NCBI GenBank assembly: GCA_021791275.1
Contig: JAJYWX010000034.1
Coordinates: 1-46,384, forward strand
From: a bacterium
Lineage (GTDB): Bacteria > Patescibacteriota > Dojkabacteria > JAKAPS01 > JAJZLI01
Length of the DNA: 46,384 bases
Direction: 5' to 3'
Part shown: piece by piece, positions 1 to 46,384 of the stretch
Numbering within the stretch: the first letter of the stretch is position 1
How the letters are laid out: each line of letters starts with the position of its first letter
The notes under the pieces: generated by a model
Told to the model about the DNA's origin: nothing
The model's input: the letters and a program-made list of their open reading frames with translations, nothing else
Database searches by the model: none
Program-made: the position numbers and the translations under genes

Positions 1-6
1 AAGAAT

Positions 7-36
7 ATTATAAGGTTTAAGGATCTTTTTTGTCAA
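7..36 (-). promoter_or_regulatory. Consensus sigma70 promoter pointing out of the left edge of the window
   Basis: Minus strand reads TTGACA (36-31), 18 nt, TATAAT (12-7). Confidence 0.7.
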
Positions 37-41
37 ATGAA

Positions 42-1184
42 TTAAGTATTCCAAAGTGGACTATCTATATTCTTGATAAATTTATCTTTAGAATTAAAAT
101 CTTTAATTGCATTATCTATTAATTTATCTATTATTTCTGAGAACTGTACTCCTGTAGCTTCCCAAAGATAAAATGAGAGTGATCCAGGTATAGTATTTAT
201 TTCTATTGGATAAAATTTATTATTTTTTTGATCGACTAAAAAGTCTATTCTTGCTAAGCTCTGCCCATCTAAAAGCTTGTAGATCTGTTTAGCTGTATTT
301 CTTATTGATGCATCTAAATTTTTGTTAATTTTTGCAGGAACTTTTCTCTTTGATCCAGCCATCCCCTCATTAGTCTTACTTTTTTTACCCCCTTCTTGAA
401 GGTACTTATCTTCATAGGAGTAAACGATATTTAAGTCTTTTTCAATTTCTTCAGAGAGAGATAATTCTATTTCATTATTATTTTTCATTAATGAATAAGT
501 TATCTCAATAACATCATCTTTAAATTTTTCTATAATAATTTTTTCATCAAATAGTATATCTGTATCTATAATGTCTTCGAGTTCAGAATCATTTGTAACT
601 TTTTTGACACCTATACTTGATCCTAATGAATTAGGTTTAACTATTGCAGGATATCCAATCTCTTTTTTTATTCTTTCTATACATTTATCTCTATTATTTT
701 CCCAATCATCTTTTAATATATACATCCATGGGACAATTTCGATATTATTTTCTTCTAATATATATTTGGTAATTATTTTATCTATACCAAATAAAGCTCC
801 TTTGATGTTTGGTCCAGTATAGGGGATTTTTAGTAAATCAAAAAAACCCTGTATTTGACCATTCTCCCCCTCTCCTCCATGGAATGTTGGCAAAATAGCA
901 TCTATTTGTGTGATTTTTTTTATACTACCTATGTAAAAAGAAGTTTTCCCCTTATATAGAGATATTTTGACAGGGATTTTTTTTAATTTTACAAAATCTT
1001 TAAAAGTTTCAAATTTAGAAAAATCTTTTATATATTTAAATTCGTGTTTTTTATCTATATATATAGGATATACATTATATTTTTCAAAATTAAATTTCCT
1101 ATATACCTGTTTGGCAGTAATTATAGATACTTCATGTTCTGTAGATTCTCCCCCAAATATTAAAACTATATTTTTTTTATTCAT
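42..1184 (-). CDS. ddl: D-alanine--D-alanine ligase
   Basis: FGGESTEHEVS, FHGGEGENG, KPNSLGSSIGV, ARIDF and IEINTIPG motifs; coupled to murF. Confidence 0.95.
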   Translation of the reverse strand: MNKKNIVLIFGGESTEHEVSIITAKQVYRKFNFEKYNVYPIYIDKKHEFKYIKDFSKFETFKDFVKLKKIPVKISLYKGKTSFYIGSIKKITQIDAILPTFHGGEGENGQIQGFFDLLKIPYTGPNIKGALFGIDKIITKYILEENNIEIVPWMYILKDDWENNRDKCIERIKKEIGYPAIVKPNSLGSSIGVKKVTNDSELEDIIDTDILFDEKIIIEKFKDDVIEITYSLMKNNNEIELSLSEEIEKDLNIVYSYEDKYLQEGGKKSKTNEGMAGSKRKVPAKINKNLDASIRNTAKQIYKLLDGQSLARIDFLVDQKNNKFYPIEINTIPGSLSFYLWEATGVQFSEIIDKLIDNAIKDFNSKDKFIKNIDSPLWNT

Positions 1185-2623
1185 AAGTTTTTTATATAAT
1201 ATTCATCTGTAATATCATTTTGTATTAATACACATCCATTCTCATTAAACTCAGATTTATGATTTTCTATATCATAGATATTTTTTATATTTATGATTTT
1301 ATTTTTATTCTTTATACCACTTATTATAAAGTTTTTAAAAGGGCTATCATATAAAAGAATTTTATCTACACTTTTGTCTAATAATTCACCATACTTTTTA
1401 TTTATAAGACTACTTTCATTTCCTCTTTCTACTATACCCCCCGTAGCAACATAGATATTTCTATATAAATTTTTATCTTTCATATCTTTTAAAAATTTTA
1501 TTGCAGATTGGGCACTCTCTTCTCCGATATTATAACTGTCATCTATATAAGTAATTGAATCTTTCTCATAAGGATACATCCTTCTTTTTGTAGGAGATAT
1601 TAAATTGATTTTTCCCTGTATATTTTTTATATTAAATAATTTTGCACATTCAATCGCTAAGGTAAGATTACTTATCATGCTATATCCTAGCAATTTTGTT
1701 TTAAAAGTATCTTTATTTACTTTAAAATGTATCTCGTTTTTCTTAATATCCAATATTTTATATTCAGTTTTTATGTATTTTTTATTTTTGCTAAACTCTA
1801 TTTGTATATTATATTTATCAAAAGGATATTCATATATATCTTTTGGAGCTATTATTGTTGCATCAGTTTTAGAATAATCAACTGCTTCTTTCCCAGCTTT
1901 AATTATATTTCCAATACTTTTAAACTTTTCTAAATGTTGAGTCCCTATGGAAGTTATTATTGTTACATCTGGGGAAAAATTTTCTGCTATTTCTCTTATC
2001 TCTCCAATCTTATATGCTCCTGCTTCTATTAATAGTATCTCTGTGTGAGAATCCATATCTTTTAATATTCTTTGAGATATACCTATGATTGTATTTATGC
2101 TTCTTCCTTCTGAAAATTTATTTGGAGAAAATACCTTATAATCATATGATAGTAGTGTATTCAAAAAATTTGTTGTACTAGTTTTTCCATAACTTCCTAC
2201 AACCATTATTATTTTTATATCTTTTATTGAATTAACTTTTTTAACAGCTTTCTTTATTAGTCTGACCTCAAAAGATCTTTGGAAAGGGTAAATAACAAGT
2301 AATGATATAAGGATGTATATCCATGATAATTGATATATCGCAATTATAATAAGTAGAAATATTATTATTGAATAGGGTTCAGAATAATTTTTGAATATAT
2401 TTATATAAAAATATATTAGTGTTAATAATTCTAATAATATAGTTATTGTTAATAGTAATTTTATTTTAGATGTGAATTGTATACTATTTTTATGTTGTAG
2501 CTTTTTGCCTATATATAATTTAGGAAGGGCATATTTGAAAAAATCAATCACATTGTACTCCATTAACTGGAGAGAATATAATATATTTATAATATAGGTT
2601 TTCTTTATACTAAATTTTCTCAT
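1181..2623 (-). CDS. murF: UDP-N-acetylmuramoyl-tripeptide--D-Ala-D-Ala ligase with N-terminal TM segments
   Basis: GSYGKTST P-loop, IEAGAY..GEI, IGTQHLE.F and IDDSYN motifs; next to ddl. Confidence 0.85.
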   Translation of the reverse strand: MRKFSIKKTYIINILYSLQLMEYNVIDFFKYALPKLYIGKKLQHKNSIQFTSKIKLLLTITILLELLTLIYFYINIFKNYSEPYSIIIFLLIIIAIYQLSWIYILISLLVIYPFQRSFEVRLIKKAVKKVNSIKDIKIIMVVGSYGKTSTTNFLNTLLSYDYKVFSPNKFSEGRSINTIIGISQRILKDMDSHTEILLIEAGAYKIGEIREIAENFSPDVTIITSIGTQHLEKFKSIGNIIKAGKEAVDYSKTDATIIAPKDIYEYPFDKYNIQIEFSKNKKYIKTEYKILDIKKNEIHFKVNKDTFKTKLLGYSMISNLTLAIECAKLFNIKNIQGKINLISPTKRRMYPYEKDSITYIDDSYNIGEESAQSAIKFLKDMKDKNLYRNIYVATGGIVERGNESSLINKKYGELLDKSVDKILLYDSPFKNFIISGIKNKNKIINIKNIYDIENHKSEFNENGCVLIQNDITDEYYIKNL

Positions 2624-3341
2624 TTTTCTTTAAAAATTTTTTTACAGTCCCTGAAAATAAATATGGATTCTCAATATGAGCAAAATGTGTATATCCTTGC
2701 AAAACTACAATTTCAGAATCTTTAATTTCTCTTTGAATTAAGTAAGATTTAGATATATCTAACTCTTGATCATGATCTCCCCAAATTATTAAAGTGGGAC
2801 AGTGCACATTTTTTAACAGTGGTTTTACATTATAGTTTATTGCTTTTATGAATACATTTTTTAATTCTCCTGCATTAATATAGTCGCGACTTTTAAATTT
2901 ATTTTTTATCTTTTCAGGTACAATTTTTTTTATGGATTTAGATGATATAACTCTGTTTATCTTTTTATCTTTTTCTATTATTCCTGCAGAAGAAAATAAT
3001 ATTAAGTTCTCTATAATAGAATTTTCTTGACTTGCCATATTGATAGCAATCCTGCCTCCAAATGAATGAGCGAGTATATTAATCTTTTTTATTCCTAGTT
3101 CTTTTAAAAATTTTTCTATATATCTTGCATAATCATCTACCCCAAAATCCAAGAATTTTCTGTTTTTACTTTCTCCAAACCCTGGTAAATCTGGGCATAT
3201 GACCCTGTACTCGTCTTGCATAAGCTCAATTATATCGTTCCAACTTTCTTTATTTTGTTGCCAACCATGTAATATCAATATTGGTGTTTTTTTATAATCA
3301 TTTTTTGTATCTATATATGCTATATCATTTATTTTTCTCAT
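2610..3341 (-). CDS. Alpha/beta hydrolase
   Basis: LHGW, DLPGFG, AHSFGG nucleophile elbow, WGDHD and C-terminal His. Confidence 0.9.
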   Translation of the reverse strand: MRKINDIAYIDTKNDYKKTPILILHGWQQNKESWNDIIELMQDEYRVICPDLPGFGESKNRKFLDFGVDDYARYIEKFLKELGIKKINILAHSFGGRIAINMASQENSIIENLILFSSAGIIEKDKKINRVISSKSIKKIVPEKIKNKFKSRDYINAGELKNVFIKAINYNVKPLLKNVHCPTLIIWGDHDQELDISKSYLIQREIKDSEIVVLQGYTHFAHIENPYLFSGTVKKFLKKNEKI

Positions 3342-3375
3342 AATTTATTATTATATCATTAATGTGAAAGTATTT

Positions 3376-3403
3376 TTGAAAAAATATCTTTTTAATATAT
3401 AAT
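3376..3403 (+). promoter_or_regulatory. Putative sigma70 promoter for a leaderless trhO-RimK-RimK transcript
   Basis: TTGAAA (3376-3381), 16 nt, TATAAT (3398-3403), then 6 nt to ATG 3410. Confidence 0.55.
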
Positions 3404-3409
3404 ATCTTT

Positions 3410-4267
3410 ATGGTAAAAATTATACTTTTCTATAAATATGTAAACATAGAGCATCCTTTATCATTTAGTAATCAACAAACAAAAAGACTTAAATTACTTA
3501 ATCTTAAAGGGCGTTTAATAATTTCACGAGAAGGAATTAATGGTACTTTATCTGGAAGAGAGGAAGATATTAATGATTATGAAAAATCTCTTATTCAAGA
3601 TAAAAAATTTGAAGATATAGTTTTTAAAGAATCATTTTTTAAGGAAGAAGTTTTTCCTAGATTGTCAGTTAAAATAAGGGATGAAATAGTCTCTTTAAAA
3701 AAACCTATTGATATAAATAATAAAGAAAAAAAAGGTAAATATATAGATATTGATAAATTTCATGAGATTATAAAAAATAAATCTGATGAATATGTCATCT
3801 TAGATGCAAGGAATAATTATGAGTCTAATATTGGGAGATTCAAAAATGCTATTACTCCAGATATAGATAATTTTAGAGATTTCCCTAAAGTTTTAAAAGA
3901 TATTAAAAAGTATAAAAATAAGAAAATTGTTATGTATTGTACTGGAGGAGTTAGATGTGAAAAAGCTTCTTCTTATCTTATTAAAAAAGGATATAAGAAT
4001 GTTTATCAGCTTAAAGATGGAATTTTAAATTATATTAATTATTATCCAGATGATTTTGAAGGAAAATGTTACGTTTTCGATAAAAGAATTGCTGTTGGAG
4101 TTTTATCCAATAACAGTATTATTTCAAAGTGTACATATTGTTCTAACAAATCTGATAGATACGTTAATTGTGAGAATAAGTCATGTAATAAACAATTTAT
4201 TGTTTGTACTGAATGTGAATCTAAATTTAACAAATTTTGTTCAGTTAAATGTATGAGTAAGATATAA
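3410..4267 (+). CDS. trhO: Rhodanese-domain oxygen-dependent tRNA U34 hydroxylase (UPF0176/TrhO)
   Basis: FYKY, EGINGT, LDARNNYE..IGRF, MYCTGGVRCEKAS, YQLKDGI..Y, GKCYVFDKR and a C-terminal Cys cluster. Confidence 0.9.
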   Translation: MVKIILFYKYVNIEHPLSFSNQQTKRLKLLNLKGRLIISREGINGTLSGREEDINDYEKSLIQDKKFEDIVFKESFFKEEVFPRLSVKIRDEIVSLKKPIDINNKEKKGKYIDIDKFHEIIKNKSDEYVILDARNNYESNIGRFKNAITPDIDNFRDFPKVLKDIKKYKNKKIVMYCTGGVRCEKASSYLIKKGYKNVYQLKDGILNYINYYPDDFEGKCYVFDKRIAVGVLSNNSIISKCTYCSNKSDRYVNCENKSCNKQFIVCTECESKFNKFCSVKCMSKI

Positions 4268-4268
4268 G

Positions 4269-5159
4269 ATGAAAATAGCCATATTCTCTAGAGCTAAAAC
4301 AGATGAAGTTTTGATGATTCAGAAAGAAGCTCAAATTAGAGATCACATTGTTGATATAATAAATCCAATTGACCTTGTTTTTGTACAGGATAAAGAATTT
4401 AGAATATATTATAAAGAAGAAGATATTCTAAATTATGATGCATATATACCCAGATATTTTGGAATTAAAACGTCAAAAGGTTCAAAAAATAATAAAAGTT
4501 TAGTTATAAAATATCTAAAGAATCATGGTAAAGCTGTTATGGACTCAATAGAGGCTGAAAGAGTTCACGGAGAAGGAAAGATGTATTCATTTTTCAAATA
4601 TTCTGATTTAGGAATTAACCTTATACCTACTCTGTATTTTTATAAATATCAAGATATTTCCTTATTAGAAGGTTTAATAGATAGATATAATATAAAAAGT
4701 CCATTTATAGTAAAGAGTACTACCGGTGCACAAGGCAAAGACATATATAAAGTTGATAATATTGAGGATTTATTTAATATTTTAAATGAAAATAATAATT
4801 TATCTTTTATGATTCAACCATATATTAAGGCAGACCATGATTTAAGAGTATTATTATTAAAAAACAAAATATTAGGTGCAATGGACAAAATTCATAAGGA
4901 AGATAATTTTAGAGGAAATATCTCACAAGGTGCTATAGGGAAAAGATATGAATTAAGTGATAGTTTAAAAAAGGATGTTTTACTTTGTTCTCTTTTAAAT
5001 GGAGGGGATCTTGTAGGAGTAGATATTCTTATATCAGATAATAAAAGTTATCTTTTAGAAGTTAATAGAGCTCCTCAGTTTAAAGGTTTTTCAAAATACG
5101 TTGGTATTAATGTAGCAAAAGAAATAATTAAATATTTAGAATTATTATATTTAAAATAA
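4269..5159 (+). CDS. RimK/LysX-family ATP-grasp amino-acid ligase (paralog 1)
   Basis: PFIVKSTTGAQGKDI, IQPYI, DLRV, FRGNISQG, GVDIL and LEVN motifs. Confidence 0.9.
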   Translation: MKIAIFSRAKTDEVLMIQKEAQIRDHIVDIINPIDLVFVQDKEFRIYYKEEDILNYDAYIPRYFGIKTSKGSKNNKSLVIKYLKNHGKAVMDSIEAERVHGEGKMYSFFKYSDLGINLIPTLYFYKYQDISLLEGLIDRYNIKSPFIVKSTTGAQGKDIYKVDNIEDLFNILNENNNLSFMIQPYIKADHDLRVLLLKNKILGAMDKIHKEDNFRGNISQGAIGKRYELSDSLKKDVLLCSLLNGGDLVGVDILISDNKSYLLEVNRAPQFKGFSKYVGINVAKEIIKYLELLYLK

Positions 5160-6076
5160 TGAAAGTCTGTGTAATTACAAGGTCTAATAAAGGAAATAAT
5201 CCGAATGATTTTTTTGATGTAAAAAGTCTCAAAAAATCTTCTTTGAAATCCAATCATGAATTTTTTATGGTTAATCCAGAAGATTTAGTATTCAGCTATA
5301 TAGATAATAAGCTTAATATAGATATTCTAGGAGGAGGAAATATATTAGATTTTGATATTTACATAATAAGGATATCACTGATTGTTTATCCAGAAAGAAA
5401 AAATAGTGATTCTGCTCTTATCACTGAATACTTACTTGGTAATGGAAAAACTGTTTTGAATATATCCAATTCATTCAGATCTAAAACTAGAAATAAAATG
5501 TATGATTTTATGATATTATCTCAATCTAATATACCTCTTATTCCGTCAATATATTTAGATAGCAATGATATTGATAATATAGAATATTATATATCTAAAA
5601 ATAATTTTAAATACCCATTAATTCTAAAATCGATCAAAGGGTTACAAGGGAGAAATCTTTTTAAAGTAGAAAATTTTGAAGAGATTAAAAAGATTATTTC
5701 TAAAAATAGTCATATTAGTTTTATGATTCAAGAGTACTATAAAATATTGCATGATTTAAGAGTTATAGTTTTGGATGGTAAGATTTTAGGTGCAATGGAA
5801 AAAATACCTAAAGAAGGAGATTTTAGAGGTAATATATCACAAGGAGCTAGTGGAAAAAATTTTGAACTAGATAAAGATCTTTCTGACTTGGTGAAAAGGA
5901 CTTATTATGCAGATGGAACAGAATTTATAGGAATTGATATAGCAATTACAGATAGAGGGACATTTGTTCTAGAAGTAAATCGAGGATTGGGATTTGAAGG
6001 TTTTTCTAAATATTTAGATATAGAAGTTTCAGACCACATTATTAAATATTTAGAGAATAAATTTAATAATCAATAA
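5159..6076 (+). CDS. RimK/LysX-family ATP-grasp amino-acid ligase (paralog 2)
   Basis: PLILKSIKGLQGRN, IQEY, DLRV, FRGNISQG, GIDI and LEVN motifs; TAATG overlap with paralog 1. Confidence 0.9.
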   Translation: MKVCVITRSNKGNNPNDFFDVKSLKKSSLKSNHEFFMVNPEDLVFSYIDNKLNIDILGGGNILDFDIYIIRISLIVYPERKNSDSALITEYLLGNGKTVLNISNSFRSKTRNKMYDFMILSQSNIPLIPSIYLDSNDIDNIEYYISKNNFKYPLILKSIKGLQGRNLFKVENFEEIKKIISKNSHISFMIQEYYKILHDLRVIVLDGKILGAMEKIPKEGDFRGNISQGASGKNFELDKDLSDLVKRTYYADGTEFIGIDIAITDRGTFVLEVNRGLGFEGFSKYLDIEVSDHIIKYLENKFNNQ

Positions 6077-7329
6077 ATTGTACTTATTACTTTTTTAATA
6101 ATATCGATATCAATTTTTTCTTTTGACTGTATTCTAGATATTTCAATGTTATATCCTACCTTCTCTTGGCTTGTAATTATTAGTAAATTATTTTTTCGAA
6201 GGTAAGTGAGGTCATACCCATCACCTATTTTTTCTAGATTATTATTATAAATTCCATTTAGTAGATTTTTAATTTTTATCTCATCTGTTTTTTTATTTCT
6301 TATTATAATTTGCCTAAAATTATAATCATCATAAATATATTCATTTATCTTTTTATAGTCAATTTTATAATCTTTTTTTAAAAATTCTAATATATGTATA
6401 AGTTTAAAAGGTATTTCTTCTCTTTCTATTTGTAATTTTGTAAATGTAGGAATAGATGCATTTTCCCTTGCATTAATTTCAATTAAATAAAAATTTTCCC
6501 CGTCAAAAACAAAATCAGCACCAAACATCCCAATGTATCCATCTTTTTTCATTATATTTGCTATATAATTCATTTTATCTATTAGTTTATCTTTTTCTTT
6601 ATTTTCAAGATTAGTTATCCATTCATTTCCAACACTTGCACCCTTGAAGTCTGTTAAAACATTTATACCTGTTATTTGTTTTGATAAATTACCTATCAAT
6701 ATTCCATTCTTGGTGATTACAGAATTTATAGTATAATATATTCCCTCTATCTTTTTTGATGCTTTTGATATTCTTTTAGGATATATGTTTTTTATTTTAT
6801 TATATTCATCACTATTCTCAATAAAGAAGGTGCTGTTTCCACTCTGCCCTCTTTGAAATTGTATGACGAATTTATCGCCTATTTTATTTTTGATACTTTC
6901 ATATGAGTCTTTTTCTAGATTTATAAATATGGTTTGAGGAACAATATCTTTAAATATTTTACTTATCTCTATTTTATTTTCATATTTCTTATTTAGTAGT
7001 GATGAGGTATTTAATATATTTTTTCCATTCATCACATTTTCTATTTCTTTTGATATTTTAAAGAACATGAAATTTGCTTTATCAATGGAATTTATATATT
7101 TTTGTGTATTTTTATTTAAAAGTAATTTTACAGAGCTTCTTTTTATTTCTATTTCAGGGAAGTCCTTCTTTAAAGAAAAATATTTTTTTTGAAAATTTAA
7201 AATATATGAGTTATCCATACAAACAATATAAAAATTAGGCAATACTTTTTCTAATCCCAATGATCTTTCTGGATCTGTCGTTACATATATTATATTTTCA
7301 TTTTTTATTTTTCCTTCTAAATCTTTCAT
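6070..7329 (-). CDS. ATP-grasp domain protein of unknown specificity (non-RimK type)
   Basis: FVIQFQRGQSGNSTF B-loop and GMFGADFV...YLIEINAR metal-binding motif. Confidence 0.8.
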   Translation of the reverse strand: MKDLEGKIKNENIIYVTTDPERSLGLEKVLPNFYIVCMDNSYILNFQKKYFSLKKDFPEIEIKRSSVKLLLNKNTQKYINSIDKANFMFFKISKEIENVMNGKNILNTSSLLNKKYENKIEISKIFKDIVPQTIFINLEKDSYESIKNKIGDKFVIQFQRGQSGNSTFFIENSDEYNKIKNIYPKRISKASKKIEGIYYTINSVITKNGILIGNLSKQITGINVLTDFKGASVGNEWITNLENKEKDKLIDKMNYIANIMKKDGYIGMFGADFVFDGENFYLIEINARENASIPTFTKLQIEREEIPFKLIHILEFLKKDYKIDYKKINEYIYDDYNFRQIIIRNKKTDEIKIKNLLNGIYNNNLEKIGDGYDLTYLRKNNLLIITSQEKVGYNIEISRIQSKEKIDIDIIKKVISTIY

Positions 7330-8258
7330 ACTCCAGTAAAAAGTATTACTACCTTTTTAAATAAATATCCATTTTCTAATGCTTTATATAAACCTGCAAG
7401 GGCAAGTGCCCCTTCATAAGACGTATATACTCCACTTTTCCTAAGTAGTCTTTGATATTTATCAATCTCTTTATTCTCTATAGTCCATCCCCAACCTCTT
7501 GTTTTATTAATTATTTTCTCTACATCTTTTTTCCTATTTGTTACCCTTGCTACGATAGCTTTTGCTAATGTTTCATCTTCTGATTTAAAATTATTGTCAA
7601 ATAGATGTGATATTGTATTTATTTTTGATGTCTGAACTAGATGAATTTTACAATTTTTATTTATTCTTTTGGATATACCATAAAGTGTAGTTCCACTACT
7701 TACAGGTATAAATAGGGCATCTGCTCTCAAATTATATAACTCTTCACCGATACTTTTATATCCTTGTTCAGCATATTTGGTGTTAGACCCTCTAAAAATT
7801 TCTATATTATTTTCTTTAGAAAATTTTATCGCATCTGATAGTGGTCTTAGTGTTTTTATTACTGATATATTTTTCTTGTTATTTTTTATTGCTAATTCTA
7901 ATCTTTCATCTTTTTTCTCTTCTAATTTAGAAGATAAATATAGGTATACCTTTATTCCTGATAATTTAGAATAATTTGCCGCTGATATGGCTGTATTTCC
8001 TGATGATGGGATTATAACCTCTTTTATTCCCTTATATTTTAAGTATGAAAAGTAATATGCAATTGACCTATCTTTAGCAGACCCTGTTGGGTTTTTGTCT
8101 TCTCTTTTTGCAAATACATTTTCTATGCCTGTATCTATTTCTATATTTTTTAACCTTATGAGTTCTGTATTCCCTTCATTTAGGCTTATTTGATATTCTT
8201 TAGGTATTTTAGGCGTATATAGATTTTCGTATTCCCATATTCCTTTATTTTTTTTCAT
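7326..8258 (-). CDS. Fold-type II PLP enzyme, threonine synthase-like
   Basis: LNEGNT, KREDKNPTGSAKDR (PLP Lys), SSGNTA and PVSSGT phosphate loop. Confidence 0.85.
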   Translation of the reverse strand: MKKNKGIWEYENLYTPKIPKEYQISLNEGNTELIRLKNIEIDTGIENVFAKREDKNPTGSAKDRSIAYYFSYLKYKGIKEVIIPSSGNTAISAANYSKLSGIKVYLYLSSKLEEKKDERLELAIKNNKKNISVIKTLRPLSDAIKFSKENNIEIFRGSNTKYAEQGYKSIGEELYNLRADALFIPVSSGTTLYGISKRINKNCKIHLVQTSKINTISHLFDNNFKSEDETLAKAIVARVTNRKKDVEKIINKTRGWGWTIENKEIDKYQRLLRKSGVYTSYEGALALAGLYKALENGYLFKKVVILFTGV

Positions 8259-10615
8259 ATAACAATATTCAAAATTTTATTTTTTATATATATTACTTTT
8301 TTAATCTCATTATTTTTAATTTTCTCTTTAAGTTTATTATCATCCAATACTTTATTTAAAACTATTTCCTCTGGAGAATCTTTTTCTATATATATCTCTC
8401 CTCTAAATTTCCCATTTATTTGTATAGGAATTAATATATGTGTATTTTTATTTTCAATATTTAAAATTTCTGGCCATTTAGATTTATGTATACTATAAGT
8501 ATTGCCGATTTTTTCCCAAATCTCTTCTGTTATAAATGGGGCGTATGGTGAAAGTATTATCAGAAATTTTTCCAGATTTTCTTTTGTTATGGAGTTTAGT
8601 TCTTCTACTCTATTAACATATTTCATGTATTCACTAACACATATATTATACTTTCCTTTTTCTATATTATTTTCAATTGTTTTTATAAGTTCATTTGTCA
8701 AAAAATCTTCTTCATTATTTTTACTCTTACTTGTAATATATTGCAGGTTCCAGATTCTTGTAAGAAATTTATTTATCCCTATTATTGATCTGGTCTCCCA
8801 TGATGAGTATTGTTTAAAAGGAGCCATGAACATTTCATACATTCTAATTGCATCTGCGCCATATTCTTCAATGGCAAATTTTAAAGTTACTACATTCCCC
8901 CATCTTTTACTCATTTTTCTCTTATCTTCACCATATATTAGTCCTTGATGTCTTAATTTTGTGAATGGTTCATCAAAATTTAGTATTTTTTCATCATATA
9001 AGAATTTTGTTATAAATCTAGAATACAGCAAATGTCCTACTGCATGTTCATTTCCACCTATATATAGATCTACTGGTAGCCAATGATTTATATATTCTTT
9101 ATTTCCTATAGATTTAGTATTCTTATTATCTATGAATCTTAAAAAGTACCATGAAGAGTCAACGAACGTATCCATTGTTTTAGCTTCTCTTTTAGCCTTT
9201 CCTTTGCATTTAGGACATTTAACATTTGTAAATTTTTTAGATTTTTCTAAAGGTGGTTTCCCTGTTGGTCTATAATCATCTATATCATCAGGTATTAATA
9301 CTGGTAGATCTTTCTCATCTACTGGTACTTCTCCACAATTTTTACAATATATTATAGGAATTGGTGTTCCCCAGAATCTTTCTCTTGATATGAGCCAATC
9401 TCTAAGTTTGTATTGAGTTGTCCATTCAGCATCTTTTATGCTTTCTACTATATTCTTACGTGCTTCAGAAACATTCATTCCTTTATAATCACTTTTAATC
9501 ATGATTGATTTTTCATATGGTTTTTTTTCATTTAGAACATACTCTATTTTAATATTATGTTTTTGTGCAAATAACATGTCTCTTTTATCATGTGCAGGAA
9601 CTCCCATTATTGCTCCAGTGCCATATTCCATGAGAATGTAATCTGCTACCCATATAGGAATCGGCTCATTATTTGTTGGATTTATAGCATACAAATTTGT
9701 AAATACTCCGGTTTTTACATCTTTTTTCCTTTCTACTTCAGATTGAGGAGTTAGATTTTTTCTATATTCACTGATAGCTTTTTTTGTATTAGAGTCAAAT
9801 AAATTATCTAAAGACTTATTTTCTGGTGCTAGAGCTATAAACGTTGTTCCATAAATTGTCTCGGGTTTTGTTGTAAATATAGATATACTTTTATCTAAAT
9901 CCTTTAATTTAAATTTTATTTTTGCACCTATACTTTTTCCTATCCATTTTTCTTGCATCTTTTTAGTAGATTCAGGCCAATCTAGATTTTTATTATCATT
10001 GAGTAATCTATCAGCATAGTCAGTTATTTTAAAAAACCATTGATCTATATTTTTTATCTCTATTTTACTATCACATCTTTCACATATGCCTCCTACAGAT
10101 TGTTCATTTGATAGAACCGTTTTGCATGATGGACACCAATTAACTGGAGACTTCTTCTTATATGCAAGGCCTTTTTTATAGAGTTTTAGAAAAATAATTT
10201 GGTTAAATTTATAGTAATCTGGATCAGAAGTGGTTATTTCTCTATCCCAGTCAATACCTACTCCAGAATTTATTAATTCTTTTTTAAATTCACTTGTATT
10301 TTCTTCGGTAACAATATTTGGATTTTTACCTGTTTTTATAGCAAAATTTTCTGTTGGCAATCCAAATGAGTCCCATCCCATAGGATGTAGTACTTCAAAT
10401 CCTTTTAATCTTTTATATCTAGCAACAATATCCGTGGCAGAGTATCCTTTTATATGACCTACATGAAGACCTGCACCTGAAGGGTAAGGAAACATATCTA
10501 GAACATAATACTTGTTTTTTTTTGAAGTTATATCTGTCCTATATAAATTTTCATCTTTCCATCTTTTTTTCCACTTATTCTCTATTTCTTTTATATTATA
10601 TTCTGATCTTTTCAT
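8255..10615 (-). CDS. leuS: Leucine--tRNA ligase
   Basis: MFPYPSGAGLHVGH, CP1 editing region (FTTKPET, GTGAIMGVPAHD), DWLISRER.WG and KMSKRWGN. Confidence 0.97.
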   Translation of the reverse strand: MKRSEYNIKEIENKWKKRWKDENLYRTDITSKKNKYYVLDMFPYPSGAGLHVGHIKGYSATDIVARYKRLKGFEVLHPMGWDSFGLPTENFAIKTGKNPNIVTEENTSEFKKELINSGVGIDWDREITTSDPDYYKFNQIIFLKLYKKGLAYKKKSPVNWCPSCKTVLSNEQSVGGICERCDSKIEIKNIDQWFFKITDYADRLLNDNKNLDWPESTKKMQEKWIGKSIGAKIKFKLKDLDKSISIFTTKPETIYGTTFIALAPENKSLDNLFDSNTKKAISEYRKNLTPQSEVERKKDVKTGVFTNLYAINPTNNEPIPIWVADYILMEYGTGAIMGVPAHDKRDMLFAQKHNIKIEYVLNEKKPYEKSIMIKSDYKGMNVSEARKNIVESIKDAEWTTQYKLRDWLISRERFWGTPIPIIYCKNCGEVPVDEKDLPVLIPDDIDDYRPTGKPPLEKSKKFTNVKCPKCKGKAKREAKTMDTFVDSSWYFLRFIDNKNTKSIGNKEYINHWLPVDLYIGGNEHAVGHLLYSRFITKFLYDEKILNFDEPFTKLRHQGLIYGEDKRKMSKRWGNVVTLKFAIEEYGADAIRMYEMFMAPFKQYSSWETRSIIGINKFLTRIWNLQYITSKSKNNEEDFLTNELIKTIENNIEKGKYNICVSEYMKYVNRVEELNSITKENLEKFLIILSPYAPFITEEIWEKIGNTYSIHKSKWPEILNIENKNTHILIPIQINGKFRGEIYIEKDSPEEIVLNKVLDDNKLKEKIKNNEIKKVIYIKNKILNIVI

Positions 10616-10660
10616 TAAAACGATGTTAACATAAAATTTAAATCAAAATCAATTTTTATG

Positions 10661-10689
10661 TTGATTAATTAATATTTTTAAAGTATAAT
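10661..10689 (+). promoter_or_regulatory. Sigma70 promoter of the LysW-like gene (leaderless)
   Basis: TTGATT (10661-10666), 17 nt, TATAAT (10684-10689), then 6 nt to ATG 10696. Confidence 0.65.
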
Positions 10690-10695
10690 ATTTTC

Positions 10696-10854
10696 ATGAA
10701 AGTTACTTGTTTAGAATGCCAAAATGAATTTCAAGTAGAGCCTGTTTCTAACGGTGATACAGTAGAGTGTCCCTTTTGTGGAATTGAACTCGAGTATAAA
10801 GGAAAGAATCCTCAAGGAGAGGAATCATTTGAAATAATAGAGGAAGAAAAATAA
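10696..10854 (+). CDS. LysW-like zinc-ribbon carrier protein, 52 aa (absent from the ORF track)
   Basis: Manual translation MKVTCLECQNEFQVEPVSNGDTVECPFCGIELEYKGKNPQGEESFEIIEEEK: CxxC...G..VECPxCGxELE as in LysW, strongly acidic, with its own promoter. Confidence 0.85.
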   Translation: MKVTCLECQNEFQVEPVSNGDTVECPFCGIELEYKGKNPQGEESFEIIEEEK

Positions 10855-10858
10855 ATCC

Positions 10859-11017
10859 GTGTTCGAGAAAAAAGAGTATACAGGCCCAATTTTCCATAGG
10901 AAAGATAAATGTAATCCATTTGAAGTCATTAGAATATTTGGTGAAATAGTAGAAAAAGGTGGTGACCCTAGAATATCTGAGATAATTAAAAAGCTAGAAT
11001 CTACACAAGAAGAATAG
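10859..11017 (+). CDS. Small hypothetical protein, 52 aa (GTG start, absent from the ORF track)
   Basis: MFEKKEYTGPIFHRKDKCNPFEVIRIFGEIVEKGGDPRISEIIKKLESTQEE; starts 4 nt after the LysW-like stop and fills the gap up to the next promoter. Confidence 0.45.
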   Translation: MFEKKEYTGPIFHRKDKCNPFEVIRIFGEIVEKGGDPRISEIIKKLESTQEE

Positions 11018-11022
11018 CCATA

Positions 11023-11051
11023 TTGATTTATATTATAGGATGTTGTATAAT
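11023..11051 (+). promoter_or_regulatory. Sigma70 promoter
   Basis: TTGATT (11023-11028), 17 nt, TATAAT (11046-11051), then 6 nt to ATG 11058. Confidence 0.6.
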
Positions 11052-11057
11052 GGAGGT

Positions 11058-11240
11058 ATGAATAGTGAACATCAACCTACCACACCTAAAGAATGGTTTG
11101 ATAATATGCGTGAACAATTGTCTAAAGCTGAAATAGGAGGATCTAATCCTGATGAATCTAATCCTTATGTTACTGGAAATGGTTTAGATAGACTAAGACT
11201 TTTAGCTCTTAGGAGAATAAGACAGGAAACAGGGATTTAA
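11058..11240 (+). CDS. Small hypothetical protein (60 aa; start revised from 11040)
   Basis: Open frame MNSEHQPTTPKEWF...RQETGI; ATG 11040 lies inside the promoter, which favours 11058. Confidence 0.55.
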   Translation: MNSEHQPTTPKEWFDNMREQLSKAEIGGSNPDESNPYVTGNGLDRLRLLALRRIRQETGI

Positions 11241-11251
11241 TAAAATTAATA

Positions 11252-12235
11252 TTAAGATTTAAATATTATTTCTGGAGATAACTTTATTTTGAATTTCTTA
11301 TACACCTCATTTTGAACTTTATCCATTAAATTTTTTACATCTTTTTCTGTTGCATTTCCAGTATTGACTATATAATTTGCATGTTTGTCATATATTTGGG
11401 CTCCACCTATTTTTTCTCCCTTTAGTCCACATTGATCTATAACCCATCCTGCTGAATTTACAGGAGATCCAATTTTTTCTCTTTGATTATCAGTTATATT
11501 TTTAAAAATTGATCCTGCAGAAGGTAGTTTTGGTTGGATATTTGTTTTTCTTTTTAACCATTCTATAGATGTCTCTCTGGCTTTTTTAACATCTCCTTTA
11601 AATAAAACTAAATTTGAAGATAATAATATATGTTTATTTTCATGAAGTACACTATAATCATATCCAAATTTAAAAAAGTTTCTATCAACTTCCTCAACAT
11701 CACCTTCTAGAGTCAATATCTTAGCCTTATATAAATAATTACCTATAAGTTTAGATCCTCCATGGATATTATTAAAGATTGCACCTCCTACTGTTCCTGG
11801 TATAGCAGAAAAGTATTGTATTCCTGTGATATTCTTTGATAATAAATCATTTATAAGGTAGGTAAGGTTTACTCCGGATGAAACATTTACAATTACTTGA
11901 GCATACTTTTTCTCATCTTCTTCAAGGTCTGTAAATTTGAAGTATTCTCCTTCCCTATAAAATGATTTATCATCACTTATTTCAATTCTTGATTTAATAT
12001 CAGAAATATTAGTCTCTTTATATTTATTAATTATAGTAAGACCTTTTATACCTTTATCAGATATTAATACATTACTTCCCCCACCTAAAATAGTTATTGG
12101 GAAGGATTCTTTTTTCGCAAATTTTAAAAGATTTATTAAATCTTCTTTAGTGTTTGCTATTGAAAAAAATTGAGCATCTCCACCTATTTTAAAAGTTGTA
12201 TATTCTTTCAAACTTATGTTTTTATCTATTTTCAT
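11252..12235 (-). CDS. murB: UDP-N-acetylmuramate dehydrogenase
   Basis: YTTFKIGG, LGGGSNVL, IPGTVGGA..NN, QP..PSAGSIFKN, KHANYIVN and L.PEI motifs. Confidence 0.95.
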   Translation of the reverse strand: MKIDKNISLKEYTTFKIGGDAQFFSIANTKEDLINLLKFAKKESFPITILGGGSNVLISDKGIKGLTIINKYKETNISDIKSRIEISDDKSFYREGEYFKFTDLEEDEKKYAQVIVNVSSGVNLTYLINDLLSKNITGIQYFSAIPGTVGGAIFNNIHGGSKLIGNYLYKAKILTLEGDVEEVDRNFFKFGYDYSVLHENKHILLSSNLVLFKGDVKKARETSIEWLKRKTNIQPKLPSAGSIFKNITDNQREKIGSPVNSAGWVIDQCGLKGEKIGGAQIYDKHANYIVNTGNATEKDVKNLMDKVQNEVYKKFKIKLSPEIIFKS

Positions 12236-13313
12236 TATTTATAATTTTAATAAAATTTTTTGCAGATTTGTCCCAAGTATACTCTTTTAATAAGTTTTTA
12301 CCTTTACTTATCATTGATTTCCTTAGAGATTCATTATTAAGCAGTAGTATTATTGAATCTTCTATTTCTTTTTTATCAAAAGGATTCACATATATTGCGG
12401 CGTCCTTTAAAATCTCTCTAATAGAGCTTTTATATGAAGCTATTACAGGAGTTCCCAAACTCATAGCTTCAAGAGGAGGTAGTCCAAATCCTTCATAATA
12501 AGATAGAAATAAAAAAATCTTTGCATTTTTATATAGAGAAAATAGTGTTTTGATATCAACCATACCTACAGGTATAAATTTCTCATTTTCATTTATTTCA
12601 AGAAATTGTGATGCATGCTTTTCTCTATTAATATCTCCAACAAGAATACATTTTATTTCTATCTTAGTCTCCCTCATTATATCTTCAAGGATTTTATTAT
12701 TTTTTCTTTTTTCACCTCCTCCTATAGCCATTATATATGGAAAATTGATTTTAAGTTTATTTAGATAGTGTTTACTATTAAATGGTGCTCTTTTTTTGTC
12801 AATTCCGTGTTTCACTACAAATATTTTACCAGGGTCTATCTTCAAATATTTTACTATTTCTTTTTTTGAAAATTCTGATATTGTATATACAATATATTTT
12901 TTAGGGAAAATTTTTAATGTTAATACTTTTACCCTATATTTTATTTTGTCATATAATTTATCATAATAATTATTTAGGGCAATAGGTATAACATCCTGTA
13001 TTGATATTATAGTTTTTCCTTTAAAAAAAAGTGGATAAACTATATTCTCTACTGAGAAGAATCTATCGAAATGATTTTTATTTAATAAGTGAGATAATCC
13101 AAAAATTTGCCATATATAAGTGAATTTTTCTCCTCTTTCTTTGGGAGATTTTATTTTTTCACATTTTACTTTTGGAAAAGGATCATCCCCTGTATAAAGA
13201 ATAGTATATTTATTTGATTTATCATATTTAATTACTTTAGGATATAAGTTTCTTATTACGTTTCCTGTCCCAGTATTTGATTGTGCTTCTCTTGCATCTA
13301 GTAAAATACGCAT
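12222..13313 (-). CDS. Glycosyltransferase family 4
   Basis: RKNN, YEGFGLPPLEAM and ISEFSK motifs. Confidence 0.9.
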   Translation of the reverse strand: MRILLDAREAQSNTGTGNVIRNLYPKVIKYDKSNKYTILYTGDDPFPKVKCEKIKSPKERGEKFTYIWQIFGLSHLLNKNHFDRFFSVENIVYPLFFKGKTIISIQDVIPIALNNYYDKLYDKIKYRVKVLTLKIFPKKYIVYTISEFSKKEIVKYLKIDPGKIFVVKHGIDKKRAPFNSKHYLNKLKINFPYIMAIGGGEKRKNNKILEDIMRETKIEIKCILVGDINREKHASQFLEINENEKFIPVGMVDIKTLFSLYKNAKIFLFLSYYEGFGLPPLEAMSLGTPVIASYKSSIREILKDAAIYVNPFDKKEIEDSIILLLNNESLRKSMISKGKNLLKEYTWDKSAKNFIKIINNENR

Positions 13314-13315
13314 AC

Positions 13316-14431
13316 TTATTTTATTAAGCTAATTAACTCTTGTGCTTCTTTCATTCCAGAATCTTTATCTGATAATTTCTCACAAACTTTTTTATATCTT
13401 TTTAGTCTTTTTGGATTCTTTGTTACACTTTCAATACTATCTACTACATTCCTTTTATTCACTATACCTGCTCTTTTCATTTTTATAAAATCAGCACAGT
13501 CCTTCTCTTGTCCTCTAACATAATTTATTACTATTGGTACTACTTTTTTAGTAAATAACTCTTGTATTGTTGTTGATCCTGCTTTACATACAGCAACATC
13601 AGATACACTCATTACCTCTTCCATATTATTTATGAATCCAAGATTTACTATTTTCATTTTACTTTTCTTTGATAATTTTTCTATATCTTCATATGTTTTT
13701 TTATTTTTTCCATTAATAACTATTGCTTGATATCTTTCTGGGTCTTTCTTCATCAAATCTTTTAAAATTTTAGTGGGATTTATTGTTCCACTTCCTCCAA
13801 ATGTAAAGAGTACTGTGTATTTATTATTATCTAATTTATATTTTTTCCTTATTTTTTCAACATCAACATTTTTAGAGAATTTTAATTTTACTGGGATTGG
13901 ATGTATATTTATATTTTTAATTCCATGCTTTTTACATTGCCTTGCAACATATGTATTAGGAGCAATATATAAATCAGAATTACTATTTAGCCAACTCTCA
14001 TGAACATTATACATATCAGTTATAACTACAGCAAAAGGTATATTTTCCTTTCTTGATATCTCCCCTGCTATTTTATTTACAAGTGGATGAACAGATATTA
14101 TTAAGTCTGGTTTAAATGAATCTATAAGAGAAGTTATTTTTTTTCTGGACTGAATTCTAATTAAAGATAGAAATAATGATAACCTTATTTCATTATCTGT
14201 GAAATAATATCCAGATGTATATAATGTCGGAACATATTTTACTATCGGAACATATGATTTGGATATTCCCTTAACAAGTCTTTTTGAATAATCTTGAAGT
14301 GCATCTACGATTTTGATTTCAAATTTATTAGAGTCAATATTTTCAATATGCTCTTTTAAAGTTTCTGCTACAGATAGATGGCCGTTTCCTGTTTTTGACA
14401 TTAGAATTAATATTCTCTTCTTCTTTTTCAT
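13316..14431 (-). CDS. MGDG synthase/UgtP-like glycosyltransferase (GT28)
   Basis: TGNGHLS.A, DLIISVHP, VITD...H..W, FGGSG, KAGSTT.QE and GQE motifs. Confidence 0.85.
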   Translation of the reverse strand: MKKKKRILILMSKTGNGHLSVAETLKEHIENIDSNKFEIKIVDALQDYSKRLVKGISKSYVPIVKYVPTLYTSGYYFTDNEIRLSLFLSLIRIQSRKKITSLIDSFKPDLIISVHPLVNKIAGEISRKENIPFAVVITDMYNVHESWLNSNSDLYIAPNTYVARQCKKHGIKNINIHPIPVKLKFSKNVDVEKIRKKYKLDNNKYTVLFTFGGSGTINPTKILKDLMKKDPERYQAIVINGKNKKTYEDIEKLSKKSKMKIVNLGFINNMEEVMSVSDVAVCKAGSTTIQELFTKKVVPIVINYVRGQEKDCADFIKMKRAGIVNKRNVVDSIESVTKNPKRLKRYKKVCEKLSDKDSGMKEAQELISLIK

Positions 14432-15504
14432 AAATCTTTTTCAATAAATTTAATTATTTTACTAGTTGATGGTATTTTGCTATCTACTATTTTTCCTCTA
14501 AGTTCTATTTTACCACTTAATATCTTATTTACGGTAATTTTTAATTTTTCTTTATTATTTATCTCTATACATGCATTGTTTTTTTGAAAGAAGATACTAT
14601 TATCTTTTTCCTGTCCTGGTATTGCTTTATAAATTATTATAGGAACTCTTTTTAGATTTAATTCACTCAGAGAGAGTCCGCCTGCCTTTGTAATGGCAAT
14701 ATCAGATATACCCATTATATCTTCGATATTCTCTTCATATCCTAGAATTATAGTATTTGGGAAATTTTTTTCTTCTAGATTTTCTTTCAACTTTTTATTT
14801 TTAGCTGTTATAACTATGATATTATATTTTTGAGATAAATTAGATATTATATATTCCGCATCTGGAATAATTCCATCACCTCCGCCCATTAAAAGAATTA
14901 CCTTTTTATCATTATTAATTGATAGTCTTTTCTTAACTTCAGATTTATTTGTAGTTTTATAAAATTTCTTCTTTATGGGTATTCCTGTTATGTGTATTTT
15001 ATTTTTATCTATATCAGCTTTTTCAAACTTTTCTTTTATCTCATTATTTGCTACAAAGTATCCGTCAATTTTTTTTGTTATCCATCCATCATGGGCATAG
15101 TAATCTGTTACAACAGCATATTTCTTGTAAGCATCAATAAATGAGAGTGCTATAGTTGAGTTTGGAAATGTGGATATCAAGATTGAATTTTGAAGTTTTT
15201 CCTCCCCTATCCTACTTTTTAATTTCTGAGCTATTAGCATATCCATTATAGAGTAATCTGACCCCTCTTTGTTGATGAGTATATAGTAAATTATCTTATA
15301 TAAATATGGTAAGTTTCCTATTATATATTTGTATGTACTCCCTAATGCTTTTTCGATATTTTCACTTACTAATGAAAAATAGTCTATTACTTCAACACTT
15401 ACCTTAAATTTGTTTTCAATCTCTTCTTTTAGTGCTTCACTTACTGCTCTGTGTCCTTTTCCTATATTTTCATTTATTATATAGATATTATCTTTTTTCT
15501 CCAT
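14428..15504 (-). CDS. MGDG synthase/UgtP-like glycosyltransferase (GT28)
   Basis: IGKGH, ISTFP, VVTDY..H..W, TGIPI, MGGGDG, TKAGGLS.SE and PGQEKDN motifs. Confidence 0.88.
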   Translation of the reverse strand: MEKKDNIYIINENIGKGHRAVSEALKEEIENKFKVSVEVIDYFSLVSENIEKALGSTYKYIIGNLPYLYKIIYYILINKEGSDYSIMDMLIAQKLKSRIGEEKLQNSILISTFPNSTIALSFIDAYKKYAVVTDYYAHDGWITKKIDGYFVANNEIKEKFEKADIDKNKIHITGIPIKKKFYKTTNKSEVKKRLSINNDKKVILLMGGGDGIIPDAEYIISNLSQKYNIIVITAKNKKLKENLEEKNFPNTIILGYEENIEDIMGISDIAITKAGGLSLSELNLKRVPIIIYKAIPGQEKDNSIFFQKNNACIEINNKEKLKITVNKILSGKIELRGKIVDSKIPSTSKIIKFIEKDL

Positions 15505-16606
15505 GGATTTTTTTTATTTCTTTTAGCAATTTCTGGGCAGACTTATTCCAATCAAAATCTTTTAGTACCTTTGTTCCCTTTTTTATTAACTCTTTTCTAA
15601 GATTCTCATTACGTATGACTTTTATCATAGCATCTTTAATTTCATCTTTTTCATAAGGGTTTATAAGTATTGCTCCATCTTTCGTTGCTTCTGGTATTGA
15701 AGTTATCTCAGAAGTTATTACTGGGATTTTATGCCTAAATGCTTCAAGAGGAGGTAGTCCAAATCCTTCATATATACTAGGGTATACAAACATATCTGCA
15801 TTTTTATAAAGTACAGAAAGTTCTTTATCAGATACTTCTCCTAAAAATCTTATCCTTTCTTTTAAATGTTCTGGAACTTTTCTCTCATCCATAGGAATTT
15901 TTTTTGAATATAGCTTTCCTATAATTACCAAATTATGCTTCAATTCTGAATTCTCTTCAATCATATCTATAAATGCAGAAATTAATGTCTTATTATTTTT
16001 TCTAAGTTCCATTCCCCCAATACCAAGAATATATGGTTTTTCTATATCAAAATTTTTAATTATTTCATTATCATTGGATATATCTTTTAATCTTTTATCC
16101 AAAGCTTCTTTTATTATGAAAATTTTATTATCAGGTATTTGAAGAATTCTTTTTATCTCATCCTTAGAGAATTTTGATACTGTCATAATTTTTTCAGGTG
16201 GAAATATTTTTGACATGAAAACTTTGAATTTATAGGGGCTAATTTTATTTTGTAAATACTCTTTGAATACTATTGGAATAAGGTCATGTATTGTCAATAT
16301 TGTTTTTCCCTTAAAGAAAGGTGGAATTATAAAATTCTCTGTTGATAAAAATATATCCACTTTTTCTTTTTTTAATATATAGGGAAGGTAAATAAATTGC
16401 CAAGTCAATTTCTTTTTTGTAGAAAAAGCGTTCCTTATCTTTTTCACATTCTTTTTATTAATATCTTCAAAAGGGTCATCTTTTCCTAAAAGTACTATGT
16501 ATTGATTTTCATCATCGATTAAAAGCAACTCTTTTGTAAGGCTATATGCTACCCTACCTATACCTACTTTAAGATTTGCGAATCTTGCATCTATAGCTAT
16601 TCTCAT
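15488..16606 (-). CDS. Glycosyltransferase family 4
   Basis: IAIDAR, TIHDLIP, VSKFSK, RKNN and YPSIYEGFGLPPLEA motifs. Confidence 0.92.
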   Translation of the reverse strand: MRIAIDARFANLKVGIGRVAYSLTKELLLIDDENQYIVLLGKDDPFEDINKKNVKKIRNAFSTKKKLTWQFIYLPYILKKEKVDIFLSTENFIIPPFFKGKTILTIHDLIPIVFKEYLQNKISPYKFKVFMSKIFPPEKIMTVSKFSKDEIKRILQIPDNKIFIIKEALDKRLKDISNDNEIIKNFDIEKPYILGIGGMELRKNNKTLISAFIDMIEENSELKHNLVIIGKLYSKKIPMDERKVPEHLKERIRFLGEVSDKELSVLYKNADMFVYPSIYEGFGLPPLEAFRHKIPVITSEITSIPEATKDGAILINPYEKDEIKDAMIKVIRNENLRKELIKKGTKVLKDFDWNKSAQKLLKEIKKIHGEKR

Positions 16607-16659
16607 ACTTTGTTTTTAGATAATATAGAACTTAAGTATACAATAATTAGTATATAATA

Positions 16660-18087
16660 TTAAGTATTTTCCCCTTTTCTTCCAAGACCAATACTTTCTT
16701 TTATAAATTGTATGCTGATTTCTTTTAATATTACTAACATTACAAAATATACTATAAGGCCTACGAATGAAATTAATATTATATTTAGATTTTTAAAATA
16801 AAACATTATAAATCCAGCTATTATGCCTGCCAATACAGGTACCTTCAAAAATTTTAAAAGTCTTATCTCATAACTTCTTTTAAGTATTGTATATGAATAT
16901 ATTCCAATAAAAAGTTCTGTTAATATTGATGCAAATGCTGCTCCTGGTGCATTGAAATAAGGTATTAGAGAAAAATTAAGTACTATATTGATAACCATTG
17001 ATATTGCAAGTCCTAATAATAGTTCTTTTTGCCTATCTATTGCACCAAATATATTTCCTATTAGTGCATTTACAAATATTAATCCTGTTGTAATTGATAA
17101 AAGTTGTAGAGGAAGTATTGATCCATAGTATTTATATCCAAATATCAATAATACATAGCCTTTGGAATTTAGTATCATTTCAACTACAAATATTACTGCA
17201 AGTATTATCATGAATTTGATACTGTTATTAACTAGATCAGAAAAGGCAGAAAGATCCTTTTTAAAAAGTAGAGAAAGAGATGGGAATAGTACCCCTATAA
17301 GTATTCCAATGATTGATGTCACAACTCCAGTTGCAGATCTTGCAAGAGCATAATAACCTACCTGAGTGATTGGTTTGATTGAACCTAGTATTACTTGATC
17401 TATTGTAAAATAGACTGTTACTACAATAGAACTTAGTCCGTATGGCCAAATTTCTTTAAGCATATATTTCCAAAAATCTTTATTAATAGAAAAAGAGAAA
17501 TTTGTAAACCTTTTTTTTATTATAAATACTGCAATTATTACAGATATAAGTGATGTTATAAAAAAGGCTAGTGAGTAATCTAGTAAACTTTTGTAATAAT
17601 AAAGTGCGATTATTCCAAGTATTAGCATTAGTATTTTTGATATTGTAGTATTTATAGATTCATAAACCATTTTGTTGTGAGATCTAAATATTCCTGCAAA
17701 AAGAATATAGAATCCATTTAGTATGTTATATAGACCTAAGAAAAGCATTATAAGAGTTATATCTGTATAGTGTTTTACAAAAAGTGATGTGATTGTTATA
17801 AGTAGAAGAATTATTATTCCTATGAATATTTTTAGAGATACTATGTTATCAAGGTATTTTTTTGCAAGGTTAGTATCTCTGGCGATATCCCTTATTAGTA
17901 CTGTAGACATTCCGAAATCTACGAATATTGCAAATATACCTACAATTGAATTAGCATAGTTATAGATTCCGTTATACCTTGGCCCTAGATGTTTTGCTAA
18001 TATTAGTGTTAAAAAAAGAGATACTATTATTGATATCCCCTGTGAAGTTAGAAGCCAGAGTGTATTTTTCCTTATTTTATCAATCAT
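16660..18087 (-). CDS. Wzx-type polysaccharide flippase (MOP superfamily)
   Basis: KNT.W, LGP..NG, DFG....IRDIA, VGYY and NIVLN..LIP..GAA.AS motifs; about 14 hydrophobic segments. Confidence 0.9.
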   Translation of the reverse strand: MIDKIRKNTLWLLTSQGISIIVSLFLTLILAKHLGPRYNGIYNYANSIVGIFAIFVDFGMSTVLIRDIARDTNLAKKYLDNIVSLKIFIGIIILLLITITSLFVKHYTDITLIMLFLGLYNILNGFYILFAGIFRSHNKMVYESINTTISKILMLILGIIALYYYKSLLDYSLAFFITSLISVIIAVFIIKKRFTNFSFSINKDFWKYMLKEIWPYGLSSIVVTVYFTIDQVILGSIKPITQVGYYALARSATGVVTSIIGILIGVLFPSLSLLFKKDLSAFSDLVNNSIKFMIILAVIFVVEMILNSKGYVLLIFGYKYYGSILPLQLLSITTGLIFVNALIGNIFGAIDRQKELLLGLAISMVINIVLNFSLIPYFNAPGAAFASILTELFIGIYSYTILKRSYEIRLLKFLKVPVLAGIIAGFIMFYFKNLNIILISFVGLIVYFVMLVILKEISIQFIKESIGLGRKGENT

Positions 18088-19546
18088 TTAATATTTTAAA
18101 TGCTATTACCTCAACTATAAAGATAACCATCCAAATCTGTAATATATATATTGTTGAAAAAGTTGCATATTGAAGTAGTATTCCACATAGTGCAGCAAAA
18201 GAAGATACCAATATTATCTTTTCTAAATCCATATTCTTTTTCTTTTTATAAGCTTTGATGAAATTTCTAAAAATTAAATAAAAGAAATATATAAAAAGCG
18301 CAGCCCCCAATATACCTGTTTCTGTAAGTATTTCTAGATATTCATTATTAACTATAGCCCAACCAAATCCTTCTATCTGTCCAAAATTTTGAGGTGGCAT
18401 TACATATGGGTTTACAGACATATAGGGGCCAAATCCACCAGATCCTATTCCAAAAATAGGAGAAGTTTCAAATGCCTGTATTGCGTTATTATCTAAAAAT
18501 ACTCTGTCTGGAGAATTTAAATTAGTTGCTCTTGATATAAGGTTCTGTGCAAAATGAGGCAATTTGTCCACTTTATATAGCCCAAAGACAATTATTCCCA
18601 ATACAAGTATTACACCGATACTTGTATATATAGTTTTTTTAGGAACTTGGAATTCTATTAAAAAGATTATTGCTATAACGATTATTGCTAATATTTCTCC
18701 AATCCATGCACCTCTTGCATATGTTAAAATTAAATTTAATCCTCCTAAAATTAATGCTCCAATAGCCAATCTATATTGATTATCAGTTAATATTTTTTTA
18801 CCTTTATTAAAAATTAATAGACCTAAAGATAAGGTGACAGAGAAAATTAAATATGTGCCATAATATAGAGGTTCTATTTCAGTTGCCTCTATTCTTGGGT
18901 ATCCTAAAACAGATTTAACATAAGGAGCTCTTAACCCCAAAACTGATCCTGGTAGTCCGAAAATATTACCGAAGTATTGATAAAGTCCAAAAATTGAGAG
19001 AATTATAGTTATTGATAAAACCACGGAAGGTATGTACTTTATATATTTTGTATCAAAAAAATTAAGAGGAATTGAATAATATATTATGAATGTAATTAAT
19101 GTGAATATAAATATTTCAAGATTTCTTGTAAGATTTATAGATGCAGTTAAAGATAAAATATTCGCTATAATAAGAAGAGCTATAACTATAAGTGTTTTAT
19201 CTTTTTTAATTTTAAAGTCTTTATTGATTAGAGAATGAATTATAAATATGAAAGAAGTTAATCCTATTATAATCTGATCAAACCTTATATGTATTGAATG
19301 AAAATAAAATCCCCCTATATTTTCAAATGGCATAATAGCAAGTGTTATAAGTATACCAATATTAGGGTTTTTAAATATAGCTATAATTGCTGATATCAAA
19401 ACAAATATTATTATAAATATTAGAGGTAATAAATTTACTGTAGGAAGGAAAATTTTATCTGATATTGCAAGCAGTACTATTGATAATATAACAGCTGTTA
19501 TATAGTAGTACTTTGTTGGATATATATAGTCAATAATTTTTTTCAT
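18080..19546 (-). CDS. O-antigen ligase/polymerase family membrane protein
   Basis: Multi-TM; R..AT..EP, LTYARGAW, SPIFGIGSGGF and NNEYLEILTETGILG motifs. Confidence 0.85.
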   Translation of the reverse strand: MKKIIDYIYPTKYYYITAVILSIVLLAISDKIFLPTVNLLPLIFIIIFVLISAIIAIFKNPNIGILITLAIMPFENIGGFYFHSIHIRFDQIIIGLTSFIFIIHSLINKDFKIKKDKTLIVIALLIIANILSLTASINLTRNLEIFIFTLITFIIYYSIPLNFFDTKYIKYIPSVVLSITIILSIFGLYQYFGNIFGLPGSVLGLRAPYVKSVLGYPRIEATEIEPLYYGTYLIFSVTLSLGLLIFNKGKKILTDNQYRLAIGALILGGLNLILTYARGAWIGEILAIIVIAIIFLIEFQVPKKTIYTSIGVILVLGIIVFGLYKVDKLPHFAQNLISRATNLNSPDRVFLDNNAIQAFETSPIFGIGSGGFGPYMSVNPYVMPPQNFGQIEGFGWAIVNNEYLEILTETGILGAALFIYFFYLIFRNFIKAYKKKKNMDLEKIILVSSFAALCGILLQYATFSTIYILQIWMVIFIVEVIAFKILND

Positions 19547-20088
19547 GATATAACTTCAAATTTTTTAAATTCATTCATATATTTTAAAAATTCTATTTGT
19601 AGATCATCTATATTAGTTTTAGGTATATCTCCGTTTATAAAGTTTATCATAGTATATATATTATCATAAGAGCCTTCCATTTTAGTATCTATATATCCTA
19701 TTTCTGTTCTTTTTATCCATCCATATATTGATAAGCTATCGGCATACCTTTTTATTATTCTTTCAAAAGATTTATTTTCTATAAATCCAAATATTTTTAT
19801 ATAAACTTTTAATTTTATTTCACTTCTATCCTTAACTACATATAAATTTTTAAAATCACCTCTGTATTGAATATTTTTTTTCTCAATACTCTTTTTTGAT
19901 AATATTTTTTTATTATGTTTTTCTATCAATTTTTCTATTAGGTCTTTTTTGCCTTCAAGTTCTGCGATTGAATTCTTTGTATCTATATATCCAGTAAAGT
20001 TAAATTTTTTACATAACTTTACTGTTAATGGATAATTAAAATTTCCTGTGATTAAAACTCTTGAATCTTTATTCACACTATCATTCAT
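19543..20088 (-). CDS. Protein with degenerate acylphosphatase-like domain(s)
   Basis: C-terminal half (I.G....SF....ADSLSIYGWIKR..G.I....EG) follows the acylphosphatase pattern without the catalytic Arg/Asn; the N-terminal half is a similar, weaker pattern. Confidence 0.5.
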   Translation of the reverse strand: MNDSVNKDSRVLITGNFNYPLTVKLCKKFNFTGYIDTKNSIAELEGKKDLIEKLIEKHNKKILSKKSIEKKNIQYRGDFKNLYVVKDRSEIKLKVYIKIFGFIENKSFERIIKRYADSLSIYGWIKRTEIGYIDTKMEGSYDNIYTMINFINGDIPKTNIDDLQIEFLKYMNEFKKFEVIS

Positions 20089-20134
20089 ACTGTAATTAAA
20101 GTAAATATGAGAAGTATTATACCATTATACTGTC

Positions 20135-20671
20135 TTAAAAATCTATTCCTATTTTTGCTAATTTCCCTTTTGAAAAGGCATGTTTTATCTCTTTCATTTC
20201 TGTAACAGTATCTGCAAGATCAATTATTTTTTTATTTGCATAATTTCCTGTTAGTACAAGATCCATTTCTTTCCTTTTTAATTTTATTATATCGATTATA
20301 TCTGATACTTTTATAAGCTTTCCTTTTGCGGCATAATTTATCTCATCTAATATTACAATGTCATTCTCTTCTTTTTGTACTTCTTTTTTAGCTATCTCCA
20401 ATGCTTCTTGTGCAGCTTTTTTATGTTCAGAAAAAGTTAATTTATCATCAATTATTCCGACAAATCCTTTCCCTAGAGTTATTAATTTAAAATTCGGATA
20501 AAGCCTTTTAAAGCTCTTTTTCTCTCCATAGAACCAAGAGCCTTTAATAAATTGTATCATTACACCATGAAGACCATACCCGCAGGCGCGCAGAGCTATT
20601 CCTAATGCTGCTGTAGTTTTACCTTTCCCTCCACCTGTATTTACTATTATAAGTCCATCTCCTCTTTTCAT
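20135..20671 (-). CDS. cobO: Cob(I)alamin adenosyltransferase (CobO/BtuR)
   Basis: GLIIVNTGGGKGKTTAALG, IQFIKG, LDEINYA, LVLTG, ADTVTEM..IKH and GIDF motifs. Confidence 0.93.
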   Translation of the reverse strand: MKRGDGLIIVNTGGGKGKTTAALGIALRACGYGLHGVMIQFIKGSWFYGEKKSFKRLYPNFKLITLGKGFVGIIDDKLTFSEHKKAAQEALEIAKKEVQKEENDIVILDEINYAAKGKLIKVSDIIDIIKLKRKEMDLVLTGNYANKKIIDLADTVTEMKEIKHAFSKGKLAKIGIDF

Positions 20672-21006
20672 CTATTATCTCCCTTAGATTTGATAACTTT
20701 TCTTTTTTTTCTATCTAATACTTTTTCAAGATTGGTATTTGCTATTGATGAAAGTGGAATATTAAATTCATTAGCTAATTCTGAGATATACCATAAAACA
20801 TCACCTAGTTCTTTTTCTATCTCTTTAAGATCATCTTCTGTATATTTACCATCATTGTTTCTTACTATCTTCTTTATTTTTTCAACAACTTCGCCTGTTT
20901 CTCCAGCTATACCCAAACAAAGGTATATAAAAGCTGGCACAAAATTTGAATAATCAGCAGTTTTATGGGCTATTTTTTGGTATTCATCAAAGGTATATTT
21001 TTTCAT
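20668..21006 (-). CDS. MazG-like nucleoside triphosphate pyrophosphohydrolase (start revised to 21006)
   Basis: LGIAGETGEVVEKIKK, KELGDVLWY and GDNR end; ATG at 21006 overlaps the nrdJ TGA (ATGA). Confidence 0.88.
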   Translation of the reverse strand: MKKYTFDEYQKIAHKTADYSNFVPAFIYLCLGIAGETGEVVEKIKKIVRNNDGKYTEDDLKEIEKELGDVLWYISELANEFNIPLSSIANTNLEKVLDRKKRKVIKSKGDNR

Positions 21007-23246
21007 ACGGAACAATAAGAATATCCACATGAAGGACAGGTTGCACATCCTTCTTTTAGCTCCATTTTTTGATTACATTCGGGACATCTATTATTCTCTG
21101 GAATAGTCTCTTCAAATTTTTTATTTTCGCGTTTTACCTCTTTTCCTTCATCATTTTTCAAAAGATTTAATACCTGTACATCTCTGGATCCATCTCTGTA
21201 TACTGTACATCCTTTACACTTTAGTTGCCATGCAAGAATATATCCTTGCATTACATCATCCTTAGTTGCTGAATTTGGAAAGTTGCAAGTTTTAGAAATA
21301 GCATTATCTGTATATTTTTGAAATGCAGCTTGCATACGTATGTGTGATTCAGCAGATATATCCATAGCAACAACAAAAGTATCTTTTATATCTTGAGGAA
21401 TACCTTTTATATTTTGTAGACTCCCTTCTTCTGAAATTTTTTCTATTAAATCATGAGTATACAAATTTCTTTCTCTTAATACTTTTTCTAGATGCTTGTT
21501 TAAATAGTACAATTTTTGTCCTCCCATTACCTCTTTATAATAAGAAAGTGCAAAGTATGGCTCTACCCCAGAAGAGACATCATAGATCATTGATATTGAT
21601 CCTGTTGGAGCTACTGTTGTTAGGGCAGCATTCCGCATTTTTATATTTTTTTCTTTATATATGGATAAATCATAATTAGGAAAAACTCCCTTCTCTTTAG
21701 CTAGTCTTTGTGATTCCACATGAGCTTCATCGTTAATGAGTTTCATTACTTTAGATGCCATTTGAAATCCTTTATCTGAATCATATCGAATATTCAACAT
21801 ATATAATAAGTCTGCAAATCCCATGATTCCTAATCCTATTCTTCTATTACCTCTAAATGTTGTATTAACTCTTTCTGAAGGGTATTCTGAAAGGTCAATA
21901 ACATTATCCAGTAATCTTACTGATATTCGGGTTACTTCTTTTAGTCTTTCTTCATCTAATTTCCCATCTTTTGCAAACATTTCTAGATTAATTGATCCTA
22001 AGTTGCAAACATCCCCGTCTTGCAAAAATTGTTCTCCACAAGGGTTGCATGCTTCAATTCTTCCAAGTTTTGGAACAGGGTTTTTTCTGTTAGCTTCATC
22101 TAGAAATACTACCCCAGGTTCCCCATTACTCCAAGCTGCAGAGACTATTTCATCAAATATTTCTCTTGCAGTCATTGTGGACTCTTTTATATCGCTAACA
22201 TTTCCATATTTATCTCTTATGATAGTCCTTGGTTTCATTTTTACTCCACCAAACTCACAAATCCAAGGTTTATCAGAATTTGATATGACCTCTTTCATAA
22301 ACTTATCTGTTATTCCAACAGATATATTAAAATTTCTTAAATCTCCCTCTACCCTTTTAGCTTGAACAAAATCTAATATATCTGGATGGTCGATAGACAT
22401 TACAGCCATATTAGCTCCATGTCTTCCTTGTTGTTTAATTATTCCAAAAGCTTCGTTATATACTTTTAGAAAACTTACAGGGCCAGATGATACTCCCTTA
22501 TTTCTTATAGTTCTTTGTCCTGCTGGTCTTAAGAGGTGGAAAGGAAAACCTAATCCAGATCCAGATTGTTGAAGAAGAGCAGCTTCTTTTAATGTTTGAA
22601 ATATTCCTTCCATAGAATCTTCCATATGAAGTACTATACAATTTGCAACTAGTTTCGTATCTGAACCAGCATTTGCAAGTGTTCTCCCAGCTGGAGTGAA
22701 TTCAAAGTTATATAATACGTCTCTAAAATCTTTCTCTATTTTTTTTATATCATCAGAATTTTTTCCATACCTTTTTTCTACATTTGCAAGGGATTTTGCT
22801 ACTCTGTCAAACATTTCTTCTGGATTTTCAACAATTTTTCCTGTTTTTCCATCTCTTTTAAGGTATCTTCCTGCAATAACTCTAAGAGAATTTTCTGTAA
22901 AAGGTAATCTTGTAGATTTACCCTCCATGATGTCTTCCTGTATTTGTCTTATCTTGGAATGTTCTTCTCTGTATAGGATGTATGTTTTTGCAACTTGATG
23001 ATACCTTTCATCATTTTGTGCCATTAATGTTATCTCTACTATATCTTGGGTTTGTTCTACAGTTGGAATTTTGTTAGGATATTTTTTTTCTAATATTTCT
23101 ACAACTTTACTTGATAATTTTTCAGCTTCATTATGAAGAAAGCTTTCTCCAAACCTTGATTTTCCAGCTTTAAAAATGGCCTCTGTGATTTTATTATTGT
23201 TAAATAGGACGGTAGATCCATCCCTTTTGATTATCTTTTTAATCAT
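21003..23246 (-). CDS. nrdJ: Adenosylcobalamin-dependent (class II) ribonucleotide reductase with ATP cone
   Basis: N-terminal IIKRDG ATP cone; ANC, NPCGEQ, CNLGSINL, TTVAPTGSIS and VYRDGSR motifs; C-terminal CPEC...CPSCG zinc ribbon. Confidence 0.95.
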   Translation of the reverse strand: MIKKIIKRDGSTVLFNNNKITEAIFKAGKSRFGESFLHNEAEKLSSKVVEILEKKYPNKIPTVEQTQDIVEITLMAQNDERYHQVAKTYILYREEHSKIRQIQEDIMEGKSTRLPFTENSLRVIAGRYLKRDGKTGKIVENPEEMFDRVAKSLANVEKRYGKNSDDIKKIEKDFRDVLYNFEFTPAGRTLANAGSDTKLVANCIVLHMEDSMEGIFQTLKEAALLQQSGSGLGFPFHLLRPAGQRTIRNKGVSSGPVSFLKVYNEAFGIIKQQGRHGANMAVMSIDHPDILDFVQAKRVEGDLRNFNISVGITDKFMKEVISNSDKPWICEFGGVKMKPRTIIRDKYGNVSDIKESTMTAREIFDEIVSAAWSNGEPGVVFLDEANRKNPVPKLGRIEACNPCGEQFLQDGDVCNLGSINLEMFAKDGKLDEERLKEVTRISVRLLDNVIDLSEYPSERVNTTFRGNRRIGLGIMGFADLLYMLNIRYDSDKGFQMASKVMKLINDEAHVESQRLAKEKGVFPNYDLSIYKEKNIKMRNAALTTVAPTGSISMIYDVSSGVEPYFALSYYKEVMGGQKLYYLNKHLEKVLRERNLYTHDLIEKISEEGSLQNIKGIPQDIKDTFVVAMDISAESHIRMQAAFQKYTDNAISKTCNFPNSATKDDVMQGYILAWQLKCKGCTVYRDGSRDVQVLNLLKNDEGKEVKRENKKFEETIPENNRCPECNQKMELKEGCATCPSCGYSYCSV

Positions 23247-23283
23247 AAGGATTTGAGTTGGACTAAATTATGTTTATATCAGA

Positions 23284-23312
23284 AATATATTATTTTCTGT
23301 TATTTTTGTCAA
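23284..23312 (-). promoter_or_regulatory. Promoter of nrdJ-MazG-like-cobO, overlapped by an imperfect dyad (CAGAAA-N8-TTTCTG, 23280-23299)
   Basis: Minus strand TTGACA, 17 nt, TATATT. Confidence 0.6.
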
Positions 23313-23346
23313 ATAAGGCTTCTCCATATTTATCTTATCTACATTT

Positions 23347-23589
23347 TTATTTAACGGGATCATTTCCTCCCTTAGAAAAGGGATTACATCGCATTATTCT
23401 ATATGTACCCATAGAGATTCCCTTAATTAGACCGTATTTTTCTATTGCCTGATACGTATATTCAGAGCAACTGGGATTATATTTACAATAGCCAAGGGGA
23501 AAAAGTTTTTTAAAAAAACCATGGTCAGGAGATATTGTTTTTTGATAAAAACGTATAATTCTTAAAAAAGGTTTTCTTATATTTTTCAT
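23347..23589 (-). CDS. yidD: Membrane protein insertion efficiency factor
   Basis: [22 protein letters not shown] and [12 protein letters not shown] motifs. Confidence 0.93.
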
Positions 23590-24824
23590 ATAAATATTAG
23601 AATAGAAGCTATTACCATTATTATAACAGAGAGGATTGAAAAGAAATTATCAAACAGTTTATTTGTATTATTCCCCATTATATCCTTATTATTAGCTATT
23701 ACTATTATAAATATTACTATTATTGGAGTAAGTATCCCATCCAATACTTGAGAGTAAAAAAGTGCATCAATAGTATTAATCTTAAATATAGCAAAGGCAA
23801 ATCCAGAAAGAAGAGATGCTACTATAATATAGTAAAAAAGTTTTGATTCTCTAAAACCCAAAGAAAGAAATCCTCTTTTTTTAGTAAGCTCAGTTAGTGC
23901 ATATGATGAAGATATTGCCAAAACAGGTATTGCTATCAATCCTGCAGATATTATTCCAACTGCAAATAATTGTGAAGCAAGGTTTCCTGCAAGAGGTCTT
24001 AGTACTGATGCAGTTGCTATTGCAGGATACTTAGAACTTAATATATTTATATGATTTTTAAATAAAGTTGCACCTGCTGCAGTTATTATAAATATTGTCA
24101 TTACCTGGGAGAAAATAAATCCAGCTGTAACAGCTCTCCTTTCTCTTTTTGCAAAAGAAAATCTTCTTTTTTCTTCTTGTTCTTCTTCTTGTTGCCAAAA
24201 TAGAAGGTATGGGGAAATCGTAGTACCTAGTATTCCTGTGGCAGTTAGAGCATAACCTTTATTGAAAAATAAATCTTTTAAATTTGGAATAAAAGTTCCC
24301 TTAAGTACATCTATTATATTAGGGTGCACTAAAACTACAGTGATTGCATAACTTATAAATACAAGAGATCCCCAGAACATATATTTTGCTATTTTTTTGT
24401 AGTCTTTGAAAACAATGATATATACCAGGAATAGAAAAAGTGGTATTAGGATGTATTGTGTGTTATATGTATTGTTTGTAAAGAAAAGATCTATAGATGC
24501 AGACGTAGCAAGCATATCTGCCCCTATTGTAAAGGTATTACAAAATATTAGTATTAATACTATGATTATGGCTACAAATTTTCCATATCTATTTTCAATT
24601 ATTTCATTAAGGCCTTTTCTTGTTATGACACCAATTCTTGCAACTGTTGATTGTACAGCAATAAGCATGGGGATACTTATAAGCATTAGCCAATTTTGTG
24701 AATATCCAAATTGTGATCCAGATATAGAATATGTAGATATTCCTGAAGGATCATTATCTGCAGCACCAGTTATAACTCCTGGTCTTATTTCTTCTATAAA
24801 ATCTTTTGTTTTGGTCTTTTTCAT
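23586..24824 (-). CDS. NRAMP-family divalent metal transporter (DNDPSG clade)
   Basis: [29 protein letters not shown] and about 11 TM segments. Confidence 0.88.
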
Positions 24825-25357
24825 TTAGATGGTATTATGATACTTTTTTTGGTCTGTATTTTTTGAATTGCATTTCCTACTATTGGGGATAATATTTTAT
24901 TATTTTCTTTTATTATATAGCTTCCAATAGAAGATTGTCTTATTGCTGATTGTAAACTTCCTTGTCCAGGGAAGAAATTTATATTTTCTATTATAAATAT
25001 AATAAAACTTAAAAGTATTAAAGCTTCTATGAAAGATAATATTACTCCTAAGTATCTGTTAAGAGGAGAAGATCTAAATTCTTTAGGTATCCTTTTGTAT
25101 GCAATATTAGAAAGAATTTCAAAAGCAACTGCTATTATTATGAAAGTTACAACTATGAATATGAATTTATTAAATCCTAAAGGTATTTTCAATATATCTT
25201 CAAGTATATATCCTCCTAATGTATAATATTTTACTGATATAGCGTATGCTACTATAAGTCCTAAAAATCCTGTAAATATCCTTACTCCTCCATCCGTGTA
25301 ACCTCTATATATATATATTAAAAAAATTATAATTATAACAATATTTATATAATTCAT
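24821..25357 (-). CDS. CvpA (colicin V production) family membrane protein
   Basis: YRGY..G and LNRYLG..L motifs, 4 TM segments, C-terminal S..G. Confidence 0.8.
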   Translation of the reverse strand: MNYINIVIIIIFLIYIYRGYTDGGVRIFTGFLGLIVAYAISVKYYTLGGYILEDILKIPLGFNKFIFIVVTFIIIAVAFEILSNIAYKRIPKEFRSSPLNRYLGVILSFIEALILLSFIIFIIENINFFPGQGSLQSAIRQSSIGSYIIKENNKILSPIVGNAIQKIQTKKSIIIPSK

Positions 25358-25403
25358 GTATAATATAGTATGTATTTTTTAGTGAACTTTCAATAGCACA
25401 CAT

Positions 25404-25431
25404 TTTAATGTTGTTTTAATATTCATTTAAT
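25404..25431 (+). promoter_or_regulatory. Three TTTAAT direct repeats at 11-bp period; putative OmpR/PhoB-family binding array upstream of htrA
   Basis: TTTAAT begins at 25404, 25415 and 25426; -10 candidates TATCAT (25437) and TAAAAT follow. Confidence 0.45.
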
Positions 25432-25473
25432 ATAAGTATCATAAATAAAATTAGTTTTGTAGTAATTAAAAGT

Positions 25474-26754
25474 ATGGAAGATAAAAAAGAAAAAGAAATA
25501 GAAAACAAAGTTCAATCTGTATCTCCTGAGGAGCATTTTGAATATACAACCAAAAGAGAACTAAAAAGAACAATGACATTTGTCTTGGTTGTAAGTATAG
25601 TTTTTTCAACTTTGCTTGGTGGACTTTTGGGGTATATTGCAAGTTCATCTTTTGTAAATAATAATAGTTCAGGTAAGACTCTATCTTCTATAACAGAAAA
25701 TGTGCCATCAGTTAATCAACAATCTGCTGTAATATCTGCAGTGAAAAAAACTAATCCTGCTGTTGTAAGTATTATCGCATCTCAGTATGTCTCTAATAAT
25801 AATAGCTTTAATAATATTTTCAATTTTTTGAATAATGGTGGAAGTAATTCATCTGGTGGAAGCAATTCATCTGGAGGATCTTTGCAAGAGGTTGCTGCAG
25901 GTTCGGGATTCATAATAACATCAGATGGATATATTCTTACTAATAAGCATGTAGTTGCATCAAAAACATACTCATATACTGTTATTATGAATAATGGGGT
26001 CAATTATAAGGCAACTGTAGTTGCTAGAGATCCAACTAATGATCTTGCTGTAGTAAAAATTAATGCTACAAATCTACCTACTCTGACTTTAGGAAACTCA
26101 TCTAATCTGCAATTAGGATCAGATGTTATAGCTATTGGTAATGCTCTAGGCCAATACCAAAATACAGTAGATACAGGGGTTATATCTGGTTTAGGAAGAA
26201 CTGTACAAGCACAAAATCCGGAGACAGGAGCAGTTGAGAATCTTACTGGAATGATTCAAACTGATGCAGAAATAAATCCTGGAAATTCTGGTGGTCCTCT
26301 CTTAAATCTTGAAGGTCAGGTTATAGGAATCAATACAGCAATTGCTCAATCTGCACAAGGAATTGGATTTGCTATACCAATAAATCAAGCAAAAGCAGAT
26401 GTTTCATCAATACTTAAGAATAATGGAAAAATTATAAAGCCAGAATTAGGAGTCACATATGAGATGGTAACCCCTGGGATTCAAAAATCAAAGAATCTAC
26501 CATATTCTTATGGTGCTATAATAGTAAAATCTGGTAGTAATTCAGGGGTCTTGTCAAATACTCCAGCATCAAGAGCAGGACTTAAAACTGGAGATGTAAT
26601 ATTAGAAGTTAATGGTGTTAAAGTGAACAATATGAATCCTTTATCATATCTTATTGGGGAACAGCAGATAAACTCTACTATTACTTTAAAGGTATATACT
26701 AAGAACAAGAATGTAAAGAATTTTTCTGTAACATTGAATAAAGTTTTTAGTTAA
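25474..26754 (+). CDS. htrA: HtrA/DegP-family serine protease (TM + trypsin + PDZ)
   Basis: LTNKHVV, DLAVVK and INPGNSGGPL triad motifs; PA..AGLK.GDVI PDZ motif. Confidence 0.95.
   Translation: MEDKKEKEIENKVQSVSPEEHFEYTTKRELKRTMTFVLVVSIVFSTLLGGLLGYIASSSFVNNNSSGKTLSSITENVPSVNQQSAVISAVKKTNPAVVSIIASQYVSNNNSFNNIFNFLNNGGSNSSGGSNSSGGSLQEVAAGSGFIITSDGYILTNKHVVASKTYSYTVIMNNGVNYKATVVARDPTNDLAVVKINATNLPTLTLGNSSNLQLGSDVIAIGNALGQYQNTVDTGVISGLGRTVQAQNPETGAVENLTGMIQTDAEINPGNSGGPLLNLEGQVIGINTAIAQSAQGIGFAIPINQAKADVSSILKNNGKIIKPELGVTYEMVTPGIQKSKNLPYSYGAIIVKSGSNSGVLSNTPASRAGLKTGDVILEVNGVKVNNMNPLSYLIGEQQINSTITLKVYTKNKNVKNFSVTLNKVFS
25837..25872 (+). repeat. 18-bp tandem duplication encoding (GGSNSS)2 in an HtrA loop
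   Basis: ggtggaagtaattcatct followed by ggtggaagcaattcatct. Confidence 0.8.
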
Positions 26755-26757
26755 TTT

Positions 26758-27435
26758 ATGGAAAAAAAACAAACTATTTTAATAGTTGAGGATGAGAGAA
26801 AAATATCTAGCTTCATAAAAAGAGGTTTAACGGACGCAGGATATTTTGTAGATACAGCCTTTACTGGTGATGAGGCATTAGATAAGGTATCTGAGGAATT
26901 CAGTCTTATCATTCTTGACCTAATGCTTCCCGATATGGATGGATTCGATATCTGTAAAAAAATAAGGAAAGATGGAATCCAAGTTCCAATGATTATATTG
27001 ACAGCTAAAAATTCTACTGAGGATAAAATAAAGGGATTAGATATAGGGGCAGATGATTATCTCACAAAACCTTTTGCTATAGGCGAGCTTCTTTCAAGAA
27101 TAAAAGCTTTATTAAGGAGAGGTCCTTCAATATCTGGAGGGGAGCTTAAAGTTGGAGATTTAATTCTTAATACAAAAACTCATGAAGTCTATAGAAATGG
27201 AAAATTGATAGAACTATCACAAAAGGAATTCTCTATACTCGAGTATATGATGTACAATAAAGATATAGTTTTGACAAGGACAATGATAGAAGATCATGCT
27301 TGGGATTATGAATTTGATAATTTTTCTAATGTTGTAGATGTATATATACGAATGTTAAGAAAGAAAATAGATGATGGATATAAAAACAAAATTATTAAAA
27401 CTATACGAGGAGTGGGCTACAAAGTTAAAGGATAA
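26758..27435 (+). CDS. OmpR/PhoB-family response regulator
   Basis: IVEDE, ILDLMLP..DG, LTAK, GADDYLTKPF, SNVVDVYI..LRKK and TIRGVGY motifs. Confidence 0.96.
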   Translation: MEKKQTILIVEDERKISSFIKRGLTDAGYFVDTAFTGDEALDKVSEEFSLIILDLMLPDMDGFDICKKIRKDGIQVPMIILTAKNSTEDKIKGLDIGADDYLTKPFAIGELLSRIKALLRRGPSISGGELKVGDLILNTKTHEVYRNGKLIELSQKEFSILEYMMYNKDIVLTRTMIEDHAWDYEFDNFSNVVDVYIRMLRKKIDDGYKNKIIKTIRGVGYKVKG

Positions 27436-28828
27436 TAATTTATTTTCAACATTAAAATTTAAATTTTTATTTTGGAACATAATATTATCTACTGTTTCAA
27501 TATTTATAATATTGTTTGCATTCTTTGAAACAGCACAATATGTTCTCTACTCTCAATTCAACTCCAATCTACTTTATACTGCTCATGAGGTATCTTCTCT
27601 CGTAGGTAATTCTTCCTCTCAGTATAATTCTGATAATATATATCAATTTCATAATAAAAAGTTCATAGGATATTTTATACTAGTGCTAAATTCTAATGGA
27701 CATGTTATTGCTGAATCTAATGATATTAAATTAAGTGGATCTTTTATAAAAGATTTATTTGGAGCTGTACAAAAGAAATCAACATCTTCTGTGTTTAATC
27801 AAAATATAGGAGGAAGAGAGTTATCCTTAGTTTCTTTGCCTGTATTTAATAGTTTTAATGATCTTACAGGTGTTGTTATTGTAGGGAATTCTGTAGATAT
27901 AATTAATCAAACTTTGCATACACTTTTCTTCGTAATGTTTTTTATGTCCTTAATATTCATATTTATTGTAGTTTTATTTACTTTTTATTTTTCAGATAAA
28001 ATTACAGAACCTTTAAGTGAAATTACATCTCAAATTGTATCAATAACTGGGTTTAATCTTAACCAAAGGCTCCAAAAAGGAAATTATGAGGTTGAGTTCA
28101 ATGTCTTGTCTGATGAGTTTAATAAACTATTTGATAGACTAGAGGCTACATTTCAAAGGGAGAAGAATTTTATAAATGATGTTGCACATGAGATAAAAAC
28201 ACCACTTGCTATTATTCGCGGAGAGAATGAATTAGCATTAAATAAGAAAAATGAAGATATTAAATTTTATAGAAAGATACTGGAGGCTAATATAAGCCAG
28301 TCGAGTAAAATTGAAAAGGTATTAAATGATGTTTTATCTTTGGCTAGAATTGAGTACAGAAGTATATCATATAAGAGTGAAAGAATTAATTTATATGAAG
28401 TTTTATCAGAAATGTCAGAAGATATTAAAATTATGGCAGAGGGTAAAAAGTTGAATTTTGAATTTTTACACAAAGGTAAAGATTTTTATATTTTTGCTAA
28501 TAAGGAAAATATATCTAAGGCTATATTTAATATAGTTTCTAATTCTTTAAAGTATACTAAAAGTGGCTTTATAAAAATGAATCTTTATAAGAAGAATAAA
28601 AATATATTTATAGAAATTGAAGATAGTGGTATTGGAATAGAAGAAAAAGATAAACAGAGAATCTTTAACAGGTTCTATAGAGCATCAAATGTCAAAAATA
28701 TTGATGGGTCAGGATTAGGGCTATCTTTATCTAAATCTATAATCGAAGGTTATCTGGGATCTATATTTGTAGAAAGTGAAATTGGTAAAGGATCCAAATT
28801 TACCATAAATTTTAATGAAATTAAGTAA
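27371..28828 (+). CDS. Sensor histidine kinase (2 TM, HAMP, HisKA, HATPase)
   Basis: VAHEIKTPL, NIVSNSLKY, DSGIGI and GSGLGLS boxes; start uncertain (27371 or 27374, overlapping the regulator). Confidence 0.92.
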   Translation: MMDIKTKLLKLYEEWATKLKDNNLFSTLKFKFLFWNIILSTVSIFIILFAFFETAQYVLYSQFNSNLLYTAHEVSSLVGNSSSQYNSDNIYQFHNKKFIGYFILVLNSNGHVIAESNDIKLSGSFIKDLFGAVQKKSTSSVFNQNIGGRELSLVSLPVFNSFNDLTGVVIVGNSVDIINQTLHTLFFVMFFMSLIFIFIVVLFTFYFSDKITEPLSEITSQIVSITGFNLNQRLQKGNYEVEFNVLSDEFNKLFDRLEATFQREKNFINDVAHEIKTPLAIIRGENELALNKKNEDIKFYRKILEANISQSSKIEKVLNDVLSLARIEYRSISYKSERINLYEVLSEMSEDIKIMAEGKKLNFEFLHKGKDFYIFANKENISKAIFNIVSNSLKYTKSGFIKMNLYKKNKNIFIEIEDSGIGIEEKDKQRIFNRFYRASNVKNIDGSGLGLSLSKSIIEGYLGSIFVESEIGKGSKFTINFNEIK

Positions 28829-29024
28829 AAATGAGTAATTAATCCTTTCACACTATTAAACATTATAAATTTTTATACCAACTGTAATGTTGCTCTCATA
28901 AATTTAGTCAACCTATCTGGACAATTTTTTGCTACAGAATAAATAGTTGCACTTTACATAAATACTATTGATATGGTAGTATAAGTGATATTAACATTAA
29001 GTTAATTTTATAAAGATATAGAAA

Positions 29025-30365
29025 ATGTTTAGATTACCAGAGGAAGAGCCTGGCTCGCCCAGTAGGTTTAGTTCTTACAATATTTTTAAATTATCCATTT
29101 TAAAAGAATTCAAAGAGTCTTTATTCTCTTATATTTCTGACAGAGGTTCTCTTTTTTCTTTTTATGGTAATCGTATAAAAATTTTATTCAGACGTTTAAA
29201 TTTCGTTAAATCTTCAATATTTCAGAAATTTTATTGGGGAAGAGGTAATTTATACAAACCCTTACTTACGGTTCTCGTAGTTTCAATTTTTAGTTTTAGT
29301 TTTATTATGATATGGATTTTATCTGGAAGTCCATTTAGCAGGCATATAAAAATACAATCCTTGTCATCTCAAAAGCCCACTATTTCTAGAAGCATACTTT
29401 CTTCTTCGGAAGGTAATACAAACAGTTTATCTCTTACTAAAGCTAAAGTTGGAACAAGTTATGGCCTTGTTAACTGGTATAAGGTACAGCCTAATGACAC
29501 AATAGAGAGTATTGCTAAGAAATTTAATACAACTCCTAGTGTAATAGAGTGGTCAAATAATCTTTCAGGTAAGAATATTTATGTTGGAGAAGAATTAAAT
29601 ATTATTCCAATATCCGGGATAACATATGTAGTACAACCAAAGGATACTCTAGAGAGTATTGCTCAAAAATTCAATGTTAGTGTTAATGAAATAGAAGATT
29701 GGAACCTTTTAAATAATTCTGAGGTAGCAAAAGGGCAATTATCTTCTGGAGAGACTATATTTATCCCTAATGCAATAATACAAGGATCTCAAACACAAAG
29801 TACCAGTACATCTAGTAATACAAATCAGACTTCGAATAATTTTTCTAATTTTTCATCAGATTTAGTAAACAGTTCTGTTTCTGTAAAAACTGGGCAAGAA
29901 AATCCATCACTCTATTACTATAGTCAACTTAATCCAAGTTGGGCTAATGTAAGACTCGGATATAGTGGATATACAATATCTGAGGTTGGATGTCTGATTA
30001 CAGATATAGCTATGGTCGGGAAATATTATGGATATAATATTAATCCAGCTAGTATTGCTGAAAATCCTGGTAATTTTTCAGGACCTCTATTTAATTGGAA
30101 TGGTTTAGGTATATTTAATGTTGACCCTTTGGGTAATCTTTATGGTGGTTATGTGAATTGGTCTGAAGTAAATTCTGAACTTTTGTCTGGACATCCAGTT
30201 ATTGTATCTATAGATTATGATTATCATTACGTACTTTTGACTTCAATTTTAAGTAATGGTGAATATGTTATGAACGATCCAGCTAGGGGTTCAGGATTAA
30301 TATTTAATAACTATTATTCAACTTCATCAGTTACCCAAGCTATTTTATTTACACCAAGAGGATAA
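29025..30365 (+). CDS. TM-anchored 2xLysM protein with C-terminal C39-like cysteine peptidase domain
   Basis: Two Y.VQP.DT..SIA.KF LysM repeats, an S/T/N-rich linker, then YYSQ...W, VGCLIT, HYVLL and MNDP (Cys-His-Asp). Confidence 0.85.
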   Translation: MFRLPEEEPGSPSRFSSYNIFKLSILKEFKESLFSYISDRGSLFSFYGNRIKILFRRLNFVKSSIFQKFYWGRGNLYKPLLTVLVVSIFSFSFIMIWILSGSPFSRHIKIQSLSSQKPTISRSILSSSEGNTNSLSLTKAKVGTSYGLVNWYKVQPNDTIESIAKKFNTTPSVIEWSNNLSGKNIYVGEELNIIPISGITYVVQPKDTLESIAQKFNVSVNEIEDWNLLNNSEVAKGQLSSGETIFIPNAIIQGSQTQSTSTSSNTNQTSNNFSNFSSDLVNSSVSVKTGQENPSLYYYSQLNPSWANVRLGYSGYTISEVGCLITDIAMVGKYYGYNINPASIAENPGNFSGPLFNWNGLGIFNVDPLGNLYGGYVNWSEVNSELLSGHPVIVSIDYDYHYVLLTSILSNGEYVMNDPARGSGLIFNNYYSTSSVTQAILFTPRG

Positions 30366-30366
30366 T

Positions 30367-32016
30367 CTACATTTTTTTTACAACATTTATTCCTAGAAGA
30401 TTTAATCCTGTTTTTATTGTTTCTTGAACATTTTTTGTTAATAATATTCTTGTATACTTTATATTTTGATCTTTTTCTTTTAGTATTGGATATTTTGAAT
30501 AGATAAAATTGTATCTCTTACATACTGTTAAAAGATAGTCTACTAATATATTAGGAGATAATTTTGCAGAATCGACATAGTCATTAAATTTATATAGCAA
30601 TCTAGCCAAATTCTGTTCTTGTTCATTAGATATGGAAATATCTTTTTGGCTGTCTAAATTTGTAGATTTTTGGATTATACTGTTACATCTTACATATGTA
30701 TATTGTATGTAGACACTAGTATCACCATTGAAATCTAATAATTTATTCCATTCAAATATGATATCTGATGAATAGTGTCTTTTTAATATATTAAATTTTA
30801 TGGCTCCTATAGCGATTTTTTTTACAGAATCTTCATTATCGATACCTCTTTCTTCTAAAAGTCCCTTAGCTCTTTTGAAAGATTCATCTATTATTTCTTC
30901 AAGCTTTATTATGTTTCCTTTTCTTGTAGAAAATTTTTCACCTCCAGAAAGTTTTATAATTCCATGAGATATAAGTATAAGTTGAGTTTTATTTTTATCG
31001 TATAGATTTAATAACTCTGCAGCTTTAAACATTTGTTCTATTATATTTTTCTGATCTGAACCTATTTCATATATGATTATGTTCTCCTTAAGCTTTTGGG
31101 CTCTATACTCTATTGTTGCAAGATCATGTGTAGAATAAAGAGTTGTCCCGTCAGATTTTTCTATAATAAGAGGTTTTTTATTGGGATCAGTGTATATTAC
31201 TACTGCGCCATTTTCCTTTGTGGCAATTTTTTTCTCTAAGGCGTTATTAATTATTTGTTTTGCCATATTTGCATAAAAGCTTTCTCCTAATGTATTTTCG
31301 AATTTAATTTCAAGTAGATCATATACATTATTGAAATTATCCATACTCCATTTGATTATTTTTTCCCATTGTGAAATTATGGCCTTATCATTTTCAGATA
31401 GTTTTTTGTATAGCTCTTTGGCTTTAATGGTTAATTCTGGATTCTTTTCTTCTTCTTTGTGAAATTTTATATATAGCTTATTTAGCTCATTAATTGGGTC
31501 TTTTTCTATTATAGAATAGTCTCCCCAATTATTGATTGCATATATTAGTTTTCCAAATTGTACTCCCCAATCTCCTATATGATTATCATTTGTTACTTCA
31601 TATTTTAAGTATTTGTAAATTCTATATATGCTATCACCTATTATTGTTGTTGTTGCATGAGATACACTAAAAGGCTTTGCTATATTTGGAGATGAATATT
31701 CAACTAATACTTTTTCGCTCCTTTTTTTAATTTCAGGTTTATTTCCTCTTAGATAATCTATAATAGAATTATCATTTATAAATATGTTTAGAAAAAAGTT
31801 TACTGCTTCTATCTTGTAATGCTCTAAATTTTTTGAAAGGTATTCAAATAATTCATTTTTATCAATATCGTATTTAGAGTTTAGCTTAAGTATTATATTT
31901 GATGAATAGTCTCCGAAACTATCTTCCTTGGGAATACTTATTTCTACAGTCTCTAGTATTTTATATTTTTTATATATTAAATTTTGAATTTTTTTTGAAA
32001 GAAGGTCTTTTTCCAT
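30367..32016 (-). CDS. argS: Arginine--tRNA ligase
   Basis: FGDYSSN, EYSSPNIAKPFSVSH, NHIGDWG.QFG, KSDG..LY, KFSTRKGN and YIQYTYVR motifs. Confidence 0.96.
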   Translation of the reverse strand: MEKDLLSKKIQNLIYKKYKILETVEISIPKEDSFGDYSSNIILKLNSKYDIDKNELFEYLSKNLEHYKIEAVNFFLNIFINDNSIIDYLRGNKPEIKKRSEKVLVEYSSPNIAKPFSVSHATTTIIGDSIYRIYKYLKYEVTNDNHIGDWGVQFGKLIYAINNWGDYSIIEKDPINELNKLYIKFHKEEEKNPELTIKAKELYKKLSENDKAIISQWEKIIKWSMDNFNNVYDLLEIKFENTLGESFYANMAKQIINNALEKKIATKENGAVVIYTDPNKKPLIIEKSDGTTLYSTHDLATIEYRAQKLKENIIIYEIGSDQKNIIEQMFKAAELLNLYDKNKTQLILISHGIIKLSGGEKFSTRKGNIIKLEEIIDESFKRAKGLLEERGIDNEDSVKKIAIGAIKFNILKRHYSSDIIFEWNKLLDFNGDTSVYIQYTYVRCNSIIQKSTNLDSQKDISISNEQEQNLARLLYKFNDYVDSAKLSPNILVDYLLTVCKRYNFIYSKYPILKEKDQNIKYTRILLTKNVQETIKTGLNLLGINVVKKM

Positions 32017-32058
32017 TCAATAATTTTAACATAACTGAAAGAAAATCAGGAACATGGC

Positions 32059-32085
32059 CCCATAGTAACAATATTTAACTATGGG
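32059..32085. promoter_or_regulatory. Inverted repeat CCCATAGT-N11-ACTATGGG in the divergent argS/cydA spacer
   Basis: Perfect 8-bp GC-containing arms, upstream of the cydA -10 TATAAT (32111-32116). Confidence 0.5.
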
Positions 32086-32122
32086 TCTTTTATAGTTTCT
32101 TTAATCTTAATATAATAAAAAT

Positions 32123-33439
32123 ATGAACAATCTTTTATATGCAAGATCCCTCATGGGGATGTCTTTAGGGTTTCATATAATATTTGCATATTTGGGTGTT
32201 GGAATACCTCTTTTAATCTCTTTGGCTGAGCTTATAGGTATTGTCAGAAAAAATGATAATTTATTAATTTTTGCAAAAAGATTGTCATACGCATTAGTGA
32301 TACTTTTTGCAATTGGAGCTGCATCAGGAACTGCTGTTGCTTTTGAATTATCATTACTTTGGCCTCCTTTCATGTCATTTATATCAAAAGTTGATATATT
32401 CCCTTTTGCATTAGAAGGTATAGCTTTCGTTATTGAAGTTATATTTTTAGGTATATATATATATAATTGGGACAAATTTAAAAATAGGCTATACCATTGG
32501 ATCTGCTCTATTCCTATTGTTCTTGCATCTCTAGCATCTGCAGCTCTTATTACTACTGTAAATGCATTTATGAATACTCCTGCAGGATTTAAATATGTTA
32601 ATGGAAAGATAACAGATATAGAACCTATAAAAGCATTAATGAATCCTACTTCTTTTGTTGAAGTATTTCATGTTGCAGCAACAGCTTATCTTGCTACATT
32701 TTTTACAATAGGAGCTATTTATGCCTTTTATATTATCAAAGGTAAGAAGGAGAAGTATTATAAAAATGTACTAAATCTATGTATGATTTTGGTATTAATA
32801 TTTTCAATAATTACTGCATTCTCAGGAGATCTTCAGGGTAAAGCAGTTGCAAAATTTAATCCAGAAAAACTTGCAGCTTCAGAAAGTGTATTTCATACAC
32901 ATTCTGGAGTATCTGAGCGAATTGGGGGTATTTTTTCAAATGACCATTTACTTTATGCACTCAAAGTTCCTGATCTTCTAAGTTTTCTTGCCTATGGATC
33001 AATTAATGCTAAGGTTGTTGGACTCTATTCTTTCCCAAAAAGTAGTTGGCCCCCACTTTTTATACATTATACTTTTGATACAATGGTCATATTGGGAACT
33101 ATATATGTAATCTACTCTTTTATTTACTTTTTAGGTCTTTTAATTAAAAAGAAAACAGAAATTTTGTATCATAAATGGAACCTTTGGGTCTTAGTCATAA
33201 TGGGGATGAGCTCCTTTATTGCAGTTGAATGTGGATGGGTATCTGCTGAAGTTGGAAGATATCCTTGGATAATCTATCATGTGATGAGGATAAAGGATGC
33301 TATCACTGCTTCAGCATATGTTCCTTTTATATTCTATCTTTTCTTACTAACCTTTATATTTTTATTTATTATGATGGTATTTCTTCTTGTTCAATTCTTT
33401 AAGAGGAGGCCAATTTATAGAGATGGAAAAATAACATGA
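32123..33439 (+). CDS. cydA: Cytochrome bd ubiquinol oxidase subunit I (short Q-loop)
   Basis: GFHIIF, FALEG.AF..E, NAFMNTPAG, VFHV, PEKLAASE, FDTMV and ECGW..AEVGRYPW motifs. Confidence 0.93.
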   Translation: MNNLLYARSLMGMSLGFHIIFAYLGVGIPLLISLAELIGIVRKNDNLLIFAKRLSYALVILFAIGAASGTAVAFELSLLWPPFMSFISKVDIFPFALEGIAFVIEVIFLGIYIYNWDKFKNRLYHWICSIPIVLASLASAALITTVNAFMNTPAGFKYVNGKITDIEPIKALMNPTSFVEVFHVAATAYLATFFTIGAIYAFYIIKGKKEKYYKNVLNLCMILVLIFSIITAFSGDLQGKAVAKFNPEKLAASESVFHTHSGVSERIGGIFSNDHLLYALKVPDLLSFLAYGSINAKVVGLYSFPKSSWPPLFIHYTFDTMVILGTIYVIYSFIYFLGLLIKKKTEILYHKWNLWVLVIMGMSSFIAVECGWVSAEVGRYPWIIYHVMRIKDAITASAYVPFIFYLFLLTFIFLFIMMVFLLVQFFKRRPIYRDGKIT

Positions 33440-34398
33440 TTGAATATTTTTTATTAAACCTTTTATTATTTGTTTATCTTACTCTTGTATCCATAGAATT
33501 TGGTAATTCTATTTACTATTATGTATTTTCAAAAGTAGATGTAAATATATCTAAAGTTATATTTAGATATATTTCTCCAATATGGGAATTAACAAACACT
33601 TTTCTAGTACTTTTTATTGTATTTCTTATTGCCCTCTATCCTTTAGCTCCATTTATATATGGGACTATTATGCTTGTTCCTATAGGTATAGCATTATTCT
33701 TCTTTCTTATTAGAGCATTTTCATTTGTATATATATATGAATTTGATGAAAATAGCATACTATTTAAAACTCTTTATGGAGTAAGTAGTTTCTTTATTCC
33801 AATATTTTTAGTTACTTATTTCTCTGTTTCAATTTTTAACAATATAAAAGTTATAGGATCATTCATATCCTATTCTGTATCATCAATAATGTTTTCTCCT
33901 CTATCACTCGCACTTATGTTATTTGCAATATTAAATATATTGTATCTTTCAGCATCATTTTTACTTATGTATACTAAAGAGGATAAAAAATTAATACCGG
34001 AAATGTCAGGATTTTTTATTATTCTATCTAGTATTATGATATTCACAGTATCTTTGTTTTTTTATATTTTCAGATCAATTCCTTTTTTCTCAAATATATT
34101 AAATAACTACTTTTTACTCTTATTTCTTTATTTATTTTTATTTGTACTTTCACAGGGATTGCTTATATTCAAAGAGTATAGATACATTTTCTCTTTTTCA
34201 CTTCTACAAATGTTTCTTTTATATATAATTTATACATTAGGGAATTATCCTTATATATTATATAGAAATATAACCTTATATCAGTTAAATAATTCTCAAA
34301 TGTTACATGCAATTCTTTTTGTTGTTATTTTGGCTTTAATATTGATAATTCCATCTTTGATATTCTTTATATATTTTTTAAGAAGGAAGAGTAAGTAA
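33436..34398 (+). CDS. cydB: Cytochrome bd oxidase subunit II (divergent)
   Basis: SIEFG, YISPIWELTNTFLV and YPYIL motifs; multi-TM; ATGA-coupled to cydA. Confidence 0.85.
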   Translation: MIEYFLLNLLLFVYLTLVSIEFGNSIYYYVFSKVDVNISKVIFRYISPIWELTNTFLVLFIVFLIALYPLAPFIYGTIMLVPIGIALFFFLIRAFSFVYIYEFDENSILFKTLYGVSSFFIPIFLVTYFSVSIFNNIKVIGSFISYSVSSIMFSPLSLALMLFAILNILYLSASFLLMYTKEDKKLIPEMSGFFIILSSIMIFTVSLFFYIFRSIPFFSNILNNYFLLLFLYLFLFVLSQGLLIFKEYRYIFSFSLLQMFLLYIIYTLGNYPYILYRNITLYQLNNSQMLHAILFVVILALILIIPSLIFFIYFLRRKSK

Positions 34399-34412
34399 AA
34401 ATTTTAAATACT

Positions 34413-34468
34413 AAAAGATCCCTTTTGGAAAATATATTATAAAAATATATTCCCTCTAGGGATCTTTT
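34413..34468. terminator. Bidirectional terminator-like hairpin between convergent cydB and the MMPL gene
   Basis: AAAAGATCCC ... GGGATCTTTT outer arms with inner AATATATT arms. Confidence 0.6.
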
Positions 34469-34470
34469 GC

Positions 34471-34528
34471 TGGTCTTGATAAGCATTTCTCTACGAAGAA
34501 CGTAGATAAGTGCATTATTTGAAGACCA
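34471..34528 (+). other. Long imperfect stem-loop
   Basis: Pairs TGGTCTT/AAGACCA, GATAA/TTATT, GCATTT/AAGTGC and TCTACG/CGTAGA around an AAGAA loop. Confidence 0.6.
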
Positions 34529-34535
34529 TGTGTCC

Positions 34536-36344
34536 TCAGATCATATTGTACTTTCGTACAAAAGATGGGAGAACAATTGTTCTTGCGATGAATGCTTCAA
34601 TCAGAAATGCCAGAGCGAGTAGCTCAGCTAACTGAATAATTGATGCATTCATGCTGACGATAGAGAACCCAGAGAGCACAGTAAACATTGCAAATGCTCC
34701 ACCCATTACTGGGAGTGATGTTCTCTTTATGCTGTTTTGGATGAAATCTGCTTCCCCTCTTTTTTTTCTTTTTCTCATGTCATTGATTATGAGAATGTGG
34801 TAGTAAGTTGCAAACCCAACGTATACCGGGATTGCGATGATGGGGTCAACTATGTTGTAGACGTTGTACCCTGTGATTTTACTACCAATAATCATAATCC
34901 CAAATGCTGCTCCTAAGGGGAGAAGTTTCAGTAGCACAGTTAAAAGTGCTAGGTGAAACTTTTTGAACAGTACCAAGCTCAAAAGGAAAGGTATTGCTAC
35001 AAGTTCCAATGGTATTAACCATGGGAGTGAGTTACCCAACCTTTTGTTAAAATCAATGATAGTTTCTCCGGCTCCTCCTATTTCTACTTTTGGGAATGAT
35101 TCTTGTATTTTTTGAATCATTCTTGATTGTTCCATTGCAGGAATAGTTGTGGGGATGTAAACTACTCCTTTGTTGATTTTCCCATGAAATTCTTTTGCTA
35201 AAGAAACCTCCTCTTTGGCGTCTCCTATCACTACTACTGGAAAAAGACTTTCCTGAGGGAAAATCCTTGATATTTCCTCGGTAGTAGTTTGGATTTTACC
35301 TGCAGGCTCTGTCTGATTCAACAGTGGAATACTCAGATTCTCTGTATTCTTAACAGGATTCTGAGGGTTTCCAATCCTTAGGATAGATATTGGAAGTGAT
35401 AGAACTACTAACACTCCAATAAATATCCACCCCACCTTGTGAGACCTTATTCTTGTTACCTTGAAAGGTAGCTTATTTTTAGTCTCAAGGATTCTTGACC
35501 TATTTGCATAGATTAAGAATGGGGTTACTGTCGAATTCAAGATTACGCTTACTACTGCAGTGATGCATACTGCAAGCCCCATTGATCTTACAACTTTTTG
35601 ATCTATAAAGATCAAAGGAATGCTTGTAAGAACAAGTGCAATGCCTGCTTTGAGAATGACCTCCTTAAGAAGTGAGAACACTTCTTTCATGCTTTCCGTC
35701 TCCCTATATGTATGAATCATCCCTAAGGGATAATCTACATTTGTAGAGAGTGCAATTGTGTTTGCTGTAGTTGCAGCAAGAATTGAAACTGGTGAAAGGA
35801 AGTGTACTAGGTAAAGAATAAAGTACACTATTCCTACTGTCAGTAATGCTACTGAAAGAGGAATTACTGAAACAAAGAAAGCTCCAAACAGAAGGATCAT
35901 TACAGGAAGAAGAAAAATACTACTTCCTAGGTCAGAAACTTCAGTTTGTGTTTTGATTTGGTTCAGTTCACCGTATTCAATTGCTGGAACTCCAGAAACT
36001 TGTGCGATTCCCTTAACCTTTGATTCCACTTCTTGTAAAGTGGAGATTGATCCCGATTCTGAAGGAAAATTTCCTACGTAAGTTAGCAGAAAAATTTCCC
36101 CTTTTGAATCAACGGATGAAAGGGTCAAAGAGTGGAAAGGCTTAAGAAGTTTTTCAGTCTCAGCTTTTTTTTGAGTGAGTATCAGGATAGATGTATTTTC
36201 ACTTAAGTGAGAAAATACATATTCCTCTTCTGTATGAGGGGTGTTCCAGCCAGACAAACTTTCATTCATCTGAAGTGCTAGAAACCCATATACAGCGATT
36301 GCGGCAATTACTATTAAAAGTAATCGCCTCCTGTGGGATTTCAT
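34536..36344 (-). CDS. MMPL/RND-family transporter (divergent, higher GC)
   Basis: Two RND halves, VSGVPA and IGGAG linkers, TM4 NVDY motif, AGGAGA Shine-Dalgarno upstream. Confidence 0.8.
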   Translation of the reverse strand: MKSHRRRLLLIVIAAIAVYGFLALQMNESLSGWNTPHTEEEYVFSHLSENTSILILTQKKAETEKLLKPFHSLTLSSVDSKGEIFLLTYVGNFPSESGSISTLQEVESKVKGIAQVSGVPAIEYGELNQIKTQTEVSDLGSSIFLLPVMILLFGAFFVSVIPLSVALLTVGIVYFILYLVHFLSPVSILAATTANTIALSTNVDYPLGMIHTYRETESMKEVFSLLKEVILKAGIALVLTSIPLIFIDQKVVRSMGLAVCITAVVSVILNSTVTPFLIYANRSRILETKNKLPFKVTRIRSHKVGWIFIGVLVVLSLPISILRIGNPQNPVKNTENLSIPLLNQTEPAGKIQTTTEEISRIFPQESLFPVVVIGDAKEEVSLAKEFHGKINKGVVYIPTTIPAMEQSRMIQKIQESFPKVEIGGAGETIIDFNKRLGNSLPWLIPLELVAIPFLLSLVLFKKFHLALLTVLLKLLPLGAAFGIMIIGSKITGYNVYNIVDPIIAIPVYVGFATYYHILIINDMRKRKKRGEADFIQNSIKRTSLPVMGGAFAMFTVLSGFSIVSMNASIIQLAELLALAFLIEAFIARTIVLPSFVRKYNMI

Positions 36345-36457
36345 CTAAAGTTCTCCTTTTTTCGTCCAATTGTGAAAGAACTGCCATTATTATATCAAAT
36401 GGAAGTCGTATAGTAAATAAATATGAGGTTTATGAGGGAGGATTTTTATATCTTACT

Positions 36458-36799
36458 TTAAAGTATAAATATTGATATCAAAAGTATTATTAATACCAAT
36501 GATGTTATATACACAAATTTAGTATTTTTTTCCTGTTTAAACATGAATATCGAGAATATTACTCTCGAAAGAGGAGTAAGTATTAATATTAGTATTGGTA
36601 AAAAAACAAATGATGTTAATGTAAAATGCTGTATATAATTTATATAGAAAAAACTGTATATACTAGTATATTTGTATATATGTGAGATTCTATTATGACT
36701 AAAAGAAAAAATTATTCCAATTAAAGCTAATATAAAACTTAGACTGACTCCAATTCTTAAGATATAACTTATATATTTATTATAATCTATTTTCTTCAT
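36458..36799 (-). CDS. DUF1634-family membrane protein
   Basis: ILRIGV..S and LILTPLSRV motifs, 3 TM segments, coupled downstream of a TSUP gene as is typical. Confidence 0.8.
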   Translation of the reverse strand: MKKIDYNKYISYILRIGVSLSFILALIGIIFSFSHNRISHIYKYTSIYSFFYINYIQHFTLTSFVFLPILILILTPLSRVIFSIFMFKQEKNTKFVYITSLVLIILLISIFIL

Positions 36800-37626
36800 A
36801 ATAATCCCACCCCCCTTAAAACCATTTCTATAGCTATTATTAAAAGTATTATTGAGAATATAACTTTTAGATTTTGATTAGAAGTTTTTCTAAGTATTTT
36901 TGTCCCCAATAGAGATCCTATAAATATACCTGCCATTACAGGTAATGCTAAATAAGGGTTGATATATCCTTTTATAAGATAGATTACGGAGGATGCCAGT
37001 GCAGTGACGCCTATCATGAAATTAGAAGTTGTTGTAGAAACTTTCATTGGTATATGCATAATATCATCCATTGCAATTACCTTAAATACACCACTTCCAA
37101 TACCTAGTAGTCCTGAAGCAAAACCTGCTATATACATCATAATAAGTCCATATGGAGTATTATTTACACCATACTTATACACTACTCCATCATTATCCGT
37201 ATAAGATGATGCAAGTTCTAATTTTTTTGAAATATAGTCATTTTGGATTCCTTCTTTATTATTTTCTCTTTTCATGATCATAGGATATATACTTATTATT
37301 AGTACAAAAGCAAATATAAAAAAGAGTATTTGAGGGTTTATGATCCCAAGTAGAGTGGCCCCAGAAATAGCCCCTGTAGTTGTGGCAATTTCTAAAAACA
37401 TACCAGTTTTTAAATTTATTAGTTTATCTTTTAAATAAACAGATGCTGCACCAGAAGATGTTGCAATTACAGATATTATGCTAGCACCTATAGCTTCTCT
37501 TATATTTATATGATAAAGAAGTATTAATATAGGTATTATAACTATACCTCCCCCAATACCTAGCAGAGATCCTATAATCCCTGCTATTATAGCAAGCAGT
37601 ATTAGACTTATATAAAAAGTAAGCAT
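36796..37626 (-). CDS. TauE/SafE (TSUP) family transporter
   Basis: GSLLGIGGG, AIGASI..VIATSSG, SGLLGIGSG..KV and TSNFMIGVTA motifs. Confidence 0.92.
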   Translation of the reverse strand: MLTFYISLILLAIIAGIIGSLLGIGGGIVIIPILILLYHINIREAIGASIISVIATSSGAASVYLKDKLINLKTGMFLEIATTTGAISGATLLGIINPQILFFIFAFVLIISIYPMIMKRENNKEGIQNDYISKKLELASSYTDNDGVVYKYGVNNTPYGLIMMYIAGFASGLLGIGSGVFKVIAMDDIMHIPMKVSTTTSNFMIGVTALASSVIYLIKGYINPYLALPVMAGIFIGSLLGTKILRKTSNQNLKVIFSIILLIIAIEMVLRGVGLL

Positions 37627-37683
37627 TTGAGATATTCTAACATTAATAGTAATTTATATAAACTTTTTATTACTATTTAAGAT

Positions 37684-37911
37684 TTATTCTACTTTATCTA
37701 TTGTATATTCAATTACCCCAGATTCTGTTTTTACTTTTACAATGTCATTTTTTTTCTTACCTAGAAGCATCTCTCCTACAGGAGATGTTTTGGTTATCTT
37801 TCCTAAAATTGGATCTGGATTATTTTCAACTATAACAAATTTGTATAGCTTATTCTCTTTTTTTGCATATACTGTAGAGCCTATTTTTACTATATTTTGT
37901 GCTTTGCTCAT
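37684..37911 (-). CDS. Stand-alone GreA/GreB C-terminal domain protein
   Basis: VKIGSTV, DP..GKI...SPVG..LLGKK.ND.V and Y.I..VE motifs; no N-terminal coiled coil. Confidence 0.8.
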   Translation of the reverse strand: MSKAQNIVKIGSTVYAKKENKLYKFVIVENNPDPILGKITKTSPVGEMLLGKKKNDIVKVKTESGVIEYTIDKVE

Positions 37912-37967
37912 ATTAATTCATTATATATCATAATACTTAAATTAATGCATTGCTATGTGTAGCAAAT

Positions 37968-40220
37968 TTAGGTTGTTTGTTTATGTAATAAATCTTGGCT
38001 ATGGAATTCGTTATCATTAGTATTAGTTTCTGTGGCTATTGGAATTGTAAATGAGAATGTAGATCCTTTACCTTCTTTACTATCTATCCATATTTTTCCA
38101 CCCATTCTTTCTACTAATCCTTTTACAACATAGAGTCCAAGTCCAGTTCCTCCAGGTCTTACTAATAGATGTTTAGTATCTTTAGGGTCGTTTGGATTAC
38201 CTACATAGTTATTTAATCTATGGAATTTCTGAAATAGTTCTGGTATATCTTTTTGAGGAATACCTACTCCATGATCTTTTATATGTACTGTGATAAACAT
38301 TTCATCTTTTTCTGTACTGATTTCTATAGCACCTCTTTCTGAATATTTAATAGCATTAGAAATCAAGTTTCCTAATACCTCTTCTATTTTTGTTCTATCT
38401 CCATATGCCATAGGTAAATCATTTTTATTATATATTATTTTTAATCCTTTACTCTCTGCATCTTTTTTAAATCCATCTACTTGGGATTCTATCATGCTGA
38501 CAAGATTTACATTTTCTTGAACGATTGGCACATCGGATTTCCCCATTCTAGAAGCTTCAAGAAGGGTATTAATTATCCTTATTTCACTTTCAATACTTTC
38601 AATACTTCTATCGATATATCTATTTAATTTCTCTATATATTCATTATTTTTTTTGTTATTTGGTAAAGTATTGATATATTCTTTTATTGTAGATTGAGCC
38701 ATATATACATTACCTTTTACAATACTTGCAGGGGTTCTAAGTTCATGTGAAGAAATAGAAATTAAATCATCTTTAAGTTGATCTAAGCCTTTCAAATCTT
38801 TATTGGCTTTTTCTAACTTCTTATTATTATTTTCTAACTCCTTTGTAGCTGAATCTATTTTTTCTTTAAGATGAGATATTAAATCTATATTTTCTTGAAA
38901 TAAAAATTCTCTATCTATGGCAATTTCTAAAAAGTCTATAATTCTAGTTAATATCTGTTGTTCTTCAATATCAAAAAAATCTTTATATATTTTATCTCCT
39001 ATTATTAATAGACCAAAGTCTCTAGATTTTAAATGTAAGGGAAAGATAAAAGATATACTATTTTTGTTCATATAGCGATATAATTTATCATTTTTTAATT
39101 TAAAATTATATATATAGTTTGAGGTTTTGAATATATTTAATGTTTCATCAAATGAAATTTTATAATTAAAATTTTCTCCTAGAATTTGTGTATTAGTATT
39201 TTGATATATAACAATACCAATTTTTTTTATATTAAAAATAGCCTTTATTTTATATAGTATTTTATTTATATTATATGTCATACTTATTTCTTTTATTATA
39301 TTCTCACTAGAGGTTTTTATTTCTTCAAAATTGTCAAATTTAATTATTTTGTTAATAATTTTCTTTATAGTTTTTGAGAAAATGAAATATAAAATAAATA
39401 ATGTTAATACAGATAAGAATATATAACTAATAGTGTTGTTACTATAATATTTATTAAATATTTTATAACTACTATATAAAAGAAAGAAGTATATAAAGAT
39501 GAAAAAAATAATGGCTAATATATAGAATATTGTTTGGGATAAGGTACTTTTTATGTTATGGAAATTTTTATTAATAATTGCTAAGTATGTAAATACTGAC
39601 ATAGATAATAAAGAAAGAGTTCCAATATTAATGTAAGAATATATATTAAATATAAGAGGAAGAATTATTTGGGTAATTGATAGAAATAATACAGATATTA
39701 AAGTTCCAAACAAGAAATAGTATAGTTTAGCTTTATTAATACCAAAAGAGATCTTTATTTTTTTGATAATGATATATATAGACAGAAAAATTAATCCGAT
39801 TAATAGAATAATATACAACGCAAACATTTTCCCAATTAATAGAGTATGTACACCATTTATTAATGATTCTTTATAGTCTATTGACGATGTTAATAAGGTT
39901 AAAAAAGATACTATTAAAAATAATATATTGATTATCCATGTTAATATTTTATTGAAAGATATTTTAAATGGAAAGTTTAATATAAAATAAAAAAAGCAAA
40001 ATATAAATACTAATGAATAAAAGAAATTTATTCTGCCTAGAAAAGTAATTACGCTATTAGTAGCATTCTCATATAAATATATTGATACAATCCATGATAT
40101 TAAAGAAAGAACGTAAAGCAAATATTGATAAAAATATTCTTCTTTTTCTTTCCTGAATAATAATAATAATATTGTTATTATATTAGTTATTATTATTATT
40201 GAATCGATTATTATATTCAT
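37968..40220 (-). CDS. Orphan sensor histidine kinase: N-terminal multi-TM (HisKA_7TM-like), degenerate GAF, HisKA, HATPase
   Basis: About 8 hydrophobic helices; FPL....GLLIIGDK...F..EE GAF-like segment; SHELRTP, NLISNAIKY, DHGVGI and GGTGLGL boxes. Confidence 0.9.
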   Translation of the reverse strand: MNIIIDSIIIITNIITILLLLFRKEKEEYFYQYLLYVLSLISWIVSIYLYENATNSVITFLGRINFFYSLVFIFCFFYFILNFPFKISFNKILTWIINILFLIVSFLTLLTSSIDYKESLINGVHTLLIGKMFALYIILLIGLIFLSIYIIIKKIKISFGINKAKLYYFLFGTLISVLFLSITQIILPLIFNIYSYINIGTLSLLSMSVFTYLAIINKNFHNIKSTLSQTIFYILAIIFFIFIYFFLLYSSYKIFNKYYSNNTISYIFLSVLTLFILYFIFSKTIKKIINKIIKFDNFEEIKTSSENIIKEISMTYNINKILYKIKAIFNIKKIGIVIYQNTNTQILGENFNYKISFDETLNIFKTSNYIYNFKLKNDKLYRYMNKNSISFIFPLHLKSRDFGLLIIGDKIYKDFFDIEEQQILTRIIDFLEIAIDREFLFQENIDLISHLKEKIDSATKELENNNKKLEKANKDLKGLDQLKDDLISISSHELRTPASIVKGNVYMAQSTIKEYINTLPNNKKNNEYIEKLNRYIDRSIESIESEIRIINTLLEASRMGKSDVPIVQENVNLVSMIESQVDGFKKDAESKGLKIIYNKNDLPMAYGDRTKIEEVLGNLISNAIKYSERGAIEISTEKDEMFITVHIKDHGVGIPQKDIPELFQKFHRLNNYVGNPNDPKDTKHLLVRPGGTGLGLYVVKGLVERMGGKIWIDSKEGKGSTFSFTIPIATETNTNDNEFHSQDLLHKQTT

Positions 40221-40221
40221 T

Positions 40222-40247
40222 TATATAAGTATATATATACTTATATA
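40222..40247. promoter_or_regulatory. Perfect 26-bp palindrome overlapping the kinase -10 element
   Basis: TATATAAGTATAT|ATATACTTATATA; contains minus-strand TATACT 7 nt before the kinase ATG. Confidence 0.45.
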
Positions 40248-40420
40248 TTAAATCAATTAATAAAATATTATATACATATGGATTTTAATATATAAATCTT
40301 TTGTAAATTTATTTATTAAGAGTTATTAAATAATTATAGGGTATCCCATTCTATCTTTGTTAATGTTATATTAGTTATTACTATTTTTATTATGATATTT
40401 AGATTTAGTAATCAAACTTT

Positions 40421-41260
40421 CTAATTATTTTTTTCCTCTCTCATATTTCTTAGAAAGTATTTAACTATCTCTTTTGGTCCCAATGATAATAAATATAATA
40501 ATCTCTCTATTGTAAAGGAACTTATAATTCTATATGTACCATTTTTAAATAGTATTTGTGCATCCATGTTTTTCACTATATTATATGTTAATGATTCTGT
40601 CGATGTCCAAAAAATAGCAATATCTGGGAGCTTGCCTACATCTAATTCTTTTATAAAATGTCTGAACAATTCTTGTAATTTACTTAATCCTCTTTCATTA
40701 TTTAATGATGCAATTTCTTTTATAAATAAAACGGGTCCTACCATATCAATTGCTAATTTTCTTAAGAATTCTTTTTTTAATTCAGGTTTATCTACATATT
40801 CTTCTTCGTGCTGCATCCATATATCATGAGCGTCATTTGTAAGGTGCCCAGATATAAATCCTGTTATTGAATTATTTTTTATTGAAACAAGAAAAATACC
40901 ATTTTTTTCTCTTAAATTTCTTATCTCATTACTGAATGATTCGAAAGTATGATATATTGATAACTCTCCACCACACTCACATCTTGTATCTTTATTCCTT
41001 TCAAAGATGCCTAATAAATCTTTTTCCCCTTTTTCTATTGGAGAATATATAGTATATGGATAATTTTTATTGCATTTTTTACACCTAACAAATTCATTCC
41101 ACCCGTTATTTTCACTAGAGTCTCCAAATGCCATTAAGTATGCATTATATGCATCTCTAATTAATTCTGGAGATGGATTCTTTACTATATCTATAAAATA
41201 GGTAGTAGAAGGATCCATCTCTTTCATATAGATAGGTTTTTCATTTACTGCTGTTTCCAT
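40421..41260 (-). CDS. GNAT-fold acyltransferase-like protein with Zn-finger insertion
   Basis: AY..AF...WNE then CKKC...CECGG insertion; ITGFISG strand; FIKEIAS.NNERGLS resembling GNAT motif A; FWT strand. Confidence 0.6.
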   Translation of the reverse strand: METAVNEKPIYMKEMDPSTTYFIDIVKNPSPELIRDAYNAYLMAFGDSSENNGWNEFVRCKKCNKNYPYTIYSPIEKGEKDLLGIFERNKDTRCECGGELSIYHTFESFSNEIRNLREKNGIFLVSIKNNSITGFISGHLTNDAHDIWMQHEEEYVDKPELKKEFLRKLAIDMVGPVLFIKEIASLNNERGLSKLQELFRHFIKELDVGKLPDIAIFWTSTESLTYNIVKNMDAQILFKNGTYRIISSFTIERLLYLLSLGPKEIVKYFLRNMREEKNN

Positions 41261-42351
41261 TATTTATTTTTGATATTTCTCAACCTAGAATGAACCTTTA
41301 ATATCTTTACAATACTTCTTCTCATATTATTATACACAGAGTTCCAAGATTTATCTGCACTAATCCATATTGTTTCCTGAGGATTATTTTCAGCTATAGA
41401 TATAATTATATGAGCGGATAAACCTGCTGTAATAAAAGATGCTACTAAGCTTTGAGGTATGTTATCAGAATCTATATATTTTTTATCTGCCATTCTTGCT
41501 AATCTTTCTGGCATTCTTATTGCTCCTTGTGGATATCTTAGAATAGTAGGTACTTTTCTAGAAGAGTGTACAATTATATCAAAGTCATTAGTATTATGAG
41601 GATCTTTTCTTACCATTTTACTTACTTGTTCATCTTTTATCTTTCCATTATATAATTTTCTTTTTTTGTTTTCTATGCGATAATCATACACTTCTATATG
41701 TACATCATGCCCCAAATCTAAAGGGTAAATAATAATTTTTCCTTGTCTATATGCTTCATGGTGTAATTTTTGTAATATTGTTAAGTCATCAAATGATGCT
41801 ATTATTATATCGTTATTAGTTACAATTTCTTCTATGTCAGCATCTTCTAGGTTTTTAGGATGAGCTTCTACCTGAACGTATGGATTTATTAATGCAAGTC
41901 TATTGGCCCTATCATTTGCTTTATTTTTCCCAATACTTCTTAAGTCAATAGCTTGTTTATCCATATTTTCAATACTATATTCATCACCATCATATAAATC
42001 TAATCTATGCACCCCTAGTCTTGCCATAGCAGATGATGTATAACTTCCAACTGAACCTAATCCAACAATTCCTATAGAATACTGTCTTATTCTCTCAATA
42101 GTATCTTTCTCTACACATGGAATCATATGAGAAGTAGTCTCTTCTAAATATGAGGTCATTCCTTCATTAGTATAATCTAGAGCTATTACTTGGCAATATT
42201 CATTATGATAGAACTCTACCTCTCCGGAATTTAAATCTATATCAAATGGATTTATTATTTCAGAATCATCTTTGGGCTTCTCTACTTTTCTTAAATACCT
42301 AGTAATTAAAGATTGCCCTATATGAGAATTTTTTTCATTTTCAGGTTTCAT
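41260..42351 (-). CDS. ThiF/MoeB/E1-like adenylyltransferase (no Zn motif; MoeY/OxzB-like)
   Basis: IVGLGSVGS, LYDGD.YS.ENMDKQ, GKNKA, INPY and DIIIASFDD motifs; C-terminal PQ..AS..AG; TAATG-coupled to the GNAT. Confidence 0.88.
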   Translation of the reverse strand: MKPENEKNSHIGQSLITRYLRKVEKPKDDSEIINPFDIDLNSGEVEFYHNEYCQVIALDYTNEGMTSYLEETTSHMIPCVEKDTIERIRQYSIGIVGLGSVGSYTSSAMARLGVHRLDLYDGDEYSIENMDKQAIDLRSIGKNKANDRANRLALINPYVQVEAHPKNLEDADIEEIVTNNDIIIASFDDLTILQKLHHEAYRQGKIIIYPLDLGHDVHIEVYDYRIENKKRKLYNGKIKDEQVSKMVRKDPHNTNDFDIIVHSSRKVPTILRYPQGAIRMPERLARMADKKYIDSDNIPQSLVASFITAGLSAHIIISIAENNPQETIWISADKSWNSVYNNMRRSIVKILKVHSRLRNIKNK

Positions 42352-42479
42352 AATAATTTAAACTAATATAACTTAATGAATTGTACAACATATTATCCCA
42401 GATGTAAATATTATAAGCTTTTGATAATTATTAAAATATAATATCTTCTCTTCATGAGTAGTTTTTAAAAAAGTCATTA

Positions 42480-42508
42480 TTGCAATACACTATGAGTTTT
42501 GATATAAT
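42480..42508 (+). promoter_or_regulatory. Sigma70 promoter for the VirD4-like/MmyB-like pair
   Basis: TTGCAA, 17 nt, (TGA)TATAAT. Confidence 0.55.
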
Positions 42509-42535
42509 CTCTCATATATAATTTAATCATATATA

Positions 42536-44782
42536 GTGGTTAGAATAAAAAAGAAAAGTATTATTGAAATTATCCAGGAGCCTGTGATCCTTAAAATTGC
42601 AGTTCCTAAGAATAATGAAAAGACTCCTTTAGCTGGAGAACAGCTATTCACTTCTATACATGGGATTTTAAATGATAGCAAAATTTCAAAGAATCATTTT
42701 AGTCTAGAGATAATATCTTCAGTACAGGGAATCTCATTTTGCGTTGTAATATCAAAGGAGTATAAAGACTTTATTAAAGGGCAGATATATGCACAATATC
42801 CTAGTGCTGAAATTATTGAAGAAAGTGATTATTGTTCATCATTTAATCAGTATAGATATTTTTATTCTACTGAAATTTCTTTTGGTAAAGATTATATATT
42901 TCCTATTAGGACTTTTCCAAATTTTGAAGTAGATCCTCTTTCATCTATAACTAGTGCTATGAGTTCTAAAATAGATAATAGTGATTTATCTTCCATTCAA
43001 ATACTTATTAGGCCAATTAATAATACCTGGCAAAGTAAAAGCAAAAGATATGTTGAAAGAGTAAAAAATTCAAGGAAATCAATGATATCAATCTTTGCTT
43101 CAAGTACAGATAAAAGTAAAGTTGAAAAAAATTTTTCAAGTTTAGAAGAGAATGAAATCTCTCAGATAGAAAATAAGGTATTAAAAGTAGGATATATCTT
43201 TTCTATTAGGGTTATATCTTTATCAAATACATTTGATAATCCTAAAATTAATGTATCAAATATGATAGCATCTTTTAAACAATTTACATCACCTCATCTT
43301 AATCACTTTGTAGAAATTAAAAATAGTAGTAAAGATAAGAATATTCTTAGTAAATTTCAATCTAGATATATGGGTAGTAAGGTGAAAAGTATAATTAATG
43401 TTGAAGAATTAGCTTCCCTATATCATTTACCAAATATATCAGTAGAAACACCATCTATTATATATTCAAAAGCAAAAAAATCAGAACCTCCATTAGATTT
43501 GCCAGTTGAGGGTGTTAATTTTATAGGGAAAACTAATTTTAGAGGCATGAATAAGAGGTTTGGTATCAAAAGGGAAGATAGAAGAAGACATATGTACATA
43601 TTAGGAAAAACTGGGACAGGAAAAAGTACAATGATGAAAAATATGATAATTCAAGACATACAAGCAGGTGAAGGTGTAGGTATTTTTGATCCTCATGGTG
43701 AACTCGCAGAAAGTATACTTGATTATATACCTTCTAATAGAGTTAATGACGTTGTTATTATTGATCCATCTGATATAGATAATCCAGTTTCAATCAATTT
43801 ATTAGATTTAAAAGATAAATCTTTAAAAGATTTAGTTGCAGATAATATTGTTTCTGTTTTTAAGAAACACTTTGATTCATGGGGACCTAGGTTAGAGTAT
43901 CTACTTCATAATTGCATACTTACATTAATTCAAGTTGATAATACTTCGATTTTGGGTATTCAGAGAATATTGATTGATAAAAAATATAGAGAATCTATTT
44001 TAAAACAGATAGATGATCCAATATTATTGCGATTTTGGAAAGAAGAATATGAAGGTATGGAGAAAAATCCAAGACTTACGGCAGAAGCAATAGCTCCAAT
44101 TCAAAATAAGGTGGGAAGATTCCTCTCTTCGTCTACAATAAGAAACTTAGTTGGTCAAGTGACTTCAACTATTGATTTAGAAGATATTATAAATTCAAAA
44201 AAAATATTGATAGTAAATTTATCACAAGGAAAGATAGGAGAAGAAAGTGCATCACTTTTAGGAGGTATGCTTATAACAAAGTTACAATCAGCTGCTATGC
44301 AAAGAGTCAGAATTGTTGATGAGACTCAAAGAGAAGATTTTTATCTTTATGTTGATGAATTTCAAATATTTGCAACTAATGCATTTTCAAAAATTTTGTC
44401 TGAATCAAGGAAATATAGATTAAATCTAGTATTAGCTCATCAATATATATCACAATTAGAAGAAAGTATCCAGAATGCAATTTTTGGAAATATTGGAACA
44501 ATAATATCTTTTGTAATTGGGCCACGAGATGCAGATGTACTTGAAAAAGAATTTACACCTTTATTTACCAATGAAGATCTAATATCATTAGATAAACATC
44601 ATTTTTATATAAGATTAATGATAGATGGAATGATTTCGAAACCATTTAGTGCTATATCTGAAGATATTCAATATGAAAAAACATTTAATAAAGAGAAGGT
44701 TATTAAAGTTTCAAGAGAAAGGTATTCTAGAAAAAAAGAAATAGTTGAAGATAAAATTAATAGATGGTCCAATAATAGTTAA
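42536..44782 (+). CDS. VirD4/TraG/HerA-like P-loop ATPase (type IV secretion DNA-binding domain protein)
   Basis: RRRHMYILGKTGTGKS Walker A, DPHGE, LYVDEFQ Walker B and SESRKYRL.LAHQY motifs. Confidence 0.9.
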   Translation: MVRIKKKSIIEIIQEPVILKIAVPKNNEKTPLAGEQLFTSIHGILNDSKISKNHFSLEIISSVQGISFCVVISKEYKDFIKGQIYAQYPSAEIIEESDYCSSFNQYRYFYSTEISFGKDYIFPIRTFPNFEVDPLSSITSAMSSKIDNSDLSSIQILIRPINNTWQSKSKRYVERVKNSRKSMISIFASSTDKSKVEKNFSSLEENEISQIENKVLKVGYIFSIRVISLSNTFDNPKINVSNMIASFKQFTSPHLNHFVEIKNSSKDKNILSKFQSRYMGSKVKSIINVEELASLYHLPNISVETPSIIYSKAKKSEPPLDLPVEGVNFIGKTNFRGMNKRFGIKREDRRRHMYILGKTGTGKSTMMKNMIIQDIQAGEGVGIFDPHGELAESILDYIPSNRVNDVVIIDPSDIDNPVSINLLDLKDKSLKDLVADNIVSVFKKHFDSWGPRLEYLLHNCILTLIQVDNTSILGIQRILIDKKYRESILKQIDDPILLRFWKEEYEGMEKNPRLTAEAIAPIQNKVGRFLSSSTIRNLVGQVTSTIDLEDIINSKKILIVNLSQGKIGEESASLLGGMLITKLQSAAMQRVRIVDETQREDFYLYVDEFQIFATNAFSKILSESRKYRLNLVLAHQYISQLEESIQNAIFGNIGTIISFVIGPRDADVLEKEFTPLFTNEDLISLDKHHFYIRLMIDGMISKPFSAISEDIQYEKTFNKEKVIKVSRERYSRKKEIVEDKINRWSNNS

Positions 44783-44787
44783 AATTT

Positions 44788-45597
44788 ATGAAGAATAACA
44801 TAGGAGAATACATAAAATCAAAAAGATTAACATATAATAATCAGGGGATTAGCCAGTTAGATCTCTCATTAAAAATTGGATGGGAAAATCCTTCAACTTT
44901 ATCAAGAATAGAGCAAGGGGATACTATTCCGAATAAAGATACTGTGATAAGAATATTAAAAGCTTTAGATATAAATGAATCTTTAATAATTTTTATACTT
45001 ATGAAAAATCTTTATCTGTATGATACTCCTATTAATAATAACTATATAAATAAGGTAATAAAAAATATAGGGAAGAGGCTTGAGTATTCTGAATATCCTA
45101 TATTTGTATCTTTTTTCCCGAGTAATATGATAGAAGAGAATTTATATATTAATGATTTATTATTTAAAATATTTATTGGTGAGAATTCTACAGGAAATAG
45201 TACGCAAAAATTTTTATTTAAAAAGGATGTAATTGAACTTCTATTTAATCCAGAATATGAATTTTATAATAGAGTTATTAATGGAGATGAATTTAGAAAG
45301 ATAATCGTCAATAATATGTATATAATTTTTAATGGAGAAAAAGATGAAGAAGGATACATTAATAGCTTGATGAAATTTAAAGATATGAAAAAATTTTGGA
45401 ATGAAAAAGTTTTATCGTCAAAGAATTTACAATTTTTTAATATACCTTTTATATATGATTCTCCATTAGTTGGAAAGATATCATTTTTTGTAGACAAAAT
45501 ACCTTTTATAGATGATAATAGGTTTTTCATACAAAAATTTATTCCACAGGGAAAAGAAGATTTCCTGAAATTAGAAAAAATAAAGAACATTCATTAA
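44788..45597 (+). CDS. XRE-HTH transcriptional regulator with MmyB-like ligand-binding domain
   Basis: SQLDLS..IG.....LSRIEQG..P HTH; C-terminal P.FV, ELLF.P, KFW, SPLVGKISF and FIP pattern of the MmyB/MltR ligand-binding domain. Confidence 0.8.
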   Translation: MKNNIGEYIKSKRLTYNNQGISQLDLSLKIGWENPSTLSRIEQGDTIPNKDTVIRILKALDINESLIIFILMKNLYLYDTPINNNYINKVIKNIGKRLEYSEYPIFVSFFPSNMIEENLYINDLLFKIFIGENSTGNSTQKFLFKKDVIELLFNPEYEFYNRVINGDEFRKIIVNNMYIIFNGEKDEEGYINSLMKFKDMKKFWNEKVLSSKNLQFFNIPFIYDSPLVGKISFFVDKIPFIDDNRFFIQKFIPQGKEDFLKLEKIKNIH

Positions 45598-45649
45598 ATA
45601 AGGTCTCCATATGACAATTTTTTTTATATATTATATACTTGTCTAGTAT

Positions 45650-46384
45650 ATGGATGATTCAATTTTTAAGGCATATGATATTAGGGGTATTTATCCTGAA
45701 TCTATAAATGAGAATATCGTTTCAAAAATAGGATATTTTTATGTAAAATTATTCGATTTAAAAAATATCTGTGTTGGAAAGGATATTAGAAGTTCTTCTC
45801 CATCTTTATTTAATACGTTTGTAAAAGGAGCTATTCTTGCTGGAGCTAAAATAACAGATATTGGAGTTATATCAACTGACATGATGTATTTTGCATCAGG
45901 CTTTTATGATTTTGATGGAGGAGCTCAAATAACTGCATCACATAATCCAAAAGAATATAATGGAATTAAATTAGTAAGACATGGAGAGCCTATTAGCAGT
46001 GATGATGGTATTTTTGATATACGAGATATAGTTAAAAAAAATATTGATATTAATCTAGATCTTCCAGAAAGCTTTAATATGGAATCTAAAAATATATTAA
46101 ATGATTATATAAAGCATGTTTTATCTTTCGTAGACTGTGATGAGATAAAGGATTTAAAAGTTGCAGTAGATGTAGGTAATGGAGTTGCCGGGTACATAGT
46201 AGAGGAAATTTTTAAATACTTAAAGTGCACCTTGGTTCCTTTATATTTTGATCCAGATGAAAATTTTCCTAATCATCCAGCTAATCCAATGGATGAGAAT
46301 AATGTAAAGGATTTGGAGAGAAAAATTATAGAATCTGGTGCTGATTTAGGGATAGCATTTGATGGAGATGCTGATAGGTGTGCA
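45650..46384 (+). CDS. Phosphomannomutase/phosphoglucomutase (truncated by the window end, absent from the ORF track)
   Basis: MDDSIFKAYDIRGIYP, GKDIR.SS, ITASHNPKEYNGIK (catalytic Ser), FPNHPANP and AFDGDADR motifs. Confidence 0.95.
   Translation, partial: MDDSIFKAYDIRGIYPESINENIVSKIGYFYVKLFDLKNICVGKDIRSSSPSLFNTFVKGAILAGAKITDIGVISTDMMYFASGFYDFDGGAQITASHNPKEYNGIKLVRHGEPISSDDGIFDIRDIVKKNIDINLDLPESFNMESKNILNDYIKHVLSFVDCDEIKDLKVAVDVGNGVAGYIVEEIFKYLKCTLVPLYFDPDENFPNHPANPMDENNVKDLERKIIESGADLGIAFDGDADRCA

Follow-up and report, generated by a model that had tools for sequence, protein, structure and literature searches.

In the staphylococcal agr system, lineages differ in the signal genes and, in concert with these, in the sensor half of the kinase, all within the hypervariable agrB-agrD-agrC region, and the transmitter half of the kinase is conserved up to a sharp boundary with the variable sensor half. 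The agr signal is a ribosomal thiolactone peptide, and AgrA is encoded adjacent to agrC. In the Vibrio-type systems LuxM/LuxN, AinS/AinR and CqsA/CqsS, the gene of a small-molecule signal synthase adjoins that of a membrane kinase.

The locus described here also resembles the oxazolone systems OxzA/OxzB, TyzA/TyzB/TyzC and TrzA/TrzS, in which an acyltransferase is likewise paired with a ThiF-like ATP-dependent enzyme. According to the available text of two reports, an N-acyltransferase, a ThiF protein and a nitroreductase constitute an established oxazolone pathway (PMC10404671; PMC12596934), and that of a third describes for TrzS a ThiF-like cyclisation that precedes desaturation (PMC12856293). 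In the same available texts the word 'kinase' is absent from the OxzAB preprint and from PMC12856293, and 'histidine kinase' from PMC12596934.

Organization of the locus

The window, i.e. the whole stretch of 46,384 nucleotides that was analysed, belongs to a Dojkabacteria (CPR) bacterium with a tiny genome. The genes and coordinates given in the preliminary description are confirmed. The relevant features are:

37684-37911, minus strand: GreA/GreB C-terminal domain only, 75 aa (PF01272, E 1.2e-11)
37968-40220, minus strand: multi-TM + GAF + HisKA + HATPase kinase, 750 aa (HisKA and HATPase_c matches)
37968-38870, minus strand: transmitter half of the kinase, aa 451-750, conserved part with coiled coil, HisKA and HATPase_c
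38871-40220, minus strand: sensor half of the kinase, aa 1-450, variable part (hydropathy; GAF by profile A7)
40221-40420, unstranded: AT-rich spacer of 200 bp between the GNAT and kinase genes (sequence)
40421-41260, minus strand: GNAT-fold protein with an inserted Cys4 zinc ribbon, 279 aa (model and fold searches)
41260-42351, minus strand: ThiF/E1-like adenylating enzyme, 363 aa (PF00899, E 1.4e-25)
44788-45597, plus strand: HTH_3 regulator with an MmyB-like ligand-binding domain (HTH_3; profile A6)

The translational coupling of the ThiF and GNAT genes claimed in the preliminary description is confirmed by the overlap of 1 nt between the stop codon of the former and the start codon of the latter, as TAA and ATG share one base (...AAATAATGG...). 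The 200-bp gap between the GNAT and kinase genes is the largest among the 31 loci measured, and in 26 of 26 other kinase loci examined no more than 75 bp separate the kinase from the end of a co-directional upstream gene. No ORF of at least 20 aa was found in this spacer, nor a terminator-like site on its minus strand, and its promoter-like sites were at chance level (47 found vs. 45.7 expected).

A 34-aa ORF is located 21 bp upstream of the ThiF gene; this position is occupied in the other loci by a response regulator or by a gene transcribed divergently. On the same strand, genes for an MMPL-family transporter and a TauE exporter follow downstream of the cassette. GreA-C homologues also adjoin the cassette in genomes G005, G001 and G003, this flank being kept in the family of the window. 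As had been noted previously, no response regulator is adjacent to the kinase, the nearest receiver (26776-27105) being adjoined by a kinase of its own.

The family profile of the HTH regulator (A6) matches 3pxp (E 4.9e-6) over profile positions 34-221, thus beyond the HTH, although Pfam gives only HTH_3 for the window protein. The structure 3pxp is MltR, an MmyB-like regulator crystallised with a fatty acid (myristate) bound, according to the available text of its description (PMC3406030). HTH/MmyB-like regulators recur beside cassettes other than those of the FeeM type, with copies in loci L017, L058, L065 and L081 (two in each) and L072.

The ThiF-like enzyme

The ThiF protein of the window carries a GLGSVG motif at residue 97 and only two cysteines (residues 53 and 79), and therefore no CxxC motif, as had been described. 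Comparison of the core of its model with E1-like folds gave Z scores of 26.2 for AclA (9egb), 25.1 for MoeB, 23.5 for PaaA, 23.1 for MccB and 21.0 for TcdA, a range (21-26 for all) that does not separate the E1 subfamilies. It scored below every NCBIfam equivalog cut-off, with 88.5 bits for the ThiF model (cut-off 159), 40.3 bits for TcdA (cut-off 304) and 46 bits for Rv1355c (cut-off 476), the last of these setting it apart from the oxazolone enzymes. The protein is extended at its N-terminus by about 76 residues, which are poorly modelled and are absent from the ThiF proteins of FeeM-type cassettes.

No second ThiF is encoded in the genome. The sulfur carriers ThiS/MoaD (PF02597) were not found in the genome, which is 96% complete, nor were Moco or thiamine families among the nine neighbouring proteins scanned, both in agreement with the preliminary description. 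Judging from these sequence data, the window ThiF is very probably not a housekeeping enzyme, because it is a single copy without ThiS/MoaD and scores far below the equivalog cut-offs; the core of the earlier proposal withstood its own refutation tests, one of which was a grouping of the ThiF with TcdA/MoeB.

The zinc-ribbon GNAT and acyl supply

The second protein had no match in Pfam or NCBIfam. Its AlphaFold model, obtained from an alignment of eight rows (pLDDT 75.3, pTM 0.77), has a predicted GNAT fold with four cysteines (C60xxC63 and C94xC96) as the zinc ribbon, supporting its earlier description as a zinc-finger GNAT. All 50 VIA matches listed were GNAT-fold or GNAT-like acyltransferase-fold proteins (best Z 12.5, rmsd 3.0 over 154 residues), and Foldseek, which had been proposed as a check, gave 116 matches at E<=0.001, of which the matches listed were acetyltransferases. 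The family is very small, with about eight relatives among 1.84 billion representatives (alignment A1), and its profile matches the GNAT 1u6m weakly (E 0.0043).

The likeness to N-acyl amino acid synthases assumed previously was not borne out. The protein lies outside that family by sequence, a further difference from the oxazolone pathways, and was rejected as a member; no link with the FeeM-like enzymes of sister cassettes was detectable (hhalign probability 0.1). In the Atlas it falls closest to clusters of ordinary Acetyltransf_1 families, and it seems more akin to common acetyltransferases. That the acyl donor is long-chain is doubtful because no ACP, AMP-binding/acyl-CoA ligase, CoaE or PlsC was seen in the genome. 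Three ordinary GNATs are encoded there, which implies that some acyl-CoA is used.

Conservation of the module

When 221 genomes of the class were searched, PF00899 matched in 37, once in each, and in 31 of these 37 the ThiF gene adjoins the kinase family. The six other loci (G003, G007, G024, G105, G135 and G179) are cut by contig ends, and a clearly unlinked ThiF was found in none of the 37. Conservation of the trio was therefore only partly as expected from the preliminary description: the adjacency of ThiF and kinase stands, but the exact trio with a zinc-ribbon GNAT was found nowhere outside the window.

The middle slot is variable, being filled by an FeeM-like N-acyl amino acid synthase, a PaaK-like ligase (in G004 and G001) or the GNAT of the window. 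Of 10 members of the most frequent middle-enzyme type, 7 match FeeM (PF21926; best E 6.6e-7), a likeness to the oxazolone pathways; these FeeM-like enzymes also match TIGR03694 of the PEP-CTERM/exosortase loci (E 1.2e-10 and 2.7e-7), but fall far short of its cut-off (41 vs. 112 bits). The window shares with those loci (TIGR03694, PrsK/PrsR) a linked multi-TM/GAF kinase, and differs from them in a GNAT without a TIGR03694 match and in that no exosortase context was seen.

In other classes of the phylum a nitroreductase often joins the cassette, which recalls the oxazolone pathways. Of 25 loci from outside the class, 11 have a nitroreductase adjacent, 17-18 adjoin a PaaK-like ligase, and 12 have the N-terminus of the kinase within 1.5 kb. 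By contrast, the window cassette has no nitroreductase, as had been reported; the genome's copy is encoded on a different contig and is not related to the nitroreductases of the cassette type. Elsewhere the cassettes carry amino-acid-converting enzymes, namely a pyruvoyl histidine decarboxylase, a DDAH/arginine dihydrolase-like enzyme, an aminotransferase, DAO and an aromatic amino acid lyase. In several kinase relatives the upstream protein has no family assignment, so that an enzyme is assumed there. No exporter is conserved across the cassettes, and neither MMPL nor TauE genes were found beside the others. The one exception is G001, where the border of the locus shows a partial match to TauE.

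Co-variation of the sensor half and the enzymes

The kinase shows the architecture described previously, with an H-box (SHELRTP) at residue 491 and about 8-9 hydrophobic segments within residues 1-290. Profile A7, from residues 285-470 of 25 family members, matches solved GAF domains (3o5y, E 2e-10; PDE5 GAF, 9e-6; DevS). The nearest ESM Atlas cluster of the sensor is HisKA_7TM + GAF (score 0.95). The sensor part matches no NCBIfam model, on which ground the kinase is not counted as a PrsK member, and LuxQ was the only Vibrio-type model among the NCBIfam matches.

Compared with its counterpart in G001, the window kinase is 80% identical in the core and 20.7% in the sensor, and with that in G005, 78.1% and 20.9%; the core is 61% identical to that of G004. 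Against the sensors of its nearest relatives, its sensor half shows 17-26% identity (17-19% in the membrane part, 24-26% in the GAF part), and the identity jump occurs at about aa 440-460, within about 30 residues. Around the cassette, the window and G001 are syntenic (TauE 94%, GreA-C 60%, kinase core 78% in this comparison, TrwB N-terminus 73%, HTH 44%, PMM 80%), and the sensor, GNAT and ThiF had no match in this comparison. G001 and G004, which have a common enzyme type, show 59.6% identity in the core and 41.5% in the sensor.

When all kinase pairs with cores at least 50% identical were counted, pairs of the same cassette type (n = 61) had mean sensor identities of 56-97% by bin, and pairs of different type (n = 41), 21-25%. 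Between close relatives, replacement affects the ThiF, the middle enzyme and the sensing half jointly and spares the kinase core and the flanking genes. The sensor tree requires 12 changes of cassette type, the fewest that 13 types allow, and the core tree 17, well-supported branches holding only three independent changes (sign test, p 0.25). It is possible that the sensors diverged very fast in place rather than by swapping, because a single clade for the four family sensors was not quite rejected (AU test, p 0.0502).

Discussion

On balance, the enzymes seem somewhat likely to make an amino-acid-derived amide or azlactone recognised by the adjacent sensor, forming an agr-like specificity cassette. 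As in agr, the family varies the signal-making genes and the sensor half and conserves the transmitter half up to a sharp boundary, although here small-molecule enzymes are encoded and no regulator is adjacent. As in the Vibrio-type pairs, the enzymes adjoin a multi-TM sensor kinase that would bind a lipophilic product, but the enzyme families are unrelated, the GAF domain follows the membrane part and the kinase is not a hybrid with a receiver domain. The earlier proposal of a signal and its receptor is partly supported, and comparative evidence for its core is strong: the linkage, the single ThiF without a ThiS/MoaD partner found, the FeeM and nitroreductase relatives and the sensor co-variation agree with it. 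The exact trio, the type of GNAT and the likeness to PrsK do not, and a long-chain acyl donor would be doubtful.

The product might instead have another role (an antibiotic, a host-directed compound or an envelope lipid), with the kinase regulating the operon on an unrelated cue. Kinases commonly regulate biosynthetic clusters, the available text of the OxzAB preprint gives oxazolones no known biological role, and the MMPL and TauE genes downstream would fit. Nevertheless, we consider this unlikely: apart from the partial TauE match in G001, those transporter genes were not seen beside the other cassettes, and co-variation of the sensing half with the enzyme set over a conserved core would not be expected from an unrelated cue. 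In a variant of the main reading that we regard as quite improbable, the enzymes would turn an imported host-derived amino acid into a ligand or cofactor that the GAF domain binds in the cytoplasm, so that nutrient supply rather than cell density is reported. The GAF domain itself, the lack of a conserved exporter and the amino-acid-converting enzymes of other cassettes speak for it; nonetheless, the membrane part is as diverged as the GAF part, which suggests that it also carries specificity, and this is the only point that distinguishes the variant from the main reading.

Action of the ThiF on a peptide or protein C-terminus (microcin C/MccB, PaaA, ubiquitin-like), with the GNAT as a tailoring or immunity enzyme, is very improbable. 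PaaA and MccB are among its sequence and fold matches, and the N-terminal extension and the 34-aa ORF could be accommodated, but that ORF has no counterpart in other loci, the FeeM-type ThiF proteins lack the extension, no ThiS-like carrier was found in the genome, the protein has no cysteines beyond the two mentioned and its partner genes are small-molecule enzymes. A housekeeping ThiF/MoeB/TcdA protein (sulfur transfer or tRNA ct6A) that neighbours an unrelated GNAT and kinase by chance can hardly be entertained; ThiF and MoeB score highest among its NCBIfam and PDB matches, and the fold does not distinguish the subfamilies, yet the missing carrier, the low scores, the restriction to 37 of 221 genomes and the recurrent kinase linkage argue against it.

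In the favoured reading, a specificity cassette of three genes, the ThiF-like enzyme would use ATP to activate a carboxylate, an amino acid or amine would be converted into an amide by the GNAT-fold protein, and the two enzymes would thus give a small amino-acid-derived product. Most likely this would be a short-chain N-acyl amino acid cyclised by the ThiF to a saturated 5(4H)-oxazolone (azlactone); otherwise, the ThiF might use such an acyl amino acid to acylate a second amine. The joint change of enzymes and sensing half across relatives is what would be expected if the kinase detects this product; its multi-TM + GAF half would recognise the product and its conserved core would relay the signal to a response regulator encoded elsewhere. 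The neighbouring MmyB-like HTH regulator is a possible second receptor. Such a signal may act extracellularly, in the manner of quorum sensing, or within the cell.

The cassette and its neighbourhood

The observation of the preliminary description, a ThiF/E1-like gene coupled to a GNAT-like gene and followed by a multi-TM/GAF kinase gene, was confirmed. The cassette and its neighbours are arranged as follows in this AT-rich window (G+C 23–34%).

Cassette genes and flanking features
34536–37626, minus strand: genes for an MMPL-family transporter, a DUF1634 protein and a TauE/SafE exporter, after the kinase on the same strand
37684–37911, minus strand: C-terminal domain only of GreA/GreB, 75 aa, directly downstream of the kinase; also by the cassette in the class genomes G005, G001 and G003
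37968–40220, minus strand: histidine kinase, 750 aa; HATPase_c (E 9.5e-28) and HisKA (E 5.6e-5)
40421–41260, minus strand: GNAT-fold protein, 279 aa; its ATG shares 1 base with the ThiF stop codon
41260–42351, minus strand: ThiF/E1-like enzyme, 363 aa; PF00899 at residues 77–216 (E 1.4e-25)
42536–44782, plus strand: HerA/TrwB-like ATPase (DUF87, TrwB_AAD_bind, TraG-D_C), 748 aa, flanking the cassette
44788–45597, plus strand: HTH_3 regulator with a C-terminal domain of ~200 aa; its family profile matches 3pxp beyond the HTH (E 4.9e-6)

The genome amounts to 0.89 Mb in 37 contigs and is 96% complete. Contigs of runs from three further studies hold the locus nearly unchanged: one from run X6 spans the junction between the N-terminal TM plus GAF half of the kinase (the sensor) and its HisKA plus HATPase_c half (the core) at 38563–39674 with no differences, and one from run X5 takes in both the GNAT and the ThiF gene (40249–42524) with 2 differences and 2 gaps. 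Its recovery in these further studies shows that the arrangement did not arise from faulty assembly of a single sample. Summed contig depth, a weak measure, was in runs X5, X6 and X9 ~2–4 times higher over 37934–38935 (core) than over 38936–42442 (sensor, GNAT and ThiF), and short contigs with 7–12 differences sit on the core part, an excess that would be expected if co-occurring relatives have this core without the cassette.

A full-length Gre-like gene is present elsewhere in the genome (contig C18, 60688–61161). At the corresponding position, G001 has a 260-aa ORF whose start is 73% identical to residues 1–150 of the ATPase. The MMPL, DUF1634 and TauE genes were not seen by other cassettes, except that the G001 locus has a fragment of TauE at its edge. 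A 34-aa ORF on the same strand (42373–42477, minus) ends 21 bp upstream of ThiF; no counterpart was seen at other loci, so that it is probably a chance product of AT-rich DNA. The 200-bp spacer before the kinase gene contains no ORF, and a promoter scan of it stayed at chance level.

The HTH regulator family adjoins cassettes other than those of the FeeM type, often in two copies (the window, G005, G001, G036, G034 and G065; fetched loci L017, L058, L065, L072 and L081). In the available part of the source, 3pxp is a MmyB-like regulator bound to a fatty acid, myristate (PMC3406030), and the MmyB-like HTH protein may be a second, cytoplasmic receptor.

A ThiF-like enzyme outside the housekeeping subfamilies

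The first gene product belongs to the ThiF/E1 superfamily (PF00899), with a Rossmann-like adenylation domain, the GxGxxG nucleotide-binding motif (here GLGSVG) and the conserved Asp, Asn and Lys; G97, G102, D121, N129, K144 and D188 are invariant among its relatives (alignment A2). Two CxxC zinc motifs are typical of the sulfur-carrier adenylyltransferases ThiF and MoeB. The only cysteines of the window enzyme are residues 53 and 79, so there is no CxxC, and no sulfur carrier ThiS/MoaD (PF02597) was found in the 96%-complete genome, which bears out the proposal of a ThiF without zinc motifs and with no sulfur carrier gene nearby. The enzyme scores far under every curated NCBIfam subfamily cut-off: 88.5 bits for ThiF, its best score (cut-off 159), 68.4 for MoeB (266), 40.3 for TcdA NF011696 (304) and 46.2 for the Rv1355c family (476). 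The ThiF score, with the lack of CxxC and of PF02597, speaks against a sulfur-carrier ThiF/MoeB, and the TcdA score against the tRNA ct6A dehydratase. Since the genome holds a single ThiF and no ThiS/MoaD, the enzyme is not a housekeeping one, which goes against the TcdA/MoeB housekeeping identity named beforehand as a ground for refuting the proposal.

The structure model, built from a 15-row alignment, has a pLDDT of 64.2 overall and is confident in the core only (below 50 at residues 1–14, 30–38, 227–299 and 332–340). Its core fold matched the solved E1-like enzymes about equally (Z 26.2 for AclA 9egb, 25.1 for MoeB, 23.5 for PaaA, 23.1 for MccB and 21.0 for TcdA), and therefore the fold does not assign the subfamily. 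A literature search returned no paper on AclA (PDB 9egb), the top match.

The GNAT-fold partner

The second protein was recognised by its predicted fold. No match was given by Pfam or NCBIfam, including, at E≤0.1, the N-acyl amino acid synthase/LuxI-like models PF21926, PF00765 and TIGR03694, and no acetyltransferase model was found by Pfam over all 8 members of its family. A word-index search of 5.8 billion proteins returned only the protein itself, and beyond the query proteins the word-index searches yielded one weak ThiF match. When 1.84 billion representatives were scanned in full with HMMER, 10 proteins, itself included, reached E≤0.001. Alignment A1 holds this GNAT and seven relatives; P0005 and P0008 were left out, the former as a repeat protein and the latter as a zinc-ribbon repeat protein. 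The nearest relatives with a zinc ribbon are P0004, P0006, P0007, P0009 and P0011. Metagenome-contig searches with A9 and with P0004 found no related loci.

The model (pLDDT 75.3, pTM 0.77) has a GNAT fold: 50 of the 50 matches listed by VIA are GNAT-fold or GNAT-like acyltransferase-fold structures, with 1wwz at the top (Z 12.5, rmsd 3.0 over 154 residues), and Foldseek agreed (116 matches at E≤0.001). LasI (Z 11.2) and FeeM (Z 11.1), each over 172 residues, are in a statistical tie just under the ordinary GNATs (12.5). In the ESM Atlas, structure rows fell in Acetyltransf_1 clusters (TM 0.46–0.65), and the nearest clusters were unnamed CPR proteins and ordinary Acetyltransf_1 families. These structural comparisons support the GNAT-like identity proposed in the preliminary description. 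On the further proposal, a GNAT that acylates an amino acid or amine, the fold ties with FeeM and LasI, but the sequence match to the N-acyl amino acid synthase family is lacking, the three models being unmatched and the comparison by hhalign with the FeeM-like family A3 giving a probability of 0.1, that is, no similarity.

A zinc ribbon (C60xxC63 and C94xC96) is inserted in the protein and is missing from the relative P0012 and from three Dojkabacteria relatives. The acyl-CoA pyrophosphate-binding motif of GNATs is Q/R-x-x-G-x-G/A. R190, which has G191 after it in the window protein, and E182 are invariant in A1; of the canonical six-residue motif itself there is no clear instance. The predicted ThiF–GNAT complex scored 0.00, which bears neither for nor against binding.

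The sensor kinase

The third protein is a HisKA-type sensor histidine kinase with intact H, N and G boxes (SHELRTP at 491, N box at 618, GTGLG at 691). Hydropathy indicated ~8–9 hydrophobic segments in residues 1–290, and a profile of the GAF region (A7; 25 sequences, residues 285–470) matched the GAF domains of 3o5y (E 2e-10), 3lfv (PDE5; 9e-6), 3eea and DevS. Pfam gave no match in the sensor part, PF16927 being absent even at E≤5. The ESM Atlas placed the sensor part with HisKA_7TM plus GAF clusters (feature score 0.95; PF16927 in 65% of cluster members; structure rows at TM 0.55–0.58). The multi-TM/GAF architecture first noted thus stands. Membership of the family of PrsK, the PEP-CTERM sensor kinase named there for comparison, does not, judged by the sensor part: residues 1–470 matched no NCBIfam model at E≤0.1, and PrsK is not among the best 25 of 77 whole-protein NCBIfam matches. 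A genome-contig search found no loci related to the window kinase.

The window's one classical two-component pair, a 225-aa response regulator overlapping the start of a 485-aa kinase gene (26758–28828, plus strand), lies 10 kb from the cassette. That regulator is the only one of the five receiver domains in the genome on a long ORF; the other four are on ORFs of 122–139 aa, two of which (contigs C27 and C18) have no adjacent kinase.

Conservation of the module within the class

PF00899 was matched in 37 of the 221 class genomes, once in each, and the kinase sensor in 88. When search coordinates for the kinase sensor were combined with gene maps of the fetched regions, a kinase of this family was found to adjoin ThiF in 31 of the 37 genomes; the other six are cut by contig ends (G003, G007, G024, G105, G135 and G179) and none is clearly unlinked. 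Counts from the genome profile search are lower bounds, as the kinases of G005 and G004 were missed by it. Among the fetched loci with ThiF relatives, a kinase homologue lies alongside in six of seven. The window GNAT was found in no other genome among 60 relatives. The A1 search matched 1 of 221 genomes, hmmsearch of fetched loci added A1-like proteins in G065 and G034, and phmmer linked a G036 protein to that of G065. Thus, of the conserved trio initially envisaged, the ThiF plus kinase module holds and the strict trio does not.

Some loci depart from the usual arrangement. In G165 the kinase by ThiF (contig C42, 3249–4448) reads with 11 stop codons (2 TGA, 5 TAG, 4 TAA), apparently a decayed copy of the cassette receptor. 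In genus g102, a ThiF, FeeM-like and kinase cassette lies between tsf (EF-Ts) and frr (ribosome recycling factor) in L054, L056, L057, L064 and L066, and looks like an insertion into this housekeeping block. In G009 (L019, 7045–8751), a 568-aa protein carries its ThiF domain at 287–426 behind an N-terminal region of ~270 aa without family, and may be a partner enzyme fused to ThiF; the kinase gene there is transcribed divergently.

A variable slot before the kinase

The slot before the kinase was surveyed in 26 loci, from the best 29 of the kinase-sensor search after dropping three at contig ends (L026, L033 and L046). A co-directional gene ends ≤75 bp before the kinase in all 26. The order ThiF, a protein of ~270 aa and kinase is found in 12 of them. 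FeeM PF21926 was matched by 7 of 10 members of this ~270-aa family (best E 6.6e-7) and the PEP-CTERM-associated acyltransferase TIGR03694 at E 1.2e-10 and 2.7e-7, all scores being under the curated cut-offs. In L018, L022 and L089, ThiF comes after a response regulator of a single domain and a small helical protein.

Within the window's own family, the slot is occupied by a PaaK-like ligase in G004 and G001, and by a 257-aa protein with sub-threshold LuxI/Acetyltransf_5 matches in G005; in G003 a DAO oxidase and an aminotransferase adjoin ThiF. A1-like GNATs that lack the zinc ribbon are immediately upstream of the kinase in L058, L065 and L072, partnered not by ThiF but by an adenylating HisRS/HisZ-like protein and a DDAH/arginine dihydrolase-like enzyme. 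Other proteins preceding the kinase are a pyruvoyl histidine decarboxylase with a protein without family (one locus), a glycosyltransferase-like protein (one locus), a 420–471-aa family (six loci: L059, L069, L073–L075 and L077) and a 546–556-aa family with a weak methyltransferase match (three loci: L062, L067 and L068). The last two families have no Pfam match at default thresholds and a sensor clade each, and they may represent additional signal enzymes. Nothing useful came from profile searches of the PDB with the FeeM-like and 420–471-aa families.

Enzymes and sensor half vary together

For 42 aligned kinases, the sensor (aa 1–470) and the core (aa 471–740) were scored apart. The core of the window kinase is 80.0% identical to that of G001, 78.1% to G005 and 61.4% to G004, and its sensor 20.7%, 20.9% and 20.4%, respectively, no better than to any other class kinase. 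Between G001 and G004, which have the PaaK-like enzyme in common, the sensors are 41.5% and the cores 59.6% identical. For pairs with cores at least 50% identical, mean sensor identity by bin was 56–97% in 61 pairs of the same cassette type versus 21–25% in 41 pairs of different type. Identity climbs from ~20% to 80–100% within ~30 residues, at aa 440–460, just before the phospho-acceptor helix. Synteny with G001 extends over the flanks (TauE 94%, GreA C-terminal domain 60%, kinase core 78%, TrwB-like N-terminus 73%, HTH 44%, phosphomannomutase 80%), and tblastn against G001 gave no match for the sensor, GNAT or ThiF.

On quick LG+G4 trees with 13 cassette types, seven of them singletons, type changes numbered 12 on the sensor tree, the minimum for 13 types, and 17 on the core tree; changes of taxonomic family numbered 16 and 13, respectively (minimum 11). 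As kin are not independent, the co-variation of synthase and sensor found here comes down to only three independent type changes on well-supported branches, of which the sensor follows two to three and opposes none (sign test, p 0.25). Instead of being replaced, a sensor may have diverged to an extreme degree in place, with which the AU test is just compatible, as the four family sensors taken as a single clade gave p 0.0502. An AU test on genus g27 was discarded as a discriminator, because a single clade was rejected on the sensor and core trees alike and the groups had been named after the trees were seen. By replacement or by divergence in place alike, these comparisons indicate that the specificity region of the sensor and the enzymes diversify as a unit.

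ThiF loci beyond the class and oxazolone chemistry

A profile of the cassette-type ThiF matched 72 of 401 sampled phylum genomes. In 25 of the 66 matched genomes outside the class, surveyed with 1.5-kb flanks, the kinase N-terminus was present at 12 loci, a PaaK-like ligase adjoined at 17–18 and a nitroreductase-family protein adjoined ThiF at 11; an aromatic amino acid lyase, an aminotransferase and an alpha/beta-hydrolase were each seen once.

In the available parts of the sources, oxazolone biosynthesis combines an amide-forming enzyme, a ThiF and a nitroreductase, as in OxzA/OxzB (PMC12596934), TyzA/B/C (PMC10404671) and TrzA/TrzS (PMC12856293); ThiF-like enzymes adenylate carboxylates and N-acyl amino acids are converted to oxazolones, with ThiF-like cyclisation coming first in TrzS (PMC12856293). 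OxzB, TyzB and TrzS have an N-acyl amino acid synthase alongside and a nitroreductase-family oxidase fused or adjacent. The window has alongside its ThiF a GNAT-fold enzyme, tied with FeeM in fold but without FeeM or TIGR03694 match, and no such oxidase in its cassette. The absence of a nitroreductase from the cassette, already pointed out in the preliminary description, was upheld: the genome's one PF00881 gene, on contig C16, is unrelated and not of the cassette type, and no cassette-type nitroreductase or ligase was found in the genome. The genome encodes three ordinary GNATs. Searches of it for an ACP, an AMP-binding ligase, CoaE and PlsC found none. Taken with the neighbours of the GNAT in the Atlas, this speaks more for a short acyl group, or for activation supplied by ThiF, than for a long-chain lipid.

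Discussion

We judge the cassette to be a real, conserved and unusual module, in which the theme of a synthase with its receptor kinase takes a new form: ThiF-centred chemistry is tied to a kinase, and the diversification is agr-like. In what we take to be the most likely mechanism, the GNAT would convert an amino acid or an amine into an amide, and ThiF would activate a carboxylate, so that the amide is cyclised to an azlactone, or would supply the activated acyl group. The product of the enzymes would be the ligand of the adjacent kinase sensor.

A broader reading, which we offer tentatively and regard as the less probable outcome though a realistic one, is that Patescibacteria (CPR) have phylum-wide private chemical languages, in which ThiF-centred enzyme sets make molecules of the oxazolone, azlactone or N-acyl amino acid type, the multi-TM/GAF kinase is the receptor, and each pherotype-like unit of exchange comprises the enzymes and the sensor half. 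Literature searches covering sources other than subscription journals listed no paper on such signalling in CPR or Dojkabacteria. If true, this would be the first native cell–cell or cell–host signalling system described for CPR bacteria, and would give the oxazolones, a class of metabolites with no known function, their first receptor.

CPR bacteria, with their tiny genomes, rely on host cells and, to our knowledge, almost nothing is known of how they sense partners or kin. For a self-made signal with its receptor, the cassette is a candidate that is well defined and can be tested, and natural specificity variants for cross-testing exist in the type with the window GNAT, the PaaK-like type of G001 and G004, and the commonest one, the FeeM type. 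The cassettes also bear on the purpose of bacterial oxazolones, a matter that natural-product research has yet to settle.
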